Assembly: GCA_963700145.1 (NCBI GenBank)
Contig: OY969474.1
Span: 2,240,001-2,304,000 of the forward strand
DNA: 64,000 nucleotides
Source of the DNA: an uncultured Acidobacteriota bacterium
GTDB lineage: Bacteria > Acidobacteriota > Thermoanaerobaculia > Multivoradales > UBA5704
Direction of reading: 5' to 3'
Positions 1-64,000 of the stretch are shown here, piece by piece. Position 1 is the first letter of the stretch. Every line of letters begins with the position of its first letter. The position numbers and the translations under genes were made by a program. The notes under the pieces were generated by a model. That model was not told where the DNA came from and made no database searches. It saw only the letters and a program-made list of their open reading frames with translations.

Positions 1-559
1 CCGCCGCCTCCGCCGGCGGCGGCGCGCCCAGGAGCGCCTCCCCCACCGCCGCCGCGAGCCGCTCCGCCTGCCGCTCCGCCGCCTCGACCGTCGCCGGCCG
101 CGGCTGCGTCACCCGCCGGCGGGCGGCCGTCGCGATCTCGTCGAGCGCCTCCTCCGGCCAGGCGCGCCGGACGTGCTCGCGCGCCATCGCCACGTCCACC
201 GGCTGGCCGATCCGCTCGCCGCCCAGCGCGCTCTCCAGGGCGAACTGCCAGCGGTTGATCTGCGCCAGCCGCTCCCCCTCGACCCCCGGGTCGCCGGCGA
301 AGTCGAAGAGGGTGCGGGCGTAGGCGACGACGGCCTGGAGCCGCGCGCGCTCGGGCGCGGCGAGGAGGAGGAGCGCCGGCGCGAAGTCGCCGAGCGCCTC
401 GCGGCAGACGGCGGCGCAGAGGGCGGCGGCGCGCTCGGGGTCGAAGTCGGCGAGCGGCTCGGGGACGCCGTCGAGGCGGGCGTGGCGGCTGCGGGCGAGG
501 GCGTCGGCCCGCTCGTCGCGCGCGCCGGCAGCGGCCGGCGGGCGCTCCTCGCCGCTCAC
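1..559 (-). CDS. squalene/phytoene synthase-like protein (partial, runs off window)
   Basis: GTG at 559 overlaps the upstream stop. Manual translation FAPALLLLAAPERARLQAVVAYARTLFDFAGD...ERLAQINRW resembles the HpnC/CrtB N-terminus, but the DDxxD motif is degenerate. Confidence 0.5.
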   Translation of the reverse strand, partial: MSGEERPPAAAGARDERADALARSRHARLDGVPEPLADFDPERAAALCAAVCREALGDFAPALLLLAAPERARLQAVVAYARTLFDFAGDPGVEGERLAQINRWQFALESALGGERIGQPVDVAMAREHVRRAWPEEALDEIATAARRRVTQPRPATVEAAERQAERLAAAVGEALLGAPPPAEAA

Positions 560-1740
560 CCCAGGAGGCGCAGCAGCTCGCGCTGCGGCTCGCCGCCGGT
601 GATCTCCGCGGCCGCCGGCGTCAGCGCGACGTTGATCTCGCTGCGCACGCCGAAGTCGCCGGTCAGGTAGACGCCGGGCTCGATCGAGAAGCCGGTCATC
701 GGCAGGAGCTGGCGGGTGTCGTGGGTCTCGAGGTTGTCCATGTTGGCGCCCTGGCCGTGGTCGGAGGTGCCGATCGAGTGGCCGGTGCGGTGGATGAAGC
801 GCTCGCCGTACCCCGCGGCGCGGATCGTCTCGCGCGCCGCGTCGTCCACCTCGAAGCCGCGCACGGTCTCACGCGGATATCGGTCCCGTACCAGTTCCCA
901 GGCGGCATCGCGCGCCGCGGCGACGACGGCGAAGACCTCCGCCTGCCGCGCGGTCGGCGCCCCGGAGCAGACACCGCACCAGGTGATGTCGGCGTAGACG
1001 CTGGCCGGCCGCTTCTCCTTGGCCCACAGGTCGATGAGCAGGAAGTCCCCTTCGCGGATCGGGTCGGACCCCTCCGGCCCCGGCTGGTAGTGCGGGTCGG
1101 CGCTGTGCGCGTTGACGGCGACGATCGGATCGGCCTCGCTCCACAGGCCGGCGCGCTCGAAGGCCTCGACGATGAAGCGCTGGAGGGTGTACTCGTCGAG
1201 CAGGTCGCGGCGGCGCAGCGCGGCGCCGGCGCGGTCGAAGGCCGCGAGCACGATGCGGTGGAGCTCCGTGCAGGCGCGGCGGTGGCCGGCGAGCTGCTCC
1301 TCGCTCCAGGTGGCGGCGAAGCGCTGCACCAGGTCGGCCGCGGAGAGCAGCTCGGCGCCCGCTTCGCGCAACAGCTCGGCGGTGCCGGCGTCGAGGCGCG
1401 ACACCGAGGGGAGCTGGTTTCCCGGGCTGTACTGCGCGGCCAGCCGCCGGCGGCCGGCGACCAGCGCCGCGACCGCCGCGCGGTGCTCCTGCCAGGTCAA
1501 GTACGAGGCCTTCTCCCCGGGCAGGTGGTCGAGCATCGCCGGCTCGAGGGCGTGGACCAGCTTCTTCGGTTCGCCCTGCCGCGGCACCAGGTAGTAACAG
1601 CGCCGGGTGACCAGGCGGTCGCCGAGCCCGAGCAGGTCGAGGCTCACCGGGTCGTTCTGCTGGAAACAGGCGAAGAGCCAGGCGTCGGCGCCGGCTTCTT
1701 CCAGGGCCTCTTGGATGGCGGGGATGCGGTCGGCGAGCAT
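556..1740 (-). CDS. M24 family (Xaa-Pro) aminopeptidase
   Basis: Motifs DLWAK..YADIT, HRTGHSIG, FSIEPGVY, GVRSE. Confidence 0.9.
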   Translation of the reverse strand: MLADRIPAIQEALEEAGADAWLFACFQQNDPVSLDLLGLGDRLVTRRCYYLVPRQGEPKKLVHALEPAMLDHLPGEKASYLTWQEHRAAVAALVAGRRRLAAQYSPGNQLPSVSRLDAGTAELLREAGAELLSAADLVQRFAATWSEEQLAGHRRACTELHRIVLAAFDRAGAALRRRDLLDEYTLQRFIVEAFERAGLWSEADPIVAVNAHSADPHYQPGPEGSDPIREGDFLLIDLWAKEKRPASVYADITWCGVCSGAPTARQAEVFAVVAAARDAAWELVRDRYPRETVRGFEVDDAARETIRAAGYGERFIHRTGHSIGTSDHGQGANMDNLETHDTRQLLPMTGFSIEPGVYLTGDFGVRSEINVALTPAAAEITGGEPQRELLRLLG

Positions 1741-1849
1741 GGGGTCGGGATCTTACCGCGCAACGACAGCTTCGCCGTGCGCGGTGTCGCGAGCCGCGCG
1801 TGCGTTCCTAGTGCGGTGATCTGCGCTTGGAAAGGTTCGAACGCTGGAT

Positions 1850-2221
1850 CTAGTAGCGGTCTCGGCCGCCCCCTTCGCCGTACCCGCCACGCCCCCCGCC
1901 GCCGCCGCCGTAGCCACCCCGCCCACCGCCCCCGCCGCCGCCGTAGCCGCCGCGGCCACCGCCCCCGCCGCCGCCGCCCTCGCGCGGACGCGCCTCGTTG
2001 ACGTTGAGCTTGCGCCCCTTGAACTCCCGGCCGTTGAGGTTCTGCATCGCGTTCTCGGCCTCGGCTTTGTCCGGCATCTCGAGGAAGCCGAAGCCCTTCG
2101 ACTCGCCGGTGGCGCGGTCCTTGATGATGGTGCAGGACGATACTTGGCCGTACTCCTCGAATGCCTGCCGCAATTCATCTTCGGAGAGACGGTACGGCAG
2201 GTTCCCAACGTACAGATTCAT
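1850..2221 (-). CDS. RRM RNA-binding protein with Gly-rich tail
   Basis: MNLYVGNL (RNP2), KGFGFLEM (RNP1), RGGY repeats; ATG at 2221 with GGAG RBS. Confidence 0.95.
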   Translation of the reverse strand: MNLYVGNLPYRLSEDELRQAFEEYGQVSSCTIIKDRATGESKGFGFLEMPDKAEAENAMQNLNGREFKGRKLNVNEARPREGGGGGGGGRGGYGGGGGGGRGGYGGGGGGRGGYGEGGGRDRY

Positions 2222-2372
2222 GTGCCTTTCTCCTTGGTCATAGTCCTGGTCTGGGTTGCGCCGAATCAACTGCAAAACCGCTGCCCGCTTGGGCGGAGGT
2301 CCGCGGGCGGGCTCGGAGATTGCTAGGCCACCGGGCAGGCGGGCGGTCCAGCCCGAGCGAGGAGGGGCAGCG

Positions 2373-3215
2373 ATGATTCCAACAGGATCGCGACCGGCGG
2401 GACGGCGCTTCGGCGGGGGGCGGCTGATCATCGCCGCGATCGTCGCCATCGTCTCCATCATTACCTATTACAGCCAGCGTTCGTCCAACCCGGTGACCGG
2501 CGAGGTGCAGCACGTGGACCTCTCGCCCCAGCAGGAGGTGGCGCTCGGCCTCCAGGCGGCGCCCGAGATGGCGCAGCAGCACGGCGGCCTCCACCCCGAC
2601 GCCGAGGCGCAAGCCGTGGTGGACCGCGTCGGGCGGCGGATCGTCGAGCGCAGCGCGGCGCGCGACTCCCCCTACCAGTACGAGTTCCACGTCCTCGCCG
2701 ACGAGGACATGATCAACGCCTTCGCGCTGCCCGGCGGGCAGGTCTTCATCACCGCCGGGCTGCTCAAGCGGATGCAGACCGAGGGGCAGCTCGCCGGCGT
2801 CCTCGGGCACGAGATCGGGCACGTCGTGGCCCGCCACGGCGCCGAGCACCTGGCCAAGGCGCGCCTGACTCAAGGCCTGACTGGCGCCGCGGTGCTCGCC
2901 ACCTACGACCCCGACAACCCCGCGAGCCGCAACAGCGCGGCGGTGGCGGCCCTCATCGGCAACCTCGTCAACATGCGCTTCGGGCGCAACGACGAGCTGG
3001 AGTCCGACAAGCTCGGGGTGCGCTTCACCGCCGAGGCCGACTACGACCCGCGCGCCATGCTCGAGGTGATGCGGGTCCTCGCCGAGTCGGCGAGCGGCCC
3101 GCGCCCGCCGGAGTTCTTCAGCACCCACCCCAACCCGGAGCGGCGGGTGGAGCGCATCCAGGCGGCCATCGCCGAGGTCTTCCCCAACGGCGTGCCGGAG
3201 GAGCTGGAGGACTAG
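2373..3215 (+). CDS. M48 family zinc metalloprotease
   Basis: NAFALPGG, HEIGH, ELESD, STHP motifs; N-terminal TM; GGAGG RBS. Confidence 0.9.
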   Translation: MIPTGSRPAGRRFGGGRLIIAAIVAIVSIITYYSQRSSNPVTGEVQHVDLSPQQEVALGLQAAPEMAQQHGGLHPDAEAQAVVDRVGRRIVERSAARDSPYQYEFHVLADEDMINAFALPGGQVFITAGLLKRMQTEGQLAGVLGHEIGHVVARHGAEHLAKARLTQGLTGAAVLATYDPDNPASRNSAAVAALIGNLVNMRFGRNDELESDKLGVRFTAEADYDPRAMLEVMRVLAESASGPRPPEFFSTHPNPERRVERIQAAIAEVFPNGVPEELED

Positions 3216-3251
3216 CGCCGGCGCGCTGCGGCCAGGTGCTACCCTGGCGCC

Positions 3252-4691
3252 GTGCGCGGCCGCGGCGCCTCTCTCCTCCTCGCCCATCTCCTCGTCGCCG
3301 CCGCCCTCGGCGCGGCGTGCCGCGCGCGCGACGCGGCCGGCGGTCCGGCGCTCGCCCTCACCCACGTGACGCTGGTCGACGTCGAGGCCGGCACGCTCCT
3401 GCCGGAGCGCACCGTCGTCGTCGAAGGCGACCGCCTCCTCGCCGCCGGCCCCGGCCGCTCGACCGCCGTGCCCGCCGGCGCGCGCGTCGTCGACGGCCGC
3501 GGGCGCTACCTGGTCCCCGGCCTCTGGGACCACCACGTCCACATCAGCGCCCCGGACCGCGTCCTGCCCCTCTTCCTCGCCCACGGCGTCACCGGCGTCC
3601 GCGACATGGGCAACGCGCCGCTCGTCTTCCGCTGGCGCGAGGAGGTCGATCGGGGGCGGCGCCTCGGGCCGCGGATCGTGGCCTGCGGGCCGATCGTCGA
3701 CGGGCCGCAGCCGTCGGCCGCGGCCTACACCTTCGTGGTGGCGAGCCCGGAGGACGGGCGGCGGGCGGTCGTGCGGCTCGCCCGGCTCGGCGCCGACTGC
3801 GTCAAGGTCTACGACGAGGTGCCGCGCGCGGCCTACCACGCGGTGGCCGAGGAGGCGCGGCGGCGCGGGCTGCCGCTCGTCGGCCACGTCCCCAACGCCG
3901 TGACGCTCGAGGAGGCCGCCGCCGCCGGGCAGGCCACGAACGAGCACCTGGGCGGGCTCCTCGAGGCCGGCTCGCGCGAGGCGGGGGCGCTGCGGCGCGC
4001 GCTGCTCCACGCGCCGCCGCCGGCGCGGTGGGAGGACATCCCCGACCGCATCGCCGCGCGCGGCGAGCGCGCCCTCGCCACCTGGGACGCCGCGACCGCG
4101 GCGCGCCTCTTCCGCGCTCTAAGGTCCGGCGGCCTGGCGCAGGTGCCGACCCTGGTCACCAAGCGCGTGCAGTCGCGCATCGACGAGATCGCCGCCGCGC
4201 CCGATCCGCGCCTCCGTTGGGTCTCCCAATACGATCAATCCTGGTGGCGGCCGGCGCGCAACTACCTCTTCCGCTTCCGCACGCCCGCCTACCTGGCCTA
4301 TCGCCACCGCGCCTACGCCCGCGAGCTGGCGCTGGTCGGCGAGCTGCACCGCGCCGGCGTCCGGGTCCTCGCCGGCACCGACCTCGGCACCCCTTGGATC
4401 TACCCCGGGGCGAGCCTCCACGACGAGCTGGAGCTGCTGGTCGAGGCGGGGCTGCCGCCGCGGGCGGCGCTGGCCGCGGCGACGACGCCGCCGGCAGGGA
4501 TCGAGGTGCCGTCCGGCGACTGGGTCCTCCTCGCCGCCGATCCGCTGGCCGACATCCGCAACGTGCGGCAGATCGAAGGGGTGGTGGTGCGCGGGCGGTG
4601 GCTGGACCGGGCGGCGCTCGACCGCCTGCTGGCGGCCGCCGCTCAGACGGTGACGAGCGGCATCGCCGAGCCCGCGGGGCGGGAGCGGTAG
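3252..4691 (+). CDS. secreted amidohydrolase family protein
   Basis: Signal/lipoprotein-like N-terminus; PGLWDHHVH, GVTGVRDMG, LAGTD. Confidence 0.85.
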   Translation: MRGRGASLLLAHLLVAAALGAACRARDAAGGPALALTHVTLVDVEAGTLLPERTVVVEGDRLLAAGPGRSTAVPAGARVVDGRGRYLVPGLWDHHVHISAPDRVLPLFLAHGVTGVRDMGNAPLVFRWREEVDRGRRLGPRIVACGPIVDGPQPSAAAYTFVVASPEDGRRAVVRLARLGADCVKVYDEVPRAAYHAVAEEARRRGLPLVGHVPNAVTLEEAAAAGQATNEHLGGLLEAGSREAGALRRALLHAPPPARWEDIPDRIAARGERALATWDAATAARLFRALRSGGLAQVPTLVTKRVQSRIDEIAAAPDPRLRWVSQYDQSWWRPARNYLFRFRTPAYLAYRHRAYARELALVGELHRAGVRVLAGTDLGTPWIYPGASLHDELELLVEAGLPPRAALAAATTPPAGIEVPSGDWVLLAADPLADIRNVRQIEGVVVRGRWLDRAALDRLLAAAAQTVTSGIAEPAGRER

Positions 4692-5152
4692 CCGCCGGCG
4701 AGGAGCGGGCGGCGGAGCTGCTCCTGGCCGAAAAGGCGCTTCAGGAACTTCATCGCCTCCTCCTCGACCAGGCGCGGGGTGACCTGCTGGAGGTCGACCT
4801 GCCGCGCCAGGAGCGAGAAGCCGATCCCCTCGTGGGTGACCTTGACGACGCGCGAGGCGTGGTCGCCGAAGAAGAGGAGCGAGCGCTCGTAGTCCTCCCA
4901 GCGGTCGAGCTTGACCCGCATGCCGGCGGCGGTGAGGCGGTGGAAGATGGAAGCCGACTCCACCTTCCCCACCATGATGTCCTTGATCTCCTCGAGCACC
5001 GGCACGATGGTGGCGCGCACTACCTCGCTGAAGGCGTCGCGGAAGTCCTCGTTGAGCCGCTGCAGCCCCTCGGGGTTCTGCCGCTTCTCCTCGGAAAGCT
5101 CCTCGTGCCCTTTCAGCAGCTGCCGCAGCCGCTCGATGTTGTGCTTCTCCAT
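4643..5152 (-). CDS. hypothetical protein
   Basis: Protein-like composition, GGAGG RBS; no recognised motif. Confidence 0.7.
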   Translation of the reverse strand: MEKHNIERLRQLLKGHEELSEEKRQNPEGLQRLNEDFRDAFSEVVRATIVPVLEEIKDIMVGKVESASIFHRLTAAGMRVKLDRWEDYERSLLFFGDHASRVVKVTHEGIGFSLLARQVDLQQVTPRLVEEEAMKFLKRLFGQEQLRRPLLAGGYRSRPAGSAMPLVTV

Positions 5153-5180
5153 GGCGCTCGCCTCCCCGCGCCGAGCGCTT

Positions 5181-5978
5181 TCAAGTTCTCTGCCAGAGGG
5201 TGCCTTCGAGCGCCAGGAAAGCCTCCACTACACGCGGGTCGAACTGCGCCCCGCGCTCCCGTTCGAGCTCGGCGCGGGCCGCCGCCGGCGGGCGCGGCCG
5301 GCGATACGGCCGGGCGTGAGTCATGACGTCCCAGGCGTCGGCCACCGCCACCAGGCGCCCGGCCAGGGGGATGGCCTCGCCGCACAGCCCCTGCGGGTAG
5401 CCGCCGCCGTCCCAGCGCTCGTGATGGGTCAAGGCGATGTCGGAGGCGATGCGCGCCAGGGGCGAGTGGCCGCGCGCCAGGATGTCGGCGCCGATCCGCG
5501 GGTGGCGTCGCATGATCGCCAGCTCGCGCGCGGTCAGCCGCCCGGGCTTGCGCAGGATGGCGTCCGGGATCCCCACCTTGCCGACGTCGTGGAGGACGGC
5601 GGCGCGCCCGATGAGCTCCGCTTCCGGCGCCGCGATCCCGAGCGCGGCGGCGAGGCGGGCGGCGAGCCGCCCCACCCGGCGGTTGTGCTCGCCCACGCCG
5701 TCGTCCCGCAACTGGGTGACCAGCGCGAGCTGCTCCAGCACCTCCAGGCGGGCCGCCTCGAGCTGGCGCGTGCGCCGCTCCACCCGGCGCTCGAGCAGCC
5801 GGTTGAGGCGCGCCAGCCGGCGCATGTCGTCACAGAGCGCGAGGACGCCTTCGACATCCTGCGGTGACGCCGGCGGCTCGCCGCCGGCCCGTTCCAGCGC
5901 CTCGAAGAGCAGCACCCGCTCGTCGCCGCCGCGCCCCTCCCCACCCGTCAACACCTCTAGGAGCTCTGCCTGGTTCAA
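5181..5978 (-). CDS. HD-GYP c-di-GMP phosphodiesterase
   Basis: LHDVGKVGIPDAILRKPG, HHERWDGGGYP. Confidence 0.9.
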   Translation of the reverse strand: MNQAELLEVLTGGEGRGGDERVLLFEALERAGGEPPASPQDVEGVLALCDDMRRLARLNRLLERRVERRTRQLEAARLEVLEQLALVTQLRDDGVGEHNRRVGRLAARLAAALGIAAPEAELIGRAAVLHDVGKVGIPDAILRKPGRLTARELAIMRRHPRIGADILARGHSPLARIASDIALTHHERWDGGGYPQGLCGEAIPLAGRLVAVADAWDVMTHARPYRRPRPPAAARAELERERGAQFDPRVVEAFLALEGTLWQRT

Positions 5979-6086
5979 TCTTTTTCACCCGTGTCCCTCC
6001 ACGAGTGACGACATGTCTAAAAGAATGCAGGAAGGGCGCGGACACTCAAGATCCGTGCCATCCCCCAGCGGGTAGACTCGCGCCCG

Positions 6087-9308
<3,222 letters not shown>

Positions 9309-9319
9309 TCGAGAGACCC

Positions 9320-9814
9320 CTACCAGAAGGCGATCACCGCAACCAGGACGTGGGCGACGACGCCCGCGAGAACGGCGAGCGCGAAGGTCGAGGGCGGCAG
9401 CGCGCGGCGGCCGGTGGCGAGGCCATAGACGCCGAGAGGCAGATACAGCAGGGTGCCGGTGATGACACCGGGAGAGTGGGAGCCTGTGGCGAGGCTGCCG
9501 AGGGCGTGCAGGACGCCATTCACCAGGACGATGCTGCTGAACGCCGTAGGGAACCAGGCGAGGGCCGGCTTCCTGAGGGCCGCCGCGGTGAGGACCGCGA
9601 AGAGCGGCCAGACGACGCCGTTGAGGAGCAGGAAGCGGAAAGGGCTGACCTCCCTGCCGTAGGCGCGGGCCATCCAGGAGCCGAACCCCTCGCCGCCCCA
9701 CCACTCCTCGGCGAGATGGAGCAGGTAGGCGCAGGGCAGCAGCAGCGGCCACCACTCGCGAACGCGGCGACGCAGTGTGGTCTCTGAAGGCATTCCGTTA
9801 GCCTCCGCCGGCAC
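9320..9814 (-). CDS. HXXEE-domain membrane protein
   Basis: HLAEE motif, about 5 TM helices; start uncertain. Confidence 0.75.
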   Translation of the reverse strand: MPAEANGMPSETTLRRRVREWWPLLLPCAYLLHLAEEWWGGEGFGSWMARAYGREVSPFRFLLLNGVVWPLFAVLTAAALRKPALAWFPTAFSSIVLVNGVLHALGSLATGSHSPGVITGTLLYLPLGVYGLATGRRALPPSTFALAVLAGVVAHVLVAVIAFW

Positions 9815-9927
9815 GGGTTTTGCACCGTTTTCTAAAACGCGGTTACCGCCAATTCCGAGAACACCTTCGCCTACTCTGGGCTGACCGATCGGGGTTTGCT
9901 CGTGTGACTGCGACCAGGAGAACCAAC

Positions 9928-10299
9928 ATGACTACCACCACCGTAGAGACCCACCCCAACGTCCTTTCGGCCACCGCGGTCCTCGGCGACAGCGTCGTCA
10001 ACCGCGCTGGGGAAAAATTCGGCAAGATCGAGGAGCTCATGCTCGACCTGGAGAAGGGTCGCGTCGCCTACGCCGTCCTCTCCTTCGGCGGCTTCATGGG
10101 GATGGGCGAGAAGCTGTTCGCCGTCCCGTTCGAGGCCCTCAAGCTCGACGCCAGTCGTGAGCACTTCACGCTCGACGTCGACAAGGACAAGCTGAAGAAC
10201 GCCCCCAGCTTCGACCGGAACAACCCCCCGCAGGCTTCGAACCGCACCTGGGGCACCGAGGTCTACAACTTCTACGGGTACACGCCCTACTGGCAGTAA
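9928..10299 (+). CDS. PRC-barrel domain protein
   Basis: GKIEELMLD..GRVAYAVLSFGGFMGMGEKLFAVPF; AGGAG RBS. Confidence 0.9.
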   Translation: MTTTTVETHPNVLSATAVLGDSVVNRAGEKFGKIEELMLDLEKGRVAYAVLSFGGFMGMGEKLFAVPFEALKLDASREHFTLDVDKDKLKNAPSFDRNNPPQASNRTWGTEVYNFYGYTPYWQ

Positions 10300-10327
10300 G
10301 GCCCGTACAGCATCGGGACTAGGACCG

Positions 10328-10353
10328 AGGGCGGCCGCACGGCCGCCCTTCTT
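10328..10353. terminator. hairpin between convergent genes, probable intrinsic terminator
   Basis: AGGGCGGCCG-CA-CGGCCGCCCT followed by TCTT. Confidence 0.6.
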
Positions 10354-10798
10354 ACATGTAGGAACTACCAAAGGCGGCTAGAGCCTCCTGCTCGCCGAGT
10401 GTCTCAGCGCGCGCTGCAACGTCCGGCGGCACCCATTGCGGGAACGGAACCGCGTGGCTCACGTGGCGACCGGAAGGCGTGTGCTCCTGGCGCACTTGGG
10501 CCAGCTGCTCGGGCGCGAAGCGGTCGGCGAGCCGAACCAGCGCCGGCCAGAGCCGGCGATGCACCAGGGTGATCTTGCCGCCGACGAGCCGGCAGACAAG
10601 GACTTCCTCCGACTCGGTGACCGCTTCGAGGATGGCCCAGATGTGATGGCTCTGCGCGTGGGCCCACCAACTGCCCTTGATGGGCTCGCCGACGATGGCC
10701 TCGGTGAGGCGCGGCGCAGCTCCCTTGGCCGACGCGAGGACGACGCCGTGCTCGCGGATGAAGGCCAACGCCTCCTCAGCCGTTGTGCACTTGGTCAT
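10352..10798 (-). CDS. hypothetical protein
   Basis: ATG at 10798 overlaps the upstream stop; GSWWAH, CRLVGGKITLVHRRLWP. Confidence 0.7.
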   Translation of the reverse strand: MTKCTTAEEALAFIREHGVVLASAKGAAPRLTEAIVGEPIKGSWWAHAQSHHIWAILEAVTESEEVLVCRLVGGKITLVHRRLWPALVRLADRFAPEQLAQVRQEHTPSGRHVSHAVPFPQWVPPDVAARAETLGEQEALAAFGSSYM

Positions 10799-11757
10799 GA
10801 CGCCGCGAGCCACTGCTGCATCTGCTCGACGGTGACGTTCCCGCCGCTCAGGACCGCGCCGACGAGCTGACCCTCGAAGCGCCGGCGATGGGCCAGCAGG
10901 GCCGCCAGGCTCGCGGCGCCGGAGGGCTCGAGGACGAGGCCGAGCTCCCGGTGCGCACGCCGCATCGCCTCCACGATGGTCTCGTCCTCCACCAGGAGGA
11001 TGTCGTCCAGGAGGCCGGCGAGGTCGGCGAGCGCCTCCGGGTACGGGCTGGTCACGGCGATCCCGTCGGCGATGGTGTCCGCGCGCTCCGTCTCCTGCAG
11101 TCGCCCCGACCGCCACGACTGCTCAAAGGCCGGGGCGCCGCTGGCGCAGACGCCGATCATCCGCGTGGCCGGTTGGTGCGCCTTCACCCAGCGGGCGATC
11201 CCGGCGAGCAGCGAGCCGTCGCCCAGCGGCACCACGATCGCGTCGATAGGCTCGGGCCAGCGGAGCAGCTCGACCCCGATCGTGCCGGCGCCCTCGCCGA
11301 TGGCCGTCTCGCGGCCGTCTTCCACCAGCCGCGCGCCGATCTCGGCGGCGAAGCGCTTGGCCACCTCGTGGGCGGCGTCGAAGTCCTCGCCGGCCAGTCG
11401 CACCTCGGCACCGAGGGCGCGCATGCGCTCCACCTTCAGCGGGTTGGCGTGGAGGGAGGAGAAGATGGTGATCGGCAGCCCGCGCTTCCGCGCCGCGTAG
11501 GCCAGCCCCTGGCCGAAGTTGCCGGCCGTCGTGCAGACCAGATGGGGCCGGCCCTCCAGCGACGCGGCGAACCACTCCGCGCCGCGCCCCTTGAACGAGC
11601 GGATCGGGTTGAGCGTCTCGACCTTGACGACCAGGCGGCACCCGAGATCCTCGCTCAGCGTCTCCGCTTGGAACTGCGGCGAGTCGAGAAACACCCGGTC
11701 GATCACGCCGGCGGCCTGCGCGATCCGCTCGAGCGAGAGACGATGGGGCTCGGTCAC
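10795..11757 (-). CDS. PLP-dependent threonine/serine dehydratase family protein
   Basis: KVETLNPIRSFKGRGA, AGNFGQG, LEPSGAA, LSGGN; GTG at 11757. Confidence 0.9.
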   Translation of the reverse strand: MTEPHRLSLERIAQAAGVIDRVFLDSPQFQAETLSEDLGCRLVVKVETLNPIRSFKGRGAEWFAASLEGRPHLVCTTAGNFGQGLAYAARKRGLPITIFSSLHANPLKVERMRALGAEVRLAGEDFDAAHEVAKRFAAEIGARLVEDGRETAIGEGAGTIGVELLRWPEPIDAIVVPLGDGSLLAGIARWVKAHQPATRMIGVCASGAPAFEQSWRSGRLQETERADTIADGIAVTSPYPEALADLAGLLDDILLVEDETIVEAMRRAHRELGLVLEPSGAASLAALLAHRRRFEGQLVGAVLSGGNVTVEQMQQWLAAS

Positions 11758-12119
11758 GCCAGGTCGACGATCGTCTTGAAGCCTCCGTAGACCATGCGCT
11801 TGGCGTCGAAGGGCATCGCGTTCGGACCCATCATCGCCGCGAGCCGCGGGTCCTTCATCACCTTGGCGTTGACCCGGTCGCGGTGGGCGCGCGACTTGAA
11901 GACGATCCACGAGAACACGGCCGTCTCGCCGCGCTTGAGCTTCAGCAGGCGCGTGAACGACACTCCGAACTTCGTCTGGAGGTCGTCGCCGGCGCACTCC
12001 CGGTACTCCAGCGCACCGTGCTCCCGCCAGACCTTGCCGGCCTTGAGCGACATGCGGCGGTAGGCATCGAGGTTCTTCTTCGGGACAGGCACGACGTAGC
12101 CATCGGCATAATGGGGCAT
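11754..12119 (-). CDS. DUF1428 family protein
   Basis: YADGYVVPVP, WREHGALEY, MPFDAKRMVYGGF. Confidence 0.9.
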   Translation of the reverse strand: MPHYADGYVVPVPKKNLDAYRRMSLKAGKVWREHGALEYRECAGDDLQTKFGVSFTRLLKLKRGETAVFSWIVFKSRAHRDRVNAKVMKDPRLAAMMGPNAMPFDAKRMVYGGFKTIVDLA

Positions 12120-12152
12120 GCGAGGTCTCCTCGGTTGCGTTCGTTGAGATTC

Positions 12153-12398
12153 CTACTCGGGGACCTTCTCCAAAGGAATGCCTCGGCCGGCGCGAATGCT
12201 CTGGCGAGCCGCTTCGATCCGCGCCAGGAAACGCGGGTCGGACTGCAGGCGATACTCGAACCAGTCGTCCTCGGACTTGAAGCCGACGAGGACACCGGCG
12301 GGCTTGCCGTGGCGCGTGATGACGATCTCTTCCCCCTCGGCCAAGCGCAAGTAGCGGGAGAGGTCGCCCTTGACGTCGGACAGCGCAACTTTCTTCAT
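12153..12398 (-). CDS. Phd/YefM family antitoxin
   Basis: MKKVALSDVKGDLSRYL..EEIVITRHGKPAGVL; GGGAG RBS. Confidence 0.85.
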   Translation of the reverse strand: MKKVALSDVKGDLSRYLRLAEGEEIVITRHGKPAGVLVGFKSEDDWFEYRLQSDPRFLARIEAARQSIRAGRGIPLEKVPE

Positions 12399-12595
12399 TC
12401 TGATTCTCCCAGCTCCGCGAGCCAAACTGACGCTTGCGACTTGGGCACGGTAGGCGGCAAATCCAAGCCGTTTGACCGGCGAAGCTGCCTGCTCGGCCGG
12501 CGGACCGCTCAGGCAAACCCGCGAGAGAGCGGTTTCCCGGGCGGACCCCGCTGGCCGGCGGGCGGATGGACGGCATTTTCGCCGAAATGGAGCAG

Positions 12596-12780
12596 GTACG
12601 CGGACGATTGGGCTGGGTACGCCGCGGACCTGGCCCATTCGTCGGAGTATGGAGCCCATCGTCCGCGTACCCAGCCTAATCGCCGCCATACCCGGGCCAA
12701 TCGCCAGCGTATCCTGCCCAATCGCCGCCGTACCCAGCCCATTCGTCCGCGTACCCTGCCCAATCGCCGCCGTACCTGTC
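12596..12780. repeat. 21-bp-period tandem array (6 units, 12655-12780) plus an inverted copy (12596-12620)
   Basis: Units resemble CCAATCGCCGCCGTACCCAGC. 12596-12620 is the reverse complement of 12730-12754 with one mismatch. Confidence 0.85.
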
Positions 12781-12787
12781 CCATCCA

Positions 12788-13423
12788 CTACCAGGCGACT
12801 CCCGGGCTCCGCCGCAGATACGCGTCGCTCGTCACCTGGTCGAGCATGAAGGCCGCGACGTCGGCGCGTGCGATCCGCACCGTCCAGAGCCAGTTGCCGA
12901 CCTTCGGCCCGTGCTTGTACTTCCCGCGCGCCGGGCGGTTCCTGAGCACGCCGGGGCGCACGATGACCCAGTCGAGGGCGCTGCCGCGGATCACGCGCTC
13001 CTGGCGGACCTTGTCGTAGAAGTAGAAGGGCAGGATGAAGACCCCGATGAAGAGCGTGTAGTAGAGGCCCATCCGCCCGAAGCTGTCGCCGACGCCGAGC
13101 GCGGTCTCGCAGACCAGCCGGCGCACCCCTTCCCGCTCCATCGCGCGGACCAGGTTGCGGGTCCCCTCGGAAAGGATGCGCGTCGGATAGAACCACCGCT
13201 TGTGCCCGAGGGCGGAGAGGACGGCGTCCTGCCCGCGCACGGCGGCCTCGACCGACGCCGGGTCCAGCACGTCGCCGCGCGTAACGGTCAGGCGCTCGTG
13301 CTGGACGTCGAGCTTGGCGGGCCGCCGCGCGAAGGCCGTCACCTCATGTCCCCGCTCCAGCGCCTGGCGCACCAGCTCGCGGCCCGTCCCGCCGGTCGCC
13401 CCGACGATCAGAAGCTTCGCCAT
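12788..13423 (-). CDS. NAD(P)-binding atypical SDR oxidoreductase
   Basis: GATGGTG Rossmann motif, LDWVIVRPG, IARADVA. Confidence 0.9.
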   Translation of the reverse strand: MAKLLIVGATGGTGRELVRQALERGHEVTAFARRPAKLDVQHERLTVTRGDVLDPASVEAAVRGQDAVLSALGHKRWFYPTRILSEGTRNLVRAMEREGVRRLVCETALGVGDSFGRMGLYYTLFIGVFILPFYFYDKVRQERVIRGSALDWVIVRPGVLRNRPARGKYKHGPKVGNWLWTVRIARADVAAFMLDQVTSDAYLRRSPGVAW

Positions 13424-13487
13424 TGAGAATGCCCTCGCAGCTCGTAGATTAGCCCGTTGATAGAGTCCGCGCGCGGATTTCCCCCTC

Positions 13488-14072
13488 GTGGACGAACCAT
13501 CGCCAGGCAGCGTCACGCGCTTCCTCGTCGCATGGCGCGGCGGAGACGAGCAAGCGCTCGAGCGGTTGCTGCCGCTGGTCTACGGCGAGCTGCGCCGGCT
13601 GGCCGGCCGCTACCTGAACCGGGAGCGGGAGGGCCACACCCTCGAGACCCACGACCTCATCCACGAAGCCTTCCTGCGCCTGGTCGACCAGCGGCAGGTG
13701 GACTGGCGCAATCGTGCCCATTTCTTCGCCATCGCCGCGCAAATGATGCGGCGCATCCTGGTCGATCACGCCCGCCGGCGCGGCTACCGCAAGCACGGCG
13801 GCGACGTGCGGCGGCTGATGCTCGACGACGTGCTCGACGTCGCCGCCGAGCGCGACATGGATCTGGTGGCGCTCGACGACGCGCTGACCGAGCTGGCCCG
13901 GGTCGACCCGGAGCTGGCGAAGGTCGTCGACCTGCGCTTTTTCGGCGGCCTCGACCACGACGAGATCGCCGTCGCGCTCGGCGTCTCCAATCCCACCGTC
14001 CGGCGGCGCTGGCGGGTGGCCAAGGCCTGGCTCTACCGCCGGCTCGCGGGCGAGGAGCCGGATGGCGACTGA
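13488..14072 (+). CDS. ECF sigma factor of the Ser/Thr-kinase-associated type
   Basis: LLPLVYGELRRLA, HTLETHDLIHEAFLRL, WRNRAHFFAIAAQMMRRILVDHAR; overlaps the kinase start. Confidence 0.92.
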   Translation: MDEPSPGSVTRFLVAWRGGDEQALERLLPLVYGELRRLAGRYLNREREGHTLETHDLIHEAFLRLVDQRQVDWRNRAHFFAIAAQMMRRILVDHARRRGYRKHGGDVRRLMLDDVLDVAAERDMDLVALDDALTELARVDPELAKVVDLRFFGGLDHDEIAVALGVSNPTVRRRWRVAKAWLYRRLAGEEPDGD

Positions 14073-16574
14073 GCGCTGGCGCGAGATCGAAGCGCTCTTC
14101 GCCGAGGTCGCGGCGCTGCCGGCCGCGGAGCGCACGCCCCACCTGACGCGCCGCTGCGGCGGCGACGAGGACCTGCGGCGGGAGGTCGAGTCCCTCCTCG
14201 CCGCCGACGCCGCGGCCGGCGACTTCCTCGAGCAGCCGGCGGTGCCGCCCGCCGACGTCTCGCCGCCGCCCTCGGCGGTCGGACGCCGGATCGGTCCCTA
14301 CGCCGTCGAGCGCCTCCTCGGCGCGGGCGGCATGAGCACCGTCTACCTCGCCGTGCGCGCCGACGAGGAGTACCGCCAGCAGGTCGCCATCAAGGTCTTC
14401 GGCTACGGCGCCGACCGCGCCGACTTGGTCGAGCGCTTCCGCGCCGAGCGGCAGATTCTGGCCTCCCTCGACCACCCCAACATCGCCCGCCTGCTCGACG
14501 GCGGCACCACCGAGGACGGGCTGCCGTACCTGGTCATGGAGTACGTCGAGGGCCTCCCCATCGACCGCTACTGCGACGAGCGCGGCCTAGGCCTCGACGC
14601 GCGCATCGACCTCTTCCGCCAGGTCTGCGCGGCGGTGCAGTACGCGCACCAGAAACCTGGTGGTCCATCGCGACATCAAGCCGTCGAACATTCTGGTGAC
14701 CGCCGACGGCGTGCCGCATCTCCTCGACTTCGGGATCGCCAAGCTCCTGGCCGGCAGCTCCCTGCCGCCGGCGGCCGCGGCCACGACGACTGGCCAGCGG
14801 CTGATGACGCCGCACTACGCGAGCCCCGAGCAGGTCGAAGGCCGGCCGGTCAACACCGCGAGCGACGTCTACTCCCTGGGCGTCCTGCTCTACGTGCTGC
14901 TGACCGGCCGCCTGCCCTACCGCTTGGAGGCCGAGCGCGTGGACGCGGTCGAGCGCGCGGTCGTCGAGCAGGAGCCGGAGCGGCCGAGCGCGGCGGTCGC
15001 CGCGCGGACGCTCGCCCGCCGGCTCGCCGGCGACCTCGACAACATCGTGCTGACGGCGCTGCGCAAGGAGCCGGCGCGGCGCTACGCCTCGGTCGAGCTG
15101 CTGGCCGAGGACCTGCGGCGCCACCGCACGGGCCTGCCGGTCCTGGCGCGCCCGGCGACCGTCGGCTACCGGGTGGGCAAGTTCGTGGGCCGCCATCGCC
15201 TGGGGGTCGGCGCCGGTTCTGGACCGGGGCGCGGCCCAGATCACCAACGAGCTCGCGGAGCAGCCGGACGTTCAGGCGGCGCTCGCCGTCACCATTGCCC
15301 GGGCCTACGGCGGCCTCGGCCTCTACGATCGCGCCCAGCCCCTCCTCGAGCGCTCGCTCGCCTTGCGGCGCCGGGTCTTCGGCGCCGCGCACCCGGAGGT
15401 GGCCGAGACGCTCCACGAGCTCGGCGTCCTGCATTGGGCGCGCGGCGAGCTGGACCTCGCCGAGGCCACCCTCCGCCAGGCGCTCGCGATGCGCCGGGCG
15501 CTTCTGGACGCCAGCGACCCCGCGGTGGCCGAAACTCTCAACGCGCTGGGCTTGGTGCTCGTCTTCAAGGCGCGGTTCGACGCCGCCGAGCCGTTGCTCC
15601 GCGAAGCCCTCGCCCTCAATCGCGCGCGGTACGGCGACGACCATGAGGAGGTGGGGAGCAACCTGGTCAATCTCGGCCTCCTGACGAAGCAAAAGGGAGA
15701 CCTCGCCGCGGCCGAAGCCCTCTACCGCGAGGGCCTGGCGATCTTCCGCCGGCTCTTGGGCGGGGCACACCCCCAGGTCGTCATCCAGCTCAACAACCTG
15801 GCGGTGCTGCAATACGAGCGCGGGGACTACGCCGCCGCCGAGGCGAGCTACCGCGAGATGCTGCCCGTGGCGCATCGAGTCTACGGCCGGGAGCACCCCC
15901 AGGTCGCCCTCTACCTCCACAACCTCGCGGCCGTGCTCTCCTGGCGCGGCAAGAACGACGAGGCCGAGCGCCTGGAGCGCGAGTCGCTGGCGATGCGGCG
16001 CAAGCTCCTGGGCGGTGAGCACGAGCAGGTCGGGATGGGCCTCAACATGCTCGCCAAGATCCTGGAGGAGAAGGGCGAGCTCGGCCGCAGCCGGCCGATC
16101 TACGAAGAGTCGCTGCGCATCCAACGCCAGGCCCTCGGCGAGGAGCATCCGCGAGTGGCTGCCGTGCTGGCCAATCTCGCCGGCCTGCTCGCCCAGCAGG
16201 GAGATCCCGCGGCCGCCGAGCCCCTGGCCCGACAGGCCCTCGCCATCCGCCGCCGGGCGCTCGGCGAGGCGCACCCGGACGTCGGGTCCTCGCTCGCGCT
16301 GGTCGGATCGCTCCGGCTCGCCCGCGGCGCACCGGCGGAGGCTGAGCCCCTGCTGCGCCAGGGCCTGGGAGTGCTCCGGGCGGCGCTCTCGGACTCCCAC
16401 TGGCGGACCGCCGAGGCGCAGAGCCTGCTCGGGGAGTGCCTGGCGGCGCGAGGGAAGACGGCGGAGGCCGAGCGGCTCATGACCGCCGGCTACGAGACCC
16501 TGGTGAAGACCCGGGGAGTGGAAAACCCCAAGACCGTGGCCGCGCGTCAACGGCTCGCCAAGCTGAACGGTTGA
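14062..16574 (+). pseudogene. Ser/Thr protein kinase with C-terminal TPR repeats, disrupted twice
   Basis: GAGGMSTV, VAIK, HRDIKPSN, DFGIAK, YASPEQ and many LG..HP TPR repeats, spread over three frames. +1 A at ~14653 and a frame-changing junction at ~15215. Confidence 0.85.
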
Positions 16575-16622
16575 TCACTTTCGCCGCGGTTTCCCGCGTT
16601 AGGGGCGAAAGGAGACCGATCC

Positions 16623-16679
16623 ATGAAGACCAAGACCCACGTCAAGGCCGGCGGTATCACGGCGTCCGGCGCCGACTAG
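16623..16679 (+). CDS. peptide precursor MKTKTHVKAGG-ITASGAD
   Basis: Manual translation; AAAGGAGA RBS at 16608-16615; leader paralogous to the four minus-strand peptides. Confidence 0.85.
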   Translation: MKTKTHVKAGGITASGAD

Positions 16680-16755
16680 GCTCCCGAGAGCCGGCAGGAA
16701 GGTTTCGAGGAGGGGCGGAGGCGCGCTCGCGCCGCCGCGCTCGCCCATCGGACAG

Positions 16756-16806
16756 TCAGTCGGTGAGCAGCCTGCCGCCGGCCTTGACGGTCGTCTTGAC
16801 ACGCAT
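16756..16806 (-). CDS. peptide precursor MRVKTTVKAGG-RLLTD
   Basis: Manual translation; GGGAGGTGAT Shine-Dalgarno. Confidence 0.88.
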   Translation of the reverse strand: MRVKTTVKAGGRLLTD

Positions 16807-16855
16807 CGCGATCACCTCCCTTCGCTTGGATTCCAGGCAGCGTTCCGCCGCCGGG

Positions 16856-16906
16856 TCAGTCGCTGAGCAGCACGCCTCCGGCCTTGACGGTCGTCTTGAC
16901 ACGCAT
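16856..16906 (-). CDS. peptide precursor MRVKTTVKAGG-VLLSD
   Basis: Manual translation; GGGAGGTGAT Shine-Dalgarno. Confidence 0.88.
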   Translation of the reverse strand: MRVKTTVKAGGVLLSD

Positions 16907-16958
16907 CGTGATCACCTCCCTTCGCCAGGTTTTTCCTCACAACGTCTTTCGCCGCGGA

Positions 16959-17009
16959 TCAGTCGCCGAAGATGATGCCTCCGGCCTTGACGGTCGTCTT
17001 GACACGCAT
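16959..17009 (-). CDS. peptide precursor MRVKTTVKAGG-IIFGD
   Basis: Manual translation; GGGAGGT Shine-Dalgarno. Confidence 0.88.
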   Translation of the reverse strand: MRVKTTVKAGGIIFGD

Positions 17010-17058
17010 CGCATTTACCTCCCTTCGCAAGGACTCCAGGCAGCGTTTCGCCGCCGGA

Positions 17059-17109
17059 TCAGTCGCCGATGAGCACGCCTCCGGCCTTGACGGTCGTCTT
17101 GACACGCAT
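17059..17109 (-). CDS. peptide precursor MRVKTTVKAGG-VLIGD
   Basis: Manual translation; GGGAGGTGAT Shine-Dalgarno. Confidence 0.88.
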   Translation of the reverse strand: MRVKTTVKAGGVLIGD

Positions 17110-17191
17110 CGCGGATCACCTCCCCTCCGCCCAGATTTTTCGATCGCTGATCCCTGAGTCCCCGCGGGACCGGAATCCGTTCAATCCGGCC

Positions 17192-19321
17192 CTACGGGTG
17201 GGCGATGACGAGGAGCGTCGGCGCGCGCCGCAGGACGCAGGAGAGCGCCTGCCGCAGGCTCTCCGGGTCGAGGGCGGCGAAGCTCTCGTCGAGGACGACC
17301 AGCTCGGCCTTCTGGAGCAGCGCGCGGGCGATGTAGAGCCGGCTCTTCTCGCCGTGCGAGAGCTGCCAGCCCGACTCGCCGACCATCTGCAGCAGGCCGG
17401 CGGGCATGCGGTCGAGGACGTCGCCGAGCCCCAGCTCGCGGCAGACCGCCTCGGCCTCCTCGACGTCGCCCGGCCGCGGCGGCCAAGCGCGGCCCATCAG
17501 CAGGTTGAAGGCGAAGGTGTCGGTCAGGACGTGGTTCTCCTGGAACTGCGGCGCCGCCACCGCCCGCCGCCGCCACCCCTCGGCGCCGAGCGAGTGCCGG
17601 TCCAGGCCGTCGAGCAGCAGCAGCCCCGACTGCGGCAGGCGCAGGCCGGTGAGCAGCGCGGCGAGCGTCGATTTGCCGCCGCCCGAAGGCCCTTCGAGCA
17701 GCAGCCGCTCGCCCTGCCGCACCGCCAGCGAGGCGCCGGCAACGGCGAGGTCGGCGCGCTCGCCGTAGCGGAAGCCGAGGTCGTGCGCCTCGAGGACGAC
17801 CCGCGAGCCGCCGGCGCCTGCCTGCGCCATCGGGATCAAGGCCGCTCCCGGCGCCGACGCCTCGGAGCGCGCGGCGGCGCGGAAGATCGGCGCCACCTGG
17901 TCCCACGCCACCGCCGCCTCCGACAGGTCGGCCAGCCCGCGGACCATCTTCCACAGCGCCCAGTACGCGAAGAGGGCGCCGCCCAAGGCGACGGCGAGGC
18001 TCCCCGACGACGCCGTGCCGGCGACGAACGGCCGGGCGAGCGCGAGGAGGCTCACCAGCAGCCAGCCGCGCGGCACCAGCACCCGCAGCAGCGCCGCCCG
18101 CCGGTCGAGTTCCGCCGAGAGGTCGAGGTAGCGCTCCAGCTCGCCGTCCTCGCGCTCGTGCCAGCGCTCGGCGCTCTGCTGCGCCAGGCGCGTGCGGTGC
18201 CCGACCATCTGCTCGACCAGGTCGTGCGTCATCTCCAGCCGGGCCGCGGTCCAGACGCGCCTTTGCTCGAGGTACCGCCAGCCGAGCCAGAGCGCGAAGG
18301 CGACCCAGGCGAGGAGCGAGAGGGCGTGCGGCCAGCCCCCGGCGCCGGCGGCGAGGACCGGCAGCGCGAGGAGGACCTCGGCGAAGGTGATCACGCCGAC
18401 GTGCGCCCCGGTCAGCGCCAGGAACTCCAGGGCCTCGGCGTTCAGGATGCGGCCGAGGAGCTGGCCGGCGCCCTGGTGGCGCGTCTCCTCGGGCGCCATG
18501 CGCAGGGCGCCCACCAGCAACCGGCGCTTGAAGAGCCGCCCGGCGCGCGCCATCAGCACGCCCGCCGACCAGAGCTCCAGGGCGCGGAACGGGATGACGG
18601 TCAGCTGCAGCAGCACCCAGGCGGTGACCCAGGCGGGATCGAGCCGCCCCCGGAGGACGCCGAGGCCTAGCACCCACCACGACAGGAGGAGCAGCGCGTG
18701 CTGCGCCATGTGCGCGCCGACCAGGACGGCGGCGCGCCCCGGCAGCCCTGCCCGCCGCGCCGCCGCCCAGAAGCTGCCGCCGGGCGGCAGGTCGAGGAGC
18801 CAACAGCCGCCGATCCGCCGCTCGGCGAGCCGCTCGGCGAGGAGCGCCTCGCGCGCCCGCTCCCGCCGGCGCGGCGGCACCGCCGCCTCGTCGAGCAGGC
18901 GGTCCACCTCGGGGCCGAGGCCGGCGTCGAGATCGCCGCGCAGCGCATCGCGCAGCGCGGCCACCGAGACCCGCCGCGGGCGATGATCGCGGCCGAGCAC
19001 GCGGACCTGCCGGCGGCCGCCGGCGAGGAGGGCGAGGAAGCCGCCCGCGGCCCCCGGCAGGCGGAGCAGCGCCGGCGCGGCGTGGCCGACCAGCGCCGCT
19101 ACCTCGCCGTAGGCGGCCTCGACGGGCTCGGCCTCGAGCCCCATCGCCGCCGCCGCGGCGCCGATCCAGCGGTCCAGCTCCTCGACCGAGACCTCCGGGG
19201 GCGGCTCCGGCAGGTCGAGCTTGCCGGGTGCGAGCCCGGCGGCGCGGGCCAGGGCGGAGAGCGCCTCGCCGAGCCGATCGGCCGGCCAGACGAGCGCGTC
19301 GAGGTCGGGCCGCGCCTTCAC
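17192..19321 (-). CDS. ABC exporter subunit (TMD+NBD) with degenerate peptidase-like N-terminus
   Basis: GTG at 19321 overlaps the upstream stop; GPSGGGKST, LSHGEKSR, VVLDESF, IAHP. Confidence 0.9.
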   Translation of the reverse strand: MKARPDLDALVWPADRLGEALSALARAAGLAPGKLDLPEPPPEVSVEELDRWIGAAAAAMGLEAEPVEAAYGEVAALVGHAAPALLRLPGAAGGFLALLAGGRRQVRVLGRDHRPRRVSVAALRDALRGDLDAGLGPEVDRLLDEAAVPPRRRERAREALLAERLAERRIGGCWLLDLPPGGSFWAAARRAGLPGRAAVLVGAHMAQHALLLLSWWVLGLGVLRGRLDPAWVTAWVLLQLTVIPFRALELWSAGVLMARAGRLFKRRLLVGALRMAPEETRHQGAGQLLGRILNAEALEFLALTGAHVGVITFAEVLLALPVLAAGAGGWPHALSLLAWVAFALWLGWRYLEQRRVWTAARLEMTHDLVEQMVGHRTRLAQQSAERWHEREDGELERYLDLSAELDRRAALLRVLVPRGWLLVSLLALARPFVAGTASSGSLAVALGGALFAYWALWKMVRGLADLSEAAVAWDQVAPIFRAAARSEASAPGAALIPMAQAGAGGSRVVLEAHDLGFRYGERADLAVAGASLAVRQGERLLLEGPSGGGKSTLAALLTGLRLPQSGLLLLDGLDRHSLGAEGWRRRAVAAPQFQENHVLTDTFAFNLLMGRAWPPRPGDVEEAEAVCRELGLGDVLDRMPAGLLQMVGESGWQLSHGEKSRLYIARALLQKAELVVLDESFAALDPESLRQALSCVLRRAPTLLVIAHP

Positions 19322-22023
19322 CCTTCCTCCGCCTCGGTCAAGCGGCCGCGCTCCATCCGCAGCCGCCGCCAGACCGTGCTCTGCCAGAGCCCCGACCGCA
19401 CGTCGCCTTCGGCGGCCAGGAGCGCGGCGTAGCGCGACCCCGGTTGCGCGGCGAGGCGCTCGGGCGGGCCGTCCTCGACGATGCGGCCGTTCTCGACGAC
19501 GAGGGCGCGCGCGAAGCCCAGCGTCTCGCCGACGTCGTGGGTGACGCAGAGCAGCGTCGCGCCCTGCCAGAGACGGCGGGCCCGCGCCAGCAGCTCGCGC
19601 CGCTGCTCGCGGTCGAGACCGCGGAACGGCTCGTCGAGAAGGACCAGGCGCACCCCGGGCCGCAGCAGCGCGCGCGCCAGGCGCACTCGCTGGCCCTCGC
19701 CGCCGGAGACCAGGCCGCCGCCTTCGCCGAGCGGCGTCTGCAGGCCCTCCGGCAGCTTGCGCAGCACGGCCACCAGGTCGGCGGCGCCGATCGCCTGGTC
19801 GAGCGGCAGGCCGAGGCCCTCTGCCGCGCCGTAGCGGAGGTTTTCGAGCAGCGGCCGGTTCCAGAGCTGCACCGCCGGATCGACCCAGGCGGTCTCGCGG
19901 CGCAGCGCCTGCAGCCGCTCGCCGCCGAGCGGCTCGCCGTCCACCAGCACGCGGCCCGCGGCCGGCCGGTGCCAGCCGAGGAGAGTCCCGAGGAGGCTCG
20001 ACTTGCCGGCGCCGGAGGGGCCGACGATGGCGACGTGCTCGCCGGGCGCGATCGCGGCGCCGATGCCGGCGAGGATCGTGTGCCCGCCGGCGCGCACGCC
20101 GACGTCCTCCCAGACGATGCCGGCGGCGGGCGCGGGCGACGACGTCAGAGAAGACGGCGCGGCGGCGTGCGGTCCGGCCTCCTCGGCCTCCTCCGGCGCG
20201 CCGAGCGGCTCGAGCAGGCGCAGGGCGACGTTGCGGTGCGAGGGGTACTGGGTGGCGATCGCCAGGATCAGCATCTGCCCGAGGCTCAGGACCTTGAGCC
20301 CCCAGTAGACGAGCAGCAGGATGCCGCCGTCGAGCCCGCGGCGGGCGAGGTGATCGACGAGCAGGACGATCACCATCGAGACCATGGCGATCTGCACCGC
20401 CGTGTCCGCCGCCACCTCGGCGCGGCGCAGGTGGAGGTAAGAGCGCCCCCACTCGACGAGCAGCCCCTCGTGCTGCCGCCGCACCGCCGTCTGCGCGCCG
20501 TGGGTGCGGATCGGGAAGAGGCCGAGGAGCGCGTCGAGGTAGAAGCGCGACAGTGCGCCGGCGTGGTTGCGCACCCGCAGGTCCCACTCCTCGAGCCGCG
20601 GCAGCAGCACGAGCGGCACGCCGACCGCCAGCGCCGCAGCGACGGCGACGACCAGGAGGCTCCCCGGGTCGAGCCAGACGATGCCGGCCAGGGTGAAGAG
20701 CAGCTCGCAGGCGGTGCGCACGAACCACTCGCCGAGGTCGGGCACCAGGCGGAGGCGGTGGACGCCGTGGCTGCGGTCGGCCATGTCGGAGGTCAGGCGG
20801 CTCTGGAAGTAGCGGTCGCCCAAGCGCGGCACCTTGCGCAGGAAGGCCATCCGCAGCCGCGCCTCGAGGTGCCGCCCCAGACGCTGCGCGCCGCGCACGA
20901 TCGGCAGGTCGAGGAGGAGGAAGAGGGCGACGACGGCGAACAGCATGCCGAGCGCCGCGGCCCGCTGGGCGCCGAGCCCAAGCGCCCGCGGCAGGTCGAA
21001 GAAGGCGCGGAAGAGGAGCGCCTCGACGACGACCCCGAGGCCGGCGACCAGCAGCGCCAGCGCCAGCGCGCCCGGCGCGAAGCGGCCGCCGGCGGCGAGC
21101 AGGCGGAGCAGCTCGCGGCCCGGCCGCGCCGGCGGCTCGGCGAGGGCGGCCGCCAGCTCGGGCGAGAGCGGGCTCGGCGCGGCGGCTGCGGCATCGGACT
21201 CCGGTCCGCGGCGGCCGCGGACGCGCACCAGGACGGCGCCGCGCAAGAGCACCTGCTCCTCGCCGTCCGCGCCCGGCGGGCCGGGCCGCACGGACCACCA
21301 GGCCTCGGGCACGGCCTCTGTCGCCGTCTCTCCACCGTCGCGGCAGCGAGCGAGCAGTGAGCGCAGCAGTCGCCCGGCCTCGCCGCCTTTGGCGAGCCCG
21401 CCCGCGGCGACGAGTGAACGGGTCATGCGCACGCAAGCGTCGAGCGCGGCGAGCGCGCGCCAGCCGGGATCGGCCAGTGCCGCCGCCAGCAGCTCGCCGG
21501 CCTCGGCGTCCGAGATGCCGAGCTCGCCCAGGAACGCCCGCTGAACGTCGAGGAAGTCGGCCGAGCCGGCCCATTCGCGGAAGGCCGCCGCCGGCACCGC
21601 CTGCCGGTGGCGGTAGAGCTCGCCGAGGAGCCGGCGCGCCGTCGTCCAACGGCGCCCGGTGGCCGGGTCCATCACCTGGACGAGCGGGCCGTGGCGGCGC
21701 CAGACGACGATGAAGTGGGTCAGCCCGCTCGGGTGGCGGACGACGACGATCGCCGGCAGGTTGTGCGCCGCCGGCGCCAGCAGGTGGTCCGCCGGCACCA
21801 CGACCTGCTCGGCCTCCAGGCCGAGCTGCGCCGCGACCTCCTCCATGGTGTCGATCGAGGTGCCGTCGAGATCGATCTGGCAGGCCTCGCGCAGGCGGCC
21901 GTAGCTCACCGGGATGGCGAAGCCTTCGAGCAGCGACTTGAGGGTCGCCGGCCCGCAGTCCATGGCCGAGGTCTGGACGACCTCGGGGGCGAGGAAGGAG
22001 CGGCGGTCCGGCGGGCGGGACAT
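19318..22023 (-). CDS. peptidase-containing ABC transporter (C39 domain + TMD + NBD)
   Basis: QTSAMDCGPA (catalytic Cys), HFIVV, VMDPA; GPSGAGKSS, VSGGEGQR, LLDEP; ATG at 22023. Confidence 0.93.
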   Translation of the reverse strand: MSRPPDRRSFLAPEVVQTSAMDCGPATLKSLLEGFAIPVSYGRLREACQIDLDGTSIDTMEEVAAQLGLEAEQVVVPADHLLAPAAHNLPAIVVVRHPSGLTHFIVVWRRHGPLVQVMDPATGRRWTTARRLLGELYRHRQAVPAAAFREWAGSADFLDVQRAFLGELGISDAEAGELLAAALADPGWRALAALDACVRMTRSLVAAGGLAKGGEAGRLLRSLLARCRDGGETATEAVPEAWWSVRPGPPGADGEEQVLLRGAVLVRVRGRRGPESDAAAAAPSPLSPELAAALAEPPARPGRELLRLLAAGGRFAPGALALALLVAGLGVVVEALLFRAFFDLPRALGLGAQRAAALGMLFAVVALFLLLDLPIVRGAQRLGRHLEARLRMAFLRKVPRLGDRYFQSRLTSDMADRSHGVHRLRLVPDLGEWFVRTACELLFTLAGIVWLDPGSLLVVAVAAALAVGVPLVLLPRLEEWDLRVRNHAGALSRFYLDALLGLFPIRTHGAQTAVRRQHEGLLVEWGRSYLHLRRAEVAADTAVQIAMVSMVIVLLVDHLARRGLDGGILLLVYWGLKVLSLGQMLILAIATQYPSHRNVALRLLEPLGAPEEAEEAGPHAAAPSSLTSSPAPAAGIVWEDVGVRAGGHTILAGIGAAIAPGEHVAIVGPSGAGKSSLLGTLLGWHRPAAGRVLVDGEPLGGERLQALRRETAWVDPAVQLWNRPLLENLRYGAAEGLGLPLDQAIGAADLVAVLRKLPEGLQTPLGEGGGLVSGGEGQRVRLARALLRPGVRLVLLDEPFRGLDREQRRELLARARRLWQGATLLCVTHDVGETLGFARALVVENGRIVEDGPPERLAAQPGSRYAALLAAEGDVRSGLWQSTVWRRLRMERGRLTEAEEG

Positions 22024-22031
22024 GCGGGCGG

Positions 22032-23198
22032 CTAGTCGGCGGCGGCGGGGCGGTCGAAGACCTTGCCGACCGTGCGCAGGACGAGGACGGCGGGCGCCAC
22101 CCGCTCGACCTCCACCTCCGCCGTGCCCGGCAGGCCGTGCTGCAGCGGCAGCCGGGAGCGGCGGTCCGGCCGCAGGGCGAGCTCGACGCGGATGCGCCCG
22201 TCGCGCGGCTCGCTGGCGACGCGGGCGACGCGCGCGGCCAAGTGCCCGTACTGCGCCGAGGGGAAGCCACTCAGGACGATCCGCGCCGGCTGCCGCGGCC
22301 GGATCCGGCCGAGGGCGGAGGCGGGCGCGAACTCGGCGATCCCCTTGAGGTCGCCCGCCGGCACCACCATCCCGAGCTGCTCGCCGGCGGCGACGACCGA
22401 GCCGACCCGCACCGCCGCGATCTCCGCGACGCGGCCGGCGACTGGCGCTCGGATCGCGCGCAATCCGACGTCGCGCTCCAGGCGCCGGACGGCGGCGCCG
22501 GCGGCGGCGGCCTGCCCGGCGAGCAGCGCCAGCTCGCGCTCCAGCTCGTCGACGTCGCCGCGCCGCTCGCCCTCGGTGCTCCGCTCCTCGTAGCCGAGGC
22601 GGTCGAGGGTGCGGCGCAGGGCATCGGCGGCGGCGCGCCGCTGCTCGGCCGCCGAGCGCGCCCTCTCCGCCTCGGCCGCCGGCACCAGCCCCTGGGCGAG
22701 GAGGCGCTCCTGCCGGTCGGCCTCCTGCTGCGCCAGCCGCGCCGCGGCCTCCGCCTCCCGGGTCTTGGCGAGCGTCTCCTCGATGCCGGCGCGGGAGGCG
22801 CCGAGCCGGCCGGCCAGCGACCGCCCGCCGGCCGCGATCTGCTGGCGCAGAGCGGCGATCTGCCCGGCGAGAGCGTCCCGCCGCGCCCGCTCCTCGTCGA
22901 GCCGCGCCCGCGGCTCCTCCGCCTCCAGCTCGATCAGGACTTGGCCCTGGCGCACCCGCTGCCCGAGCGCCGCCCGCACCGCCGCCACCCGCCCCTCGAC
23001 CGGCGCCGCCAGCGGATGCGCCTCGCGCCCCACCGCCAGCCAGGCGCGGTCCGTGACCTCGTACACCGACACCCGCCCGCGCACGAACCACACCCCCCAG
23101 GCGCCGAGCAGCAACAGCGCCGGCACCAACCCGGCGATCCACCGCCGGTGGCCGTCAACCTCAAGGGCGCGCAACGTGCGCGAGAACGGGCTGGGCAT
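22032..23198 (-). CDS. HlyD family membrane fusion protein
   Basis: N-terminal TM, APVEGRV and IRAPVAGRV half-lipoyl motifs, long coiled coil. Confidence 0.9.
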   Translation of the reverse strand: MPSPFSRTLRALEVDGHRRWIAGLVPALLLLGAWGVWFVRGRVSVYEVTDRAWLAVGREAHPLAAPVEGRVAAVRAALGQRVRQGQVLIELEAEEPRARLDEERARRDALAGQIAALRQQIAAGGRSLAGRLGASRAGIEETLAKTREAEAAARLAQQEADRQERLLAQGLVPAAEAERARSAAEQRRAAADALRRTLDRLGYEERSTEGERRGDVDELERELALLAGQAAAAGAAVRRLERDVGLRAIRAPVAGRVAEIAAVRVGSVVAAGEQLGMVVPAGDLKGIAEFAPASALGRIRPRQPARIVLSGFPSAQYGHLAARVARVASEPRDGRIRVELALRPDRRSRLPLQHGLPGTAEVEVERVAPAVLVLRTVGKVFDRPAAAD

Positions 23199-23275
23199 GC
23201 GAGTGCGGCAGCGTAGCACCGGCCAAGGTCAGCCCTTCGAGTCACCGCTCGTCGTGGGACGGCTCCAGAGAAGAA

Positions 23276-23304
23276 TTGACCGCTTCGACGCGCGAGAATA
23301 GACT
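23276..23304 (+). promoter_or_regulatory. sigma70-like promoter
   Basis: TTGACC-N17-TAGACT upstream of ATG 23355. Confidence 0.6.
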
Positions 23305-23354
23305 TGGCTATCCGTTGTCGTCATCGTCGCGTGCGCACACGCCGGGAGGCTCAC

Positions 23355-25463
23355 ATGATCTTGGTCAAGACGTCGCATCGCCGCGGCCTGTTTGCGTCGG
23401 CATGTGTGATCGCGTGTTTCTCGCTTGGCGGCATCGCGCTCGCGGGCGAGATTGATGGCGACATCGCCAACACGAACCCGATCAGTTGCGGAAGCAACCC
23501 GGCCGCCTCGATCGTCAAGGTGTGCAACACCGTGAAGAAGGTCTTTTCCTCGATCACCTGTCCGAGCGATAAGAATTCGTGTGTCAAGCCAAAGCGGGAG
23601 ATCTTCACAGGCCTGACCGTCGAGGGCGCGACGCCCACCAATATCAAGCCGTGGAACGGACAAGGCGGCGGCGGCGAGGTTTTCCAACTGGTCGGCGTCT
23701 GCTTGATGCGCGACCTGGCCGTCACACCCATGAAGTCGCATGCGGAGGCGACCATTGAGGTCGGGCTGACAAGCGCGACGGTCTCTGCGGACGGCCTCGT
23801 CTCTTACGGGAGGTTCGACAAGACCGATCTGACCAAACTGCGCTTCGAGGGCTTCCACAGCTTGCGCGCGCATGCGCCGATCATCGGCGACATCGACATT
23901 TTCACGCAGCCCTTCTCGCTGCAGACGGTCTCGCAGTCCCTCCAGGGCCAAGGGTTGAAGGTCGGCGGCTACGACGTCTATGGCGCACAGGCGCTCGAGC
24001 TCGAAGCGGTGGGCGGAGCCCAGAGGTTCGACTTCGCCCTCGATGCCATCAAGATCGTGACGCCCTACGGGACGATCTCGCCCCAGCCCCATGTCGGATT
24101 CGCGCAGGTCCTCGGCTGGAGCATGTCGCCCTATGGCGGCGCCAGCACGATGCTGCTCAATCCGGGCGCGTACCAAGTCACCGACGTCTATGGCCGCCTG
24201 GGCGGACAGAAGGTCGCGAGCGGCCTCAACGTCGTCAAGACGACAAGCGGCCCTGGCGGGCCGGGCTGCATCCCCGTCCAAATCAGTCCCGACAAGATCT
24301 GCCCCAATCCGGTTGGTTGGGACAGCCAAGTTCTCCTCGGCTCGCGCAACGTCAACCTCGATACGTCCATTGCGGTGAACACGCCTTGGACAGCGCCGCC
24401 CGGCGTCGCCTTTCCGGATCGGCCGGACGCCCAACCGCAGCGCGCACGCGGCGATGCCGAGAAGACACCCGGCGGTGCTGCGTCGGCCGGTATCAAGATC
24501 GAATACACGCCGCCCATTCCGCTGCCGGAGATACCGGCCCCTGTCGCGTTGACGGCGAAGCTGAGCGTGTTCGTCGATCCCAATATCGTCGTGCTCTACG
24601 GAAGCCAGTACAATCTGTGGAACGGACAAGTCGGCACATGGCTGCCTGGAGGCGTGCCGTTCGGCGCGCCGACCTTGGGTACGCCGGTCGACGTGCAAAG
24701 CCTACAGAGCATGGCGATCTATGCCGCCTCGACGGTCTATGGCCGCTTCGCGCTCGATGCCGGGGTCGACATCGTGCTCCACGTGCACATCACGCTGCCC
24801 AAGGTGTGCAGCCCCTTCGACTCCGACGAGTGCTGGCCGGACGACATCGACTTCGACATTGTCGATCTCCATCCGCGTACGGCGTTTCTGGAGAGCAAAG
24901 CCGGTGACACGGAGCCTTCGGAGCAAGCCGCCTTTGCGCTCGTCGACTCGCAAAACTTCGTCAAGACCCAGAAACTCTTCAGTATCTTCACACCGCTGAA
25001 TGGCACGCCCACCGACGGCGTCGCCTACATCGAGCAGTGCCTGAAGCAGGATGCGCCGGCGGCGCAAGATCCGCCCGAGAATCCCTACGTTCCGGGCGAT
25101 CCCCAAGCCCTCGTTGAAGTGATCGAGATGCCCTGCAATGTCTGCCTCGGCATGCCGGACATCAAGTATCAATACCCTCTCGAGTGGGACCCGGTCACCG
25201 CCCACGTGACGAAGTCGGAGACCCGCACGCAGGAAGGCTTCGGCATCAAGCAGCTGCCAGAGGTGACAGACGGGCTTGAGCCGGGTGATCAATGGCTATG
25301 CGCCTGGGTCCCGCAACTCGAGCGGGTCGTGAACTTGGGCTGCTACGACCAATGCCGGGTCAACAAGGCGACCAACACGTTCACGGTGATCGCCTCCGCC
25401 AAGACACTTTGGGCAGAAGGCAAGTTCACCGGCGAATCGTTGCCGCCCCACGGCTGCCTCTAA
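23355..25463 (+). CDS. secreted Cys-rich hypothetical protein
   Basis: GGGAGG RBS; signal peptide ending ALA; 16 Cys in the mature part; visibly lower GC. Confidence 0.8.
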   Translation: MILVKTSHRRGLFASACVIACFSLGGIALAGEIDGDIANTNPISCGSNPAASIVKVCNTVKKVFSSITCPSDKNSCVKPKREIFTGLTVEGATPTNIKPWNGQGGGGEVFQLVGVCLMRDLAVTPMKSHAEATIEVGLTSATVSADGLVSYGRFDKTDLTKLRFEGFHSLRAHAPIIGDIDIFTQPFSLQTVSQSLQGQGLKVGGYDVYGAQALELEAVGGAQRFDFALDAIKIVTPYGTISPQPHVGFAQVLGWSMSPYGGASTMLLNPGAYQVTDVYGRLGGQKVASGLNVVKTTSGPGGPGCIPVQISPDKICPNPVGWDSQVLLGSRNVNLDTSIAVNTPWTAPPGVAFPDRPDAQPQRARGDAEKTPGGAASAGIKIEYTPPIPLPEIPAPVALTAKLSVFVDPNIVVLYGSQYNLWNGQVGTWLPGGVPFGAPTLGTPVDVQSLQSMAIYAASTVYGRFALDAGVDIVLHVHITLPKVCSPFDSDECWPDDIDFDIVDLHPRTAFLESKAGDTEPSEQAAFALVDSQNFVKTQKLFSIFTPLNGTPTDGVAYIEQCLKQDAPAAQDPPENPYVPGDPQALVEVIEMPCNVCLGMPDIKYQYPLEWDPVTAHVTKSETRTQEGFGIKQLPEVTDGLEPGDQWLCAWVPQLERVVNLGCYDQCRVNKATNTFTVIASAKTLWAEGKFTGESLPPHGCL

Positions 25464-25639
25464 GTGATCGAAGGGCGACCTTCACCTAGAACTCTCTCGC
25501 CGTCCGCTCCGGGCTGACCCGCTCCGCCGGGTAGCGGCGAGAGGGCTCCGCGAGCCGCTGCGGGGAATCCCGCGGCCGCCGGGATCAGCGCCTCAGGAAA
25601 CGGCTCTGAAAGACGCTAAACGTCGAAACGGAAAGGGGG

Positions 25640-25996
25640 TTACCAAGCGCCAGACGACAGAGAGGGGTGGAGCTTGAGGAGCCTCTTGGGAGCCGTGTTC
25701 CGCCAAGCCATCACGAGGGCGTCGTAGACGGTCGCCGCATCGGCGTTCTCGAGTGTCACGAACGTGGCCCCGCGCCTGCCCCAGCCGCCGGGAACCGGCG
25801 CGAACACCTCCGGCCGGGCGCGAGTGAGCGCTTCTTGCTCCTCGTGGATCAGTTTGACCATGGCCCTGCCGCTGTCGGGGTAGCCCAGCGTGGCGAAGAT
25901 CTTTCCGCGCACCCGGAAGTCGGGATGATCCATGTGAGACTTCTCGGTGGCCTCCGGCAGCGACAACGCGAGGCTGCGAAACTCTTCAGCGGTCAT
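25640..25996 (-). CDS. MmcQ/YjbR family DNA-binding protein
   Basis: SLPEATEKSHMDHPDFRVRGKIFATL, GWGRRGAT. Confidence 0.88.
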   Translation of the reverse strand: MTAEEFRSLALSLPEATEKSHMDHPDFRVRGKIFATLGYPDSGRAMVKLIHEEQEALTRARPEVFAPVPGGWGRRGATFVTLENADAATVYDALVMAWRNTAPKRLLKLHPSLSSGAW

Positions 25997-26813
25997 CGAA
26001 CATCCCGCTGATCTCCCGATAGCTCACGGCTTCGTCCGCGAACGCGAAAGTGCCGTGCTCGCGCATTTCGCGGGCGGCGCGGAGGAAGGCGCCGAGGGCG
26101 GCGCGGGAGAGGGCGCTGCCGACGCTGACGCGCTTGACGCCGATCGCCGCCAGCTCCGCCAGGCTCAGCCGGCTGCCTTGCAGGCCCATCACGACGTTGA
26201 CCGGGCGATCGACGGCACGGACCACGGCGGCGATGTCGTCCTGGCTCGTCAGCCCCGGCGCGTAGAGGACATCAGCGCCGGCCTCCTGATAGGCCTGCAG
26301 CCGCTCGATCGTGTCTTCGAGATCGGGCCTGCCGACCAGGTAGTTCTCCGCCCGTGCCGTCAGCGTGAACGGAAAGGGCAGCGAGCGCGCCGCCTCCGCC
26401 GCGGCGCGGACGCGCTCGGCCGCCAGCCCGCGCTCGTAGATCGGCTCGCCGCCCGGGCGATTGGTGGAGTCTTCGATCGAGCCGCCGACCGCCCCCGCCG
26501 CCGCGGCCAGCCGGATGGTCTCCGCGGCCGTCCCGGGATCGTCGCCATAGCCGTTCTCGAGGTCGGCGCTGACCGGCAGATCGGTGGCCGCGGCGATCGC
26601 GCGCACGTGCGCCAGCATCTCGTCGCGGCCGATCGTGTTGTCCCGCTGCCCGACGGAAAACGCATAGCCGGCGCTGGTGGTCGCCAGCGCCTCGAAGCCC
26701 AGGCCCGCGAGGAGCCGCGCCGTGCCGGCGTCCCAGGGATTGGGGATGAGGAACGCGCCGTCCCGTTCGTGGAGGGCGCGAAAGACGCCGGCCTTCTCCG
26801 CCTGGGCGCTCAC
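25986..26813 (-). CDS. isocitrate lyase/PEP mutase family protein
   Basis: PNPWDAGTA, ALATTSAG, PVSADLENGYG, GGSIED; GTG at 26813. Confidence 0.9.
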   Translation of the reverse strand: MSAQAEKAGVFRALHERDGAFLIPNPWDAGTARLLAGLGFEALATTSAGYAFSVGQRDNTIGRDEMLAHVRAIAAATDLPVSADLENGYGDDPGTAAETIRLAAAAGAVGGSIEDSTNRPGGEPIYERGLAAERVRAAAEAARSLPFPFTLTARAENYLVGRPDLEDTIERLQAYQEAGADVLYAPGLTSQDDIAAVVRAVDRPVNVVMGLQGSRLSLAELAAIGVKRVSVGSALSRAALGAFLRAAREMREHGTFAFADEAVSYREISGMFDDR

Positions 26814-27298
26814 CACGGCTCGTCGGCCGTCGGCCCGTAGATCGACGGCAGCGGCACGTCGAGGAGCCGGAGGTACACGGTGAGCTGGCCGCGGTGGTGG
26901 ACGAGGTGGTTGATGTGGGTGCGCACCACCGTCCCGCGCGGGGCGGTGAAGAGGACCTGGCCGCCGCGCTTGAGCGACCAGGGGACCGTGAAGTCGGCGT
27001 CCTGGACCTCCGCCAGCGCCTCGCGCGTCGCGCGGACGTTCTTGTCGAACTCGGCGAGCAGCGTCTCCGTCGTCTCGAAGCTGTAGCCCGCAGTCCCCGC
27101 CAGGTCGAGCTCGGTCCCGCGGAGCGTGTTGGCCACCCAGCCCGGCATCCAGGCGACGAGCTGGGCGAGGTGCCCGAGGGCGAACGACTTGGGATGCGGT
27201 TTCCAGCTCCCCTTGTCGCTCGGCACCCGCTCGAGCAGCCGCCGCGTCGTCGCCATCTCCTGATCGAACTCGGGCAGCAGGGTCTCGGCGATGGCCAT
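26810..27298 (-). CDS. DinB/YfiT family protein
   Basis: WKPHPKS, HLVHHRGQLTVYLR; ATG at 27298 with GGAGG RBS. Confidence 0.9.
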   Translation of the reverse strand: MAIAETLLPEFDQEMATTRRLLERVPSDKGSWKPHPKSFALGHLAQLVAWMPGWVANTLRGTELDLAGTAGYSFETTETLLAEFDKNVRATREALAEVQDADFTVPWSLKRGGQVLFTAPRGTVVRTHINHLVHHRGQLTVYLRLLDVPLPSIYGPTADEPW

Positions 27299-27360
27299 GG
27301 CGTTGCCTCCGTCCGCTAGCATAGCCGGGGTCGCGAGGACCTCGAATCGCGGGAGGACGG

Positions 27361-28776
<1,416 letters not shown>

Positions 28777-28795
28777 GGCGCCAGCGCGGGATCCG

Positions 28796-29866
28796 ATGGC
28801 CGCCGACCGCCGCATCCTGCACTGCGACATGGACTGCTTCTACGCCGCGGTCCACGTGCGCGACGACCCGTCGCTGCGCGGCCGGCCGCTGGTCATCGGC
28901 GGCCTTCCCGAGAGCCGCGGCGTGGTGGCGGCGGCGAGCTACGAGGCCCGCCGCTACGGCATCCACTCGGCGATGCCTTCGGCACGCGCCGTCAAGCTCT
29001 GCCCCGACCTCCTCTTCCTGCCCCCCGACTTCCGCCGTTACCACCGCGAGTCGGAGCAGATCTTCGCCATCTACCGCGAGGTCACGCCGCTGGTGCAGGA
29101 GGTGTCGATCGACGAGGCCTACCTCGACGTCAGCGACCACCTCGGCGCGGCCGGCACCGCCACCGCCGTGGCGCGCGAGATCCGCCGGCGGGTGCGCGCC
29201 GAGCGCGGGCTCACCGTCTCGGTCGGCGTCGGCCCCAACCGCCTGGTCGCCAAGATCGCCTCCGATTTCCAGAAGCCGGACGGCCTGACGGTGGTGCCGC
29301 CGGCCAAGGTGCTCGACTTCCTGGCGCCGCTGCCGGTGCGGCGCCTCCACGGCGTCGGGCCGGCGACCGAGCGGGCGCTGGCCGAGCTCGGCGTGACGAC
29401 GGTCGCCGAGCTGCGGGCGCTCGACGCAGCGCTCCTGGCCGCCCGCTTCGGCCGGCACGGCGACACCCTCTGGGAGTTCGCGCGCGGCATCGACGACCGC
29501 CCGGTCGAGCTGGAGCGCGAGCGGAAGAGCCTCTCGACGGAGACGACCTACGCCGCCGACCTGGTGGGCCTCGCGGCCGTCGAGGCCGAGGTCGGGCGGC
29601 TGGCCGCCGGCCTCGCCGGCGACCTCCGCCGCCGCAGCCTCGGCGCCTGCACGCTGACCCTGAAGCTCCGCTACGGCGATTTCACGACGATCACCCGCTC
29701 GCGCACCCTTGACCTCCCGACCTGCGACGAGCGCGCGATCGCCGCCTGCGCCCAGGATCTCCTCTCCCGCACCGAGGCCGCCACCCGCCCGGTGCGTCTG
29801 CTCGGAGTCGGCGCCTCGAACCTCGTCCGCGGCGAGGTCTGGCAGCTGCCGCTCTTCCAGGGCTAA
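28796..29866 (+). CDS. dinB: DNA polymerase IV
   Basis: HCDMDCFYAAV, ASYEAR, SIDEAYLD, AKIASD..KPDG. Confidence 0.95.
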   Translation: MAADRRILHCDMDCFYAAVHVRDDPSLRGRPLVIGGLPESRGVVAAASYEARRYGIHSAMPSARAVKLCPDLLFLPPDFRRYHRESEQIFAIYREVTPLVQEVSIDEAYLDVSDHLGAAGTATAVAREIRRRVRAERGLTVSVGVGPNRLVAKIASDFQKPDGLTVVPPAKVLDFLAPLPVRRLHGVGPATERALAELGVTTVAELRALDAALLAARFGRHGDTLWEFARGIDDRPVELERERKSLSTETTYAADLVGLAAVEAEVGRLAAGLAGDLRRRSLGACTLTLKLRYGDFTTITRSRTLDLPTCDERAIAACAQDLLSRTEAATRPVRLLGVGASNLVRGEVWQLPLFQG

Positions 29867-29886
29867 GGCGCGAAGGCCTTCGCGCC
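29867..29886. terminator. perfect 20-bp palindrome directly after the dinB stop
   Basis: GGCGCGAAGGCCTTCGCGCC; no U-tract. Confidence 0.4.
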
Positions 29887-30033
29887 GGGCTCCGATCCGG
29901 TGGCACACCCCTTGCTCTCTTCCCCGGCCACACAGGGCGCGGAAGGTGCTGCCAGTCCTAGAGCGGTCGCCCTGATTTCTCCAGCCGCCAACCGCTCGGG
30001 AAGCCTTCCGGGCCTTTCATGGAGGAAGCCGCC

Positions 30034-30198
30034 GTGTTGAGATGGGCACTGATCTTCCTGGTCGTCGCACTGATCGCCGCGGTCCTCGGCTTCGGTGGCA
30101 TCGCCGGTGGCGCCGCCGAGATCGCCAAGATCCTCTTCTACCTCTTCCTCGTCGTCTTCGTGATCTCCCTGATCCTGGGGCTGGTGCGGAGAGCCTGA
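30034..30198 (+). CDS. DUF1328 (UPF0391) small membrane protein, missing from the ORF track
   Basis: [35 protein letters not shown]...; GGAGGA RBS. Confidence 0.92.
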
Positions 30199-31274
30199 AC
30201 CCCAGCGGCGGCCGCCTGCGCGACGCTTCCACGGGGCCGTTCTCCGTCCGCTCGGCGGCGCTGAGCGGCCTCTTCGTCCTCGCCTCCCTCTACACCCTCT
30301 ACTTCGCGCGCTCCTTCATCCTGCCGGTGGTGCTGGCGCTGCTGCTGAGCCTGGTGCTCCAGCCGCTCGTCCGCGGCCTGAAGCGGCTGCGCATCCCGGC
30401 GGGGCTGGGCGCTCTCCTGGTGCTGCTGGCGCTGCTCGGCACGCTGGTGGCCGCGGGCTACTACCTGGCGGGGCCGGCCATCGAGTGGATGGACCGCGCG
30501 CCGGGGAGCATGCGGACGCTCGAGACCAAGCTGCGCGAGCTCAAGGCGCCGGTCGAGCGCATCGGCGAGGCGACGGCGCGGGTCGAGGAGATGACCCAGG
30601 TCGGCGAGGAGGGGCCGCGGCCGGTGGAGGTCGAGAGTCAGAGCCTCGGCCAGCGCCTCTTCCAGAACACCTGGAACTTCGTGGCCAACGCCTTCCTGGT
30701 GCTGGTGCTGCTCTACTTCCTGCTCGCCGCCGGAGACCTCTTCCTGCTCAAGGGGGTGCGCGTCCTGCCGACGCTGGCGGACAAGAAGCGCGCGGTCGAG
30801 ATCCTGCGCCAGGTCGAGAGCGAGGTCTCGGCCTACCTCTCGACCCTCACCCTGATCAACATCGGCCTCGGCGCCGCGGTCGGGCTCGCCTTCTGGCTCC
30901 TCGACATGCCCAACCCGGTGCTTTGGGCGGTGATGGTGGCGCTGCTCAACTACATCCCCTACATCGGCGCGATTGTCGGCGCCGCGGTCATGGCGGTCGT
31001 CGCCTTCCTGACCTTCAAGGAGACCGGGCACGCGATGCTCGTGCCGCTCGCCTACCTGGTGATCAACTTCGTCGAGAGCTACTTCGTGACGCCGATGGTG
31101 CTCGGCCGCCGCCTGACGCTCAACCCGGTGGTGATCTTCGTCGGTCTGACCTTCTGGGGCTGGATCTGGGGCGTGACCGGGGCGCTCATCGCGGTGCCGC
31201 TCATGGTGATCCTCAAGATCCTCTGCGACCACAGCGAGCGGCTGGCGCCGGTCGGCGAGTTCCTCGGCTCGTAG
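30195..31274 (+). CDS. AI-2E family transporter (start uncertain, possibly CTG at 30195)
   Basis: Multiple TM helices; [31 protein letters not shown]. Confidence 0.85.
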
Positions 31275-31309
31275 CGGAGACGCCCGCCGGCCGGTGCTAG
31301 TTTAGGGCC

Positions 31310-31834
31310 ATGACCGGCCCTTCCTCGATCTTCAACGACCAGTACCCCGATCCCCGGCGGGTCGAGACCACCCGGCTCGCCGACCAGCTCGAGCGCTCCT
31401 TCCGCGGCGGCGCCTGGCACGGGCCCGCCCTCGCCGAGGCGCTGGAGGGGGTCGACGCCGACGCCGCCGCGCACCGCAGCGCGGAGGGCGTCCACACGAT
31501 CGCCGAGATCGCCGGCCACGCGGCCTTCTGGATCGACGCCGCGCGCCGCCGGATGGAGGGCGAGAGCGTGACCGACGTGCCGCCGGAGGTCGACTTCCCC
31601 CGCGACGGCGCGGCCACCCCGGAGGCCTGGCGGCAAACCCTCGCCGGCCTCGAGCGGGCGCACCGCGGCCTCCACGCGGCGCTCTCGGCGCTCGACGACG
31701 AGCAGCTCGACGGCGCGGTGTCCGGCTCGGACCCCACGGTGCGCGGGCAGCTCCTGGGCATCCTGCAGCACAACGCCTACCACGCCGGCCAGATCATGGT
31801 GCTCAAGAAAGCGAGGGGCGGGAGCCCGCGATGA
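31310..31834 (+). CDS. DinB family protein
   Basis: AWHGP, HTIAEIAGH, HNAYHAGQI. Confidence 0.85.
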   Translation: MTGPSSIFNDQYPDPRRVETTRLADQLERSFRGGAWHGPALAEALEGVDADAAAHRSAEGVHTIAEIAGHAAFWIDAARRRMEGESVTDVPPEVDFPRDGAATPEAWRQTLAGLERAHRGLHAALSALDDEQLDGAVSGSDPTVRGQLLGILQHNAYHAGQIMVLKKARGGSPR

Positions 31835-32823
31835 CGCCCGTGGAGCAGCAGGTCGCCGAGCGGCTGCTGGCGCGGCGGCAGCAGCTCGCCGAGCTCGCCC
31901 AGGCGCGGCGGGAGCAGCGGCTCGTCGACCTGCTGCGCCGCGTCGACGGGGCGCTGGCGTCGCTCGAGATCGGCGACTGGGGGATCTGCGCCGTCTGCCA
32001 CGAGCACATCGGCGAGGAGCGGCTGGAGACCGACCCGCTGATCAGGGTCTGCCTCGAGTGCCTCTCCGCCGAGGAGCGCCAGTCCCTCGAGCGCGACCTC
32101 GAGGCGGCGGCGCGGCTGCAGCGGTCGCTCCTGCCGCCGCCGCGGCTCGTCCACGGCGGCTGGGAGCTCGCCTTCCTCTGGGAGCCGCGCGGGGCGGTAT
32201 CGGGCGACCACGTCGACCTCCTGCGGCCGCGACGCGACGACGAGCCGCTGCACCTCCTGCTCGGCGACGTGGTCGGCAAGGGGGTGGCAGCCTCGCTCCT
32301 GCAATCGCACCTGCACGCGCTCTTCCGCGCCCTCGCCGCGCCCGACCTGCCGCTCGGCGAGCTGCTGGCGCGCGTCAACCGGCTCTTCTTCGAGGCCACG
32401 ACGGGCGCGAGCTACGCCACCATGGTGGCGGCGCGGCTCCATCCCGAGGGCCGCGTCGAGCTCGCCAACGCCGGCCACCCGCGCCCGCTGCTCGCCGACG
32501 CCCGCGGCGTGCGGCCGGTGGAGGGCGCCGGCCTGCCGCTCGGGCTCTTCGCCGGCAGCGGCTACGAGAGCCGCGACCTGTCGCTGCGCGGCGGCGAGAC
32601 GCTCGTGGTCTACACCGACGGCTGGACCGAGGCGACGGCGGGAGACGACGAGGAGTTCGGCATCGGCCGCGCCGCGGCGGCGCTGCGGCGCGCGGCGCGG
32701 CTGCCGCCCGGCGAGGTGGTGGCGGCCTGCCGGCGCGAGATGGAAGCCTTCCTCGACGGCCGGCCGCGGACGGACGACCTGACGCTGCTGGCGCTGCGGC
32801 GAGCGGAAACGCCCGGCACGTAG
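31831..32823 (+). CDS. PP2C/SpoIIE (RsbU-like) phosphatase with N-terminal DksA/TraR-type C4 zinc finger
   Basis: CAVC..IGEERL...P....CLEC; SGD, GDVVGKG, NAGHP, YTDG, DDLT. Confidence 0.88.
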   Translation: MTPVEQQVAERLLARRQQLAELAQARREQRLVDLLRRVDGALASLEIGDWGICAVCHEHIGEERLETDPLIRVCLECLSAEERQSLERDLEAAARLQRSLLPPPRLVHGGWELAFLWEPRGAVSGDHVDLLRPRRDDEPLHLLLGDVVGKGVAASLLQSHLHALFRALAAPDLPLGELLARVNRLFFEATTGASYATMVAARLHPEGRVELANAGHPRPLLADARGVRPVEGAGLPLGLFAGSGYESRDLSLRGGETLVVYTDGWTEATAGDDEEFGIGRAAAALRRAARLPPGEVVAACRREMEAFLDGRPRTDDLTLLALRRAETPGT

Positions 32824-32836
32824 GCCGGGCGCTACG
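32807..32836 (-). repeat. GTAG-type REP-like palindrome, copy 1
   Basis: Minus strand GTAG-CGCCCGGC-ctacgt-GCCGGGCG; identical to 33224-33253. Confidence 0.75.
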
Positions 32837-33212
32837 TGTCGTCGCCGCTCAACCGGTCGATGTCGCGCCGCTCCTTCTTGGTGGGACGGCCGGCGCCCGT
32901 CGCGCGGCGCATCGGCGGGCGGCGCAGCAGGCGCTCGAGCGGGTCGAGGACGGGGCGCGGCGGCGAGAGGTCCTCGTAGAGCCGCGCCGTCTCCACCTTG
33001 GGCAGCGGCCGGTCGCGCAGCTCCTTGACGACCAGGACGCGCGTCCACTCGCCCTGCTCGACCTCGACCCGGTCCTCCAGCGCCAGGTGGCGGTGGGGCT
33101 TCGCGGCTTGGCCGTTGACCTTCACCCGGCCGAGCGTGCAGGCGTGGGTGGCCTGCGAGCGCGTCTTGAAGACGCGGGCGACCTGCAGCCACTTGTCGAG
33201 GCGGACGTCCAT
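32832..33212 (-). CDS. hslR: Hsp15-like S4-domain RNA-binding protein
   Basis: RLDKWLQVARVFKTRSQA, GRPTKKERR. Confidence 0.88.
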   Translation of the reverse strand: MDVRLDKWLQVARVFKTRSQATHACTLGRVKVNGQAAKPHRHLALEDRVEVEQGEWTRVLVVKELRDRPLPKVETARLYEDLSPPRPVLDPLERLLRRPPMRRATGAGRPTKKERRDIDRLSGDDT

Positions 33213-33223
33213 ATGAAGAAGAA

Positions 33224-33253
33224 AAACGCCCGGCACGTAGGCCGGGCGCTACG
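33224..33253 (-). repeat. GTAG-type REP-like palindrome, copy 2
   Basis: 30-bp identity with 32807-32836. Confidence 0.75.
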
Positions 33254-34640
33254 GCTGTAAGGGCAGGGCGCGGCCGAGCTTGCGCGCCACCCGGTCCTGG
33301 ATCCAGTGCGGGTCCCACCACTCGACCGGGTTGATCGCGAGGCCGCCCAAGAGCATCGTGAAGTGGAGGTGGTCGCCGCCGGCCAGGCCCGTCTGCCCCG
33401 AGCGCCCCAGTGTCTGACCGCGCTTCACCGTCTGCCCCTGCGACACTTCGAGCGTCGAGAGATGGCCGTAGAGGCTCTGCAGGCCGTAGCCGTGGTCGAG
33501 CACCACGGCGTTGCCGAAGATCCCGAAGTAGCGGGCGAGGACGACGACGCCGGCGTTGGACGCCGGCACGGCGTCGCGCTCGACCGAGGCCATGTCGAAG
33601 CCGAGGTGGTACTGCTGGTCGACCTCCTTGCCGTTGTGGACGTAGGTGCGGTGGTCGGCGAAGGCGGCGGTGATGGCGGTGTTGGCCATCGGCAGGAAGG
33701 GCTGGTTCCAGAGGAAGCGCTTCGCCGAGCGGGCCCCCAGCTCCTTGAGCGTCTGGTTGTTCTTCTTGCGCAGCTCGCGGTTGATCGCCAGGTAGTTCGC
33801 GAGGAGGTTCCCCTTGTCGTCCACCTCCGGCGATTGGCCCATGATCTCCGGCACCACCTTGTTCATGAAGGGGTCGGTGACCTCGATCGTGTCCGTGCCC
33901 GGCGGCCGCGCCTTGAACTGGTCGATGAAGCCGACCGCGGCCTCGTTGCCGACGTCGTCGATCGCCACCAGGCGGATCTCGGCCGGGTCGGCGAGGTCGT
34001 AGGGGATGCCGAAGAGGGCGAAGCGCGTCCCCTTGCCGGCGCCGGGGAGCGGATGCCCGGGGAACCACCAGGCGCCGGAGCGCACGCCGTCGCGCACCGC
34101 CGTCGGCCCGACCTGGTAGACGACGCACTCCGAGCCCCCCTGCGCCGCGAAGTGGTGGAGCGAGGCGACGCCGAGGACCGGCGGCGCCAGGCGCACCGGC
34201 AACTCGACCTCCTCGACCACCGGCGGCGGCGTGCGCGCCCAGCTGCCGGTGCGCTCGACGGTGACCCGTACGGTCGCCGGCCCGGAGCGCAGCCCCTTGA
34301 CCGTGTCGCGCCCGACGCCGACGGTCACGGTCTCGGGCTTGCCGCCGCCGAAGGGGTTCCACCCCGAGCGGGGCGTGAACGTCCGCTCGGCAACCGGCAC
34401 CGCCTTCCCCTGCTGCACCACCTCTACCCGCAGCGCCGTGGCGCGGCCGGCGTCGTCGAGCGCGATCTCGATCGGCGTGTTGCGGCCGATGCCGGGGAGC
34501 TTCGGCTTGATCGTGACGTCCGGGGCGCCGCCCACCCAGAAGGCAGTCGCCGCGGCCAGCGCCGCGACCAGCAGCGCGGCCGCCATGAGCCCGCGCACGA
34601 AGCACCCCTTGGTCTGTTTCCGTCGATCGCGCCGCGACAT
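33249..34640 (-). CDS. M23 family metallopeptidase
   Basis: HLGFD, YGHLS, HLHF motifs; N-terminal TM. Confidence 0.9.
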   Translation of the reverse strand: MSRRDRRKQTKGCFVRGLMAAALLVAALAAATAFWVGGAPDVTIKPKLPGIGRNTPIEIALDDAGRATALRVEVVQQGKAVPVAERTFTPRSGWNPFGGGKPETVTVGVGRDTVKGLRSGPATVRVTVERTGSWARTPPPVVEEVELPVRLAPPVLGVASLHHFAAQGGSECVVYQVGPTAVRDGVRSGAWWFPGHPLPGAGKGTRFALFGIPYDLADPAEIRLVAIDDVGNEAAVGFIDQFKARPPGTDTIEVTDPFMNKVVPEIMGQSPEVDDKGNLLANYLAINRELRKKNNQTLKELGARSAKRFLWNQPFLPMANTAITAAFADHRTYVHNGKEVDQQYHLGFDMASVERDAVPASNAGVVVLARYFGIFGNAVVLDHGYGLQSLYGHLSTLEVSQGQTVKRGQTLGRSGQTGLAGGDHLHFTMLLGGLAINPVEWWDPHWIQDRVARKLGRALPLQP

Positions 34641-34679
34641 GGCGGCGCATCGTAGCAAAGCGCCTGCCCGGCGCCGGGT

Positions 34680-35201
34680 TCAGGAGGAGGGGCGCAGCAC
34701 CGCGCGGTAGGCTCGCCAGGCGGCGCGGGCGGCGGCGAGGTCTGCCGGCGCGAGGTCCAGCTCGCTCGCCACGCGGCGGATCGCGTCGTCCTCGACGCCC
34801 GAGATCGAGTCGTCGGCGGCCGAGACCGCGAAGAGGCAGTCGAGCAGCTCGCGGCACTGCTCGCGCGTCGCGATCTGCTTGAACTCGCGGGTGACCAGGA
34901 AGTCCTCGGTGCCGGCGTCGGCGTGCGCCCGCGCCTTGGCGATCGCCACCGCCAGCACTGCCTGCGCCTCCGGCAGGTGGCCGCGGTCGACCAGGACGCG
35001 CTCCATGCGGTGCGTCTCCTGCTCGGAGATGGCGAGGTCGGCGTGGGCGACGCGCGCCAGGACGTAGGCGAAGGCGGCGACGTAACGCGCCCGCTCCGGC
35101 GGCAGCGCCTCGAGGCGGCGGACGATCTCGCGCACGGTGTCGGTCTCGCCCGCGGGGTCCGCGGGCCGATTCCCACCCAGCAAATCGCGCAGAGAAAGCA
35201 T
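34680..35201 (-). CDS. TerB family protein
   Basis: VAHADLAISEQE and FAVSAADDSISGVE duplicated motif. Confidence 0.8.
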   Translation of the reverse strand: MLSLRDLLGGNRPADPAGETDTVREIVRRLEALPPERARYVAAFAYVLARVAHADLAISEQETHRMERVLVDRGHLPEAQAVLAVAIAKARAHADAGTEDFLVTREFKQIATREQCRELLDCLFAVSAADDSISGVEDDAIRRVASELDLAPADLAAARAAWRAYRAVLRPSS

Positions 35202-35232
35202 CGGCTGACGCCGGAGCATAGCAAGGCGTCGA

Positions 35233-35261
35233 TTGACAGCGGCGGCGCTGCCGTCTACACT
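35233..35261 (+). promoter_or_regulatory. sigma70-like promoter
   Basis: TTGACA-N17-TACACT. Confidence 0.7.
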
Positions 35262-35363
35262 TCACGCGCTCCAGGAAATCCGAATGCCGTTATTCGGCTC
35301 GTCGGTTCGGGCCGTTGCCAAGTGTGTGTAAACGGTTCATCCCTACCCAAGGAGAGCACACGG

Positions 35364-36701
35364 ATGTCTAAGAGAGCAGTTCTGATGATGGTCTGCCTGC
35401 TGTTGGTCGCGGGTGCGGCTTCGGCCGAGCAGTACGTCCTCAACGCCAACGGCAACTGGAAGGCGAGCCATAGCGCCGCCGTCGCCGCCGCCGGCGGCAC
35501 CATCGACTGGTCGCACGGCAAGACGGGCCTGGGCGCCGTCACCTCGAGCAACCCCAACTTCCTCGCCAACCTGGCCGCCATCGGCGGCTTCTCGAGCGCC
35601 GCCCCCGACATGGTGGTCCAGTGGCAGGAGCCGACCGCCATCGAGGAGCTCGCGGTCAACCCCGCCGACGACACCTTCTACCCGCTGCAGTGGGCTCCCC
35701 CGGCGATCGACGCTCCCGCCGCCTGGGCCGCCGGCTGCACCGGCGACGGCGTGCGCGTGGCGGTCATCGACGGCGGCATCTACGCCGCGCACGAAGACCT
35801 CGACGCCAACGTCGACGTCGCCTGCTCGCGCTCGTTCGTGCCGGGCTTTGCCTTCAACCAGGACGTCGGCACCTTCTGGCACGGCACGCACGTGGCCGGT
35901 ATCGTCGCCGCCGAGGACAACAACGTCGGCGTCGTCGGCATCGCTCCCGACGCGACGATCGTCGGCGCCAAGGCGCTGCACAACGGCTCGGGCAGCTTCG
36001 GGGCGGTCATCGGCGCCATCCTCTACGCCTCCGACCCGGCCGCCTTCGGCGGCGCCGGCTGCGCCAAGGCCGACATCATCAACATGAGCCTCGGCGCCGG
36101 CTTCAACAAGAACCAGCCGGGCGCCGGCCCGCTGGTCGCCGCCATGGCGAAGGCGAACAACTTCGCCGCCAGCAACGGCGTCCTGGTCATCTCGGCCGCC
36201 GGCAACAACGGCCTCGACCTCGGCCAGTTCGGCAACGTCACCTTCGTGCCGTGCGAGTCCGGCAGCGGCGCCTGCGTCTCCGCCACCGGCCCGCTCGCTT
36301 GGGCCTACGGCAACACCGACTTCTCCCGCCCCGCCTCCTACAGCAACTACGGCGAGGGCACGATCTGGGTGGCCGGCCCCGGCGGCGACTTCGCCTACCC
36401 GGGCAACGAGAACTGCACGATGCCGACTGCCACCGGCACGATCACCCGCCCCTGCTGGGTGTTCGACATGGTGATGTCCACCGCCCGCGGCACGGTCGCC
36501 ACCGGCGGCTACTCCTGGGCGGCCGGCACCAGCATGGCGTCGCCCGCGGCCGCGGCCGTGGCGGCGATCATCAAGGGCGCCAACCCGGGGCTCTCCATGG
36601 GCGCGCTCAAGGCCGCTCTCGCGCAGTCGGCCACCAACGAAGGCGCGCACGAGTTCTACGGTCACGGCTGGGTCAACGCGGCCAACGCCTGCAGCCAGTA
36701 G
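35364..36701 (+). CDS. secreted S8 subtilisin-like protease
   Basis: Signal peptide; VAVIDGG, HGTHVAG, AAGN, GTSMASP; AAGGAG RBS. Confidence 0.93.
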   Translation: MSKRAVLMMVCLLLVAGAASAEQYVLNANGNWKASHSAAVAAAGGTIDWSHGKTGLGAVTSSNPNFLANLAAIGGFSSAAPDMVVQWQEPTAIEELAVNPADDTFYPLQWAPPAIDAPAAWAAGCTGDGVRVAVIDGGIYAAHEDLDANVDVACSRSFVPGFAFNQDVGTFWHGTHVAGIVAAEDNNVGVVGIAPDATIVGAKALHNGSGSFGAVIGAILYASDPAAFGGAGCAKADIINMSLGAGFNKNQPGAGPLVAAMAKANNFAASNGVLVISAAGNNGLDLGQFGNVTFVPCESGSGACVSATGPLAWAYGNTDFSRPASYSNYGEGTIWVAGPGGDFAYPGNENCTMPTATGTITRPCWVFDMVMSTARGTVATGGYSWAAGTSMASPAAAAVAAIIKGANPGLSMGALKAALAQSATNEGAHEFYGHGWVNAANACSQ

Positions 36702-36756
36702 GCCCTCGGGTTGCCAGCCGAGTAAGATTGACAAGTTGTTCTGTTGATTGAGTTTC

Positions 36757-36787
36757 CGAGGGGGGCGCAAGCCCCCCTCGAGCTTTT
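36757..36787 (+). terminator. intrinsic terminator
   Basis: CGAGGGGGGC-GCAA-GCCCCCCTCG then AGCTTTT. Confidence 0.75.
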
Positions 36788-36937
36788 CAAGCCCGCCGCT
36801 TCGCGCCCGGAATAGCCCCTCCCGGGCGGCTGTTACACTCCGCGGTCACCACAAGCGATGTAACCAGCCGTGAGCGGCTGCCAAGCCGCCAGAGCCCTCG
36901 ACTCGCGAAGCGTTACTCCGGAGGTAGAAGAGGACCC

Positions 36938-39166
36938 ATGTCGTTGCGCCGGATCGCTCTCCTCACGCTCCTCTCCCTCCCCGTCAGCCTGTCCTTGCTC
37001 TGCAGCGCTCCCACCCGGAGCGGCGCCGACCCGGTCGCGCCGCCGCAGCGGCTGGCCCCGGCCGCCGCCGGGCTGGACGCCGCGCCCTATCGCGACGCCG
37101 CCGAGGCCCTACGCAAGGGCGATGCCACGCGGGCTCAGAAGCTCCTCGCCCGCGCCGCCGCCGGCCGGCCCTCCCGGATGAAGGAGGCCTTCCGCCTCGC
37201 CGGCCTCTACGCCTATGCCGCCGGCGCCACCGCCGAGGCCGCGGAGCTCCTGGCTGCGGCCCCCGCCGGGGGCCCGCTGGAGGACTGGCGGCTCTACCTG
37301 CTCGCCGAGACCGCCCGCGAACGGGACGACGACGCGACCGCCGCCGAAGCCTACCGCCAGCTCCTCGCCACCTGCCCCGGCTCGCCGCTGCGGCCCCAGG
37401 CCTACCTGGCCGCCGCCCGCCTGGCCGACGCGGACGACGACAGCCGCGCCGTCCTCGACCTCGTCGAGGCGGCGCGCGCCGAGCGGGTCGAAGGGGAGGC
37501 CGCGACCGAGCTCGAGAGCCTGGCCTGGCGCATCGGCCGCCGGCTGGACGACGCCGCCGTGCGCGAGGAGTCGGCCCGCCGCCTGCTCGTCGAGTCCCCC
37601 TTCGCCGCCGGCAAGCTCCGTGTCGCCGACACCTTCCGCGCCTTCGACGGCTCGCTGGCGCTTGGCGAGGTCCTCTCGGCCGACGAGGTCAAGCGCCGCG
37701 CCCACAGCTTCCTCGACGGCCAGGAGCTGCCCAAGGCCGCCCTCTCCGTGCTGGAGGGGCTGCCGGAGGGGTCGCGCGACCTCGAATGGCACCTGCTCAA
37801 GGCGCGGGCGCTGACCGGCTCGAACCGCGGCGGCGAGGCCCTCGCCCTCCTCGAGCCGCTGGCCGCCGAGGGGCGGCCGCTCTCGGCCCGCCTGGAGGTG
37901 GCGCGCTCGCTGGCCACCGCCGAGCTGGCCGGGCGGGACCGCGGCGCCGCCCGCCGCGAGCTCCTGCGCACCTCGCATCGGCACCTCACCCGGGCCGCGC
38001 GCCTGGTCGAGGCGAGCCCGGAGCTCTCCGAGCTGCGCGCCGAGGAGCTGCGCTCGCTGCACGAGGACTTCCTCGACGCCGACCTCTTCGACCAGGCGAT
38101 CGACGCCCTGCGCATCCTCCGGCTCGTCGAGCCGCACGACACGACCGGCGCGCGCACCCTCTGGGAGCGCGGCTGGCGCGAGTACCGGAACGGCAACCCG
38201 ACCGGCGCCATCGGCACCTGGACGGTCCTCGCCGAGATCTATCCCGAGCACTCGGACGCGCAGCGCGGCTCCTATTGGAAGGCGCGCGCCTTCGAGGAGC
38301 TGGGGCAGCCGGGGCGGGCGCGCGACATCTACCGCCAGCTCGTGGCCGCCTCCGACACGATGGACTTCTACAGCCGCCGCGCACTCGACCGGCTCGGCCG
38401 CGAGGCCTGGGACAGCGGCGTGCGGACGGTTTCGGCCGCGGCCGCCGGCGCCTGGGAGATCGACCCGCTCCTGGTCCGCGCCAAGCTCCTGACCGACCTC
38501 GGCCTCGACGACCTCGCCACGCGCGAGATGGAGCTGGTCGGCGACCGCGCCGAGACCCAGGACCGACTGGCCCTGCGCGCCGTCATCCTCGGCCGCGGGG
38601 GCGAGGAGGCGCGGAGCCTCCTCATGCTGCGCGCCGCCTTCCCGGCCCTCGGCGGGCCGCGCCAGGCCGGCGTGCCGGCCGAGATCCTGCGCGCCTACTA
38701 CCCGCTGGAGTACGGCGACGAGATCCGCGCCGCCGCCCGCGCCAACCGGCTGGCCCCGGCGCTCGTCGCCGGCATCATCCGCCAGGAGAGCGCCTTCGAC
38801 CGCAAGGCGACGAGCCGCGTCGGCGCCAAGGGGCTGATGCAGCTCATGCCCGCCACGGCGCGCGAGATGTCGCGCAAGCTGGGCATGGACTACCACCCCT
38901 CGCGGCTCGAGGACCCGGAGGTCAATCTCCAGCTCGGCGCCGCCTACCTGCGCCAGCTGATCGACGAGTTCGACGGCAACGTCGAGCTGGCGGTGGCCTC
39001 CTACAACGGCGGCCCCAACCGCATCCGCCGGCTGTGGAAGGAGAACGGCGGCGGCGAGCTGGACTCCTTCGTCGAGACGATGACCCTCGACGAGTCGCGC
39101 GACTACGTCAAGCGCGTCCTGGTCCTCGCCGACAGCTACCGCCAGCTCTACCCGCTGGCGAGCTAG
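36938..39166 (+). CDS. Slt70-like lytic transglycosylase with TPR-like helical N-terminus
   Basis: IRQESAF, GAKGLMQLMP, ASYNGG, ESRDYV. Confidence 0.9.
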   Translation: MSLRRIALLTLLSLPVSLSLLCSAPTRSGADPVAPPQRLAPAAAGLDAAPYRDAAEALRKGDATRAQKLLARAAAGRPSRMKEAFRLAGLYAYAAGATAEAAELLAAAPAGGPLEDWRLYLLAETARERDDDATAAEAYRQLLATCPGSPLRPQAYLAAARLADADDDSRAVLDLVEAARAERVEGEAATELESLAWRIGRRLDDAAVREESARRLLVESPFAAGKLRVADTFRAFDGSLALGEVLSADEVKRRAHSFLDGQELPKAALSVLEGLPEGSRDLEWHLLKARALTGSNRGGEALALLEPLAAEGRPLSARLEVARSLATAELAGRDRGAARRELLRTSHRHLTRAARLVEASPELSELRAEELRSLHEDFLDADLFDQAIDALRILRLVEPHDTTGARTLWERGWREYRNGNPTGAIGTWTVLAEIYPEHSDAQRGSYWKARAFEELGQPGRARDIYRQLVAASDTMDFYSRRALDRLGREAWDSGVRTVSAAAAGAWEIDPLLVRAKLLTDLGLDDLATREMELVGDRAETQDRLALRAVILGRGGEEARSLLMLRAAFPALGGPRQAGVPAEILRAYYPLEYGDEIRAAARANRLAPALVAGIIRQESAFDRKATSRVGAKGLMQLMPATAREMSRKLGMDYHPSRLEDPEVNLQLGAAYLRQLIDEFDGNVELAVASYNGGPNRIRRLWKENGGGELDSFVETMTLDESRDYVKRVLVLADSYRQLYPLAS

Positions 39167-39193
39167 CATTAGCCACACCCAAAGGAGGACCGC

Positions 39194-39637
39194 ATGACGA
39201 CGAGCGTGGAAGCGCGCAACATGGAGCTGATGCAGACGCTGGACGACGCTTGGAACGCTCAGGACCTGGAGATCTTCCGCGCGCGCCACAAGCCCGACGT
39301 GGTCGTGCGCTGGCCGGGACAACCCGATCCGACGGTGGGGATCGAGGACCATGCCGCCGAGTCGATCGCGTTCTGGAAGACGTTTCCCGATCAGAAGCTC
39401 GACAACCGGCCGTATCGCGTGTTTTTCGCGTCAGGCGACTGGACCTGCTCGATCGCCCGCTTCCGCGGCACGATGAAAGGGCCGATGGTCGTGGGCGGCA
39501 AGGAGATCCCACCGACCGGCAAGTCGTTCGAGGTGGACTTCTACACGATTGCCAAGTGGAACGACGGTCAGATCGTGGAGGAAAACCTCATGTACGACCT
39601 GGTGGGGTTCCTCAAGCAGATCGGCCTGAGCGAATAG
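39194..39637 (+). CDS. SnoaL-like ester cyclase
   Basis: FWKTFPD, GTMKG, IPPTGKSF; AGGAGG RBS. Confidence 0.85.
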   Translation: MTTSVEARNMELMQTLDDAWNAQDLEIFRARHKPDVVVRWPGQPDPTVGIEDHAAESIAFWKTFPDQKLDNRPYRVFFASGDWTCSIARFRGTMKGPMVVGGKEIPPTGKSFEVDFYTIAKWNDGQIVEENLMYDLVGFLKQIGLSE

Positions 39638-39644
39638 GTCGTCG

Positions 39645-40301
39645 TCAGCGCTCCGCCGGTCGCCGCGCGCCGCTCGCCATCGGCAGGCTCCACCCGCGCC
39701 GCAACGCCGCGATCCGGATGACGAAGCAGAGAGCGGCGCCCGCCAACGCCACCGGCGCGGCGGGCAGCGGGAGCCAGTGCCCCGCTACCACGACCGCGGC
39801 GCCGGCGAGCGCCGCGAGCGCGTAGAGCTCCGACCGCAGCACCGTCGGGATCTCGCTGACCAGGGTGTCGCGCAACATGCCGCCTCCGATCCCCGTCAGC
39901 ATGCCGAGGAGCGCGGCAACGACGGGATGGAGCCCGAAGCCCAACGCCTTCTGGGTACCCGAGACGGCGAAGAGCGCCAGCCCGGCCGCGTCGAAGACCA
40001 GGATCGGATTGCGCAGACGTTCGATGCCCGGATGGCCCCAGAACGTGATCAAGCCGGCCGCCAACGCGACCGTGACGTAGAGCCACCCGGCGAGCGCGGC
40101 CGGAGGCACGGCGCCGATCAGCACGTCGCGGATCAGGCCCCCTCCGACGCCCGCGACGACCGCGAGCACGCACACGCCGAAGACGTCGAGGCGGTGCTTC
40201 ACGCCCACCGCCGCGCCGCTGACTGCGAACACTGCCGTGCCGGCGAGATCGAGGGCGAGCAGGAGGGAGCCGGCTGTAACCGGCCCGGGCGACGGATTCA
40301 C
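39645..40301 (-). CDS. UPF0126/TRIC family membrane protein
   Basis: GTAVFAVSG, GGGLIRDVL, DAAGLALF, GGGMLRD. Confidence 0.9.
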   Translation of the reverse strand: MNPSPGPVTAGSLLLALDLAGTAVFAVSGAAVGVKHRLDVFGVCVLAVVAGVGGGLIRDVLIGAVPPAALAGWLYVTVALAAGLITFWGHPGIERLRNPILVFDAAGLALFAVSGTQKALGFGLHPVVAALLGMLTGIGGGMLRDTLVSEIPTVLRSELYALAALAGAAVVVAGHWLPLPAAPVALAGAALCFVIRIAALRRGWSLPMASGARRPAER

Positions 40302-40425
40302 GTGAGCTCGGCCGAGGTAATCCTAACCGGAGAAGGTGGCGTAACGCCCGCCAGAAGCCCCGGAATGTCCCTGGGAGACCTTCAGACGCCCCGGTGGAGC
40401 CTCCCAATGTCCTCCCGGGACCCTC

Positions 40426-40635
40426 GGAACCTCCTGCGCGCTCTTCGGAACCTGTTGCGCGACGCCGGGAACCCATTGCGCGACGCCGGGAATGGGTTGC
40501 GCGCGCTGCGGAACCTATTCCGAGGCGCTCGGAAAGGGTTCCCGGCGCTCCGCAACCCATTCCCCGGCCCGCGCAACCCATTCCCACGCCCCGGGAAAGG
40601 GTTCCGAAGCCGCCGCAACCAGTTCCACGCCTCCC
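40426..40635. repeat. 21-bp-period array, 10 units with quasi-palindromic core GSAA-N4-TTSC
   Basis: Units start at 40426, 40447 ... 40615. Confidence 0.85.
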
Positions 40636-40845
40636 GCAGGCCATTGGACGCCGCCTGGAGGCGCGTCGCCGCCGCTCGGCGGGCGTTGCGGAGCGTCGCA
40701 CCCTAAATCCCCAACGACCCGGAAGCCCGCCCTGCGCGTCCGCTACACGCGCTGGGCACGGACGGCGGCGTGAGCCGCCGCTTGCGTTTGATCCCGAACG
40801 GCATCCACCAGAGCCAGACGCCGCTCAGCCTCCGAGGGTAAATAA

Positions 40846-40878
40846 AGCCCCGGCGGTCGCGCCAACGATCACCGGGGC
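40846..40878 (-). terminator. hairpin with U-tract downstream of the ClC gene
   Basis: Minus strand GCCCCGGTGATCG...CGACCGCCGGGGC-TTTATTT. Confidence 0.5.
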
Positions 40879-40980
40879 GTGGACTCGCCCGACCGAAGTC
40901 GAGCTCGCCAGCATCTGCATTGTTGCTCTCAGTCAGTATTTTTACAAGGGCTGCGAGCCGCTTCTTCTAGAACAGCTCTC

Positions 40981-43077
40981 TTACGAGGCCTTCATCGCCT
41001 CCAGCGCCGCCGTCGGCCCGAGGAGGACCAGCTCGTCGCCTTGGGCGAGCACGGTCTGGGCGTCGGGGATGACGCGTTCTTCGCCGCCGCGGCCTTTGCG
41101 CTTGATCTCGAGGACGCGGGCGCCGATCGTGTGCGGCAGGGCGGCCTCGGCGAGGGTCTTGCCCACCAGCTCGGGCGGCACCGGCACCAGCCGCACCGCG
41201 AAGTCGGGCGGCAGCTCGACGTAGTCGCGGTTGGCCCCCGCCTCGCGGCCCGAGACGAAGGTGGCGAGGAGCGCCGGCCGCCCCAGCACCTCCTGGGCGT
41301 AGACGGCCAGCAGGTCCTTCTTCGCCAGCACCCCCACGAACTTGCCGTTCGGCTCGACCACCGGCAGCCGCTCGAAGTCGCTGGCGCCGAGGACGTGCGT
41401 CGCGGTGTGCAGCCGCTCGTCGCTCTGGACGACCTCGCGCACCGGCACCATCAGGTCGTGGGCCAGGACGTGACTCAGGTGCTCGGGCTCGTCGAGGGCG
41501 TGCTTGATGTCGTGGAGCGAGATCGCCCCCAGGAGGCGCCCGTCCTCCCCCACCACGAAGAGGCGCTGGCGGTGCGCCCCGAGGAACTTCTCCACGACCT
41601 TCTTGTAGCCGTCGTCCGGCCGCAGGACGTCGGAGTCGGGGCGGGCCAGGTCCGCCGCCTTGAGCCCGGCCAGCACCGCCTCCTCCATCCGCCAGGCGAG
41701 GTCCACGCCGCGCCGGCGCAGCGAGTCGGTGTAGATCGACGCCGCGTGCAGCTTGCGCGACAGGGTGGAGGCGAGGATCGACGCCACCATCAGCGGCAGG
41801 ATCAGGTCGTAGTTGCCGGTGAACTCGAAGAGGATGAGGATGGCGCTGATCGGCGCGTGGCTGGTGCCGGCCGCCACCGCCGCCATGCCCACCGCGGCGT
41901 AGGCGCCGTAGGCGGCAGTGTGGGCCGGCCAGAGGGTGTGGACCCAGTAGCCGTAGCCGCCGCCGACCAGGGCGCCGACGAGGAGCGACGGCGTGAAGAG
42001 CCCGCCCGAGCCGCCGCCGCCGACGGTCAGCGACGTGGCCAGGAGCTTGGCGAGCGGCAAGGCGAGGAGGAGCATGGCGCCGCCGAGCTGCGGCGAGAGG
42101 TCCAGCTCGCCGGCCAGCGCGAGGTTGATGATCTCGGAGCCGCCGCCCAAGACGTGCGGCGCCACCACCCCGAGGGCGCCCAGGAGCCCCATCCCCAGCA
42201 GCGGCCGCAGCGGCACCGGCAGCCAGGTGAGCCGGGCGAAGAGGGCGCGGCCGCCGCGCACGCCGTAGATGAAGGCCACCGAGACGATGGCGCCGACCAG
42301 CCCCAGCCCGGCGTAGGCCAGGATCTCCCAGCCGCTCTCGAGCGCGTACCCTGGCGCGGCGTAGATCGGCACGTTGCCGGCGAGGGCGCGGGCGATGAGG
42401 GTCGAGATGACCGAGGAGACGACGATCGGCCCGAAGATCTCGAGCGCGAAGTTGCCGAGGATGACCTCCATGGCGAAGATCGCGCCGCCGACCGGGATGT
42501 TGTAGGCGGCGGCGAGGCCGGCCGCCGCGCCGCAGCCGACCAGGATCTTGATCCGGTGGGTGGGCAAGCCGACGCGCGAGCCGAGCCAGGAGGCGACCAT
42601 GGCGCCCAGCCGGATCATCGGCCCTTCGCGCCCCAGCGAGCCGCCGCTGCCGACGGTGGCGATCGCCGCCACGGCGTTGACCAGGACCGGCCGCGCCGGC
42701 ACCTTGCCGCCGAGGAGCGCCACCGCCTCGATGAGTTGCGACATGCCGCCGCCGGACGCCGGCAGCTTGGTCGCCCAGTAGACCAGCCCGACCAGGAGGC
42801 CGCCGGCCGCCGGCGCCGCCACCACCCGCCACCAGGGGACCTGCTGCGCCACCTCGAAGAGCGCCCCCGAGGAGCCCCAGAGGAGGGCCTGGAGGCGGGC
42901 CATCGCGGCGTGCACCGAGACTCCCAACACCCCCGCCAGCACCCCGACGCCGGCGATCAGCAGGTAGAAGAGGCGGTCCTCGCGGGTCGCCGCCCCGAAC
43001 CGGCGGGCGACCGTGAAGTCGAACGACTTGAGGGACTTGCGCAGCCGCTCGAGGAGGGCGGCGAGGCGCGCGCGCAT
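40981..43077 (-). CDS. ClC chloride channel/antiporter with CBS pair and TrkA-C domain
   Basis: GREGP, GGLFTP, CBS repeats, C-terminal RCK_C. Confidence 0.92.
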   Translation of the reverse strand: MRARLAALLERLRKSLKSFDFTVARRFGAATREDRLFYLLIAGVGVLAGVLGVSVHAAMARLQALLWGSSGALFEVAQQVPWWRVVAAPAAGGLLVGLVYWATKLPASGGGMSQLIEAVALLGGKVPARPVLVNAVAAIATVGSGGSLGREGPMIRLGAMVASWLGSRVGLPTHRIKILVGCGAAAGLAAAYNIPVGGAIFAMEVILGNFALEIFGPIVVSSVISTLIARALAGNVPIYAAPGYALESGWEILAYAGLGLVGAIVSVAFIYGVRGGRALFARLTWLPVPLRPLLGMGLLGALGVVAPHVLGGGSEIINLALAGELDLSPQLGGAMLLLALPLAKLLATSLTVGGGGSGGLFTPSLLVGALVGGGYGYWVHTLWPAHTAAYGAYAAVGMAAVAAGTSHAPISAILILFEFTGNYDLILPLMVASILASTLSRKLHAASIYTDSLRRRGVDLAWRMEEAVLAGLKAADLARPDSDVLRPDDGYKKVVEKFLGAHRQRLFVVGEDGRLLGAISLHDIKHALDEPEHLSHVLAHDLMVPVREVVQSDERLHTATHVLGASDFERLPVVEPNGKFVGVLAKKDLLAVYAQEVLGRPALLATFVSGREAGANRDYVELPPDFAVRLVPVPPELVGKTLAEAALPHTIGARVLEIKRKGRGGEERVIPDAQTVLAQGDELVLLGPTAALEAMKAS

Positions 43078-43257
43078 GAAAGGAGGGTATCAGGTGAGGA
43101 GGAGGGGCGGAGGGGGCCGGGTCGTCCCGGCCCCCTCGTCTGCGGAGGGTTGGGTACCGCAGGGCGGAAAGAACGTCCGCCAACGGGGGTCCGGTGCCGG
43201 CGGCGGACGCCGCCGGTGGCCCCCGGCTGGAGACGGCCGAAGCCGTCCTAGGACTTT

Positions 43258-44874
43258 CTACGGATGCCGAGGATACATTGAACTATGGGAATCTGACAAA
43301 TCGCGCAGCCGGTGGAGCCGGGAAGCCAGCTCGGCGGGGGTGAGACCGAGGCGGTCGGCGCGCTCGCGGAGCGGGGCGAGGTCGACCGGGTGGAGGTTGT
43401 GCCGGGAGGGGTCGTCGAGCCCGACGAGGTCGTACGGAGCGAGGCGTGGCAGGAGCCAGGCGGCCAGGTCGGCGGGCCCGGCGGCGCGGCGGAGCGTGCC
43501 GCGCACGAGGGCGACGAGCCGCGGGTCGTCCGCCCCGAGGAAGCCTTCCCACGCCGCCGGGCGGCCGGTCTCCTCCTCGGGCAGCAGCCGCTGGCGCAGC
43601 TCGGCCGAGCTGGCGGCGGCGAAGTAGAGCAGCGCGACCGGCACGAAGCGCGCGAAGTCGCCGGCCGCGAGGTAAGCGGCGCGGGTGAGCCGGTCGGTGT
43701 GCCCGGCCTCCGCCGCCAGGAGGCGCGCGTAGCGGCGGAGGCCGGCGGCCGAGGGGACCCCGCCGCCCTCCTCGCACAGCCGCGCCAGGCGCTCGACGCC
43801 GAGGAGGCTCCAGGCGATGCCGGTCGAGAAGAGCGGGTCGAGGAAGGCGAAGGCGTGCGGCAGCAGTGCCCAGCCCGCGCCGGCGGCGCGCGCCAGGCGG
43901 TGCTGGACGCGCGGCGCGGCGACCAGCGGGCGCACTGGCCGGGCGTCCGCGAACTGCGCGGCGATCGCGGGGAAACGGTCGAGGAGGAGGCGCCACTGCC
44001 GCTCGGGCGGCAGGTCCGGCGGCAGCGGCGACGGCACGTCGTTGCGCAGCAGGAAGCCGGCGCTCGCCACGCCGTGATCGAAGGGGAGGACGTACATCCA
44101 GCCGCCGGCGAAGAGGTGGTGCACGGCGGCGCGGTCGTCTGGGTAGGGGCCGGCGGCCATCGCGGCGCCCTGCTCCACCGCCACCGCCGCGAAGTCGCGG
44201 ACGCCCGCGAAGTGCCCGCCGACGAGGCGCGAGTCGGTGTGCAGGAGGCGGGCGGCCGAGGCGACCGGCAGGTGGCGGGCGAGGAAGCCGCCCGGGCCGC
44301 TGGCGTCGGCGACGAAGCGCGCGGCGAGCGCGAAGCGGCGGCCGTCGCGGTGTCCGGCGAGCCGCGCGCCGTGTCCTGAGAGCGCCTTGCCGGCGCTGCC
44401 GATCTCGACGCCGTCGAGCTCCGTCTCCTCCCACAGCGCCACCCCCTCCGCCGCGGCGCGCCGGGCGAGGAAGGCGTCCACGTCGGCGCGCAGCCAGTGG
44501 CTGTCGGCGACCTCGTCGCGCGGGCTGGCGGCGACGAGGAGGCGCGCGTCGTTGTCGGGGCCGTTGGCGTACGGCGCGCCCTCGCGCTGGGCGTAGAAGG
44601 TGAAGCCGCGCTTCAGGCCCCGCCGCAGCTCGGGGAAGGCGCGCAGCCAGCGGCCGTAGGCGGCGAGCGCGTGGAGGTCCGGCAGGTCGTAGCGGCGGGC
44701 CAGCCGCTCGAGCGCCAGGTTGGCAAGCGGCGTCGTGGACTCGCCGAGCGCGAAGCGCGGGTGGCGGCCGCGCTCGATGAGCACCACGCGGTGGCCCAGG
44801 CGGGCGAGGACGCGGGCCAGGATCGAGCCGGCGAAGCCCGAGCCGACGACCGCGACGTCGCAGCGCTCGCTCAT
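43258..44874 (-). CDS. FAD-dependent oxidoreductase, halogenase-like
   Basis: GSGFAGS, PRFALGEST, DASG, GWMYVLP, FLDPLFSTG; ATG at 44874. Confidence 0.85.
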   Translation of the reverse strand: MSERCDVAVVGSGFAGSILARVLARLGHRVVLIERGRHPRFALGESTTPLANLALERLARRYDLPDLHALAAYGRWLRAFPELRRGLKRGFTFYAQREGAPYANGPDNDARLLVAASPRDEVADSHWLRADVDAFLARRAAAEGVALWEETELDGVEIGSAGKALSGHGARLAGHRDGRRFALAARFVADASGPGGFLARHLPVASAARLLHTDSRLVGGHFAGVRDFAAVAVEQGAAMAAGPYPDDRAAVHHLFAGGWMYVLPFDHGVASAGFLLRNDVPSPLPPDLPPERQWRLLLDRFPAIAAQFADARPVRPLVAAPRVQHRLARAAGAGWALLPHAFAFLDPLFSTGIAWSLLGVERLARLCEEGGGVPSAAGLRRYARLLAAEAGHTDRLTRAAYLAAGDFARFVPVALLYFAAASSAELRQRLLPEEETGRPAAWEGFLGADDPRLVALVRGTLRRAAGPADLAAWLLPRLAPYDLVGLDDPSRHNLHPVDLAPLRERADRLGLTPAELASRLHRLRDLSDSHSSMYPRHP

Positions 44875-45836
44875 GCCGCGCCGCAGGCGGCGCAGGCGAC
44901 CCGCGGCTCGGCGGCGCCGCCGCGGTTGATCCGCCCGAGGCGCGCCAGGCGCGACGCGGCGCAGGCCGGGCAGGCGGCGAGCCGCTCGACGTCCCAGAGG
45001 TCGGCCGCGACGATCCCCGGCAGCGGCAGCGCGGCGTCGAGCGCGGCCTCCAAGTCGGCGAGAGCCGGCGGCATCCACTCGCCGGCGGCGCGCAGCCGCT
45101 CCAGCTCGCCGTTGCCGCCGCGCACCGGGATGAGCGCCGCCCGCTCGGCGCCGAGCGCGAAAGCGTGGCGCACCGACTCGACGGCCCAGGCCGCCGCCTC
45201 GGCGGCGGGCACGAACGGCGCGCCGACCAGGACGAAGGCGCGCCAGGGCAGGCCGGCGGCGGCGAGGAAGTCGGCGGCGCGCGCCAGGTCGTCGAGGGTC
45301 GCCCGCTTGTTGAGCCGCGCCAGCGCCGCCGGGTGCACGGTCTCGACCCCCATCGCCACCTCCAGCGTGCCGGCGAGGCGCGCGGCGAAGGCGAGGCAGC
45401 GCGCGCCGACCAGTCGCGGGTGGCACTCGACGACGACGCGGGCGAAGGGCGCCGCGAGGGCGGCGATCGCGGCGTCGTCCTCGGGCGGCACGGCGCGCGG
45501 GTCGAAGAAGTTGCTGGCGTTGTAGAGCTTGAGGCGGGCCGGGAGCGGCTCGGCGAGGCCGGCGAGGGCGCGCCGGAGCTGCGCCGGCACCGCGCCGCGC
45601 GGCGTCGGGCCGTCGAGGGTCGAGCGCCAGAGGTCGCAGAAGACGCAGGTGAACGGGCACTCGGCGCCGGCGAGGAAGACGGTCAGCGCGCTCTCGCCGC
45701 GGCCGTCCGCGGTCCGCTCCTCCTCGACGAGCGCGCCGAGCGGGTGCCAGGGATCCACGGCCGCCTTCGCCGGCCGCAACGCGCGGATGCGGCGGTCCTC
45801 GGCGCGCGGCGTCGGCGCCGCGGCGGTTGCCGCCAC
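44871..45836 (-). CDS. radical SAM protein (resembles the archaeal RaSEA type)
   Basis: CPFTCVFC, LKLYNASNFFD, VECHP, EVAMGVET; two C-terminal CxxC. Confidence 0.85.
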   Translation of the reverse strand: MAATAAAPTPRAEDRRIRALRPAKAAVDPWHPLGALVEEERTADGRGESALTVFLAGAECPFTCVFCDLWRSTLDGPTPRGAVPAQLRRALAGLAEPLPARLKLYNASNFFDPRAVPPEDDAAIAALAAPFARVVVECHPRLVGARCLAFAARLAGTLEVAMGVETVHPAALARLNKRATLDDLARAADFLAAAGLPWRAFVLVGAPFVPAAEAAAWAVESVRHAFALGAERAALIPVRGGNGELERLRAAGEWMPPALADLEAALDAALPLPGIVAADLWDVERLAACPACAASRLARLGRINRGGAAEPRVACAACGAA

Positions 45837-45839
45837 CCT

Positions 45840-47168
45840 CTACCCTCGCGCGTGCAGGCCGAAGAAGTGCGCGCGGTAGCGCTCGGCCGGGAGCGCGAAC
45901 CGCTCGCGCAGGGTCGCGGCCGGCGCGGCGCCGTGCTGGAAACGGCGCTTGGGGAAGACGGGCAGCTCGCAGCCGGCGACGGCGCGCACGCCGCGCGCCA
46001 GCACCTCGCCCTTCAAGGCGTAGAGCGCCGCGTGCGAGCCCGCGGTGAGCGCGTCGAAGGGGATCGCCTCGGCGGCCTCGACGACCGCCGGCCGCGTGTA
46101 CGGGCTGAAGGGCACGAAGCCGTGGCGGCGCGCCGGCGCCCAGCCGCGCACGCAGCCGCGCGACAGGCCGCCGCTGTAGGTCAGCGAGTGCTTGATCGCC
46201 TCCACCCCCCAGCCTTCCTGGTAGAGCATCGAGTTGCCGACGACGCTGCGGATCGTCAGCTCGCGGTTCTCCTCGATCGGGTAGTCCTTGAGGTTCTCGT
46301 CGCCGCCGTCGCCGTCCACGAGGTAGCGCCACTCGGGGTAGCGCGCGCGGATGCCGGCCATCAGCGCCAGGTTCATCGCCGCGCACTCGACGTCGAGCGG
46401 CTTGTAGTCCTCGATGACCGCGACGGCGACCAGCGCGTCGATCTCCTCGGCCCGCGCCGCGACCGCCTCGCCGAGCATCTCGAGCCCGGTGCGGCGCAGG
46501 AACTCGCGCGCCTGCTCGAGGTCGGGGCCGCCGCCGTCCACCGCCAGGGTGAAGGCCTTGAGCCGCGCCGGGCTCTGGCCGAGATCGAGGAGGACGCGGT
46601 GGAGCGTGAGGAGGACGCCGCCGCTGTCGAGGCCGCCCGAGAAGAGGACGCCGAGCGGCTCGCGCGGCGGCAGCGCCGAGACCCACTGCCGCAGCTCCTC
46701 GTAGAGGCGGCCGACGTAGAGCGTGCCGATGGCGTCGAGGTCGGGCGGCAGGGTGCCGCGCTCGGGCGCGAAGAAGCGGCGGTAGGTGGGGTTGGGGTCG
46801 GGGCAGCCGACCAGGCGCAGCGTCGTCACGTGGTGCGCCGGCGCCATCCGCGTGTAGCTGGGGTGAAACTGGTCGCCGTGTCCTTCGGCTTCGAGGCAGC
46901 GGCGGATCTCGTCGATCCGCTCGGCGACGACGAGCATCGGCCCATCGGTTTCCTTGGCCAGGAAGTAGCGCAGCGGGCGGTCGAGGCTGCGGGCGAGATA
47001 GACGCGGTCGCCCTCGCGCGCCGCCAGCGCGAAGGAGCCGCGGATGCCGAGCGCCTCCCGCGGGTCGGCGGCGAGGAGGCGCCGCTCGGCCTCGGCGCGG
47101 TCCAGGCCGAGGAGGAGCTGGGACGCGGGATCGACGAGGTCGAGGACGCGGGCGATGGCGACGGGCAT
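45840..47168 (-). CDS. asparagine synthase-related ATP-dependent ligase
   Basis: FSGGLDSG PP-loop, DGDGGDE, K...R...PKRRFQHG; lacks the Ntn N-terminal Cys. Confidence 0.8.
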   Translation of the reverse strand: MPVAIARVLDLVDPASQLLLGLDRAEAERRLLAADPREALGIRGSFALAAREGDRVYLARSLDRPLRYFLAKETDGPMLVVAERIDEIRRCLEAEGHGDQFHPSYTRMAPAHHVTTLRLVGCPDPNPTYRRFFAPERGTLPPDLDAIGTLYVGRLYEELRQWVSALPPREPLGVLFSGGLDSGGVLLTLHRVLLDLGQSPARLKAFTLAVDGGGPDLEQAREFLRRTGLEMLGEAVAARAEEIDALVAVAVIEDYKPLDVECAAMNLALMAGIRARYPEWRYLVDGDGGDENLKDYPIEENRELTIRSVVGNSMLYQEGWGVEAIKHSLTYSGGLSRGCVRGWAPARRHGFVPFSPYTRPAVVEAAEAIPFDALTAGSHAALYALKGEVLARGVRAVAGCELPVFPKRRFQHGAAPAATLRERFALPAERYRAHFFGLHARG

Positions 47169-47180
47169 GGCGGCTCTCTC

Positions 47181-48419
47181 CTATTCGTAGCGCAGCGCCG
47201 CCGAGGGATCGACGCGGGCGGCGCGCCAGGCGGGGGCAAGGCAGGCAACCAAAGTGACGGCGAGCGCGAAGGCGACGATCGCAGCCAGGTCCACCGGCCG
47301 CACCCGGAACGGCACCGAGCGGATGAAGTAGATCGCCGCCACCTCGGCGTCGAAGCGGATCAGCTCGAAGCGGGTGAGCACCCAGGAGGCGCCGGCGCCG
47401 GCGGCGACGCCCAGGAGCGTCCCCACCGCCCCGAGCACCCCGCCGTAGGCGAGGAACACGCTGCGCAGGCTGGCCGGCGGCAGGCCGAGCGCCGCGAGGA
47501 CGCCCAGGTCGCGCATCCGCTCGCGCACCAGCACCACCAGCGTCGAGGCGACGTTGAAGGTCGAGACCAGGACGATCAGCCCGAGCACCAGGAAGAGCGC
47601 GATCTGCTGCAGCTTCAACGCCGCGAAGAGCTCGCGGTTGAACTGCTGCCAGTCGGAGACCAGGAAGCCGCTGCCGAGGAGGCGCGCGGCGGCCTCGCCG
47701 ATGCGCGGCGCCTCCTGCGGGTCCTCGACGGTGAACTCCAGCAGGTCGCTCGCCCCTTCCGCGCCCATCAGCCGCTCGACGAGCGGCCGCTCGAGCACCA
47801 CCCAGGAGCGGTCGAACTCGGCGAAGCCGGTCGAGAAGGTGCCGGTGACGCGCAGGCTCTGGTAGTGGAAGCGCGGCCGCCCCTCCTCGAAGCCGAGGGC
47901 GACGAGGCGGAGGACGGCGCCGGGCGCGACGCCGAGCTTCTTCGCCAGGTCGGCGCCGAGCACCGCGCCGGGGATGCCGTCGGCGCCCGGCCGGAGCTGC
48001 TCGGGGCGGGCGGCGAGCTGGCCGCCGCCGGGATCGACGCCGCGCAGCACCACCTCGACGCCGTCGGGCGCGGCGCCGCCGGCCAGCGACCCCTGGCCGT
48101 AGGCGACGCGCCCGACCTTGAGCACTCCGGGGATCGCCTCCAGTGCTTCCAGCCGGTGCGGCGGGACCCCATCCGCCTCCGCCAGCAGCGGGTAGGCCAC
48201 GACGGCGGCGTTGCCGCCGATCAGCTTCCCCTGGAGGTCTTCGCGGTAGCCGGTCATGAGCGCCATGGCGATGACCATGGCGGTGACGCCGAGCGCGGTG
48301 GCGAGGAGAGCGGCGCGGGCGGTGCCGTCGAGGAGGCGGCTGCGCGGCCCGCGCAGGAACCGCCAGGCGATCGTCCAGGCGAGCGGGGCGCGGGAAGGGC
48401 GGGCGCCGGCGCGGCTCAC
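47181..48419 (-). CDS. LolC/E-type ABC permease
   Basis: LGVTAMVIAMALMTG, FNVASTL..LVRER, PAWRAARVDPSAALRYE. Confidence 0.88.
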   Translation of the reverse strand: MSRAGARPSRAPLAWTIAWRFLRGPRSRLLDGTARAALLATALGVTAMVIAMALMTGYREDLQGKLIGGNAAVVAYPLLAEADGVPPHRLEALEAIPGVLKVGRVAYGQGSLAGGAAPDGVEVVLRGVDPGGGQLAARPEQLRPGADGIPGAVLGADLAKKLGVAPGAVLRLVALGFEEGRPRFHYQSLRVTGTFSTGFAEFDRSWVVLERPLVERLMGAEGASDLLEFTVEDPQEAPRIGEAAARLLGSGFLVSDWQQFNRELFAALKLQQIALFLVLGLIVLVSTFNVASTLVVLVRERMRDLGVLAALGLPPASLRSVFLAYGGVLGAVGTLLGVAAGAGASWVLTRFELIRFDAEVAAIYFIRSVPFRVRPVDLAAIVAFALAVTLVACLAPAWRAARVDPSAALRYE

Positions 48420-49522
48420 CAGCGGTCCGGCAGGAGGTCCAGGAAGCGGTCGAAGACGCCGGCCGCGTCGTGCGGCCCGGGCGCCGCCTCCGGGTGGTAC
48501 TGCACCGAGACGATCGGCCGGCCCTCGGCGGCGAAGCCCTCGACGGTGCCGTCGTTGAGGTTCACCTCGGTCACCCGGCAGCCGGCGGGGAGCGAGTCGG
48601 GGCGGACGGCGAAGCCGTGGTTCTGGCTGGTGATCACCACCCGGCCGCTCGGCAGCTGGTGCACGGGCTGGTTGCCGCCGTGGTGGCCGAACTTGAGCTT
48701 GAACGTCGAGCCGCCCAAGGCGAGGCCGAGGAGCTGGTGGCCGAGGCAGATGCCGAGGATGGGGACCTCGTGCGCCACGAGCTCCTTCACCGCGGCGATG
48801 GCGGTGGTGAGCGGCTCGGGGTCGCCGGGGCCGTTCGAGAGCACCACGCCGTCCACTTCCAACTCGCGGCAGCGCGCGGCCGGCGTGCGCGCCGGCAGGA
48901 CGTGCAGGCGGGCGCCGCGCGCGGCGAGCGAGCGCAGGATGTTCTGCTTGACGCCGAAGTCGTAGACCGCCAGGCGCCAGCGCTCCTCGCCGTCGGGCGC
49001 CAGCTCCCACTCTGCTGCGCAGGTCACCTCGTCGACCAGCGCCCGGCCGGTCATCGGCGGGAAGTCGGCGAGCTCGGCCTGGAGGGCGGCGGCGTCCGAG
49101 CGCTCGGTCGTCAGCACGCCGCGCAGCGCGCCGCGGTCGCGCAGGCGGCGCACGACGGCGCGGGTGTCGAGCCCTTCGACGGCCGGCACGTCGAAGCGGC
49201 GGAGGTAGGCCGGAAGGCCCTCGTCGGGGCCGTGCTCGGAACGATCGGCGGGCTCGCGGGTGAAGCGGCGCGCCACGAACCCCTCGACCCACGGGCGGGC
49301 CGACTCGACGGCGGTATCGGAAACGCCGTAGTTGCCGATGTGCGGCTGGGTCATGACGACGATCTGGCCGCGGTAGGAGGGGTCGGTGAGGACCTCCTGG
49401 TAGCCGGTCATCGAGGTGTTGAAGACCACCTCGCCGAAACGGGTGCCCGGGGAGACGGCCTCCCCCTCGAAGACGCTGCCGTCCTCGAGGACGAGGAGGC
49501 CGGGCGTGGGGGTTAACTGCAT
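48416..49522 (-). CDS. carA: carbamoyl-phosphate synthase small subunit
   Basis: GEVVFNTSMTGYQE, SNGPGDP, GICLGHQ, QYHPEAAPGPHD. Confidence 0.97.
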   Translation of the reverse strand: MQLTPTPGLLVLEDGSVFEGEAVSPGTRFGEVVFNTSMTGYQEVLTDPSYRGQIVVMTQPHIGNYGVSDTAVESARPWVEGFVARRFTREPADRSEHGPDEGLPAYLRRFDVPAVEGLDTRAVVRRLRDRGALRGVLTTERSDAAALQAELADFPPMTGRALVDEVTCAAEWELAPDGEERWRLAVYDFGVKQNILRSLAARGARLHVLPARTPAARCRELEVDGVVLSNGPGDPEPLTTAIAAVKELVAHEVPILGICLGHQLLGLALGGSTFKLKFGHHGGNQPVHQLPSGRVVITSQNHGFAVRPDSLPAGCRVTEVNLNDGTVEGFAAEGRPIVSVQYHPEAAPGPHDAAGVFDRFLDLLPDRW

Positions 49523-49531
49523 AGGTGGGGC

Positions 49532-49692
49532 GGAGGCGCCGGGGTGCTCCGGCCGGGAACCGGCGCGAGCGTCAAGGCCTGCTCGATCCGAGGCTCGCGC
49601 CTGCGCTTCGCTGCGCGCCGGACCGGTCTCACCTGCCGCGTTCTTGCCGGCGCTTGCTCAGAGCTTCCCGGCCGGAGCACCCCGGCGCCTCC
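49532..49692. mobile_element. 161-bp MITE/REPIN-like element with perfect 28-bp terminal inverted repeats
   Basis: GGAGGCGCCGGGGTGCTCCGGCCGGGAA (49532-49559) is the exact reverse complement of 49665-49692. Confidence 0.6.
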
Positions 49693-49699
49693 TAGTACC

Positions 49700-50731
49700 T
49701 TAATGAGCGGCGAGGGCCTGAATGCGGCGGTTGACGACGGGGGCGAGGGCGCGCACCTGTTCCATCAGCTCCTCGAGCTGCTCGGGGAGGATCGCCTGGT
49801 TGCCGTCGGAGAGGGCCTCGGCCGGGCGGTCGTGGACTTCGACGATCAGGCCGTCCGCCCCGACCGCCACGGCGGCGCGCGACAGCGGCAGGACCTTCTG
49901 CGCCGAGCCGGCGGCGTGGCTGGGGTCGGCGATGATCGGCAGGTGGCTGATGCGCTTGACGGCGCAGATCGCCGCCACGTCGAGCGTGTTGCGGCTGTGG
50001 TCGGCGAAGGTGCGGATGCCGCGCTCGCAGAGGATGACGTCGGGGTTGCCTTGGTCGAGGATGTACTCGGCGGCCAGCAGCAGCTCGGTCACCGTCGCCG
50101 TCATGCCGCGCTTGAGCAGCACCGGCCGGCCGCAGCGGCCGGCGTGCTTGAGGAGGGTGTAGTTCTGCATGTTGCGGGCGCCGATCTGGACGATGTCGGC
50201 GTGCTCGGCGACGGCGGGCAGGACGTCGATGTCGGTCGCCTCGCTGACCACCGGCAGACCGGTCTCCTCGCGCACGCGGGCGAGGATGCGCAGCCCCTCG
50301 ACGCCGAGGCCCTGGAAGGCGTAGGGGCTGGTGCGCGGCTTGTAGGCGCCGCCGCGCAGGACGTGCGCGCCGGCGGCCTTCACGCGGCGGGCGATGCGCA
50401 GCGTCTGCTCGTGGCTCTCGACCGAGCAGGGGCCGGCCATGACCACCAGTTCGGGGCCGCCGATGGCGGCGCCGCCGACCTGGACGACCGTGTCGTCCGG
50501 GCGGAACTCGCGCGACACCAGCTTGTAGGGGTGGCTGACCTGGATGACTTCGAGGACGCCGGGGAAGGCGTCGAAGACGCCGCGGTCGAGCGCCCCGACG
50601 TTGCCGGTGATGCCCACTGCCGTCCGCTGGGCGCCGGCGATCGGGTGCGCCTTGAGCCCCCGGCGCTCGACCTGCCGCACGACCGCGTCGATCTCGGCGG
50701 CCGTGGCGTCCATCTTCATCACGATCAGCAT
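49700..50731 (-). CDS. aroF: DAHP synthase type I-beta with N-terminal regulatory domain
   Basis: AGPCSVES, RGGAYKPRTSPY, QIGARNMQN, CERGIRTF, DPSH. Confidence 0.93.
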   Translation of the reverse strand: MLIVMKMDATAAEIDAVVRQVERRGLKAHPIAGAQRTAVGITGNVGALDRGVFDAFPGVLEVIQVSHPYKLVSREFRPDDTVVQVGGAAIGGPELVVMAGPCSVESHEQTLRIARRVKAAGAHVLRGGAYKPRTSPYAFQGLGVEGLRILARVREETGLPVVSEATDIDVLPAVAEHADIVQIGARNMQNYTLLKHAGRCGRPVLLKRGMTATVTELLLAAEYILDQGNPDVILCERGIRTFADHSRNTLDVAAICAVKRISHLPIIADPSHAAGSAQKVLPLSRAAVAVGADGLIVEVHDRPAEALSDGNQAILPEQLEELMEQVRALAPVVNRRIQALAAH

Positions 50732-50820
50732 TGACAGCCTCTTGACGAAGAAGGCCCCTACGCGGGGCCTGTCGGACGGGTATCATAGCCGAACTGCCGG
50801 CCTCGCCGAGGAGCTTCCCC

Positions 50821-51600
50821 ATGCCGCACCGCCGTGCCGCCGTTCTCGCCGCCGCCCTGCTGCTCGCCTTCGCGGCGACCGCCCAGGCCGCTTACACCAT
50901 CTACCTCAAGGACGGCTCGCGCCTGGTGGCGCAGAAGAAGTACGTGGTCGTCGGGGAACGGGCGGTCTTCACCGCCGAGAACGGCACCCGCAGCTTCGTC
51001 GCGGCCGCGGAGATCGACGTCGCGCGGACGGAGGAGGCGAACCGGCAGGGCTACGGCAACGCCCAGGTGCTGCCCGACGAGGTCATCGAGGCGCCGGCGT
51101 CGCCGCCCAAGCGGCGGACCTCGCTGACCGACCTGGCGAAGCGGACCGCGCCGGCAGCCCCGGGTGCCCCGACCGCCCGGCGCGAGGCTGCGCGGCCGGA
51201 GGTCGCCTCGCCCAAGACCGGCACCGGCGCGGTCGATTTCATGGCCCGCGAACGGCGGCCGTACCCGAACCTGGAGGTCGCCTCCGAGCTGCTCGAGCTC
51301 TACCGCGGCCAGGGTGTGGAGGAGGTGCAGCTCTTCGCCGGCACCCGCGCCGACCGGCCGCTGGTCGAGATCACCACCGCCTCCGAGGCCTCGGTCCTCC
51401 AGGCCCTGACCGCCAGCGCCGACGCCCTCCTCCAGCTCCGCCGGCGCCACCCCGGCAAGGTCGCCGCCCTCGAGCTCCTGATGGCCACCCCCGCCCGCGA
51501 GCGGGCCGGGCAGTTCGTGCTGACGCCGGACCTGGCGGAGGAGCTGGCGGCGAAGAGGGTCGAGGTGACGGCGTTCTTCGTGCGCAACGTGCAGTTCTGA
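50821..51600 (+). CDS. secreted hypothetical protein
   Basis: Signal peptide (AQA); IYLKDGS beta motif; GAGGAG RBS. Confidence 0.75.
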   Translation: MPHRRAAVLAAALLLAFAATAQAAYTIYLKDGSRLVAQKKYVVVGERAVFTAENGTRSFVAAAEIDVARTEEANRQGYGNAQVLPDEVIEAPASPPKRRTSLTDLAKRTAPAAPGAPTARREAARPEVASPKTGTGAVDFMARERRPYPNLEVASELLELYRGQGVEEVQLFAGTRADRPLVEITTASEASVLQALTASADALLQLRRRHPGKVAALELLMATPARERAGQFVLTPDLAEELAAKRVEVTAFFVRNVQF

Positions 51601-51615
51601 GGCGGCGGCGCCCTC

Positions 51616-52665
51616 TCAGTTCAGCCCCGCCTCGTACTCCCACGCCGTCTCCCCCACCGTCCCCTCGGCGAAGCGGACGTCCACGTACTCCGCGAACTCG
51701 ATCGGGCGGTCGAGGGTGCCGGCTTCGAGCATCAGGTCGCGGACGAGGTCGAAGTCCTGCTTGCGCGGCGAGAGGCGAGTGTAGACGACGCGCTCGAGGT
51801 CTCGGGTCAGCGCCCAGCGCAGCAGCTCCGGCGGCTGGTTGAAGTAGTAGCGGCCGACGAAGTCGGCGGCGTGCTCGCGGTGCGGGCGGCCCGCGTCGAG
51901 CCAGAGGCCGGAGCGGGCGATGCCGTCGACCAGGGTCTGCACCGCGGCGGGGCGGTTGTCGATGGCGTCCTGCCGCACCACCAGGACGCAGGACATGTAG
52001 TCCGGCCAGTAGCGGCGCGCCGGGAAGAGGACGCGCCCGAAGCCCATCATCTCGCTCTGCGACGGGAAGGGCTCGCCCATCGAGAAGGCGTCGACGGCGC
52101 CGGCGGCGAGCGCCCCGGCGACGTCGGGGGGCGCCATCTCGAGGAAGCGCACGTCCTCGGCGTCGAGCCCCTCGATCTTCAACGCCCGGCGAATGATCAG
52201 GTACTCGTCGGAGAAGCGGCTGGGGATCGCCACCGTCCTCCCCACCAGGTCGCGCACGCTCCGCACCGGGCCGTCCTTCTGCACCACGACGGCGCTGCCG
52301 TAGCGGTGGCCCAGGTAGACGATCTTGATCGGCACGCCCTGCGCCCGCAGGGCCATCGCCATCGGTGCGACCATGAAGCCCGCCTGCATCCGGTTCCCGA
52401 TCAGCGCTTCCTTGATCTCCGGGAACCCCTGGAACTTCCTGGGGATGAAGCTGTTCTCCCCCAGGGAGTGACGGGCGATGTAGTCCGTCACCGGGCAGGT
52501 GAGGTGTCAGGTGACGGGGATGTAGGCGACGTAGAACTTGCGCTTGTCGAGCGGCTGGCGGTCGTTGAGCGCCACCGACCAGTCGACGTTGAGCGCCAGG
52601 TGCGCGCCGGTCACCAGCGCGGCCCAGCCGGCCACCGCCGCGAAGATCCTCTTGCCGGTCGCCAT
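51616..52665 (-). CDS. ABC substrate-binding protein (NitT/TauT type) with in-frame TGA at codon 53, probable selenoprotein
   Basis: ATG at 52665, then TM/signal region, then YIPVT-TGA-HLTCPVTDY in frame with the 51616-52491 ORF. Confidence 0.8.
52468..52491 (-). promoter_or_regulatory. candidate bacterial SECIS hairpin
   Basis: GTGACGG-N10-CCGTCAC beginning 16 nt after the UGA. Confidence 0.45.
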
Positions 52666-52677
52666 CGCGTCACCCCC

Positions 52678-53439
52678 TCAATCGGCGCGGAAGCCCCAGC
52701 GCACCGCCGGCAGCCGCTCGACGCGGCGGGCCAGGAGGTCGAGCGTCAACCCGATCGCCCCGATCACCGCCATCGCCGCCACCACCAGGTCGTAGCGCTT
52801 GCCGGCGTTGCGGGCGTCGATCACCAGGTACCCGAGCCCCGACTCGATGCCGCTCATCTCCGCCGCCACCACCACCAGCCAGGCGACGCCGAGGGCGATG
52901 CGCAGCCCGACCAGCACCTGCGGCAGGGCGGCGGGGAAGACGACGCGGGCCAGGACAGCCGGCGGCGAGAGGCCGAAGTTGCGGCCGGCCAGGAGCACCA
53001 TCGGCGGCAGGCTGCGGACGCCGTTCATCGTCGCCACGGCGATCGGGAAGAGGGCGGCGAGGAAGATCAGGAAGACCGCCGCGCCGTCGCCGACCTTGAA
53101 GAGCACGATCGCCACCGGGATCCAGGCGATCGGGCTGATCGGCCGCAGCACCTGGACGACCGGGTTGAGCGCCCGCGCCGCGCCGGCGCTCCATCCCATG
53201 AGCATGCCCAGCGGGACGCCGACGACGAGGGCCAAGAGATACCCCGAGCCGACGCGCAGGAGCGACCGCGCGACCGCCGGCGCCAGGACGCCGTTGCGCG
53301 CCAGCTCGGCGAGCGCCGCGACGACGTCGCCCGGCGCCGGGAAGACCGTGGCGCCGCTCCAGCGCACGGCGAGTTGCCAGAGGGCGACGAGCGCCGCCGC
53401 CGTCGCGAGGGGCAGGAGGAGCGCCGCCGGCCGCCTCAT
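52678..53439 (-). CDS. ABC permease (TauC/SsuC type)
   Basis: LRPISPIAWIP, WLVVVAAEM, GLGYL. Confidence 0.9.
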   Translation of the reverse strand: MRRPAALLLPLATAAALVALWQLAVRWSGATVFPAPGDVVAALAELARNGVLAPAVARSLLRVGSGYLLALVVGVPLGMLMGWSAGAARALNPVVQVLRPISPIAWIPVAIVLFKVGDGAAVFLIFLAALFPIAVATMNGVRSLPPMVLLAGRNFGLSPPAVLARVVFPAALPQVLVGLRIALGVAWLVVVAAEMSGIESGLGYLVIDARNAGKRYDLVVAAMAVIGAIGLTLDLLARRVERLPAVRWGFRAD

Positions 53440-54215
53440 ACCTTGTGCGGCATCCCGATCGCCTCGAAGATGCTGTCGCGCACCTCGAGGTAGCGGCGGG
53501 CCGAGAGGTCGCGCGGGTGCGGGATGCCGACCTCGACGACGCGGCGGATCGTCGCCGGGCGCTGCGACATGACGACGACGCGGTCGGCGAGCTGCACCGA
53601 TTCCTCGACGTCGTGGGTGACGAAGAGGATCGTCTTGCGCTCCGCCTCCCAGATGCGCAGCAGCTCGCGGCGCAGGGTCAGCCGGGTGAGCGAGTCGAGG
53701 GCGCCGAACGGCTCGTCGAGGTAGAGGACGTCGGGGTCGACCGCCAGCGCCCGCGCCACCTCGACGCGCTGCTTCATGCCGCCGGAGAGCTCGTGCGGGT
53801 AGGCGCCCTCGAACCCCTCGAGGCCGACCAGCTCGACGTAGTGGCGGATGCGCTCGGCGCGCTCGGCGGCCGGCAGGCGCCCGAGGCCGAAGCCGATGTT
53901 GCCTTCGACGGTGAGCCAGGGGAAGACGCCGCGCTCCTGGAAGACGAAGATGCGGCGCGGGTCGGGCCCGGCGACCTCCTCGCCGTCGATCGCGATCGAG
54001 CCCGCCGTCGGGCGCAGGAAACCGCCGACGAGGTTCAAGAGCGTCGACTTGCCGCACCCCGAGGGGCCGAGCAGGCAGACGAGCTCCCCCTCGCGCACCT
54101 CGAGGTCGATGTCGCGTAGCACCTCGACGCGCTTGCCGTCGGCCTCGAAGGTCATCGAGAGACCGGCGATCCGCACCTTGACCGGCCGCGCGTCCGGCCG
54201 CGGGACGGGCATCAT
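53436..54215 (-). CDS. ABC ATPase (TauB/SsuB type)
   Basis: GPSGCGKST, LSGGMKQR, LDEPFGALD, VTHD. Confidence 0.93.
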   Translation of the reverse strand: MMPVPRPDARPVKVRIAGLSMTFEADGKRVEVLRDIDLEVREGELVCLLGPSGCGKSTLLNLVGGFLRPTAGSIAIDGEEVAGPDPRRIFVFQERGVFPWLTVEGNIGFGLGRLPAAERAERIRHYVELVGLEGFEGAYPHELSGGMKQRVEVARALAVDPDVLYLDEPFGALDSLTRLTLRRELLRIWEAERKTILFVTHDVEESVQLADRVVVMSQRPATIRRVVEVGIPHPRDLSARRYLEVRDSIFEAIGMPHKV

Positions 54216-54982
54216 GCGCGGGCCTCCGCATAGCCCCAGCGCAGGGCCGGCAGGCGCTCCAGGCGGCGGATCGCGGCGTCGAGCGCCAGGCCGACGAGGC
54301 CGATCAGCGCCATCCCAGCGACCACCAAGTCGTAGCGGTTGCCGGCGTTGCGCGCGTCCACGATCAGGAAGCCGAGCCCGGAGTTGACGGCGATCATCTC
54401 CGCCGCCACCACGACCAGCCAGGCGATGCCCAGGGCGAGCCGCAGCGCGACGAGGAGCTGCGGCAGGACGGCGGGCAGCACGACCTTGCGCACCAGGTCG
54501 GCCGGCGGCAGCCGGAAGTTGCGCCCGGCCTGGAGGTGCACGCCCGAGATGTTGCGCACAGCGTGGCTCGCGGCCATCGCCAGCGGCAGGAAGGAGGCGA
54601 GGAAGATGATGAAGACGGCGGCCAGGTCGCCGACGCCGAACCAGAGGATCGAGATCGGGATCCAGGCGAGCGGCGAGATCGGCCGCAGCACTTCGAGGAG
54701 CGGCCCCACCGCGAGCTGCCCGCGCCGCCGCCAGCCGAGGAGGAGCCCGAAGGGCACGGCGAGGACGACGGCCGCCAGGTACCCCCAGGTGACGCGGAAG
54801 AGCGAGGCCACCAAGTGCTTGACGAGGAGCCCGTTGGCGGCCAGCTCGCCGAGCGCGCGGGCGACCGCCGCCGGGCCGGGGAGGAGGCGCTCGCCGGAGA
54901 GGCGGATCGCCAGGTCCCACAGCAGAACGAGGGCCGCCAAGCCAGAAAGCGCCAGCAGGCGGACGGCGAGCTCCCGCCTCAA
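54212..54982 (-). CDS. ABC permease (TauC/SsuC type)
   Basis: LRPISPLAWIP, WLVVVAAEM, GLGFL. Confidence 0.9.
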   Translation of the reverse strand: MRRELAVRLLALSGLAALVLLWDLAIRLSGERLLPGPAAVARALGELAANGLLVKHLVASLFRVTWGYLAAVVLAVPFGLLLGWRRRGQLAVGPLLEVLRPISPLAWIPISILWFGVGDLAAVFIIFLASFLPLAMAASHAVRNISGVHLQAGRNFRLPPADLVRKVVLPAVLPQLLVALRLALGIAWLVVVAAEMIAVNSGLGFLIVDARNAGNRYDLVVAGMALIGLVGLALDAAIRRLERLPALRWGYAEARA

Positions 54983-55317
54983 GACGGCACCTCGGCCGTC
55001 TCCCCCTCCTCGTCCCCGATCCCGAGGTAGCGCTCGACCGCCACGCCGACGCGCCGCGCGAAGCGCTGCTTGTAGCTCTCGACCTCCCCGACCGGCTCGT
55101 CGAGGAAGATCCGCTCGACCCGGAAGAGCGGCGCGAACATCGTCGAGAGCCCGAGGTTCCTCTCGCCGCGCGCCGCCTCCCCCATCCAGTCGTCGAAGCT
55201 CGAGAGGTTGATGCCGCGCAACGTCACCCCGACCAGCTCCAGCCCTTCGAGCACCCCCCAGAACTTCTCCGTCGGGTTGCTCAGGTGGACGATGACGATC
55301 GAGCCGCGCGGGATCAC
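54979..55317 (-). CDS. hypothetical protein (Sm-like beta fold possible)
   Basis: Overlaps both neighbours by 4 nt; EKFWGVL..GVTLRG. Confidence 0.7.
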   Translation of the reverse strand: MIPRGSIVIVHLSNPTEKFWGVLEGLELVGVTLRGINLSSFDDWMGEAARGERNLGLSTMFAPLFRVERIFLDEPVGEVESYKQRFARRVGVAVERYLGIGDEEGETAEVPS

Positions 55318-55769
55318 GGGATCTCCTCGTCGAGGGCGGCGGCGGGGGCGCCGCCGTCGGTTTCCTCCTCGGTCCCCGGCTGCGAGAGCTCGAGGAGCAC
55401 CCCGCCCGTCGAGCGCGGATGGACGAACTGCACCCAGCAGCCGCCGGCGCCGCGCGTGGGCGCGGGGCGGAGCACCTGGAAGCCGCCGGCGCGGAGGCGC
55501 GCGTCGTCGCCGGCCAGGTCGTCGCTGCCGAGACAGACGTGGTGGATGCCGGGGCCGCGCTTCTCCAGGAAGCGGGCGATCGGCGAGTCGGGCCCGAGCG
55601 GCTCGAGGAGCTCGATCAGGCTCTCGCCGCAGGGGATGAGCGCCACGCGCACGCCCTCCTCCGGCACCTCCTCGATCGCCGTGACGGCGAGCCCCAGCGC
55701 CTCGTAGAGCGCGCGCCCCTCGGCGATCGAGCGGACGGCGATGCCGAGGTGGTCGATCTTGCGGATCAC
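55314..55769 (-). CDS. mce: methylmalonyl-CoA epimerase
   Basis: IDHLGIAV, IELLEP, GPGIHH, FVHPRSTGGVLLEL. Confidence 0.92.
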   Translation of the reverse strand: MIRKIDHLGIAVRSIAEGRALYEALGLAVTAIEEVPEEGVRVALIPCGESLIELLEPLGPDSPIARFLEKRGPGIHHVCLGSDDLAGDDARLRAGGFQVLRPAPTRGAGGCWVQFVHPRSTGGVLLELSQPGTEEETDGGAPAAALDEEIP

Positions 55770-56761
55770 GTCTGCCCCTCGGCCGGCGCGCCTTCCAGAA
55801 CCCCGGTGAACAGCCGCTCGGCGACGCGGTAGGGGTCGAGCCGGTCGGCGAAGCCGCGCTCGACCTCGCGCTCGACGCCGAGCGTCTGGTCGGCGGCGCG
55901 CAGCACCCGCTCCTTCAGGATCGCCTCGACGCGCAGCCGCAGGTGCGCCTGCCGCCGCTTCTCCAGCTCGCCGCTTCCCGCCAGCCAGGCGCGGTGCCGC
56001 TCCACTTCTTCCAACACCTGCGGCACCCCCTCGTCGCGGCTCGCCACCGTGCGCACGATCGGCGGGTGCCATGCGGCCGCGCCGCTGCCGTCGTCCTCGG
56101 CCAAGTGGAGCATGAAGCGGAGGTCCTTCTCGGTGCGGTCCGCGCCGTCGCGGTCGGCCTTGTTGAGGACGAAGACGTCGGCAATCTCCATCAGCCCGGC
56201 CTTGATCGCCTGGATGTCGTCGCCGAGGCCGGGGATGGTGACGACGACCACCGTCTCGACGCTGCGCACCACGTCCACCTCGTCCTGCCCCACGCCCACC
56301 GTCTCGACCAGCACCCAGTCGAAGCCGGCGGCGTCGAGGACGTCCACGGCGTCGTGGGTGGCGCGGGCGAGGCCGCCCATCGCGCCGCGCGTCGCCATCG
56401 AGCGGATGAAGACGCCGGGGTCGGTGTAGAGCTTCTGCATGCGGATGCGGTCGCCCAGGAGGGCGCCGCCGGTGTAGGGGCTGGTCGGGTCCACGGCGAG
56501 GATGCCGACCGTCTCGCCGCGGGCGCGGACGAGGCGGGCGAGGCGGTCGACGAGGGTGCTCTTGCCGGCGCCCGGCGGGCCGGTGACGCCGACGACGCGC
56601 GCCCGGCCCGTCTTGCCGTAGACGCGGCCGATCAGCTCGCGCTGCGCGGCGCCGCCGTCCTCGGCCAGCGAGATGGCGCGCGCCACCGCCCGCGGCTCGC
56701 GCGCCAGCAGGCGCGGCACGAGCGCGTCGAGCGCCGCCTCGCGCGCCGCCACCGCCGTCAA
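55766..56761 (-). CDS. meaB: methylmalonyl-CoA mutase-associated GTPase
   Basis: GPPGAGKST, AVDPTSP..GGALLGDRIRM, ETVGVGQ, NKAD. Confidence 0.93.
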   Translation of the reverse strand: MTAVAAREAALDALVPRLLAREPRAVARAISLAEDGGAAQRELIGRVYGKTGRARVVGVTGPPGAGKSTLVDRLARLVRARGETVGILAVDPTSPYTGGALLGDRIRMQKLYTDPGVFIRSMATRGAMGGLARATHDAVDVLDAAGFDWVLVETVGVGQDEVDVVRSVETVVVVTIPGLGDDIQAIKAGLMEIADVFVLNKADRDGADRTEKDLRFMLHLAEDDGSGAAAWHPPIVRTVASRDEGVPQVLEEVERHRAWLAGSGELEKRRQAHLRLRVEAILKERVLRAADQTLGVEREVERGFADRLDPYRVAERLFTGVLEGAPAEGQT

Positions 56762-57906
56762 CCCTTCTTCAGGAGCTGGCGGGCGATGACCAGGCGCTGG
56801 ATCTCGCTCGTCCCCTCGCCGATCGTGCAGATCTTGCAGTCGCGGAAGTACTTCTCGGCGCGGTAGTCCTTGATGAAGCCGTAGCCGCCGTGGATCTGCA
56901 CGCCGCGCTCGGCGCAGAAGACCGCGGCCTCGCCGGCGTAGAGCTTGGCCTCGGAGGCGAGGCGCGTCACCTTCTGGCCGCGGTCGAGCGCCTCGGCGGC
57001 GGCGTAGGTCAGGATCTCGGCGGCGGCGATGCGCGTGGCCATCTCGGCGAGCGCGAACTGAATCGCCTGAAACGACGCGATCGGCTGGCCGAACTGCTCG
57101 CGCTCCTTGGCGTAGGCGACCGAGGCGTCGAAGGCGCCGATCGCAGTGCCGAGGCCGAGCGCGGCGATCGAGATACGGCCGCCGTCGAGGATCTCCATCG
57201 CCTGGCGGAAGCCCTCGCCGGGCGCGCCGAGGAGGCGGTCCTCGCCGACGAAGCAGTCCTCCATCACCACCTCGGCGGTGTCGGAGGCGCGGATGCCGAG
57301 CTTGTTCTCCTTCTTGCCCGGGCGGAAGCCGTCCATCCCCTTGTCGAGGACGAAGGCGGAGATGTTGCGGTTGCGGGGGCCGTCCGGGTCGGTGACCGCG
57401 AAGACGACGCAGACGTCGCCCACCGAGCCGTGGGTGGTGAAGGTCTTGGCGCCGTTGAGCACCCAGCCGCCGTCGCGCCGCTCCGCGCGGGTGCGAGTGC
57501 CGGCGGCGTCGGAGCCGGCGCCCGGCTCGGTCAGGCTCCAGGCGCCGATCTTCTCCCCCTTAGCCAGCGGCGTCAGCCAGCGGCGCCGCTGCTCCTCGGT
57601 GCCGAAGCGGTAGATGTGGTTGCTGCAGAGTGAGTTGTGGGCGGCGACGCTGATCCCGACCGAAGGGTCCACCTTGGACAGCTCGGTGACAACGATCACG
57701 TACTCGACGTACCCCAGCCCCGCGCCGCCGTACTCCTCGGGGAAGAGCACGCCGAGGAAGCCGAGCTCCCCGGCCTTGGCCATCACCTCGCGCGGGAAGC
57801 GCTGGCTCTCATCGATCTCGTCGACGAGCGGATCCACCTCCTGCCGCGCGAACTCCCGCGCCGTCTCCTGGATGGCGCGCTGCTCCGGCGTGAACGAGAA
57901 GTCCAA
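56758..57906 (-). CDS. acyl-CoA dehydrogenase
   Basis: LTEPGAGSD, REQFGQPI, QIHGGYG, IGEGTSEIQR; likely TTG start. Confidence 0.93.
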   Translation of the reverse strand: MDFSFTPEQRAIQETAREFARQEVDPLVDEIDESQRFPREVMAKAGELGFLGVLFPEEYGGAGLGYVEYVIVVTELSKVDPSVGISVAAHNSLCSNHIYRFGTEEQRRRWLTPLAKGEKIGAWSLTEPGAGSDAAGTRTRAERRDGGWVLNGAKTFTTHGSVGDVCVVFAVTDPDGPRNRNISAFVLDKGMDGFRPGKKENKLGIRASDTAEVVMEDCFVGEDRLLGAPGEGFRQAMEILDGGRISIAALGLGTAIGAFDASVAYAKEREQFGQPIASFQAIQFALAEMATRIAAAEILTYAAAEALDRGQKVTRLASEAKLYAGEAAVFCAERGVQIHGGYGFIKDYRAEKYFRDCKICTIGEGTSEIQRLVIARQLLKKG

Positions 57907-58128
57907 GTGGGTCCCTTTCCGAGTCGTCGGATGGTATCGCGGCGGTGTCCGAGGGAGCAAAAGGCGCTTCCCGCCAGTAGTCTCCAGTTCTTGAGCTTCT
58001 CTCCGAGCCATGTCTCGGGCACGGCGGTTACCTCCTTGGGTGGGTCGGTTGGTGAAGCATGGCTCCGGGGGGTTCCCGGAGAGGTGGGAGATCCGGTCGG
58101 GACGGCTCCGGATAAGGGAACGCGACGC

Positions 58129-58330
58129 CCGGATAGATCCGCGCGACGGCCGGATACATCCGCGGCGCGTCCGGATACATCCGCGGGCCGTCCGGATACA
58201 TCCGCGGCGCTTCCGGATCGATCCGCGCCGCTTCCGGACATATCCTCGACACTTCCGGATACATCCGCGGGAGCTCCGGATATGTCCGCCGCGCCTCCGG
58301 ATAGATCCGCCGCGCTGCCGAATACATCCC
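58129..58330. repeat. 21-bp-period array, 10 units with palindromic core CGGAT-NN-ATCCG
   Basis: Units start at 58129, 58150 ... 58318. Confidence 0.9.
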
Positions 58331-58525
58331 CAGGCCTTGGGAAGGCGTCCGGAGACCTCTAGGCGACCTCCGGAGAGGACGCGCGGGGGTCTTCCGCCGC
58401 CGCGGGGTCATTTACGCCACCTTCTCCAGCTCCGCCGCGAGCTCCAGCTCCTCCGGAGTCAGGGCGCGAAGGTGCGCGGCCCAAAGCTATGATGCCCGCC
58501 TTCTGCCAACAGGGAGGGCGAGCGG

Positions 58526-59545
58526 ATGACCGTCGCTGACGCGATCGCGCAGTTCCTCTTCCACTGCCGCTACGAGAAGAACCTCAGCCCCAAGACCCTA
58601 AAGGCCTACGGCATCGACCTCCGGCAGTTCGCCGAGCACCTGGCGAGCCGCCAGCCCGCTCCGGAGGCGATCGAAGCGGTAGACAAGACGGCGCTGCGCG
58701 AGTTCATCCGCGAGCTCTTCGGCCGCTTGGCCGAGAAGAGCGTCAAGCGGAAGGTCGCGACGCTCAAGGCGCTGTACCATTTCCTTGAGCGGGAGGACGT
58801 ACTGGCCGCAAGCCCGTTCCGCAAGATGGATGTCCGCATCAAGGCCACACGCCGGCTGCCGAGGACTGTGGCGTTGACCGACCTCCGGCGCCTGTTTGCG
58901 CACCTCTACCGCGAGAAAGCGCGGCATCCCAACTGCAAGTCCCAGGCATACCGGGAACTCGTGCGGGACATGGCCGTCTTGGAGGTACTCTTCGGGACAG
59001 GAGCTCGGGTGTCCGAGGTATGCAGTCTTACTGCCGACGCGGTGGACCTTCGTAGAGGTCGCATTCGATTCCTAGGCAAGGGCGCGAAGGAACGAATACT
59101 GCGGCTCTCTGATCCTGAGGCCCTTGCTACGCTCCGCGACTATTCCTGCCTCTGGGCCGTGGAGGTAGCAACCAATGGTTATTTCTTTCATAATCGCCTG
59201 GGACGACGGCTCTCCGAGCAATCCGCGCGGACAATGCTGTGCAAGCACGTCTGCGCCTCCGGCCTTCGACTCCACATGACTCCGCATATGCTCCGGCATT
59301 CAGTCGCTACTCTCTTGCTGGAGGAAGGCGTAGATATCAGGTATATCCAGCACCTGCTTGGCCACAGCTCTCTCTTGACAACCCAGCTTTACACCCAGGT
59401 CTCAGAGCAGCCTTATCACCAGATCCTCGCCTCCAACCATCCCCGGCGCCATCTCCGCACCGCGCCACCTAGAGTACAAGCATCCTCGACGAGCCTGCCG
59501 ACTGCCTCCTGTCATCCACGTCGCTTGCATAGTTCCTCACCTTGA
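58526..59545 (+). CDS. tyrosine recombinase (XerC/D-like)
   Basis: Full catalytic set: GARVSE, GKGAKER, TPHMLRH, LLGHS, TQLY; N-terminal SAM-like domain. Confidence 0.93.
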   Translation: MTVADAIAQFLFHCRYEKNLSPKTLKAYGIDLRQFAEHLASRQPAPEAIEAVDKTALREFIRELFGRLAEKSVKRKVATLKALYHFLEREDVLAASPFRKMDVRIKATRRLPRTVALTDLRRLFAHLYREKARHPNCKSQAYRELVRDMAVLEVLFGTGARVSEVCSLTADAVDLRRGRIRFLGKGAKERILRLSDPEALATLRDYSCLWAVEVATNGYFFHNRLGRRLSEQSARTMLCKHVCASGLRLHMTPHMLRHSVATLLLEEGVDIRYIQHLLGHSSLLTTQLYTQVSEQPYHQILASNHPRRHLRTAPPRVQASSTSLPTASCHPRRLHSSSP

Positions 59546-59588
59546 GCTAGACTTTGACCAACTACTGTACTCGGATCGACTCTGGCTA

Positions 59589-59610
59589 GATAACTAGGGA
59601 TTATCGTGCA
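59589..59610 (+). repeat. 22-bp recombination-site-like inverted repeat, left
   Basis: GATAACTAGGGATTATCGTGCA; exact reverse complement at 61665-61686. Confidence 0.88.
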
Positions 59611-59845
59611 ATTATGGCTCTCCTCAAACTTGGTGTGGGTAACTAAACGGCCCCCTGGTAGGGATAGGCGAGCGGCCGGTGGCCGTGGGAGGCGCGGGAA
59701 AGCCCGTCCCACCGGCCTTCCGCGGACTTCCGCCCCTCCCACTGGCCCGACTACGGCCTCGTAGAAGGCCGGGTGTAAGAGGGTGTACAAGAACGCGACG
59801 GCGCCAATCGGCCTAACTTTTTCCTTCCTGCTCCTACTTCCTCGC

Positions 59846-60832
59846 ATGGCCCGCCGCCAACCCACAGCTACTGAAGGAGAGCCGCAATCACCGTCGCCGT
59901 TGCGCCTGGTGTGGCTCGCCTTCTGGGGCTTCGCAATCAGTCTTGCTTATGGACTATGCGCTGCCGGAATCGTCTACGCTATCGAAGGAAAGTACGATGC
60001 CCAGCAGTTCCTCATCATGTATATCGGGCGCTTCAACATGCTGGTGACGACCGGTCTAATCATCGCCACAGTTCTGATCATAGGGGCTTCGCAAGATGTC
60101 ATTCCTGATACGATTGAAGCTGCTTTCACTGACGAGGATTTGGCAGACACGGACTACTCCGAGCCGCGAAAGTACTATTCGAGCATCGCATCAACGGTTT
60201 CCTTTGCATCACTAATGATCATTCTTGGTCTAGCGGTCTTTACGCTGTGCCGGTTTCCGCTCTCAGGCGCAGGGCACACATTTCTGCTGATCGCCGGGTG
60301 CATGCAGTGGGCGCTCGCCAGTTATGTCGGCAGGAAGCTGCGCCACGCCGGGATGATGATCCACTCCCTGCAAAAGATCCAAGTTAGACGGAACCTCTTT
60401 CAGGAGCGTGCACTCGACCCCATCAACACGGCCGTGCACATCGCTACGACGCTGACCGTGGTGTTCATCTATCTGCACATCCGCAGTTATTACTATGGTC
60501 CATTCGAGTATGATGGGTTTCTCGGAAAGAGTGCCCAAGTTTTTCTTCTCCTGCCCGCAGTGATCGCCACGCCAATCTTGGTGATCTTCAACTTCTTCCC
60601 GCGCATTGTGCTCCGCAAGCTGTATGACAAGTCGATCGACGTCGAATTACAACTGCTACACACCGAACTGCAGAACGAAGCGTTGAGCCCTTTTGAGAAG
60701 CGGCGTAGACTGATGGAGGTCGACAAACTTTATCGCGATCAGTTGCAGTACAGCCTACAACTAACACTCAGCGATCTGCCGATCGGTATCACCGTCTTGA
60801 TCATGCTTATTCAGCCGCTGTTGAAGAACTGA
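59846..60832 (+). CDS. multi-pass membrane hypothetical protein
   Basis: About 7 hydrophobic segments; lower GC than the flanks; start uncertain. Confidence 0.78.
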   Translation: MARRQPTATEGEPQSPSPLRLVWLAFWGFAISLAYGLCAAGIVYAIEGKYDAQQFLIMYIGRFNMLVTTGLIIATVLIIGASQDVIPDTIEAAFTDEDLADTDYSEPRKYYSSIASTVSFASLMIILGLAVFTLCRFPLSGAGHTFLLIAGCMQWALASYVGRKLRHAGMMIHSLQKIQVRRNLFQERALDPINTAVHIATTLTVVFIYLHIRSYYYGPFEYDGFLGKSAQVFLLLPAVIATPILVIFNFFPRIVLRKLYDKSIDVELQLLHTELQNEALSPFEKRRRLMEVDKLYRDQLQYSLQLTLSDLPIGITVLIMLIQPLLKN

Positions 60833-60877
60833 GAGAGCCCCGACACTGCGCACGGCGGCGAATCGGCGGCGGCCGCG

Positions 60878-61669
60878 TCATAACAAAAAATACAATCCAA
60901 ACGCAACTTCCAGCTTCATCAGCGCCAGTGCTACCGCTTGACGATTTAGGTAAAACCAGTAGACGTAGGATGTCGCCAGTACCAAGGCCATTGCGAGCAG
61001 ACATACTACAGCGACCATATCGCGGATCTGCGAACACAGCATGATCACCGCCAGACCTTGCTGGGCAAAGGCCGCCCGCGCAACATACTTGGGATTGATT
61101 CGATGGAGGACGGAAATCGGATCCCCCGGCCGGTCGGGAAGGTCTTTGCATAATTCGCGACCCAGCATCGAGAGAAACAATGCGACGGCGACCACTCGAA
61201 GACGGGCAGCGTCAGCGGGAAAGTGCGTCATCAAGATCAATACAGGAACGGTCGTTGTTGCGGCGACGTATAGCGATTTCAGTGCCGGCAGGTACTCGAC
61301 CACGTAGCGATAGCTGATGCACGCTGCAAAACCCGCGTAGTAAAGAAATGCGGTTTCGATGCGTTGGACGAAAGAACGAGTTGTCAGCAGCGCGAGCGCC
61401 AAGCACGCGTAATAAAGAACGACGACAAATATGAGCGTGACATCTCCTTTCGGGAGAGGCCGGTCCGGGTGATTGATGCGATCTTTCTCCACATCATCCA
61501 GGTCATTGAGTATGTAGGTGCACATGGCCCCGAATAGGAGCGGCACGGCAGCCCGGAAACTAAGGGTGAGGTCTCTCGTTCGCGCAAGCATGGGCAGGAG
61601 GATTGACAAAACGGCCAGTCCGGACGAGTATGGCCGCATCAATCGCAGTGCTGCACGTGCCCGCTGCAC
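60878..61669 (-). CDS. UbiA family prenyltransferase
   Basis: LMRP, NDLDDVEKDRINHPDRPLPKG, RELCKDLPDRPGD. Confidence 0.88.
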   Translation of the reverse strand: MQRARAALRLMRPYSSGLAVLSILLPMLARTRDLTLSFRAAVPLLFGAMCTYILNDLDDVEKDRINHPDRPLPKGDVTLIFVVVLYYACLALALLTTRSFVQRIETAFLYYAGFAACISYRYVVEYLPALKSLYVAATTTVPVLILMTHFPADAARLRVVAVALFLSMLGRELCKDLPDRPGDPISVLHRINPKYVARAAFAQQGLAVIMLCSQIRDMVAVVCLLAMALVLATSYVYWFYLNRQAVALALMKLEVAFGLYFLL

Positions 61670-61686
61670 GATAATCCCTAGTTATC
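61665..61686 (-). repeat. 22-bp recombination-site-like inverted repeat, right
   Basis: TGCACGATAATCCCTAGTTATC; contains the predicted GTG start of the UbiA gene. Confidence 0.88.
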
Positions 61687-61865
61687 GTTGGACGGAAAGG
61701 GCATCACCCTCCGGACACATTTCCAGAGGGATGAGTGCAGGTGTATAGAGGGCGAGTCGGCTAAGCTAGCGGGCTATGAATCGCCATCTCAGACGGGTCT
61801 GGCGAGCTGAGGCCGTTCGCGCTAATTTCTTACGGATCGACCTAGCCGCGCAGTCTGCCTGAAGG

Positions 61866-62474
61866 GTGGCAGCCCGCATCCCCCTCTGGCTGAAGCTCCT
61901 CTACACCGCCTGGCTGGCGGTGTGGGTGCCGGCGGTTTGGCGGAACAGCGGCCTGGAGAACTTCTTCTGGCTGTGCGACGTGGCGAACATCCTTGTCGGG
62001 GTGGCGCTCTGGCTGGAGAGCCCACTGCTGCTCTCGGCGCAGGCGGTGGGGGTGCTGCTGGTACAGGTCTTCTGGACGGTGGATTACCTCGGGGCGCTCC
62101 TCACGGGCCACCATCCGATCGGCGGCACGGAGTACATGTTCAACGCCGCCGAGCCGCTCTGGATGCGGTCGCTGTCGCTGTTCCACATGGCGCTGCCGCC
62201 GCTGCTGATCTGGGGCGTGCGCCGCCTGGGCTACGACCGCCGGGGGTTCTGGCTGCAGACGGCGCTGACCTGCTTCCTGCTGCCGGCGACCCTCCTCCTG
62301 ACCGACCCGGCGCGCAACCTCAACTGGGTCTGGGACCCGTTCGGGATCGAGCAGCGGTGGCTCCAGGCCGAACACTACGTCCTGGCGCTGATGCTCCTCT
62401 ACCCGCTTCTCCTCTACCTCCCGGCCCACCTCCTGCTCTCCCTCTGGACGCGACGGGCTAGACTTCCCAAGTGA
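61866..62474 (+). CDS. membrane protein of unknown function
   Basis: NFFWLCD, GGTEYMF, SLFH, NLNW; about 6 TM helices. Confidence 0.8.
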   Translation: MAARIPLWLKLLYTAWLAVWVPAVWRNSGLENFFWLCDVANILVGVALWLESPLLLSAQAVGVLLVQVFWTVDYLGALLTGHHPIGGTEYMFNAAEPLWMRSLSLFHMALPPLLIWGVRRLGYDRRGFWLQTALTCFLLPATLLLTDPARNLNWVWDPFGIEQRWLQAEHYVLALMLLYPLLLYLPAHLLLSLWTRRARLPK

Positions 62475-62953
62475 TCGCTCTCGAAGAGGAGGTCGACCCG
62501 GCGCTGCTGATCGCGCCGTCCCGGCCGCTGGTCGTCCACTCGGACTTGGCGGTGCGGGCGGCGGTGGGGGCGCCGGCGGCGGCCGAGGCGCTGGCGACCT
62601 GGCGGCGGGAGGGGTCCCGGCTCATCGCCCCCGACCTCTGGGCCGGCGAGGCGGTGGGGGCGCTGCGGCGGAGCGTCGCGCAGAAGGTGCTCTCCCGCGC
62701 CGAAGGGAAGGGAGCGCTGGCCCGCCTCTTCGCGCTGGGGATCGAGAGCGTGCCGGTGGATCTCCCGTTGGCGCGCCAGGCCTTCGACTGGGCCGAGCGC
62801 CTCGGCCAGCCGCGCGGCCAGGAGGCCTTCTACGTCGCCCTCGCCGAGCGCGAGCGCACGGCCCTCTGGACGACCAGCCGGCGCCTCGCCCTGCGCGCCC
62901 GCCAGGCCGGCGCCCTCTGGGTGCGCCACCTCGGGGAAGCCGCCCCCTCGTAA
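62471..62953 (+). CDS. PIN-domain (VapC-like) protein, degenerate
   Basis: LIAPDLW.GE, EAFYVALAER...LWT..RRL. Confidence 0.7.
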   Translation: MIALEEEVDPALLIAPSRPLVVHSDLAVRAAVGAPAAAEALATWRREGSRLIAPDLWAGEAVGALRRSVAQKVLSRAEGKGALARLFALGIESVPVDLPLARQAFDWAERLGQPRGQEAFYVALAERERTALWTTSRRLALRARQAGALWVRHLGEAAPS

Positions 62954-63063
62954 ACCGCTGTCACCACTCGTAAATCTTCCGTAAATCGGGCGCTTCGGAT
63001 CCCCCGGGGTGAAACCTTTCGCGCCGCGGGCGGTATCTCCCGTCGAACACGGGAGGAGCCGTC

Positions 63064-64000
63064 ATGACGGGATCGCAGGGACCCAGGCGCCGGAGGGCCG
63101 CCACCACCACCACCACGACGCTCGCGCTCGCCTGGCTCGCCGGCGCCGTGCCGGCCGCGGCCGCGCCGCGCCAGGGTGAGCCGGCGGCCCCGGCGGCGCG
63201 CCCGACCTACCAGATCCAGCGGACCGACGCGGCGATCGCCGTGGACGGCCGCCTCGACGAGGCCCCCTGGCAGGGGCAGCCCACCTTCGAGCTGGCCTAC
63301 GAGACCTTTCCGAGCGAGAACGTCAAGCCGCAGGTCGAGACCCGTTTCTGGATGACCTTTGACGCCGAGAAGCTCTACGTGGCGGTCGAGGCGCTCGACC
63401 CCCAGCCGGGGGCGATCCGCGCCCGTCTGACCGACCGCGACGGCGCCTTCCAGGACGACTTCGTCGGCGTCGTGCTCGACACCTTCAACGACGAGACGCG
63501 CGCCTTCGAGTTCTTCATCAACCCGCTCGGCGTGCAGATGGATCTCCTGCAGAACGAGGTGACGAGCCTCGAGGACGAAACCTGGGACACCATCTGGACC
63601 TCCTCCGGCCGGGTGACCGAGAAGGGGTACGTGGTCGAGCTCGCGGTCCCCTTCTCCTCGCTCCGCTTCCCGCGCGCCGAGGGCGTCCAGACCTGGGGGA
63701 TTGACGCCCTGCGCGTCCATCCGCGCGACCAGCGGACCCGTATCGGCCTGGTGCCGCAGGTCCGCGGCGTCAACTGCTACCTCTGCCAGGGGGCCAAGCT
63801 GGTGGGCATCGAAGGGGTGACGCCGGGGCGCAACATCGAGCTCGACCCGACGCTCACCGCCGGCCGCACCGACACCCGCCAGACCCCCGGCGGCGCCATC
63901 GAGGAGGGGGACGTCGACTCCGACCTCGGCTTGAGCGCGCGCTGGGGGATCACGCCCAACATGATCTTCAGCGGCGCGCTCAACCCCGACTTCTCGCAGG
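63064..64000 (+). CDS. secreted CBM9-like/DUF5916 protein (partial)
   Basis: GGAGGAG RBS; signal peptide; IAVDGRLDEAPW, LDTFND, FFINPLGVQ, NPDFSQ. Confidence 0.82.
   Translation, partial: MTGSQGPRRRRAATTTTTTLALAWLAGAVPAAAAPRQGEPAAPAARPTYQIQRTDAAIAVDGRLDEAPWQGQPTFELAYETFPSENVKPQVETRFWMTFDAEKLYVAVEALDPQPGAIRARLTDRDGAFQDDFVGVVLDTFNDETRAFEFFINPLGVQMDLLQNEVTSLEDETWDTIWTSSGRVTEKGYVVELAVPFSSLRFPRAEGVQTWGIDALRVHPRDQRTRIGLVPQVRGVNCYLCQGAKLVGIEGVTPGRNIELDPTLTAGRTDTRQTPGGAIEEGDVDSDLGLSARWGITPNMIFSGALNPDFSQ

Follow-up and report, generated by a model that had tools for sequence, protein, structure and literature searches.

A micro-peptide family linked to a PCAT exporter and an ECF sigma factor-kinase pair points to secreted-peptide signalling or competition in an Acidobacteriota bacterium

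Do very short peptides encoded beside a C39-type exporter serve as signals for a kinase and a sigma factor encoded next to them? This question is raised by a locus in a 64,000-nucleotide stretch of DNA (the window) from an uncultured Acidobacteriota bacterium, in which an initial annotation saw a candidate pheromone circuit made of micro-peptides, a PCAT, a kinase-TPR receptor and an ECF sigma factor. The open reading frames and profile matches recover all of these components at the positions given to them (Table 1). They form two converging operons, one with HlyD, PCAT, ABC2 and the class-A peptides and the other with the ECF sigma factor, the kinase-TPR protein and the class-B peptide. All five proposed peptides are present, but the fifth, MKTKTHVKAGGITASGAD, has 18 residues and not 16. 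The reported absence of RiPP tailoring enzymes was confirmed, none being recognised in the window within about 10 kb on either side of the locus. Together, the locus and the peptide family point to a secreted-peptide signalling or competition system.

Table 1. Features of the locus, with positions in the window, strand and profile matches
Feature	Position	Strand	Matches and remarks
ECF sigma factor gene	13488..14072	+	TIGR02999 217.4 bits vs cut-off 126.15; PF07638 1.8e-57
Ser/Thr kinase-TPR gene, disrupted	14062..16574	+	Pkinase; TPR_10 1.7e-73; TPR_12 7.4e-73
Class-B micro-peptide MKTKTHVKAGGITASGAD, 18 aa	16623..16679	+	
Tandem array of four class-A micro-peptide genes, 16 aa each	16756..17109	-	
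Class-A micro-peptide ORFs	17109-17059, 17009-16959, 16906-16856, 16806-16756	-	16 aa each
ABC2, second ABC half-transporter	17192..19321	-	ABC_tran 3e-20
PCAT	19318..22023	-	Peptidase_C39 1.8e-18; ABC_tran 3.5e-22
HlyD-family membrane-fusion (adaptor) protein	22032..23219	-	HlyD_3 7.8e-16; Biotin_lipoyl_2 7.1e-08

The class-A peptides consist of MRVKTTVKAGG followed by VLIGD, IIFGD, VLLSD or RLLTD, and their genes are repeated in tandem with a period of 100 bp (3.5 copies). A contig from a related strain jumps over positions 16810-17153, which indicates copy-number variation of the class-A peptides. The class-B gene holds the same position after the kinase-TPR gene in three other genomes (G003, G004 and G062). 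The general architecture of the family is a M[KR]xKTxVKAG(G) head followed by 4-9 hypervariable tail residues. The exact pattern occurs five times in the window, compared to 0.00 expected from 100 shuffles, was found nowhere else in the 5.46-Mb genome of the organism, and is present at more than 126 loci among the matches listed in species-representative genomes of several phyla; the reversed control pattern gave no match in any of the 41 and 50 genomes in which it was tried. No library searched contained a match to the family, which is previously undescribed and is found alongside the same kinds of partner in numerous soil bacteria.

The exporter operon begins with the HlyD gene, whose product scores 78.4 bits with TIGR01843, under the cut-off of that model. 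The C39 domain of the PCAT retains the Gln, Cys, His and Asp motifs, and the protein matches PCAT1 (chain 4ry2) at 2.9e-33. The start of ABC2 overlaps the PCAT stop, and its N-terminus is a degenerate C39-like domain (32% identity over 87 aa to that of the PCAT) with Gly where the catalytic His is expected. This arrangement is conserved: of 20 exporter loci, 19 have the ABC2 orthologue next after the PCAT, and HlyD was found at 18. In a neighbourhood census of 65 peptide loci in 50 other genomes, exporter components were located within 10 kb of 28 loci, compared to about 0.5 expected, and the co-occurrence of peptides and PCAT for which the initial annotation had suggested a search is very strong. 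A C39 orthologue (57-85% identity, usually single-copy) is encoded in 39 of the 50 peptide-bearing genomes, and among 41 relatives, which as related genomes are not independent, in seven of the eight with the peptide versus seven of the 33 without it (Fisher p = 0.001). The genome of the organism itself has two C39 matches. Cleavage and export of the peptides are probable.

The kinase-TPR gene is not intact, which the initial annotation had missed, since its parts occupy three frames: Pkinase positions 1-117 are encoded in one, positions 120-259 in another and the TPR_10/TPR_12 repeats in the third. An additional A near 14653, just ahead of the HRD catalytic loop, produces a +1 frameshift. Compared to the intact orthologues of two genomes of the same genus, G004 (900 aa) and G003 (899 aa), the gene has also suffered a deletion of about 190 bp (about 64 codons) at approximately 15214/15215, by which the sole membrane helix and the juxtamembrane region were lost. 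A contig of the public run X1, possibly the source sample, spans 14531-14870 without a single difference, and the extra A is therefore present in the X1 reads. Contigs of related strains (runs X2 and X3) are free of the extra A and continue from 15215 with the coding sequence of the membrane helix. The kinase is inactive in this genome, and consequently no signalling loop can run here. In the intact orthologues, a single hydrophobic helix separates the kinase from the TPR domain, which is predicted to be located outside the cell because it comes after this helix. The ectodomains of G003 and G004 are 82.6% identical and the kinase domains 95.6%; the peptide tails, too, differ between these genomes. 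The initial interpretation is partly supported: the linkage of the peptides to PCAT and ECF/kinase genes holds, but the kinase is not functional in this genome.

In the mechanism preferred here, the exporter operon would supply both the 16-aa class-A precursors and the machinery that handles them. As the leader for export, the M[KR]xKTxVKAG(G) head would be cut off at or beside KAG(G) by the PCAT's C39 domain, and the PCAT/ABC2 pair and HlyD would export the unmodified tails of 5-7 aa. The second operon, with the ECF sigma factor, the Ser/Thr kinase with its membrane helix and TPR domain, and the class-B peptide, would have the regulatory role. Where relatives carry the intact gene, a membrane kinase with an extracellular TPR domain might govern the sigma factor, which in turn would transcribe its own operon, class-B gene included. 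Perception of the exported peptide by the ectodomain would result in an autoinducing loop, a circuit of the ComC/ComAB/ComDE kind in which an ECF sigma factor and a Hanks kinase are the rebuilt parts. The frameshift of the kinase and the loss of its membrane helix would cut this loop in the present genome. The complete explanation, including the preferred signalling reading, is put forward tentatively, and it is somewhat unlikely that the TPR ectodomain has the peptide as its ligand. Several variants have KAG-L in place of KAG-G, and the 11-aa head has no hydrophobic residues at -4, -7 and -12, where canonical double-glycine leaders use them according to the available part of the LahT150 paper. 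The sigma-2.2 motif of the clade-A sigma factors, to which the one of this locus belongs, is ETHD, while relatives have the phospho-switch motif Q[TP]TA. Together with the broken kinase, these features weaken the model of sensing by the TPR ectodomain.

A somewhat unlikely alternative is that the peptides are not signals but a regulated library of secreted effectors, i.e. molecules of competition or interference that are bacteriocin-like or RiPP-like with distant tailoring enzymes. The sole task of the kinase/ECF switch, or of an FHA-sigma54 activator, would then be to time their production in response to other cues. This would fit the diversity of the peptides, since 112 of 166 unique pattern instances encode no more than 20 aa and these present 91 distinct tails behind the conserved head, with several paralogues per genome and as many as 12 pattern matches in one of them (G060); four to five different tails per genome are unusual for a pheromone. 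Peptides with a conserved head and a variable tail resemble combinatorial precursor families such as the prochlorosins. The peptide genes frequently lie apart from the single exporter of a genome, and the sensor domains of the adjacent kinases are diverse (TPR, CHASE2, FGE-sulfatase with nSTAND1, beta-propeller) and therefore more easily reconciled with kinases in control of peptide production than with a common receptor for the peptides. In G090, an ECF-kinase(CHASE2) pair and a peptide-HlyD-PCAT-ABC2 operon diverge from each other, the classic layout of a regulator and its target, and Pseudomonadales members adjoin HpaB-type and Rieske oxygenases and SnoaL proteins. However, all unmodified bacteriocins and class II microcins known to us are far longer than tails of 5-7 aa. 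Moreover, no recurrent cluster of tailoring enzymes or immunity-like genes was detected within 6 kb of the 65 loci or 10 kb in the window, and in several lineages the peptide gene is located inside the sigma-kinase operon, as in autoinducer operons.

An action of the peptides on TPR proteins inside the cell, before or without export, is improbable. Here, the head or an NHNQT-type tail would bind a cytoplasmic TPR chaperone, escort or regulator, and the TPR part of the kinase would represent a derived version of this module. Stand-alone TPR proteins of about 380-450 aa, all from one orthologous family, are encoded beside the peptide genes or directly upstream of HlyD at nine loci (L170, L165, L178, L226, L227, L228, L232, L171 and L209). 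These proteins have neither signal peptide nor membrane helix and are therefore probably cytoplasmic. In G010, a 337-aa ORF joins a peptide head and NHNQT tail in frame with the stand-alone TPR, which together with the missing export signals points to an intracellular contact between TPR and peptide. The organism itself, however, has no orthologue of the family in its genome, where the best match is 33% identical and lies inside a 1874-aa open frame, and the ectodomain of the clade-B kinases is unrelated to it. The predicted extracellular position of the kinase TPR also argues against this idea, and a dedicated exporter would make no sense for a ligand that acts solely within the cell. The variation of the sensor domains, with CHASE2, FGE-sulfatase or beta-propeller in place of TPR in other lineages, and the probably cytoplasmic TPR partners also weaken the model of sensing by the TPR ectodomain.

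It is very improbable that the ECF-kinase pair lies beside the peptide and PCAT genes by chance or inherited synteny, with no functional link. Synteny of the whole locus within the genus does reflect shared descent and is not independent evidence. Exporter and peptides occur without an ECF or kinase in 10 kb on each side in G019 and in about 10 kb downstream of the peptides in G067, where the contig ends about 2 kb away on the exporter side. In the census, a TIGR02999-type ECF was found within 5 kb at nine of the 65 loci (seven of the 50 genomes), compared to about 0.9 expected (P ~5e-7); when every first-look ECF candidate is counted, which gives the most conservative background, the expectation rises to 5.0 and the enrichment becomes marginal (P = 0.07). 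A kinase is located within 5 kb of 16 loci, while 25 have no exporter or kinase nearby, just four of which are shorter than 8 kb. Unbiased clustering of neighbours ranked ABC transporters first (25 of 50 genomes) and a kinase/TPR cluster second (23 of 50). The order ECF-kinase-peptide on one strand recurs in G062, G076 and G051 (L185, L163 and L164), and kinase-then-peptide in G043 and G041 (L156 and L157). On the ECF tree, the label 'linked' requires 5 changes versus a shuffled mean of 12.0, a value as low in none of 500 shuffles, and the peptide-linked ECFs gather in two starred clades, within which none of 20 control ECFs drawn from the same genomes or similar ones is placed. Chance would be favoured if ECF-kinase pairs were as numerous in these genomes as initially assumed, yet the 5.46-Mb genome has just four ECFs above the cut-off of TIGR02999, which we take to be equal to group ECF43. 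Each is followed by a kinase, and only one pair touches the single peptide/PCAT locus; there, 49 nt separate the kinase-TPR stop from the class-B gene on the same strand. The refuting test that the initial annotation had proposed, whether peptide/PCAT loci adjoin such pairs no more often than by chance, comes out on the side of its interpretation. The stop of this ECF gene overlaps the kinase-TPR start by 11 nt, and a sigma-70-like promoter match precedes it at 13423-13450. Independent associations exist in other phyla, with a kinase and another ECF type adjoining peptides in Pirellulaceae and kinases and an FHA-sigma54 activator in a deltaproteobacterial MAG. A functional coupling of the peptides to the kinase/sigma switch is fairly probable. 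Across the family, linkage to ECF sigma factors, Hanks kinases and TPR proteins is less frequent than linkage to the exporter.

A GGAGG-type ribosome-binding site 6-8 nt ahead of each of the five ORFs suggests that the peptides are translated. That such very short frames are untranslated repeats, RNA elements or attenuator leaders is hardly credible, as the amino-acid pattern is preserved across phyla despite synonymous codon changes, an SD-like motif at correct spacing precedes 155 of the 166 unique instances (background 16%), an Rfam search to E = 1 gave no match, and multi-repeat forms stay open in frame for 40-160 aa and have 1276 homologues annotated as proteins.

Among known systems, the ComC/ComAB/ComDE and BlpC/BlpAB/BlpRH circuits of Gram-positive bacteria share with this locus a small precursor with a head ending in Gly-Gly, a C39-peptidase ABC exporter with an accessory protein, and an operon that unites the peptide gene with those of a membrane sensor kinase and of the transcription factor under its control. 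Their sensor is a histidine kinase and their output a response regulator, whereas the genes here are for a Ser/Thr kinase of the Hanks type, with a TPR ectodomain, and for an ECF sigma factor. The present head, of 11 aa, is basic and without their hydrophobic pattern, and the predicted tails have 5-7 aa. A second ABC subunit in the exporter and a diderm host are further differences. An HlyD adaptor and a PCAT are also used in the class II microcin (CvaAB) and NHLP/Nif11-type export of diderms, and the NHLP trio (TIGR03794/03796/03797) has the same three-gene layout with a second ABC protein. The scores with these NCBIfam models (46.4, 157.6 and 105.6), however, are far below the cut-offs (156.2, 853.3 and 709.4), the substrates have 16-18 aa instead of 60-100 aa, and no nitrile-hydratase-like or Nif11-like leader is present.

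Activation of ECF43 sigma factors by cognate Hanks kinases is described for PknS-EcfK of Xanthomonas citri and PknT-EcfP of Vibrio parahaemolyticus in the available part of the source (PMC13147305). As here, an ECF gene directly precedes that of a Hanks kinase which spans the membrane and carries an extracytoplasmic sensor domain; that part describes no peptide ligand or PCAT for these pairs (PMC13147305), and the sigma-2.2 motif is QTTA in ECF43-type pairs and ETHD here. The RRNPP receptors (Rap/Phr, NprR/NprX, PlcR/PapR, Rgg/SHP) likewise read unmodified peptides of 5-8 aa by TPR-type repeats. They are cytoplasmic and their peptides are re-imported, whereas the kinase TPR is predicted outside the membrane and the peptides would be exported by another route. 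In location, the stand-alone TPR partners of other lineages are alone in resembling these receptors. A very short peptide, PatS, is involved in cell-cell patterning in Nostoc. HetC of the same organism is a PCAT (PMC10986499, available part), and while this pair differs in peptide sequence, taxon and receptor logic, it likewise combines a very short peptide with a PCAT-type exporter in a diderm.

The analysis of this locus points to a family of micro-peptides, a dedicated exporter and a repeated wiring of the peptides to switches based on Hanks-type kinases, all supported well beyond chance and found to be undescribed in the libraries searched. The G+C content of the region is 70-80% and genes were therefore chosen by family matches and codon-position G+C. 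All components named in the initial annotation, namely the ECF sigma factor, the kinase with TPR repeats, the peptides and the operon of HlyD, PCAT (a C39 peptidase-containing ABC transporter) and a second ABC half-transporter (ABC2), are present, but the kinase-TPR gene is broken by a frameshift and the loss of about 64 codons. The stop codon of the ECF gene overlaps the kinase start by 11 nt. Each of the four minus-strand ORFs (class A), which are repeated with a period of 100 bp, is preceded by a GGAGG site, and the single plus-strand ORF (class B) follows the kinase gene. Between the N-terminus of ABC2 and the C39 domain there is a weak alignment of 87 aa at 32% identity (E = 5e-4). The peptide pattern M[KR]xKTxVKAG(G) occurs five times in the window versus 0.00 expected occurrences, and nowhere in the rest of the 5.46-Mb genome.

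Genes of the peptide locus and two neighbouring stretches
Feature	Position	Strand	Evidence and remarks
C-terminal part of a long ORF that looks spurious	12153-12400	-	sequence MKKVALSDVKGDLSRYLR...
ECF sigma factor	13488-14072	+	TIGR02999 217.4 bits (cut-off 126.15); PF07638 1.8e-57
Ser/Thr kinase with TPR_10/TPR_12 repeats, disrupted	14062-16574	+	family matches
18-aa ORF MKTKTHVKAGGITASGAD	16623-16679	+	49 nt past the kinase stop; AAGGAG ribosome-binding site upstream
Four tandem 16-aa ORFs	converging with the kinase operon	-	MRVKTTVKAGG followed by VLIGD, IIFGD, VLLSD or RLLTD
ABC2 half-transporter	17192-19321	-	C39-like N-terminus, Gly at the catalytic His position
PCAT	19318-22023	-	Peptidase_C39 1.8e-18; Gln, Cys, His and Asp motifs kept
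HlyD	22032-23219	-	HlyD_3 7.8e-16; first gene of the exporter operon
719-aa ORF	23304-25463	+	signal-peptide-like N-terminus; G+C about 62-67% versus 70-80% around

The genes neighbouring the locus encode CarB, a PALP enzyme, a DUF1428 protein, an NAD-binding protein, the 719-aa protein, a PEP-mutase-family enzyme, fumarase and DinB. As stated in the initial annotation, no RiPP tailoring enzyme was detected by Pfam within about 10 kb of the locus in the window. An Rfam search gave no match. Inspection by eye revealed no convincing ECF-type promoter common to the ECF gene, HlyD and the peptide genes, and a promoter search returned one sigma-70-like match, upstream of the ECF gene only. In the public run X4, a contig from a related strain joins window position 16810 to 17153 with 40 other letters between them, which indicates fewer class-A copies in that strain and hence copy-number variation of the array. 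The 719-aa ORF has no match in Pfam or NCBIfam. Its lower G+C content and the absence of a counterpart upstream of HlyD in G004, a genome of the same genus, make it probably a recent insertion. The minus-strand stretch at the other end of the region resembles what we take to be a small Phd/YefM-type antitoxin.

The peptide family extends far beyond the window. The exact pattern was found in 5 of 41 relatives and in more than 126 stretches of species-representative genomes, and the reversed pattern gave no match in either these 41 relatives or the 50 peptide-bearing genomes analysed below. According to the record titles, the matches listed include, within the Acidobacteriota, Blastocatellia, Pyrinomonadaceae, Thermoanaerobaculia, Holophagales, Bryobacterales and Acidobacteriia, and beyond them Pirellulaceae, Planctomycetaceae, Chloroflexota, a Nannocystaceae isolate, Rhodothermales, Acidimicrobiia and delta-, beta- and gammaproteobacterial MAGs. 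Four Bathyarchaeota matches located in ribosomal-protein operons were rejected as false positives, and a few matches are the start of long unrelated ORFs. An SD-like motif lies upstream of 155 of the 166 unique instances (background 16%), and 112 of the 166 encode at most 20 aa; their tails, the residues after the conserved head, are mostly 5-8 aa long. Variants with KAG-L in place of KAG-G adjoin HlyD in four genomes (G037, G026, G013 and G022), so that the invariant core is KTxVKAG and the second glycine is not strict. In a second form of the family, the unit (xxNHNQTxxRGLKVKTxVKAG)n is repeated over 40-160 aa; multi-repeat proteins of up to about 160 aa were seen at the peptide loci L085, L036, L078, L097 and others. 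This form has 1276 homologues in a protein collection derived from metagenomes. Among the 120 listed, all that carry a name are called 'hypothetical protein' except one 'CxxC motif-containing protein', and none carries a Pfam domain that describes the family. A scan of 14 longer members (at least 20 aa) against NCBIfam and Pfam likewise gave no model at curated cut-off. No description of the family was found in the literature covered, which did not extend to subscription journals and supplements. A distinct subfamily with the tails FSWSN, FTWSN or FSWSR occurs at six loci of Pseudomonadales and gammaproteobacterial MAGs (L030, L041, L050, L061, L070 and L210), where it adjoins HlyD and a C39 PCAT. 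At L030 and L041, these peptides also adjoin an HpaB-type flavin monooxygenase, a Rieske oxygenase, SnoaL and RidA proteins, all of them possible candidates for tailoring the Trp-containing tail.

The link between peptides and exporter was assessed on 65 peptide loci with up to 10 kb on each side, taken from 50 of the 62 distinct genomes behind the loci L021-L100; several of the 12 genomes left out have exporter or kinase neighbours. An orthologue of HlyD, the C39 domain, the PCAT body or ABC2 was present within 10 kb at 28 of the 65 loci versus about 0.5 expected. The C39 orthologues are 57-85% identical, usually single-copy, and occur in 39 of the 50 peptide-bearing genomes, many of which are incomplete MAGs. 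Where the peptides lie away from the exporter, the operon is located elsewhere in the genome; at 20 such exporter loci, PCAT and ABC2 are neighbours in 19 and HlyD was detected in 18; a contig end truncates one of the loci. Among the 41 relatives, which as related genomes are not independent, the C39 orthologue is carried by 7 of 8 with a relaxed pattern and by 7 of 33 that lack the pattern (Fisher p = 0.001). The exception is genome G010, which has peptides and lacks the C39 orthologue. Export of the peptides by the PCAT is regarded as likely.

The peptides are also associated with kinases and regulators. The initial annotation held ECF-kinase pairs to be numerous in these genomes. This was not borne out for the window genome. 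Only four of its TIGR02999 ECFs exceed the cut-off, all with a kinase next in line, and of these pairs the one in the window alone touches peptides; no micro-ORFs resembling the family follow the other three pairs. The strength of the enrichment of ECFs near the peptides depends on the background chosen. A TIGR02999-type ECF lies within 5 kb of 9 of the 65 loci (7 genomes) versus 0.9 predicted by the per-genome counts (P about 5e-7), but with every first-look candidate as background 5.0 are expected and P rises to 0.07. A kinase is present within 5 kb of 16 of the 65 loci. When all ORFs within 6 kb of the 65 loci were clustered without bias, ABC transporters ranked first (25 of 50 genomes). 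A kinase/TPR cluster came second (23 genomes, 15 of them with a kinase domain) and HlyD third (19), ahead of ECF sigma factors and an FHA-sigma54 activator. No tailoring-enzyme cluster was among the recurrent neighbours, and such enzymes may lie in other parts of the genome. The genomes G062, G076 and G051 (L185, L163, L164) repeat the same-strand order ECF, kinase, peptide, and G043 and G041 (L156, L157) the order kinase, peptide.

A tree of 43 ECFs, from which HSPs over fewer than 140 query residues were excluded, resolves two groups of linked sigma factors. Clade A (support 96/95) comprises the window genus and G062, with 'xxxxGAD' tails directly after the kinase-TPR gene. Clade B (support 99/93) has 10 rows, of which 8 are linked and 2 lie at 6-9 kb from a peptide, and goes with NHNQT repeats. 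None of the 20 control ECFs, which are the best-scoring distant ECFs and not a random sample, falls inside either clade, and the label 'linked' requires 5 changes on the tree versus a mean of 12.0 after shuffling, with none of 500 shuffles as low. Distant linked ECFs were rejected as orthologues of the window ECF, as their identity to it (43-56%) does not exceed that of the controls (47-59%) and they form a separate clade. In other phyla, different regulators adjoin the peptides: in Pirellulaceae, another ECF type with a kinase downstream lies in divergent orientation to the peptide genes, and in a deltaproteobacterial MAG, QISNI-tailed peptides lie beside kinases and an FHA-sigma54 activator. 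In genome G060 (L198, L201, L202), arrays of 2-4 near-identical peptides with QISNI, QISTI or QITNI tails adjoin Ser/Thr kinases, and at L198 and L202 also an FHA-sigma54 enhancer-binding protein; here the kinase link is kept and the transcriptional output is different. Taken as a whole, a functional coupling of the peptides to a kinase/sigma switch is somewhat favoured.

In the window genome itself, the kinase arm of such a circuit cannot work, whatever its role in relatives. The Pkinase positions 1-117 and 120-259 are encoded in different frames and the TPR repeats in a third. The reading frame shifts immediately ahead of the HRD loop through an additional A near 14653, and roughly 64 codons are absent at about 15214/15215. 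Intact genes of the same-genus genomes G004 (900 aa) and G003 (899 aa) encode an N-terminal segment (1-78), the kinase (79-372), a hydrophobic helix (about 380-403) and TPR repeats (453-900), and the codons missing from the window gene correspond exactly to the helix and the juxtamembrane segment. In the public run X1, which may be the source sample, a contig spans 14531-14870 without any difference from the window, and the extra A is therefore present in the reads of this run; 14982-15660 is uncovered by X1 contigs and the deletion junction is not confirmed there. Contigs of related strains in two further runs, X2 and X3, do not contain the extra base and at 15215 continue into helix-coding sequence. 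As the TPR frame is still free of stop codons, the lesions look recent.

The sigma factor also departs from the expected type. In the phospho-switch of ECF43, sigma-2.2 carries an uncharged QTTA-type motif with the phospho-acceptor Thr (PMC13147305). In the alignment of the 43 ECFs, the window sigma factor and its orthologues in G003, G004 and G062 instead have ETHD, and most of the other 39 have Q[TP]TA or a close variant. The full sigma-2.2 segment reads HTLETHDLIHEAF in the window ECF and its three closest orthologues, and HTLQ[TP]TALV in most other TIGR02999 ECFs sampled. Since the acidic E..D is similar to the DxxD of kinase-independent ECFs, the clade-A sigma factors may be less dependent on phosphorylation.

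Whether the TPR repeats are a peptide receptor is a separate question. In favour of such a role, the single helix of the intact kinases predicts that the TPR part lies outside the cell. Peptide-adjacent kinases have TPR sensor domains in the window genus, G062, G076, G065, G066 and G082, but CHASE2 in G090, FGE-sulfatase in G087 (with nSTAND1) and G060, and a beta-propeller in G042. Both this variety and the ETHD motif of the clade-A sigma factors argue against a simple model in which the TPR senses the peptide. Comparison of G003 with G004 gives 82.6% identity for the ectodomain and 95.6% for the kinase domain, and the peptide tails of these genomes differ too; for the exporter proteins of the window and G004, identity is 96.7-97.7%. 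The faster divergence of the ectodomain together with the differing tails favours a receptor role only weakly, because sensor domains often evolve faster anyway. Stand-alone TPR proteins of about 380-450 aa form a well conserved family; they lack both a signal peptide and a helix, are probably cytoplasmic, and adjoin peptides or sit directly upstream of HlyD at no fewer than nine loci (L170, L165, L178, L226, L227, L228, L232, L171 and L209) in Blastocatellia, other Acidobacteriota and a betaproteobacterial MAG. In G010 (L019, 9017-10027, minus strand), a 337-aa ORF, either a natural fusion or the result of a lost stop codon, places a TPR_12 member of this family in frame after the peptide head and an NHNQT tail. 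This adjacency and the fusion suggest an intracellular contact between TPR and peptide, which likewise speaks against the simple sensing model. No orthologue of the family was found in the window's own genome with the query used. The clade-B kinase ectodomain is unrelated to it, and that of clade A shares generic TPR_12 similarity only.

In the full autoinducer loop, unmodified peptides of 5-7 aa would be cut from the 11-aa KTxVKAGG head, exported by the dedicated heterodimeric PCAT and sensed in the periplasm, where the repeat ectodomain would bind them as part of a Hanks kinase, which would turn on the ECF sigma factor and transcription of the peptide operon. Tails and ectodomains would co-diversify into pherotypes, and receptor-dead strains like the window strain would be natural signal-blind variants. 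We consider the loop itself, as put forward in the initial annotation, conceivable but doubtful. Its closest rival, in which the peptides are a regulated library of secreted effectors, is likewise possible though rather unlikely when taken by itself. Cell-cell signalling by means of peptides characterises the Gram-positive bacteria, and to our knowledge convincing cases in diderms are few. Acidobacteriota and Planctomycetota are abundant in soil, hard to grow and rich in ECF/Hanks-kinase pairs of unknown input. With its own exporter and repeated ties to such pairs, the widespread peptide family gives some of them a first concrete candidate for an input or output. Only tentatively can it be read as an undescribed peptide-pheromone quorum-sensing system of soil diderms, among them Acidobacteriota and perhaps Planctomycetota, Chloroflexota and further groups. 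At their length the peptides can be synthesised, which makes the signalling question directly testable. Should they be competition molecules, they would still define a new, very compact leader type for PCAT export, and the family represents a large hidden set of micro-genes overlooked by gene callers.

Compared with known systems, the peptides share with RiPPs a conserved leader followed by a hypervariable core (91 distinct tails among the 112 short members). The exporter has the C39 domain with catalytic Cys and His of double-glycine PCATs (PF03412, 67.1 bits, cut-off 22; motifs QTSAMDCG, THF and DP visible in the translation), matches the PCAT1 chain 4ry2 at 2.9e-33, and has the HlyD membrane-fusion partner expected of diderm PCAT systems as well as linked substrate genes. 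Double-glycine leaders have at least about 13 residues, an amphipathic helix, hydrophobic residues at -4/-7/-12 and a GG, GA or GS end. The peptide head has 11 aa and departs from this type: a cut after GG would place Lys at -4 and Thr at -7, and a cut after KAG would place Val at -4 but Ala-Gly at -2/-1. Scores far below the cut-offs of the NHLP/Nif11 trio TIGR03794, TIGR03796 and TIGR03797 (46.4 versus 156.2, 157.6 versus 853.3 and 105.6 versus 709.4 bits) and of the bacteriocin_ABC model set the exporter apart as a PCAT subfamily of its own. As in ECF43-type pairs, the ECF gene adjoins its cognate Hanks-type kinase; the functional kinase of such pairs has no equivalent in the window genome, with the frameshift before the HRD loop and the membrane helix gone. 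A family search found no HTH or phosphatase domain in the kinase-TPR protein. RRNPP regulators are cytoplasmic TPR receptors fused to an HTH or phosphatase domain and depend on re-import of the peptide, whereas the TPR part of the intact orthologues follows the single membrane helix of a kinase.

Follow-up and report, generated by a model that had tools for sequence, protein, structure and literature searches.

Four tandem minigenes of 16 codons, unannotated and located on the minus strand at positions 16756-17109 of the window (the whole 64,000-nucleotide stretch analysed, from an uncultured Acidobacteriota bacterium), probably encode minimal double-glycine precursors. Based on sequence comparison, a probability of about 0.68 is given to the reading that they are protein-coding and that their products are cut after Gly-Gly and exported as unmodified, linear penta- or heptapeptides. 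Each minigene consists of MRVKTTVKAGG, a five-residue core with a final Asp and a TGA stop codon, with GGGAGGT located 6-8 nt 5' of the ATG. The array lies directly downstream of genes for an HlyD adaptor, a C39-peptidase ABC exporter (PCAT) and a second ABC subunit (ABC2), and starts 82 nt after ABC2. Its other flank encodes a sigma factor of the ECF type, together with a receptor Ser/Thr kinase whose TPR domain is periplasmic. The four units are:

17059..17109, minus strand: minigene u1, MRVKTTVKAGG-VLIGD, TGA stop, SD sequence GGGGAGGT
16959..17009, minus strand: minigene u2, MRVKTTVKAGG-IIFGD, TGA stop
16856..16906, minus strand: minigene u3, MRVKTTVKAGG-VLLSD, TGA stop
16756..16806, minus strand: minigene u4, MRVKTTVKAGG-RLLTD, TGA stop

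The array consists of a two-unit block that has been duplicated. Tandem Repeats Finder reports 3.5 copies of a 100-bp period (score 489) and 1.8 copies of a 203-bp period (score 612). Together with the ORF coordinates, these periods bear out the preliminary description of four precursors in units of about 100 bp, each with GGGAGGT, the same leader, one of the four cores and TGA. The minus strand of the array and a fifth, convergent member had been overlooked there. A degenerate leader pattern has five matches in the 5.46-Mb genome, all at the array locus, and the reversed control pattern has none. When the two blocks are aligned, 1 of 66 leader nucleotides is changed, compared to 8 of 49 in the spacer between genes and 10 of 30 in the cores. 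The difference between leader and spacer (Fisher test, p=0.0045) makes the leader unusually constant, whereas the core is just modestly more variable than the non-coding spacer (p=0.10). Changes had been described as concentrated in the core; this holds as far as the near-constant leader is concerned, but hardly in comparison with the spacer. The terminal GAC (Asp), also noted at the outset as kept, and the TGA show no variation across u1-u4. The array probably originated by duplication of a two-gene block, after which the tags remained the same and the cargo codons diverged.

The fifth family member, designated type B, is convergent to the array and starts 48 nt 3' of the TPR-kinase gene:

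16623..16679, plus strand: fifth member, MKTKTHVKAGGITASGAD, 18 aa, MKTKTHVKAGG-ITASGAD, SD sequence AAGGAG, TAG stop

Orthologues are found at the equivalent position in two same-genus genomes, and the 48 nt 5' of this gene are almost invariant in the three species. A second array, of three genes, is present elsewhere in the genome; no exporter was found near it, and none of its neighbour genes has a homologue in the other tag-peptide loci compared.

Hardly any leader nucleotide differs between the four copies, even at synonymous sites, which nucleotide-level selection or gene conversion could explain if the array were an untranslated repeated DNA or RNA element with incidental open frames. 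Hairpins behind two units would also fit such an element:

17035..17058, minus strand: GC hairpin just 3' of the u1 stop, core GGCGGCG-AAA-CGCUGCC, -19.2 kcal/mol, z -2.5
16833..16855, minus strand: similar hairpin just 3' of the u3 stop, -15.9 kcal/mol, z -1.4

The u1 hairpin was judged real, with 3 of 200 shuffles folding equally well, and that of u3 is weaker (14 of 200). Folding 3' of the u2 and u4 stops is no better than that of shuffles (z -0.6 and +0.6), so that the GC hairpin announced for at least some units is clear behind one of them. No T-tract, and no T-tract terminator, was found behind any of the four units. The RNA of the whole array folds no better than shuffles (z +0.75; 74 of 100 shuffles at least as good), which argues against an untranslated element. 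The same is true of the comparison between genomes, in which the amino acids are kept despite many synonymous changes, and ATG, SD sequence, frame and stop are preserved across phyla. An untranslated element is therefore considered extremely improbable.

The minigenes would be transcribed with, or just behind, the HlyD/PCAT/ABC2 operon. One element between the ABC2 stop and u1 deserves mention in this respect:

17155..17184, minus strand: TTGAAC-N17/18-GGGACT[CG]A element

This element is found at the equivalent position in the window and two further genomes of the family, and is possibly the array's own candidate promoter. The motif was not found 5' of the ECF sigma and HlyD genes in the window and six related loci, and there is thus no evidence for the sigma factor driving the array. 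No RNA sequencing run was found to contain the locus; in two runs of DNA contigs and two presumed RNA runs, the matching reads consist of fragments only (1 and 6 reads, 90-95% likeness) and are uninformative on expression.

The tag MxxKTxVKAGG heads short ORFs, most of them 16-18 codons long, in Acidobacteriota, Planctomycetota, Myxococcota, Chloroflexota and Gammaproteobacteria, and these often adjoin orthologues of the window's exporter or of kinase/TPR genes. Within the window's order, 24 of 300 genomes contain the tag pattern (49 matches), compared to 3 of 300 (3 matches) for the reversed control. Nearly all order-level matches lie three codons after an ATG or GTG with a ribosome-binding site, and are followed by a stop a few codons past the GG. 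When one genome per prokaryotic species is considered, at least 127 stretches carry the pattern. The matches listed comprise 164 distinct ORFs, with 114 of at most 30 aa, 31 multi-core chains repeating the tag, and 19 other or chance hits; 81 of the 114 short ones among these listed matches are 16-18 aa long, and an SD-like motif is present in 104. Frame, ribosome-binding site and stop, whose loss in homologous arrays had been named as an argument against precursors, are kept in all relatives examined. For 13 longer family members, nothing above cut-off was found in NCBIfam or Pfam. No description of the family was found in the main texts of the openly accessible literature on double-glycine/C39 peptides, quorum-sensing peptides, small ORFs, Acidobacteria and Planctomycetes. 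The tag peptides apparently constitute a large, so far undescribed family of very small, putatively secreted peptides of soil bacteria.

Codons of 31 type-A genes were compared between genomes. In the leader, 32% of the comparisons are synonymous and 22% non-synonymous; in the core, these values are 16% and 63%, respectively. The tag is under purifying selection. The suggestion that the cores are diversifying signal alleles agrees with the 63% of non-synonymous differences, but not with the VLIGD core, which is common to six genomes of two genera. The picture is one of a conserved core with variable paralogues, not of free diversification.

The eleven N-terminal residues are far better conserved than the remainder, both in the array and across phyla. 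This might indicate that the 11-mer itself is functional and remains uncut, for example by plugging or regulating the exporter or its dead C39-like domain, with tails that matter little; non-catalytic C39-like domains are described to bind substrates in other exporters (PMC6363468). Such a role is judged improbable. Core types are kept within lineages (VLIGD as above, and xxxTGAD in ten loci), and the final Asp is invariant here. Moreover, the multi-core relatives, in which VKAGG is repeated before each core, alternate tag and core like processing substrates, and the active site of the C39 protease is conserved.

The exporter is encoded by three genes on the same strand as the array:

17192..19321, minus strand: ABC2, second subunit of the ABC exporter, 709 aa, N-terminal domain C39-like and non-catalytic
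19318..22023, minus strand: PCAT, C39 peptidase-containing ABC exporter, 901 aa, active-site Gln, Cys, His and Asp present
22032..23219, minus strand: HlyD-family membrane-fusion adaptor, start at GTG 23219 or ATG 23198

The GTG start of ABC2 overlaps the PCAT stop codon (GTGA). The C39 domain of PCAT aligns to PCAT1 (4RY2; E 1.4e-8), ComA and LahT150, and 9 orthologues all share its Gln, Cys, His and Asp, which predicts a competent protease. Residues 1-175 of ABC2 were modelled by AF2 (pLDDT 89.9) and adopt a fold that matches C39 and C39-like domains (Z 8.3-9.3), and no Cys or His is invariant in it. This domain is visible by fold comparison only; by sequence, the ABC2 N-domain has no match in the PDB. 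No outer-membrane component gene was found in the locus.

The most specific NCBIfam matches of the three proteins include TIGR03794 (HlyD-like), TIGR03796 (peptidase ABC) and TIGR03797 (second ABC), at 46.3, 138.4 and 105.7 bits versus cut-offs of 156.2, 853.3 and 709.4 bits, the PCAT query being taken minus its first 41 residues. The three-gene architecture is identical to that of the NHLP/Nif11 export trio, and Nif11-type leaders also end in AGG. Unlike that system, the exporter scores far below the curated cut-offs, and the precursors lack an NHLP or Nif11 leader domain, for which peptides of 16-18 aa in total leave no room.

The association of tag peptides with this type of exporter is found across genomes. 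In many Acidobacteriota and Pirellulaceae loci, a tag-peptide gene directly adjoins the end of an ABC2 orthologue (46-99% identical), and HlyD and PCAT (C39 domain 53-62% identical) adjoin tag peptides in Pseudomonadales and Gammaproteobacteria. In a hand count that joined overlapping loci and left out chance hits, 26 of about 66 tag-peptide regions, taken with up to 2 kb on either side, contain an exporter component. In total, some 1,000 exporters of the ABC2 type were counted. Among the 92 genomes of the window's family, which are related and therefore not independent, 27 encode the ABC2 N-domain, 18 carry the tag pattern and 14 have both, with the pattern in 4 of the 65 genomes without ABC2. 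The pattern was not found in 13 of the 27 ABC2-positive genomes, and in 8 of 15 ABC2-positive genomes inspected no peptide is located just downstream of ABC2. Variant tags (KAGA, KAGT and STVKAGG) are found next to ABC2 in three further ABC2-positive genomes. Adjacency to a C39 exporter, a leader shared across phyla, ribosome-binding sites and synonymous codon variation together uphold the initial assignment of these genes to the precursor type.

The 16-mers would be recognized via the tag by the C39 domain of PCAT, perhaps after prior recognition by the dead C39-like domain of ABC2, and the cut would fall after Gly-Gly. The pentapeptides VLIGD, IIFGD, VLLSD and RLLTD and the heptapeptide ITASGAD of the fifth gene would then be pumped out of the cytoplasm, unmodified and linear. 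Residues 8-11 are KAGG in each of the five peptides. Among natural tag variants, the Gly at -2 is kept and position -1 varies (G, A or T), which fits the GG, GA and GS leader ends given as accepted in PMC6363468 and supports a cut after the second Gly. The same source describes a 13-residue leader remnant as enough for a related C39 protease, so the 11-residue tag is near known limits.

The tag resembles the leaders of double-glycine/PCAT systems such as ComC/ComAB, class II bacteriocins and ProcA/LahT, as presented in PMC6363468, in that the precursors are small and the leader ends in Gly-Gly with Ala at -3. The genes also lie beside an ABC exporter that has an N-terminal C39 domain with the full catalytic set, and share an HlyD-type adaptor with Gram-negative versions. 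In contrast to the canonical leader L(-12)xxxE(-8)L(-7)xx[VIL](-4), the tag has 11 residues with hydrophobics at -5 and -9, out of register. An 11-residue leader far shorter than, and unlike, ELxxxELxxIxGG had already been described, and this is confirmed. Position -12 does not exist, and the tag has Lys at -4 and -8 and Thr at -7, where the consensus has hydrophobic residues (-4 and -7) and Glu (-8). For LahT150, Lys at -4 or -7 is reported to abolish or strongly reduce cleavage (PMC6363468). As the tag breaks these rules, recognition must differ, or cleavage may not happen as proposed. Further differences from these systems are the cargo of 5-7 residues and the second ABC subunit, whose C39-like domain is dead. 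To our knowledge, a five-residue cargo is below the size of any known PCAT cargo.

Alternatively, the tag could recruit a modifying enzyme encoded elsewhere, the peptides being precursors of modified RiPPs and the product not a plain pentapeptide. In Pseudomonadales, genes for Rieske and HpaB-like oxygenases adjoin the cores FSWSN and FTWSN, in Nannocystaceae one member adjoins P450 and DUF6734 genes, and many family cores elsewhere contain Trp, Phe or Tyr. No candidate modifying enzyme was found within ~10 kb of the array or in the two related loci examined (same genus and same family); the neighbours within ~10 kb are carB and genes for a PLP enzyme, a DUF1428 protein, an SDR, a PEP-mutase-family protein, DinB and fumarase. 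The window cores are aliphatic with Gly, Ser or Thr and Asp, and have no Cys or aromatic cross-link partners save one Phe. Modification is thus unlikely for the peptides of this locus. A 719-aa protein encoded at 23304-25463 was considered as part of the system and rejected, having no Pfam or NCBIfam match and not being syntenic in the same-genus genome.

PCAT systems are described to export commonly bacteriocins and microcins (PMC6363468), and diversified paralogues are typical of antagonistic systems. It is nevertheless very unlikely that the peptides are weapons or immunity-linked microcin-like compounds instead of signals or neutral cargo. An antimicrobial of five unmodified residues would be very short, and no gene for an immunity-like small membrane protein was found in the locus. 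Its conserved neighbours are regulators, not immunity genes:

13488..14072, plus strand: ECF-type sigma factor (TIGR02999, PF07638), directly 5' of the kinase
14062..16574, plus strand: Hanks-type Ser/Thr receptor kinase with a C-terminal TPR_10/TPR_12 domain, broken copy

As assembled, the kinase gene is disrupted by two lesions: an insertion of 1 nt near 14653, immediately ahead of the HRD motif, and the loss of 191 nt near 15214, which takes out the transmembrane segment. The gene is intact in two same-genus genomes, and in an intact 900-aa orthologue the kinase spans residues 80-348, the single transmembrane helix ~380-400 and the TPR domain ~460-880. Two intact paralogous sigma/kinase/TPR modules are present elsewhere in the genome.

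The order of an ECF gene followed by a kinase with one transmembrane helix and a periplasmic TPR domain resembles the ECF43/Hanks modules PknS/EcfK of Xanthomonas citri and PknT/EcfP of Vibrio parahaemolyticus, for which the ligand of the TPR domain is given as unknown in PMC13147305. In ECF43, a Thr-containing motif with consensus QTTA takes the place of the DxxD of region 2.2. In the window's sigma factor, this region, read by eye, is LETHDLIHEAF, with one Thr present and the last Asp kept. Unlike in those modules, the pair in the window and its relatives lies face to face with tag-peptide genes and an exporter that would provide a candidate ligand, and the kinase of the window is broken. 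The regulators linked to the locus also differ from the ComC/ComAB/ComDE circuit, being an ECF sigma factor and a Hanks-type kinase with TPRs; no two-component system of histidine kinase and response regulator is linked.

Signalling through the TPR kinase and the ECF sigma factor is plausible from the neighbouring genes. More tentatively, and with some doubt, the tag peptides might be secreted signals between cells that are exported as penta- to heptapeptides with a free C-terminal carboxylate and bind the periplasmic TPR domain, upon which the kinase phosphorylates and activates the putative ECF43-like sigma factor. In this genome, where the cognate kinase is broken and the array doubled and diverged, the two intact paralogous modules could be candidate listeners. 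A Gram-negative PCAT proposed to export a small signalling peptide is HetC of Nostoc PCC 7120, which is described as needed for heterocyst differentiation with an unknown substrate (PMC10986499). Unlike the window's PCAT, HetC carries a cyclic-nucleotide-binding domain. The PatS morphogen is a 13-17-aa product whose active part is the C-terminal pentapeptide. It has no GG tag of the MxxKTxVKAGG kind.

Signalling by processed, exported oligopeptides is textbook knowledge in Gram-positives and hardly documented in Gram-negative phyla. If the signal reading were true, the locus would represent a quorum-sensing-like circuit in which an exporter, a eukaryote-like kinase and a sigma factor replace the two-component system, and a long-sought ligand class for TPR receptor kinases paired with ECF43 would be named. 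The locus neatly illustrates a widespread family that escapes gene callers, with minimal tagged peptides and their own conserved three-part exporter. If the precursor reading holds, the tag may be the shortest natural double-glycine leader, one that goes against the recognition rules, which would bear on PCAT specificity and on leader-tag engineering. It would also supply a synthesizable candidate ligand for the periplasmic-TPR Ser/Thr kinases of ECF43-type sigma factors, and hundreds of genes of 14-30 codons belonging to a single family would be missing from current annotations.

The minus strand of the window carries the four tandem genes of the preliminary description (u1 to u4), each with a strong SD, the leader MRVKTTVKAGG, a five-residue core and a TGA stop. 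GGGAGGT is located 6-8 nt 5' of every ATG. The unit count has to be extended, however, as a fifth family member was overlooked, a convergent 18-aa paralogue on the plus strand (type B; u1-u4-like genes are called type A). A degenerate leader pattern has five matches in the whole 5.46-Mb genome, every one at the array locus, and the reversed control pattern has none.

Peptide and exporter genes of the locus (window positions)
17109..17059, minus strand, u1, MRVKTTVKAGG-VLIGD
17009..16959, minus strand, u2, MRVKTTVKAGG-IIFGD
16906..16856, minus strand, u3, MRVKTTVKAGG-VLLSD
16806..16756, minus strand, u4, MRVKTTVKAGG-RLLTD
16623..16679, plus strand, fifth, convergent family member, MKTKTHVKAGG-ITASGAD, with an AAGGAG ribosome-binding site
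17192-19321, minus strand, ABC2, second ABC subunit, 709 aa
19318-22023, minus strand, ABC exporter (PCAT), 901 aa, with an N-terminal C39 peptidase domain
22032-23219, minus strand, HlyD-family adaptor

Tandem Repeats Finder reports periods of 100 bp (3.5 copies) and 203 bp (1.8 copies, 89% matches). Because of the 203-bp period, the array is read here as a duplicated two-gene block (u1+u2 and u3+u4). Between the blocks, 1 of 66 nt differs in the leaders, 8 of 49 in the inter-gene spacer and 10 of 30 in the cores, where five of the six differing codons are non-synonymous. The Asp codon and the TGA are invariant in u1-u4. The earlier claim that changes concentrate in the core while the terminal Asp is kept is thus borne out for the Asp and for the leader, which is significantly less variable than the spacer (p=0.0045), but the core, with about twice the variability of the spacer, does not differ from it significantly (p=0.10). 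Comparisons between genomes also point both ways. Among 31 type-A genes, whose pairs are not independent, leader codons show 32% synonymous and 22% non-synonymous differences, and core codons 16% and 63%; yet the core VLIGD is found again in six genomes of two genera. In one metagenome contig of a 90-95% identical relative, 109 nt are omitted at 16744-16854 and replaced by 15 other letters. This is one repeat unit fewer and suggests that the copy number of the array varies among close relatives.

A hairpin after the stop had been described for some units. It was recovered for u1 (-19.2 kcal/mol, z -2.5 versus shuffles) and, less clearly, for u3 (-15.9 kcal/mol, z -1.4), but the folds 3' of the u2 and u4 stops are no better than shuffled sequence, and neither is the RNA fold of the whole array. 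The fifth gene starts 48 nt after a kinase gene on the same strand. This spacer (16575-16622, plus strand), a possible promoter or RNA element, includes a small CGCGG-TTTC-CCGCG hairpin and is near-identical in three species whose coding DNA on either side shares only about 81% identity.

The exporter genes form a tight operon upstream of the array, in which the GTG start of ABC2 overlaps the PCAT stop codon. The C39 domain of PCAT aligns with those of PCAT1, ComA and LahT150 and keeps the active-site Gln, Cys, His and Asp; nine C39 domains from tag-peptide loci share 56 invariant columns, the catalytic residues among them. Judged by these residues, it looks catalytically competent. The first 175 residues of ABC2 have no Pfam match and no sequence match in the PDB. 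Their AlphaFold model, based on an alignment of 21 orthologues (pLDDT 89.9), matches in fold the C39 and C39-like domains of ABC exporters (Z 8.3-9.3; 109-117 residues superposed with an rmsd of about 3.1 Å), which occupy the top 13 rows of the fold comparison; Foldseek E-values alone are weak (0.02). Since neither a Cys nor a His is invariant among the aligned orthologues, the modelled domain is taken to be a dead C39-like domain. Its profile finds 1,030 cluster representatives at E<=1e-10 among 1.84 billion. The genome has a single exporter of this PCAT/ABC2 type. Divergent from the HlyD gene, a predicted secreted protein of 719 aa (23304-25463, plus strand) has a third-position GC below that of its neighbours and no Pfam or NCBIfam match, and is missing at the same place in a same-genus genome.

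Within the same order, the pattern K-T-x-V-K-A-G-G was found in 24 of 300 genomes (49 matches), against 3 matches in 3 of 300 for the reversed control. Nearly all these matches lie three codons 3' of an ATG or GTG with a ribosome-binding site, in a frame ending 3-10 codons beyond the GG; frame, SD and stop, on whose preservation in homologous arrays the preliminary description depended, are kept in those examined. A scan of all species (one genome per species, ATG added to the pattern) gave at least 127 stretches. The matches listed include Blastocatellia, Pyrinomonadaceae, Thermoanaerobaculia, Bryobacterales, Pirellulaceae, Planctomycetaceae, Polyangiales, Nannocystaceae, Anaerolineae, Ardenticatenaceae, Pseudomonadales, Gemmatimonadaceae and others. 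Among 164 distinct ORFs recovered, 114 are of 30 aa or less (37 of 16 aa, 33 of 17 aa and 11 of 18 aa), 104 of the 114 having an SD-like motif; 31 are multi-core chains with the tag repeated ahead of each core, such as MTIKTNVKAGG-LNIQHNESLAVRS-NVKAGG-ISIQHNE..., and 19 are other or chance matches within ordinary proteins. Lineages have core types of their own; for example, Thermoanaerobaculia have [VI][LIV]x[GSA]D and [IV][TV]x[TS]G[AV]D, Pirellulaceae GxxWxG and GxxFxG, Pseudomonadales [FY]xW[ST]x, one deltaproteobacterial MAG QI[ST]NI, and Pyrinomonadaceae GPIMDPNG. Compared with Pfam and NCBIfam, 13 longer members matched no model. The 173 database relatives of one 79-aa multi-core member are nearly all nameless or a "hypothetical protein", and all but three lack a Pfam domain. 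Four loci in Bathyarchaeota MAG records, with 42-47-aa ORFs starting MR[AVL]KTMVKAGG, matched the pattern but were rejected, as their conserved basic helix-like continuation looks like a different small protein.

Outside the window, a second tandem array in the same genome (3942237-3942495, plus strand) encodes three peptides whose tag ends in Gly-Ala (MKVQTNLKAGA-RHQIIDWGMG, the same tag with RHQIIDVG, and MKVKTNLKAGA-RHQIIDFG), with a decayed fourth copy immediately upstream. This second array has no exporter in its vicinity, and the genes around it encode an alpha-2-macroglobulin, a secreted protein of 389 aa without Pfam match and an FG-GAP protein. The core type of its peptides (xxHI[IV][DE][IL]G) adjoins ABC2 in two other genomes.

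The peptides are linked to the exporter across lineages. By tblastn with the window's proteins, Acidobacteriota and Pirellulaceae have ABC2 orthologues (46-99% identical) that end directly next to tag-peptide genes, and HlyD with PCAT (C39 domain 53-62% identical) adjoins tag peptides in Pseudomonadales and Gammaproteobacteria. When the neighbours were tallied by hand from tblastn, with overlapping loci merged and chance matches dropped, about 66 regions remained (flanks up to 2 kb): 26 have an exporter component, 14 a kinase, TPR or ECF relative, and 38 one or the other. Among the 92 genomes of the window's family, which as relatives are not independent, 27 have the ABC2 N-domain, 18 the tag pattern (one chance match taken out) and 14 both, leaving four with the tag pattern and without ABC2. 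Variant tags (STVKAGG, VKAGA, VKAGT) lie beside ABC2 in three more ABC2-positive genomes; in eight others, no peptide gene was found directly downstream of ABC2. The whole module (sigma factor, kinase/TPR, peptides facing peptides, ABC2, PCAT, HlyD) is seen again in two genomes of the same genus with two type-A and one or two type-B peptides, and in a different genus with multi-core peptides in place of single ones. Since two other family-mates have exporter and peptides and no kinase nearby, the pairing with the kinase is frequent, not obligatory.

Judging by their gene signature, the minigenes would be translated, and the C39 domain would cut the tag after Gly11. Such a cut fits the natural tag variants, in which Gly is invariant at -2 and -1 is G, A or T, and the tag before every core of the multi-core chains. 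According to PMC6363468, hydrophobic residues at -4, -7 and -12 are the recognition rules for LahT150 and ComA, and Lys at -4 abolished cleavage by LahT150. Since its -4 residue is Lys and its -7 residue Thr, the tag does not obey these rules; as first described, it is much shorter than the canonical leader and unlike it, being 11 residues long and out of register. This length is short but not absurd, because 13 leader residues can suffice for cleavage according to the same paper. Either the C39 domains would read another register (hydrophobic -5 and -9), or ABC2 would dock the tag through its dead C39-like domain. Within about 10 kb of the array there is no candidate for a peptide-modifying enzyme, so the export of unmodified pentapeptides would be the simplest outcome. 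Members in other lineages adjoin Rieske, HpaB-like or P450 genes, and the tag may therefore serve modified products there. At five Pseudomonadales/Gammaproteobacteria MAG loci, peptides with the aromatic cores FSWSN, FTWSN, FSWSR and FSWSQ have an HlyD/PCAT pair on one side and oxygenase genes, Rieske-type or HpaB-like, on the other; in Nannocystaceae, a member with the core LNVSGL adjoins a P450 and DUF6734.

On the other side of the array, the plus strand encodes an ECF sigma factor (TIGR02999, 217 bits, cut-off 126; PF07638) and a Ser/Thr kinase of the Hanks type with TPR_10/TPR_12 repeats in the same protein. One intact 900-codon frame encodes this kinase in two same-genus genomes; its kinase domain covers residues 80-348, and a single TM helix (about 380-400) precedes the TPRs (about 460-880). 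From this predicted order, the TPR part must be periplasmic. The window's copy (14062-16574, plus strand) has an extra A near 14653, just 5' of the HRD motif, and a 191-nt deletion near 15214 by which the TM segment is lost. It could be a real pseudogene or an assembly fault. Two further intact sigma/kinase/TPR modules are present in the genome, near 365 kb and 5.405 Mb. A deltaproteobacterial MAG has one array of two and one of four near-identical MKKKTxVKAGG-QI[ST]NI peptides, both beside sigma-54 activators that carry FHA domains. As FHA domains read phospho-threonine, these neighbours hint again at Ser/Thr-kinase signalling.

According to PMC13147305, ECF43-type sigma factors are activated via phosphorylation by an adjacent transmembrane Hanks kinase, and Xanthomonas citri PknS requires its periplasmic TPRs for function, its signal being unknown. 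The window's module has the same layout as this system and faces an exporter with tiny peptides, which makes the peptides natural ligand candidates. From the gene neighbourhood, we give a chance of roughly one in three that they are ligands of the TPR kinase that would activate the sigma factor. A shared promoter motif tying the sigma factor to the array was looked for and not found.

The locus is a real, well-supported example of a family of minimal double-glycine peptides that crosses phyla and has an exporter dedicated to it, and whose function we infer. A literature search for the family found no description, and it is apparently undescribed. GG-leader peptides with a PCAT are known as a kind; new are the 11-residue tag, out of register with the canonical leader, a cargo of only 5-7 residues, an exporter in which one subunit has an active C39 domain and the other a dead C39-like domain, and the TPR receptor kinase and ECF sigma factor that frequently accompany the peptides.
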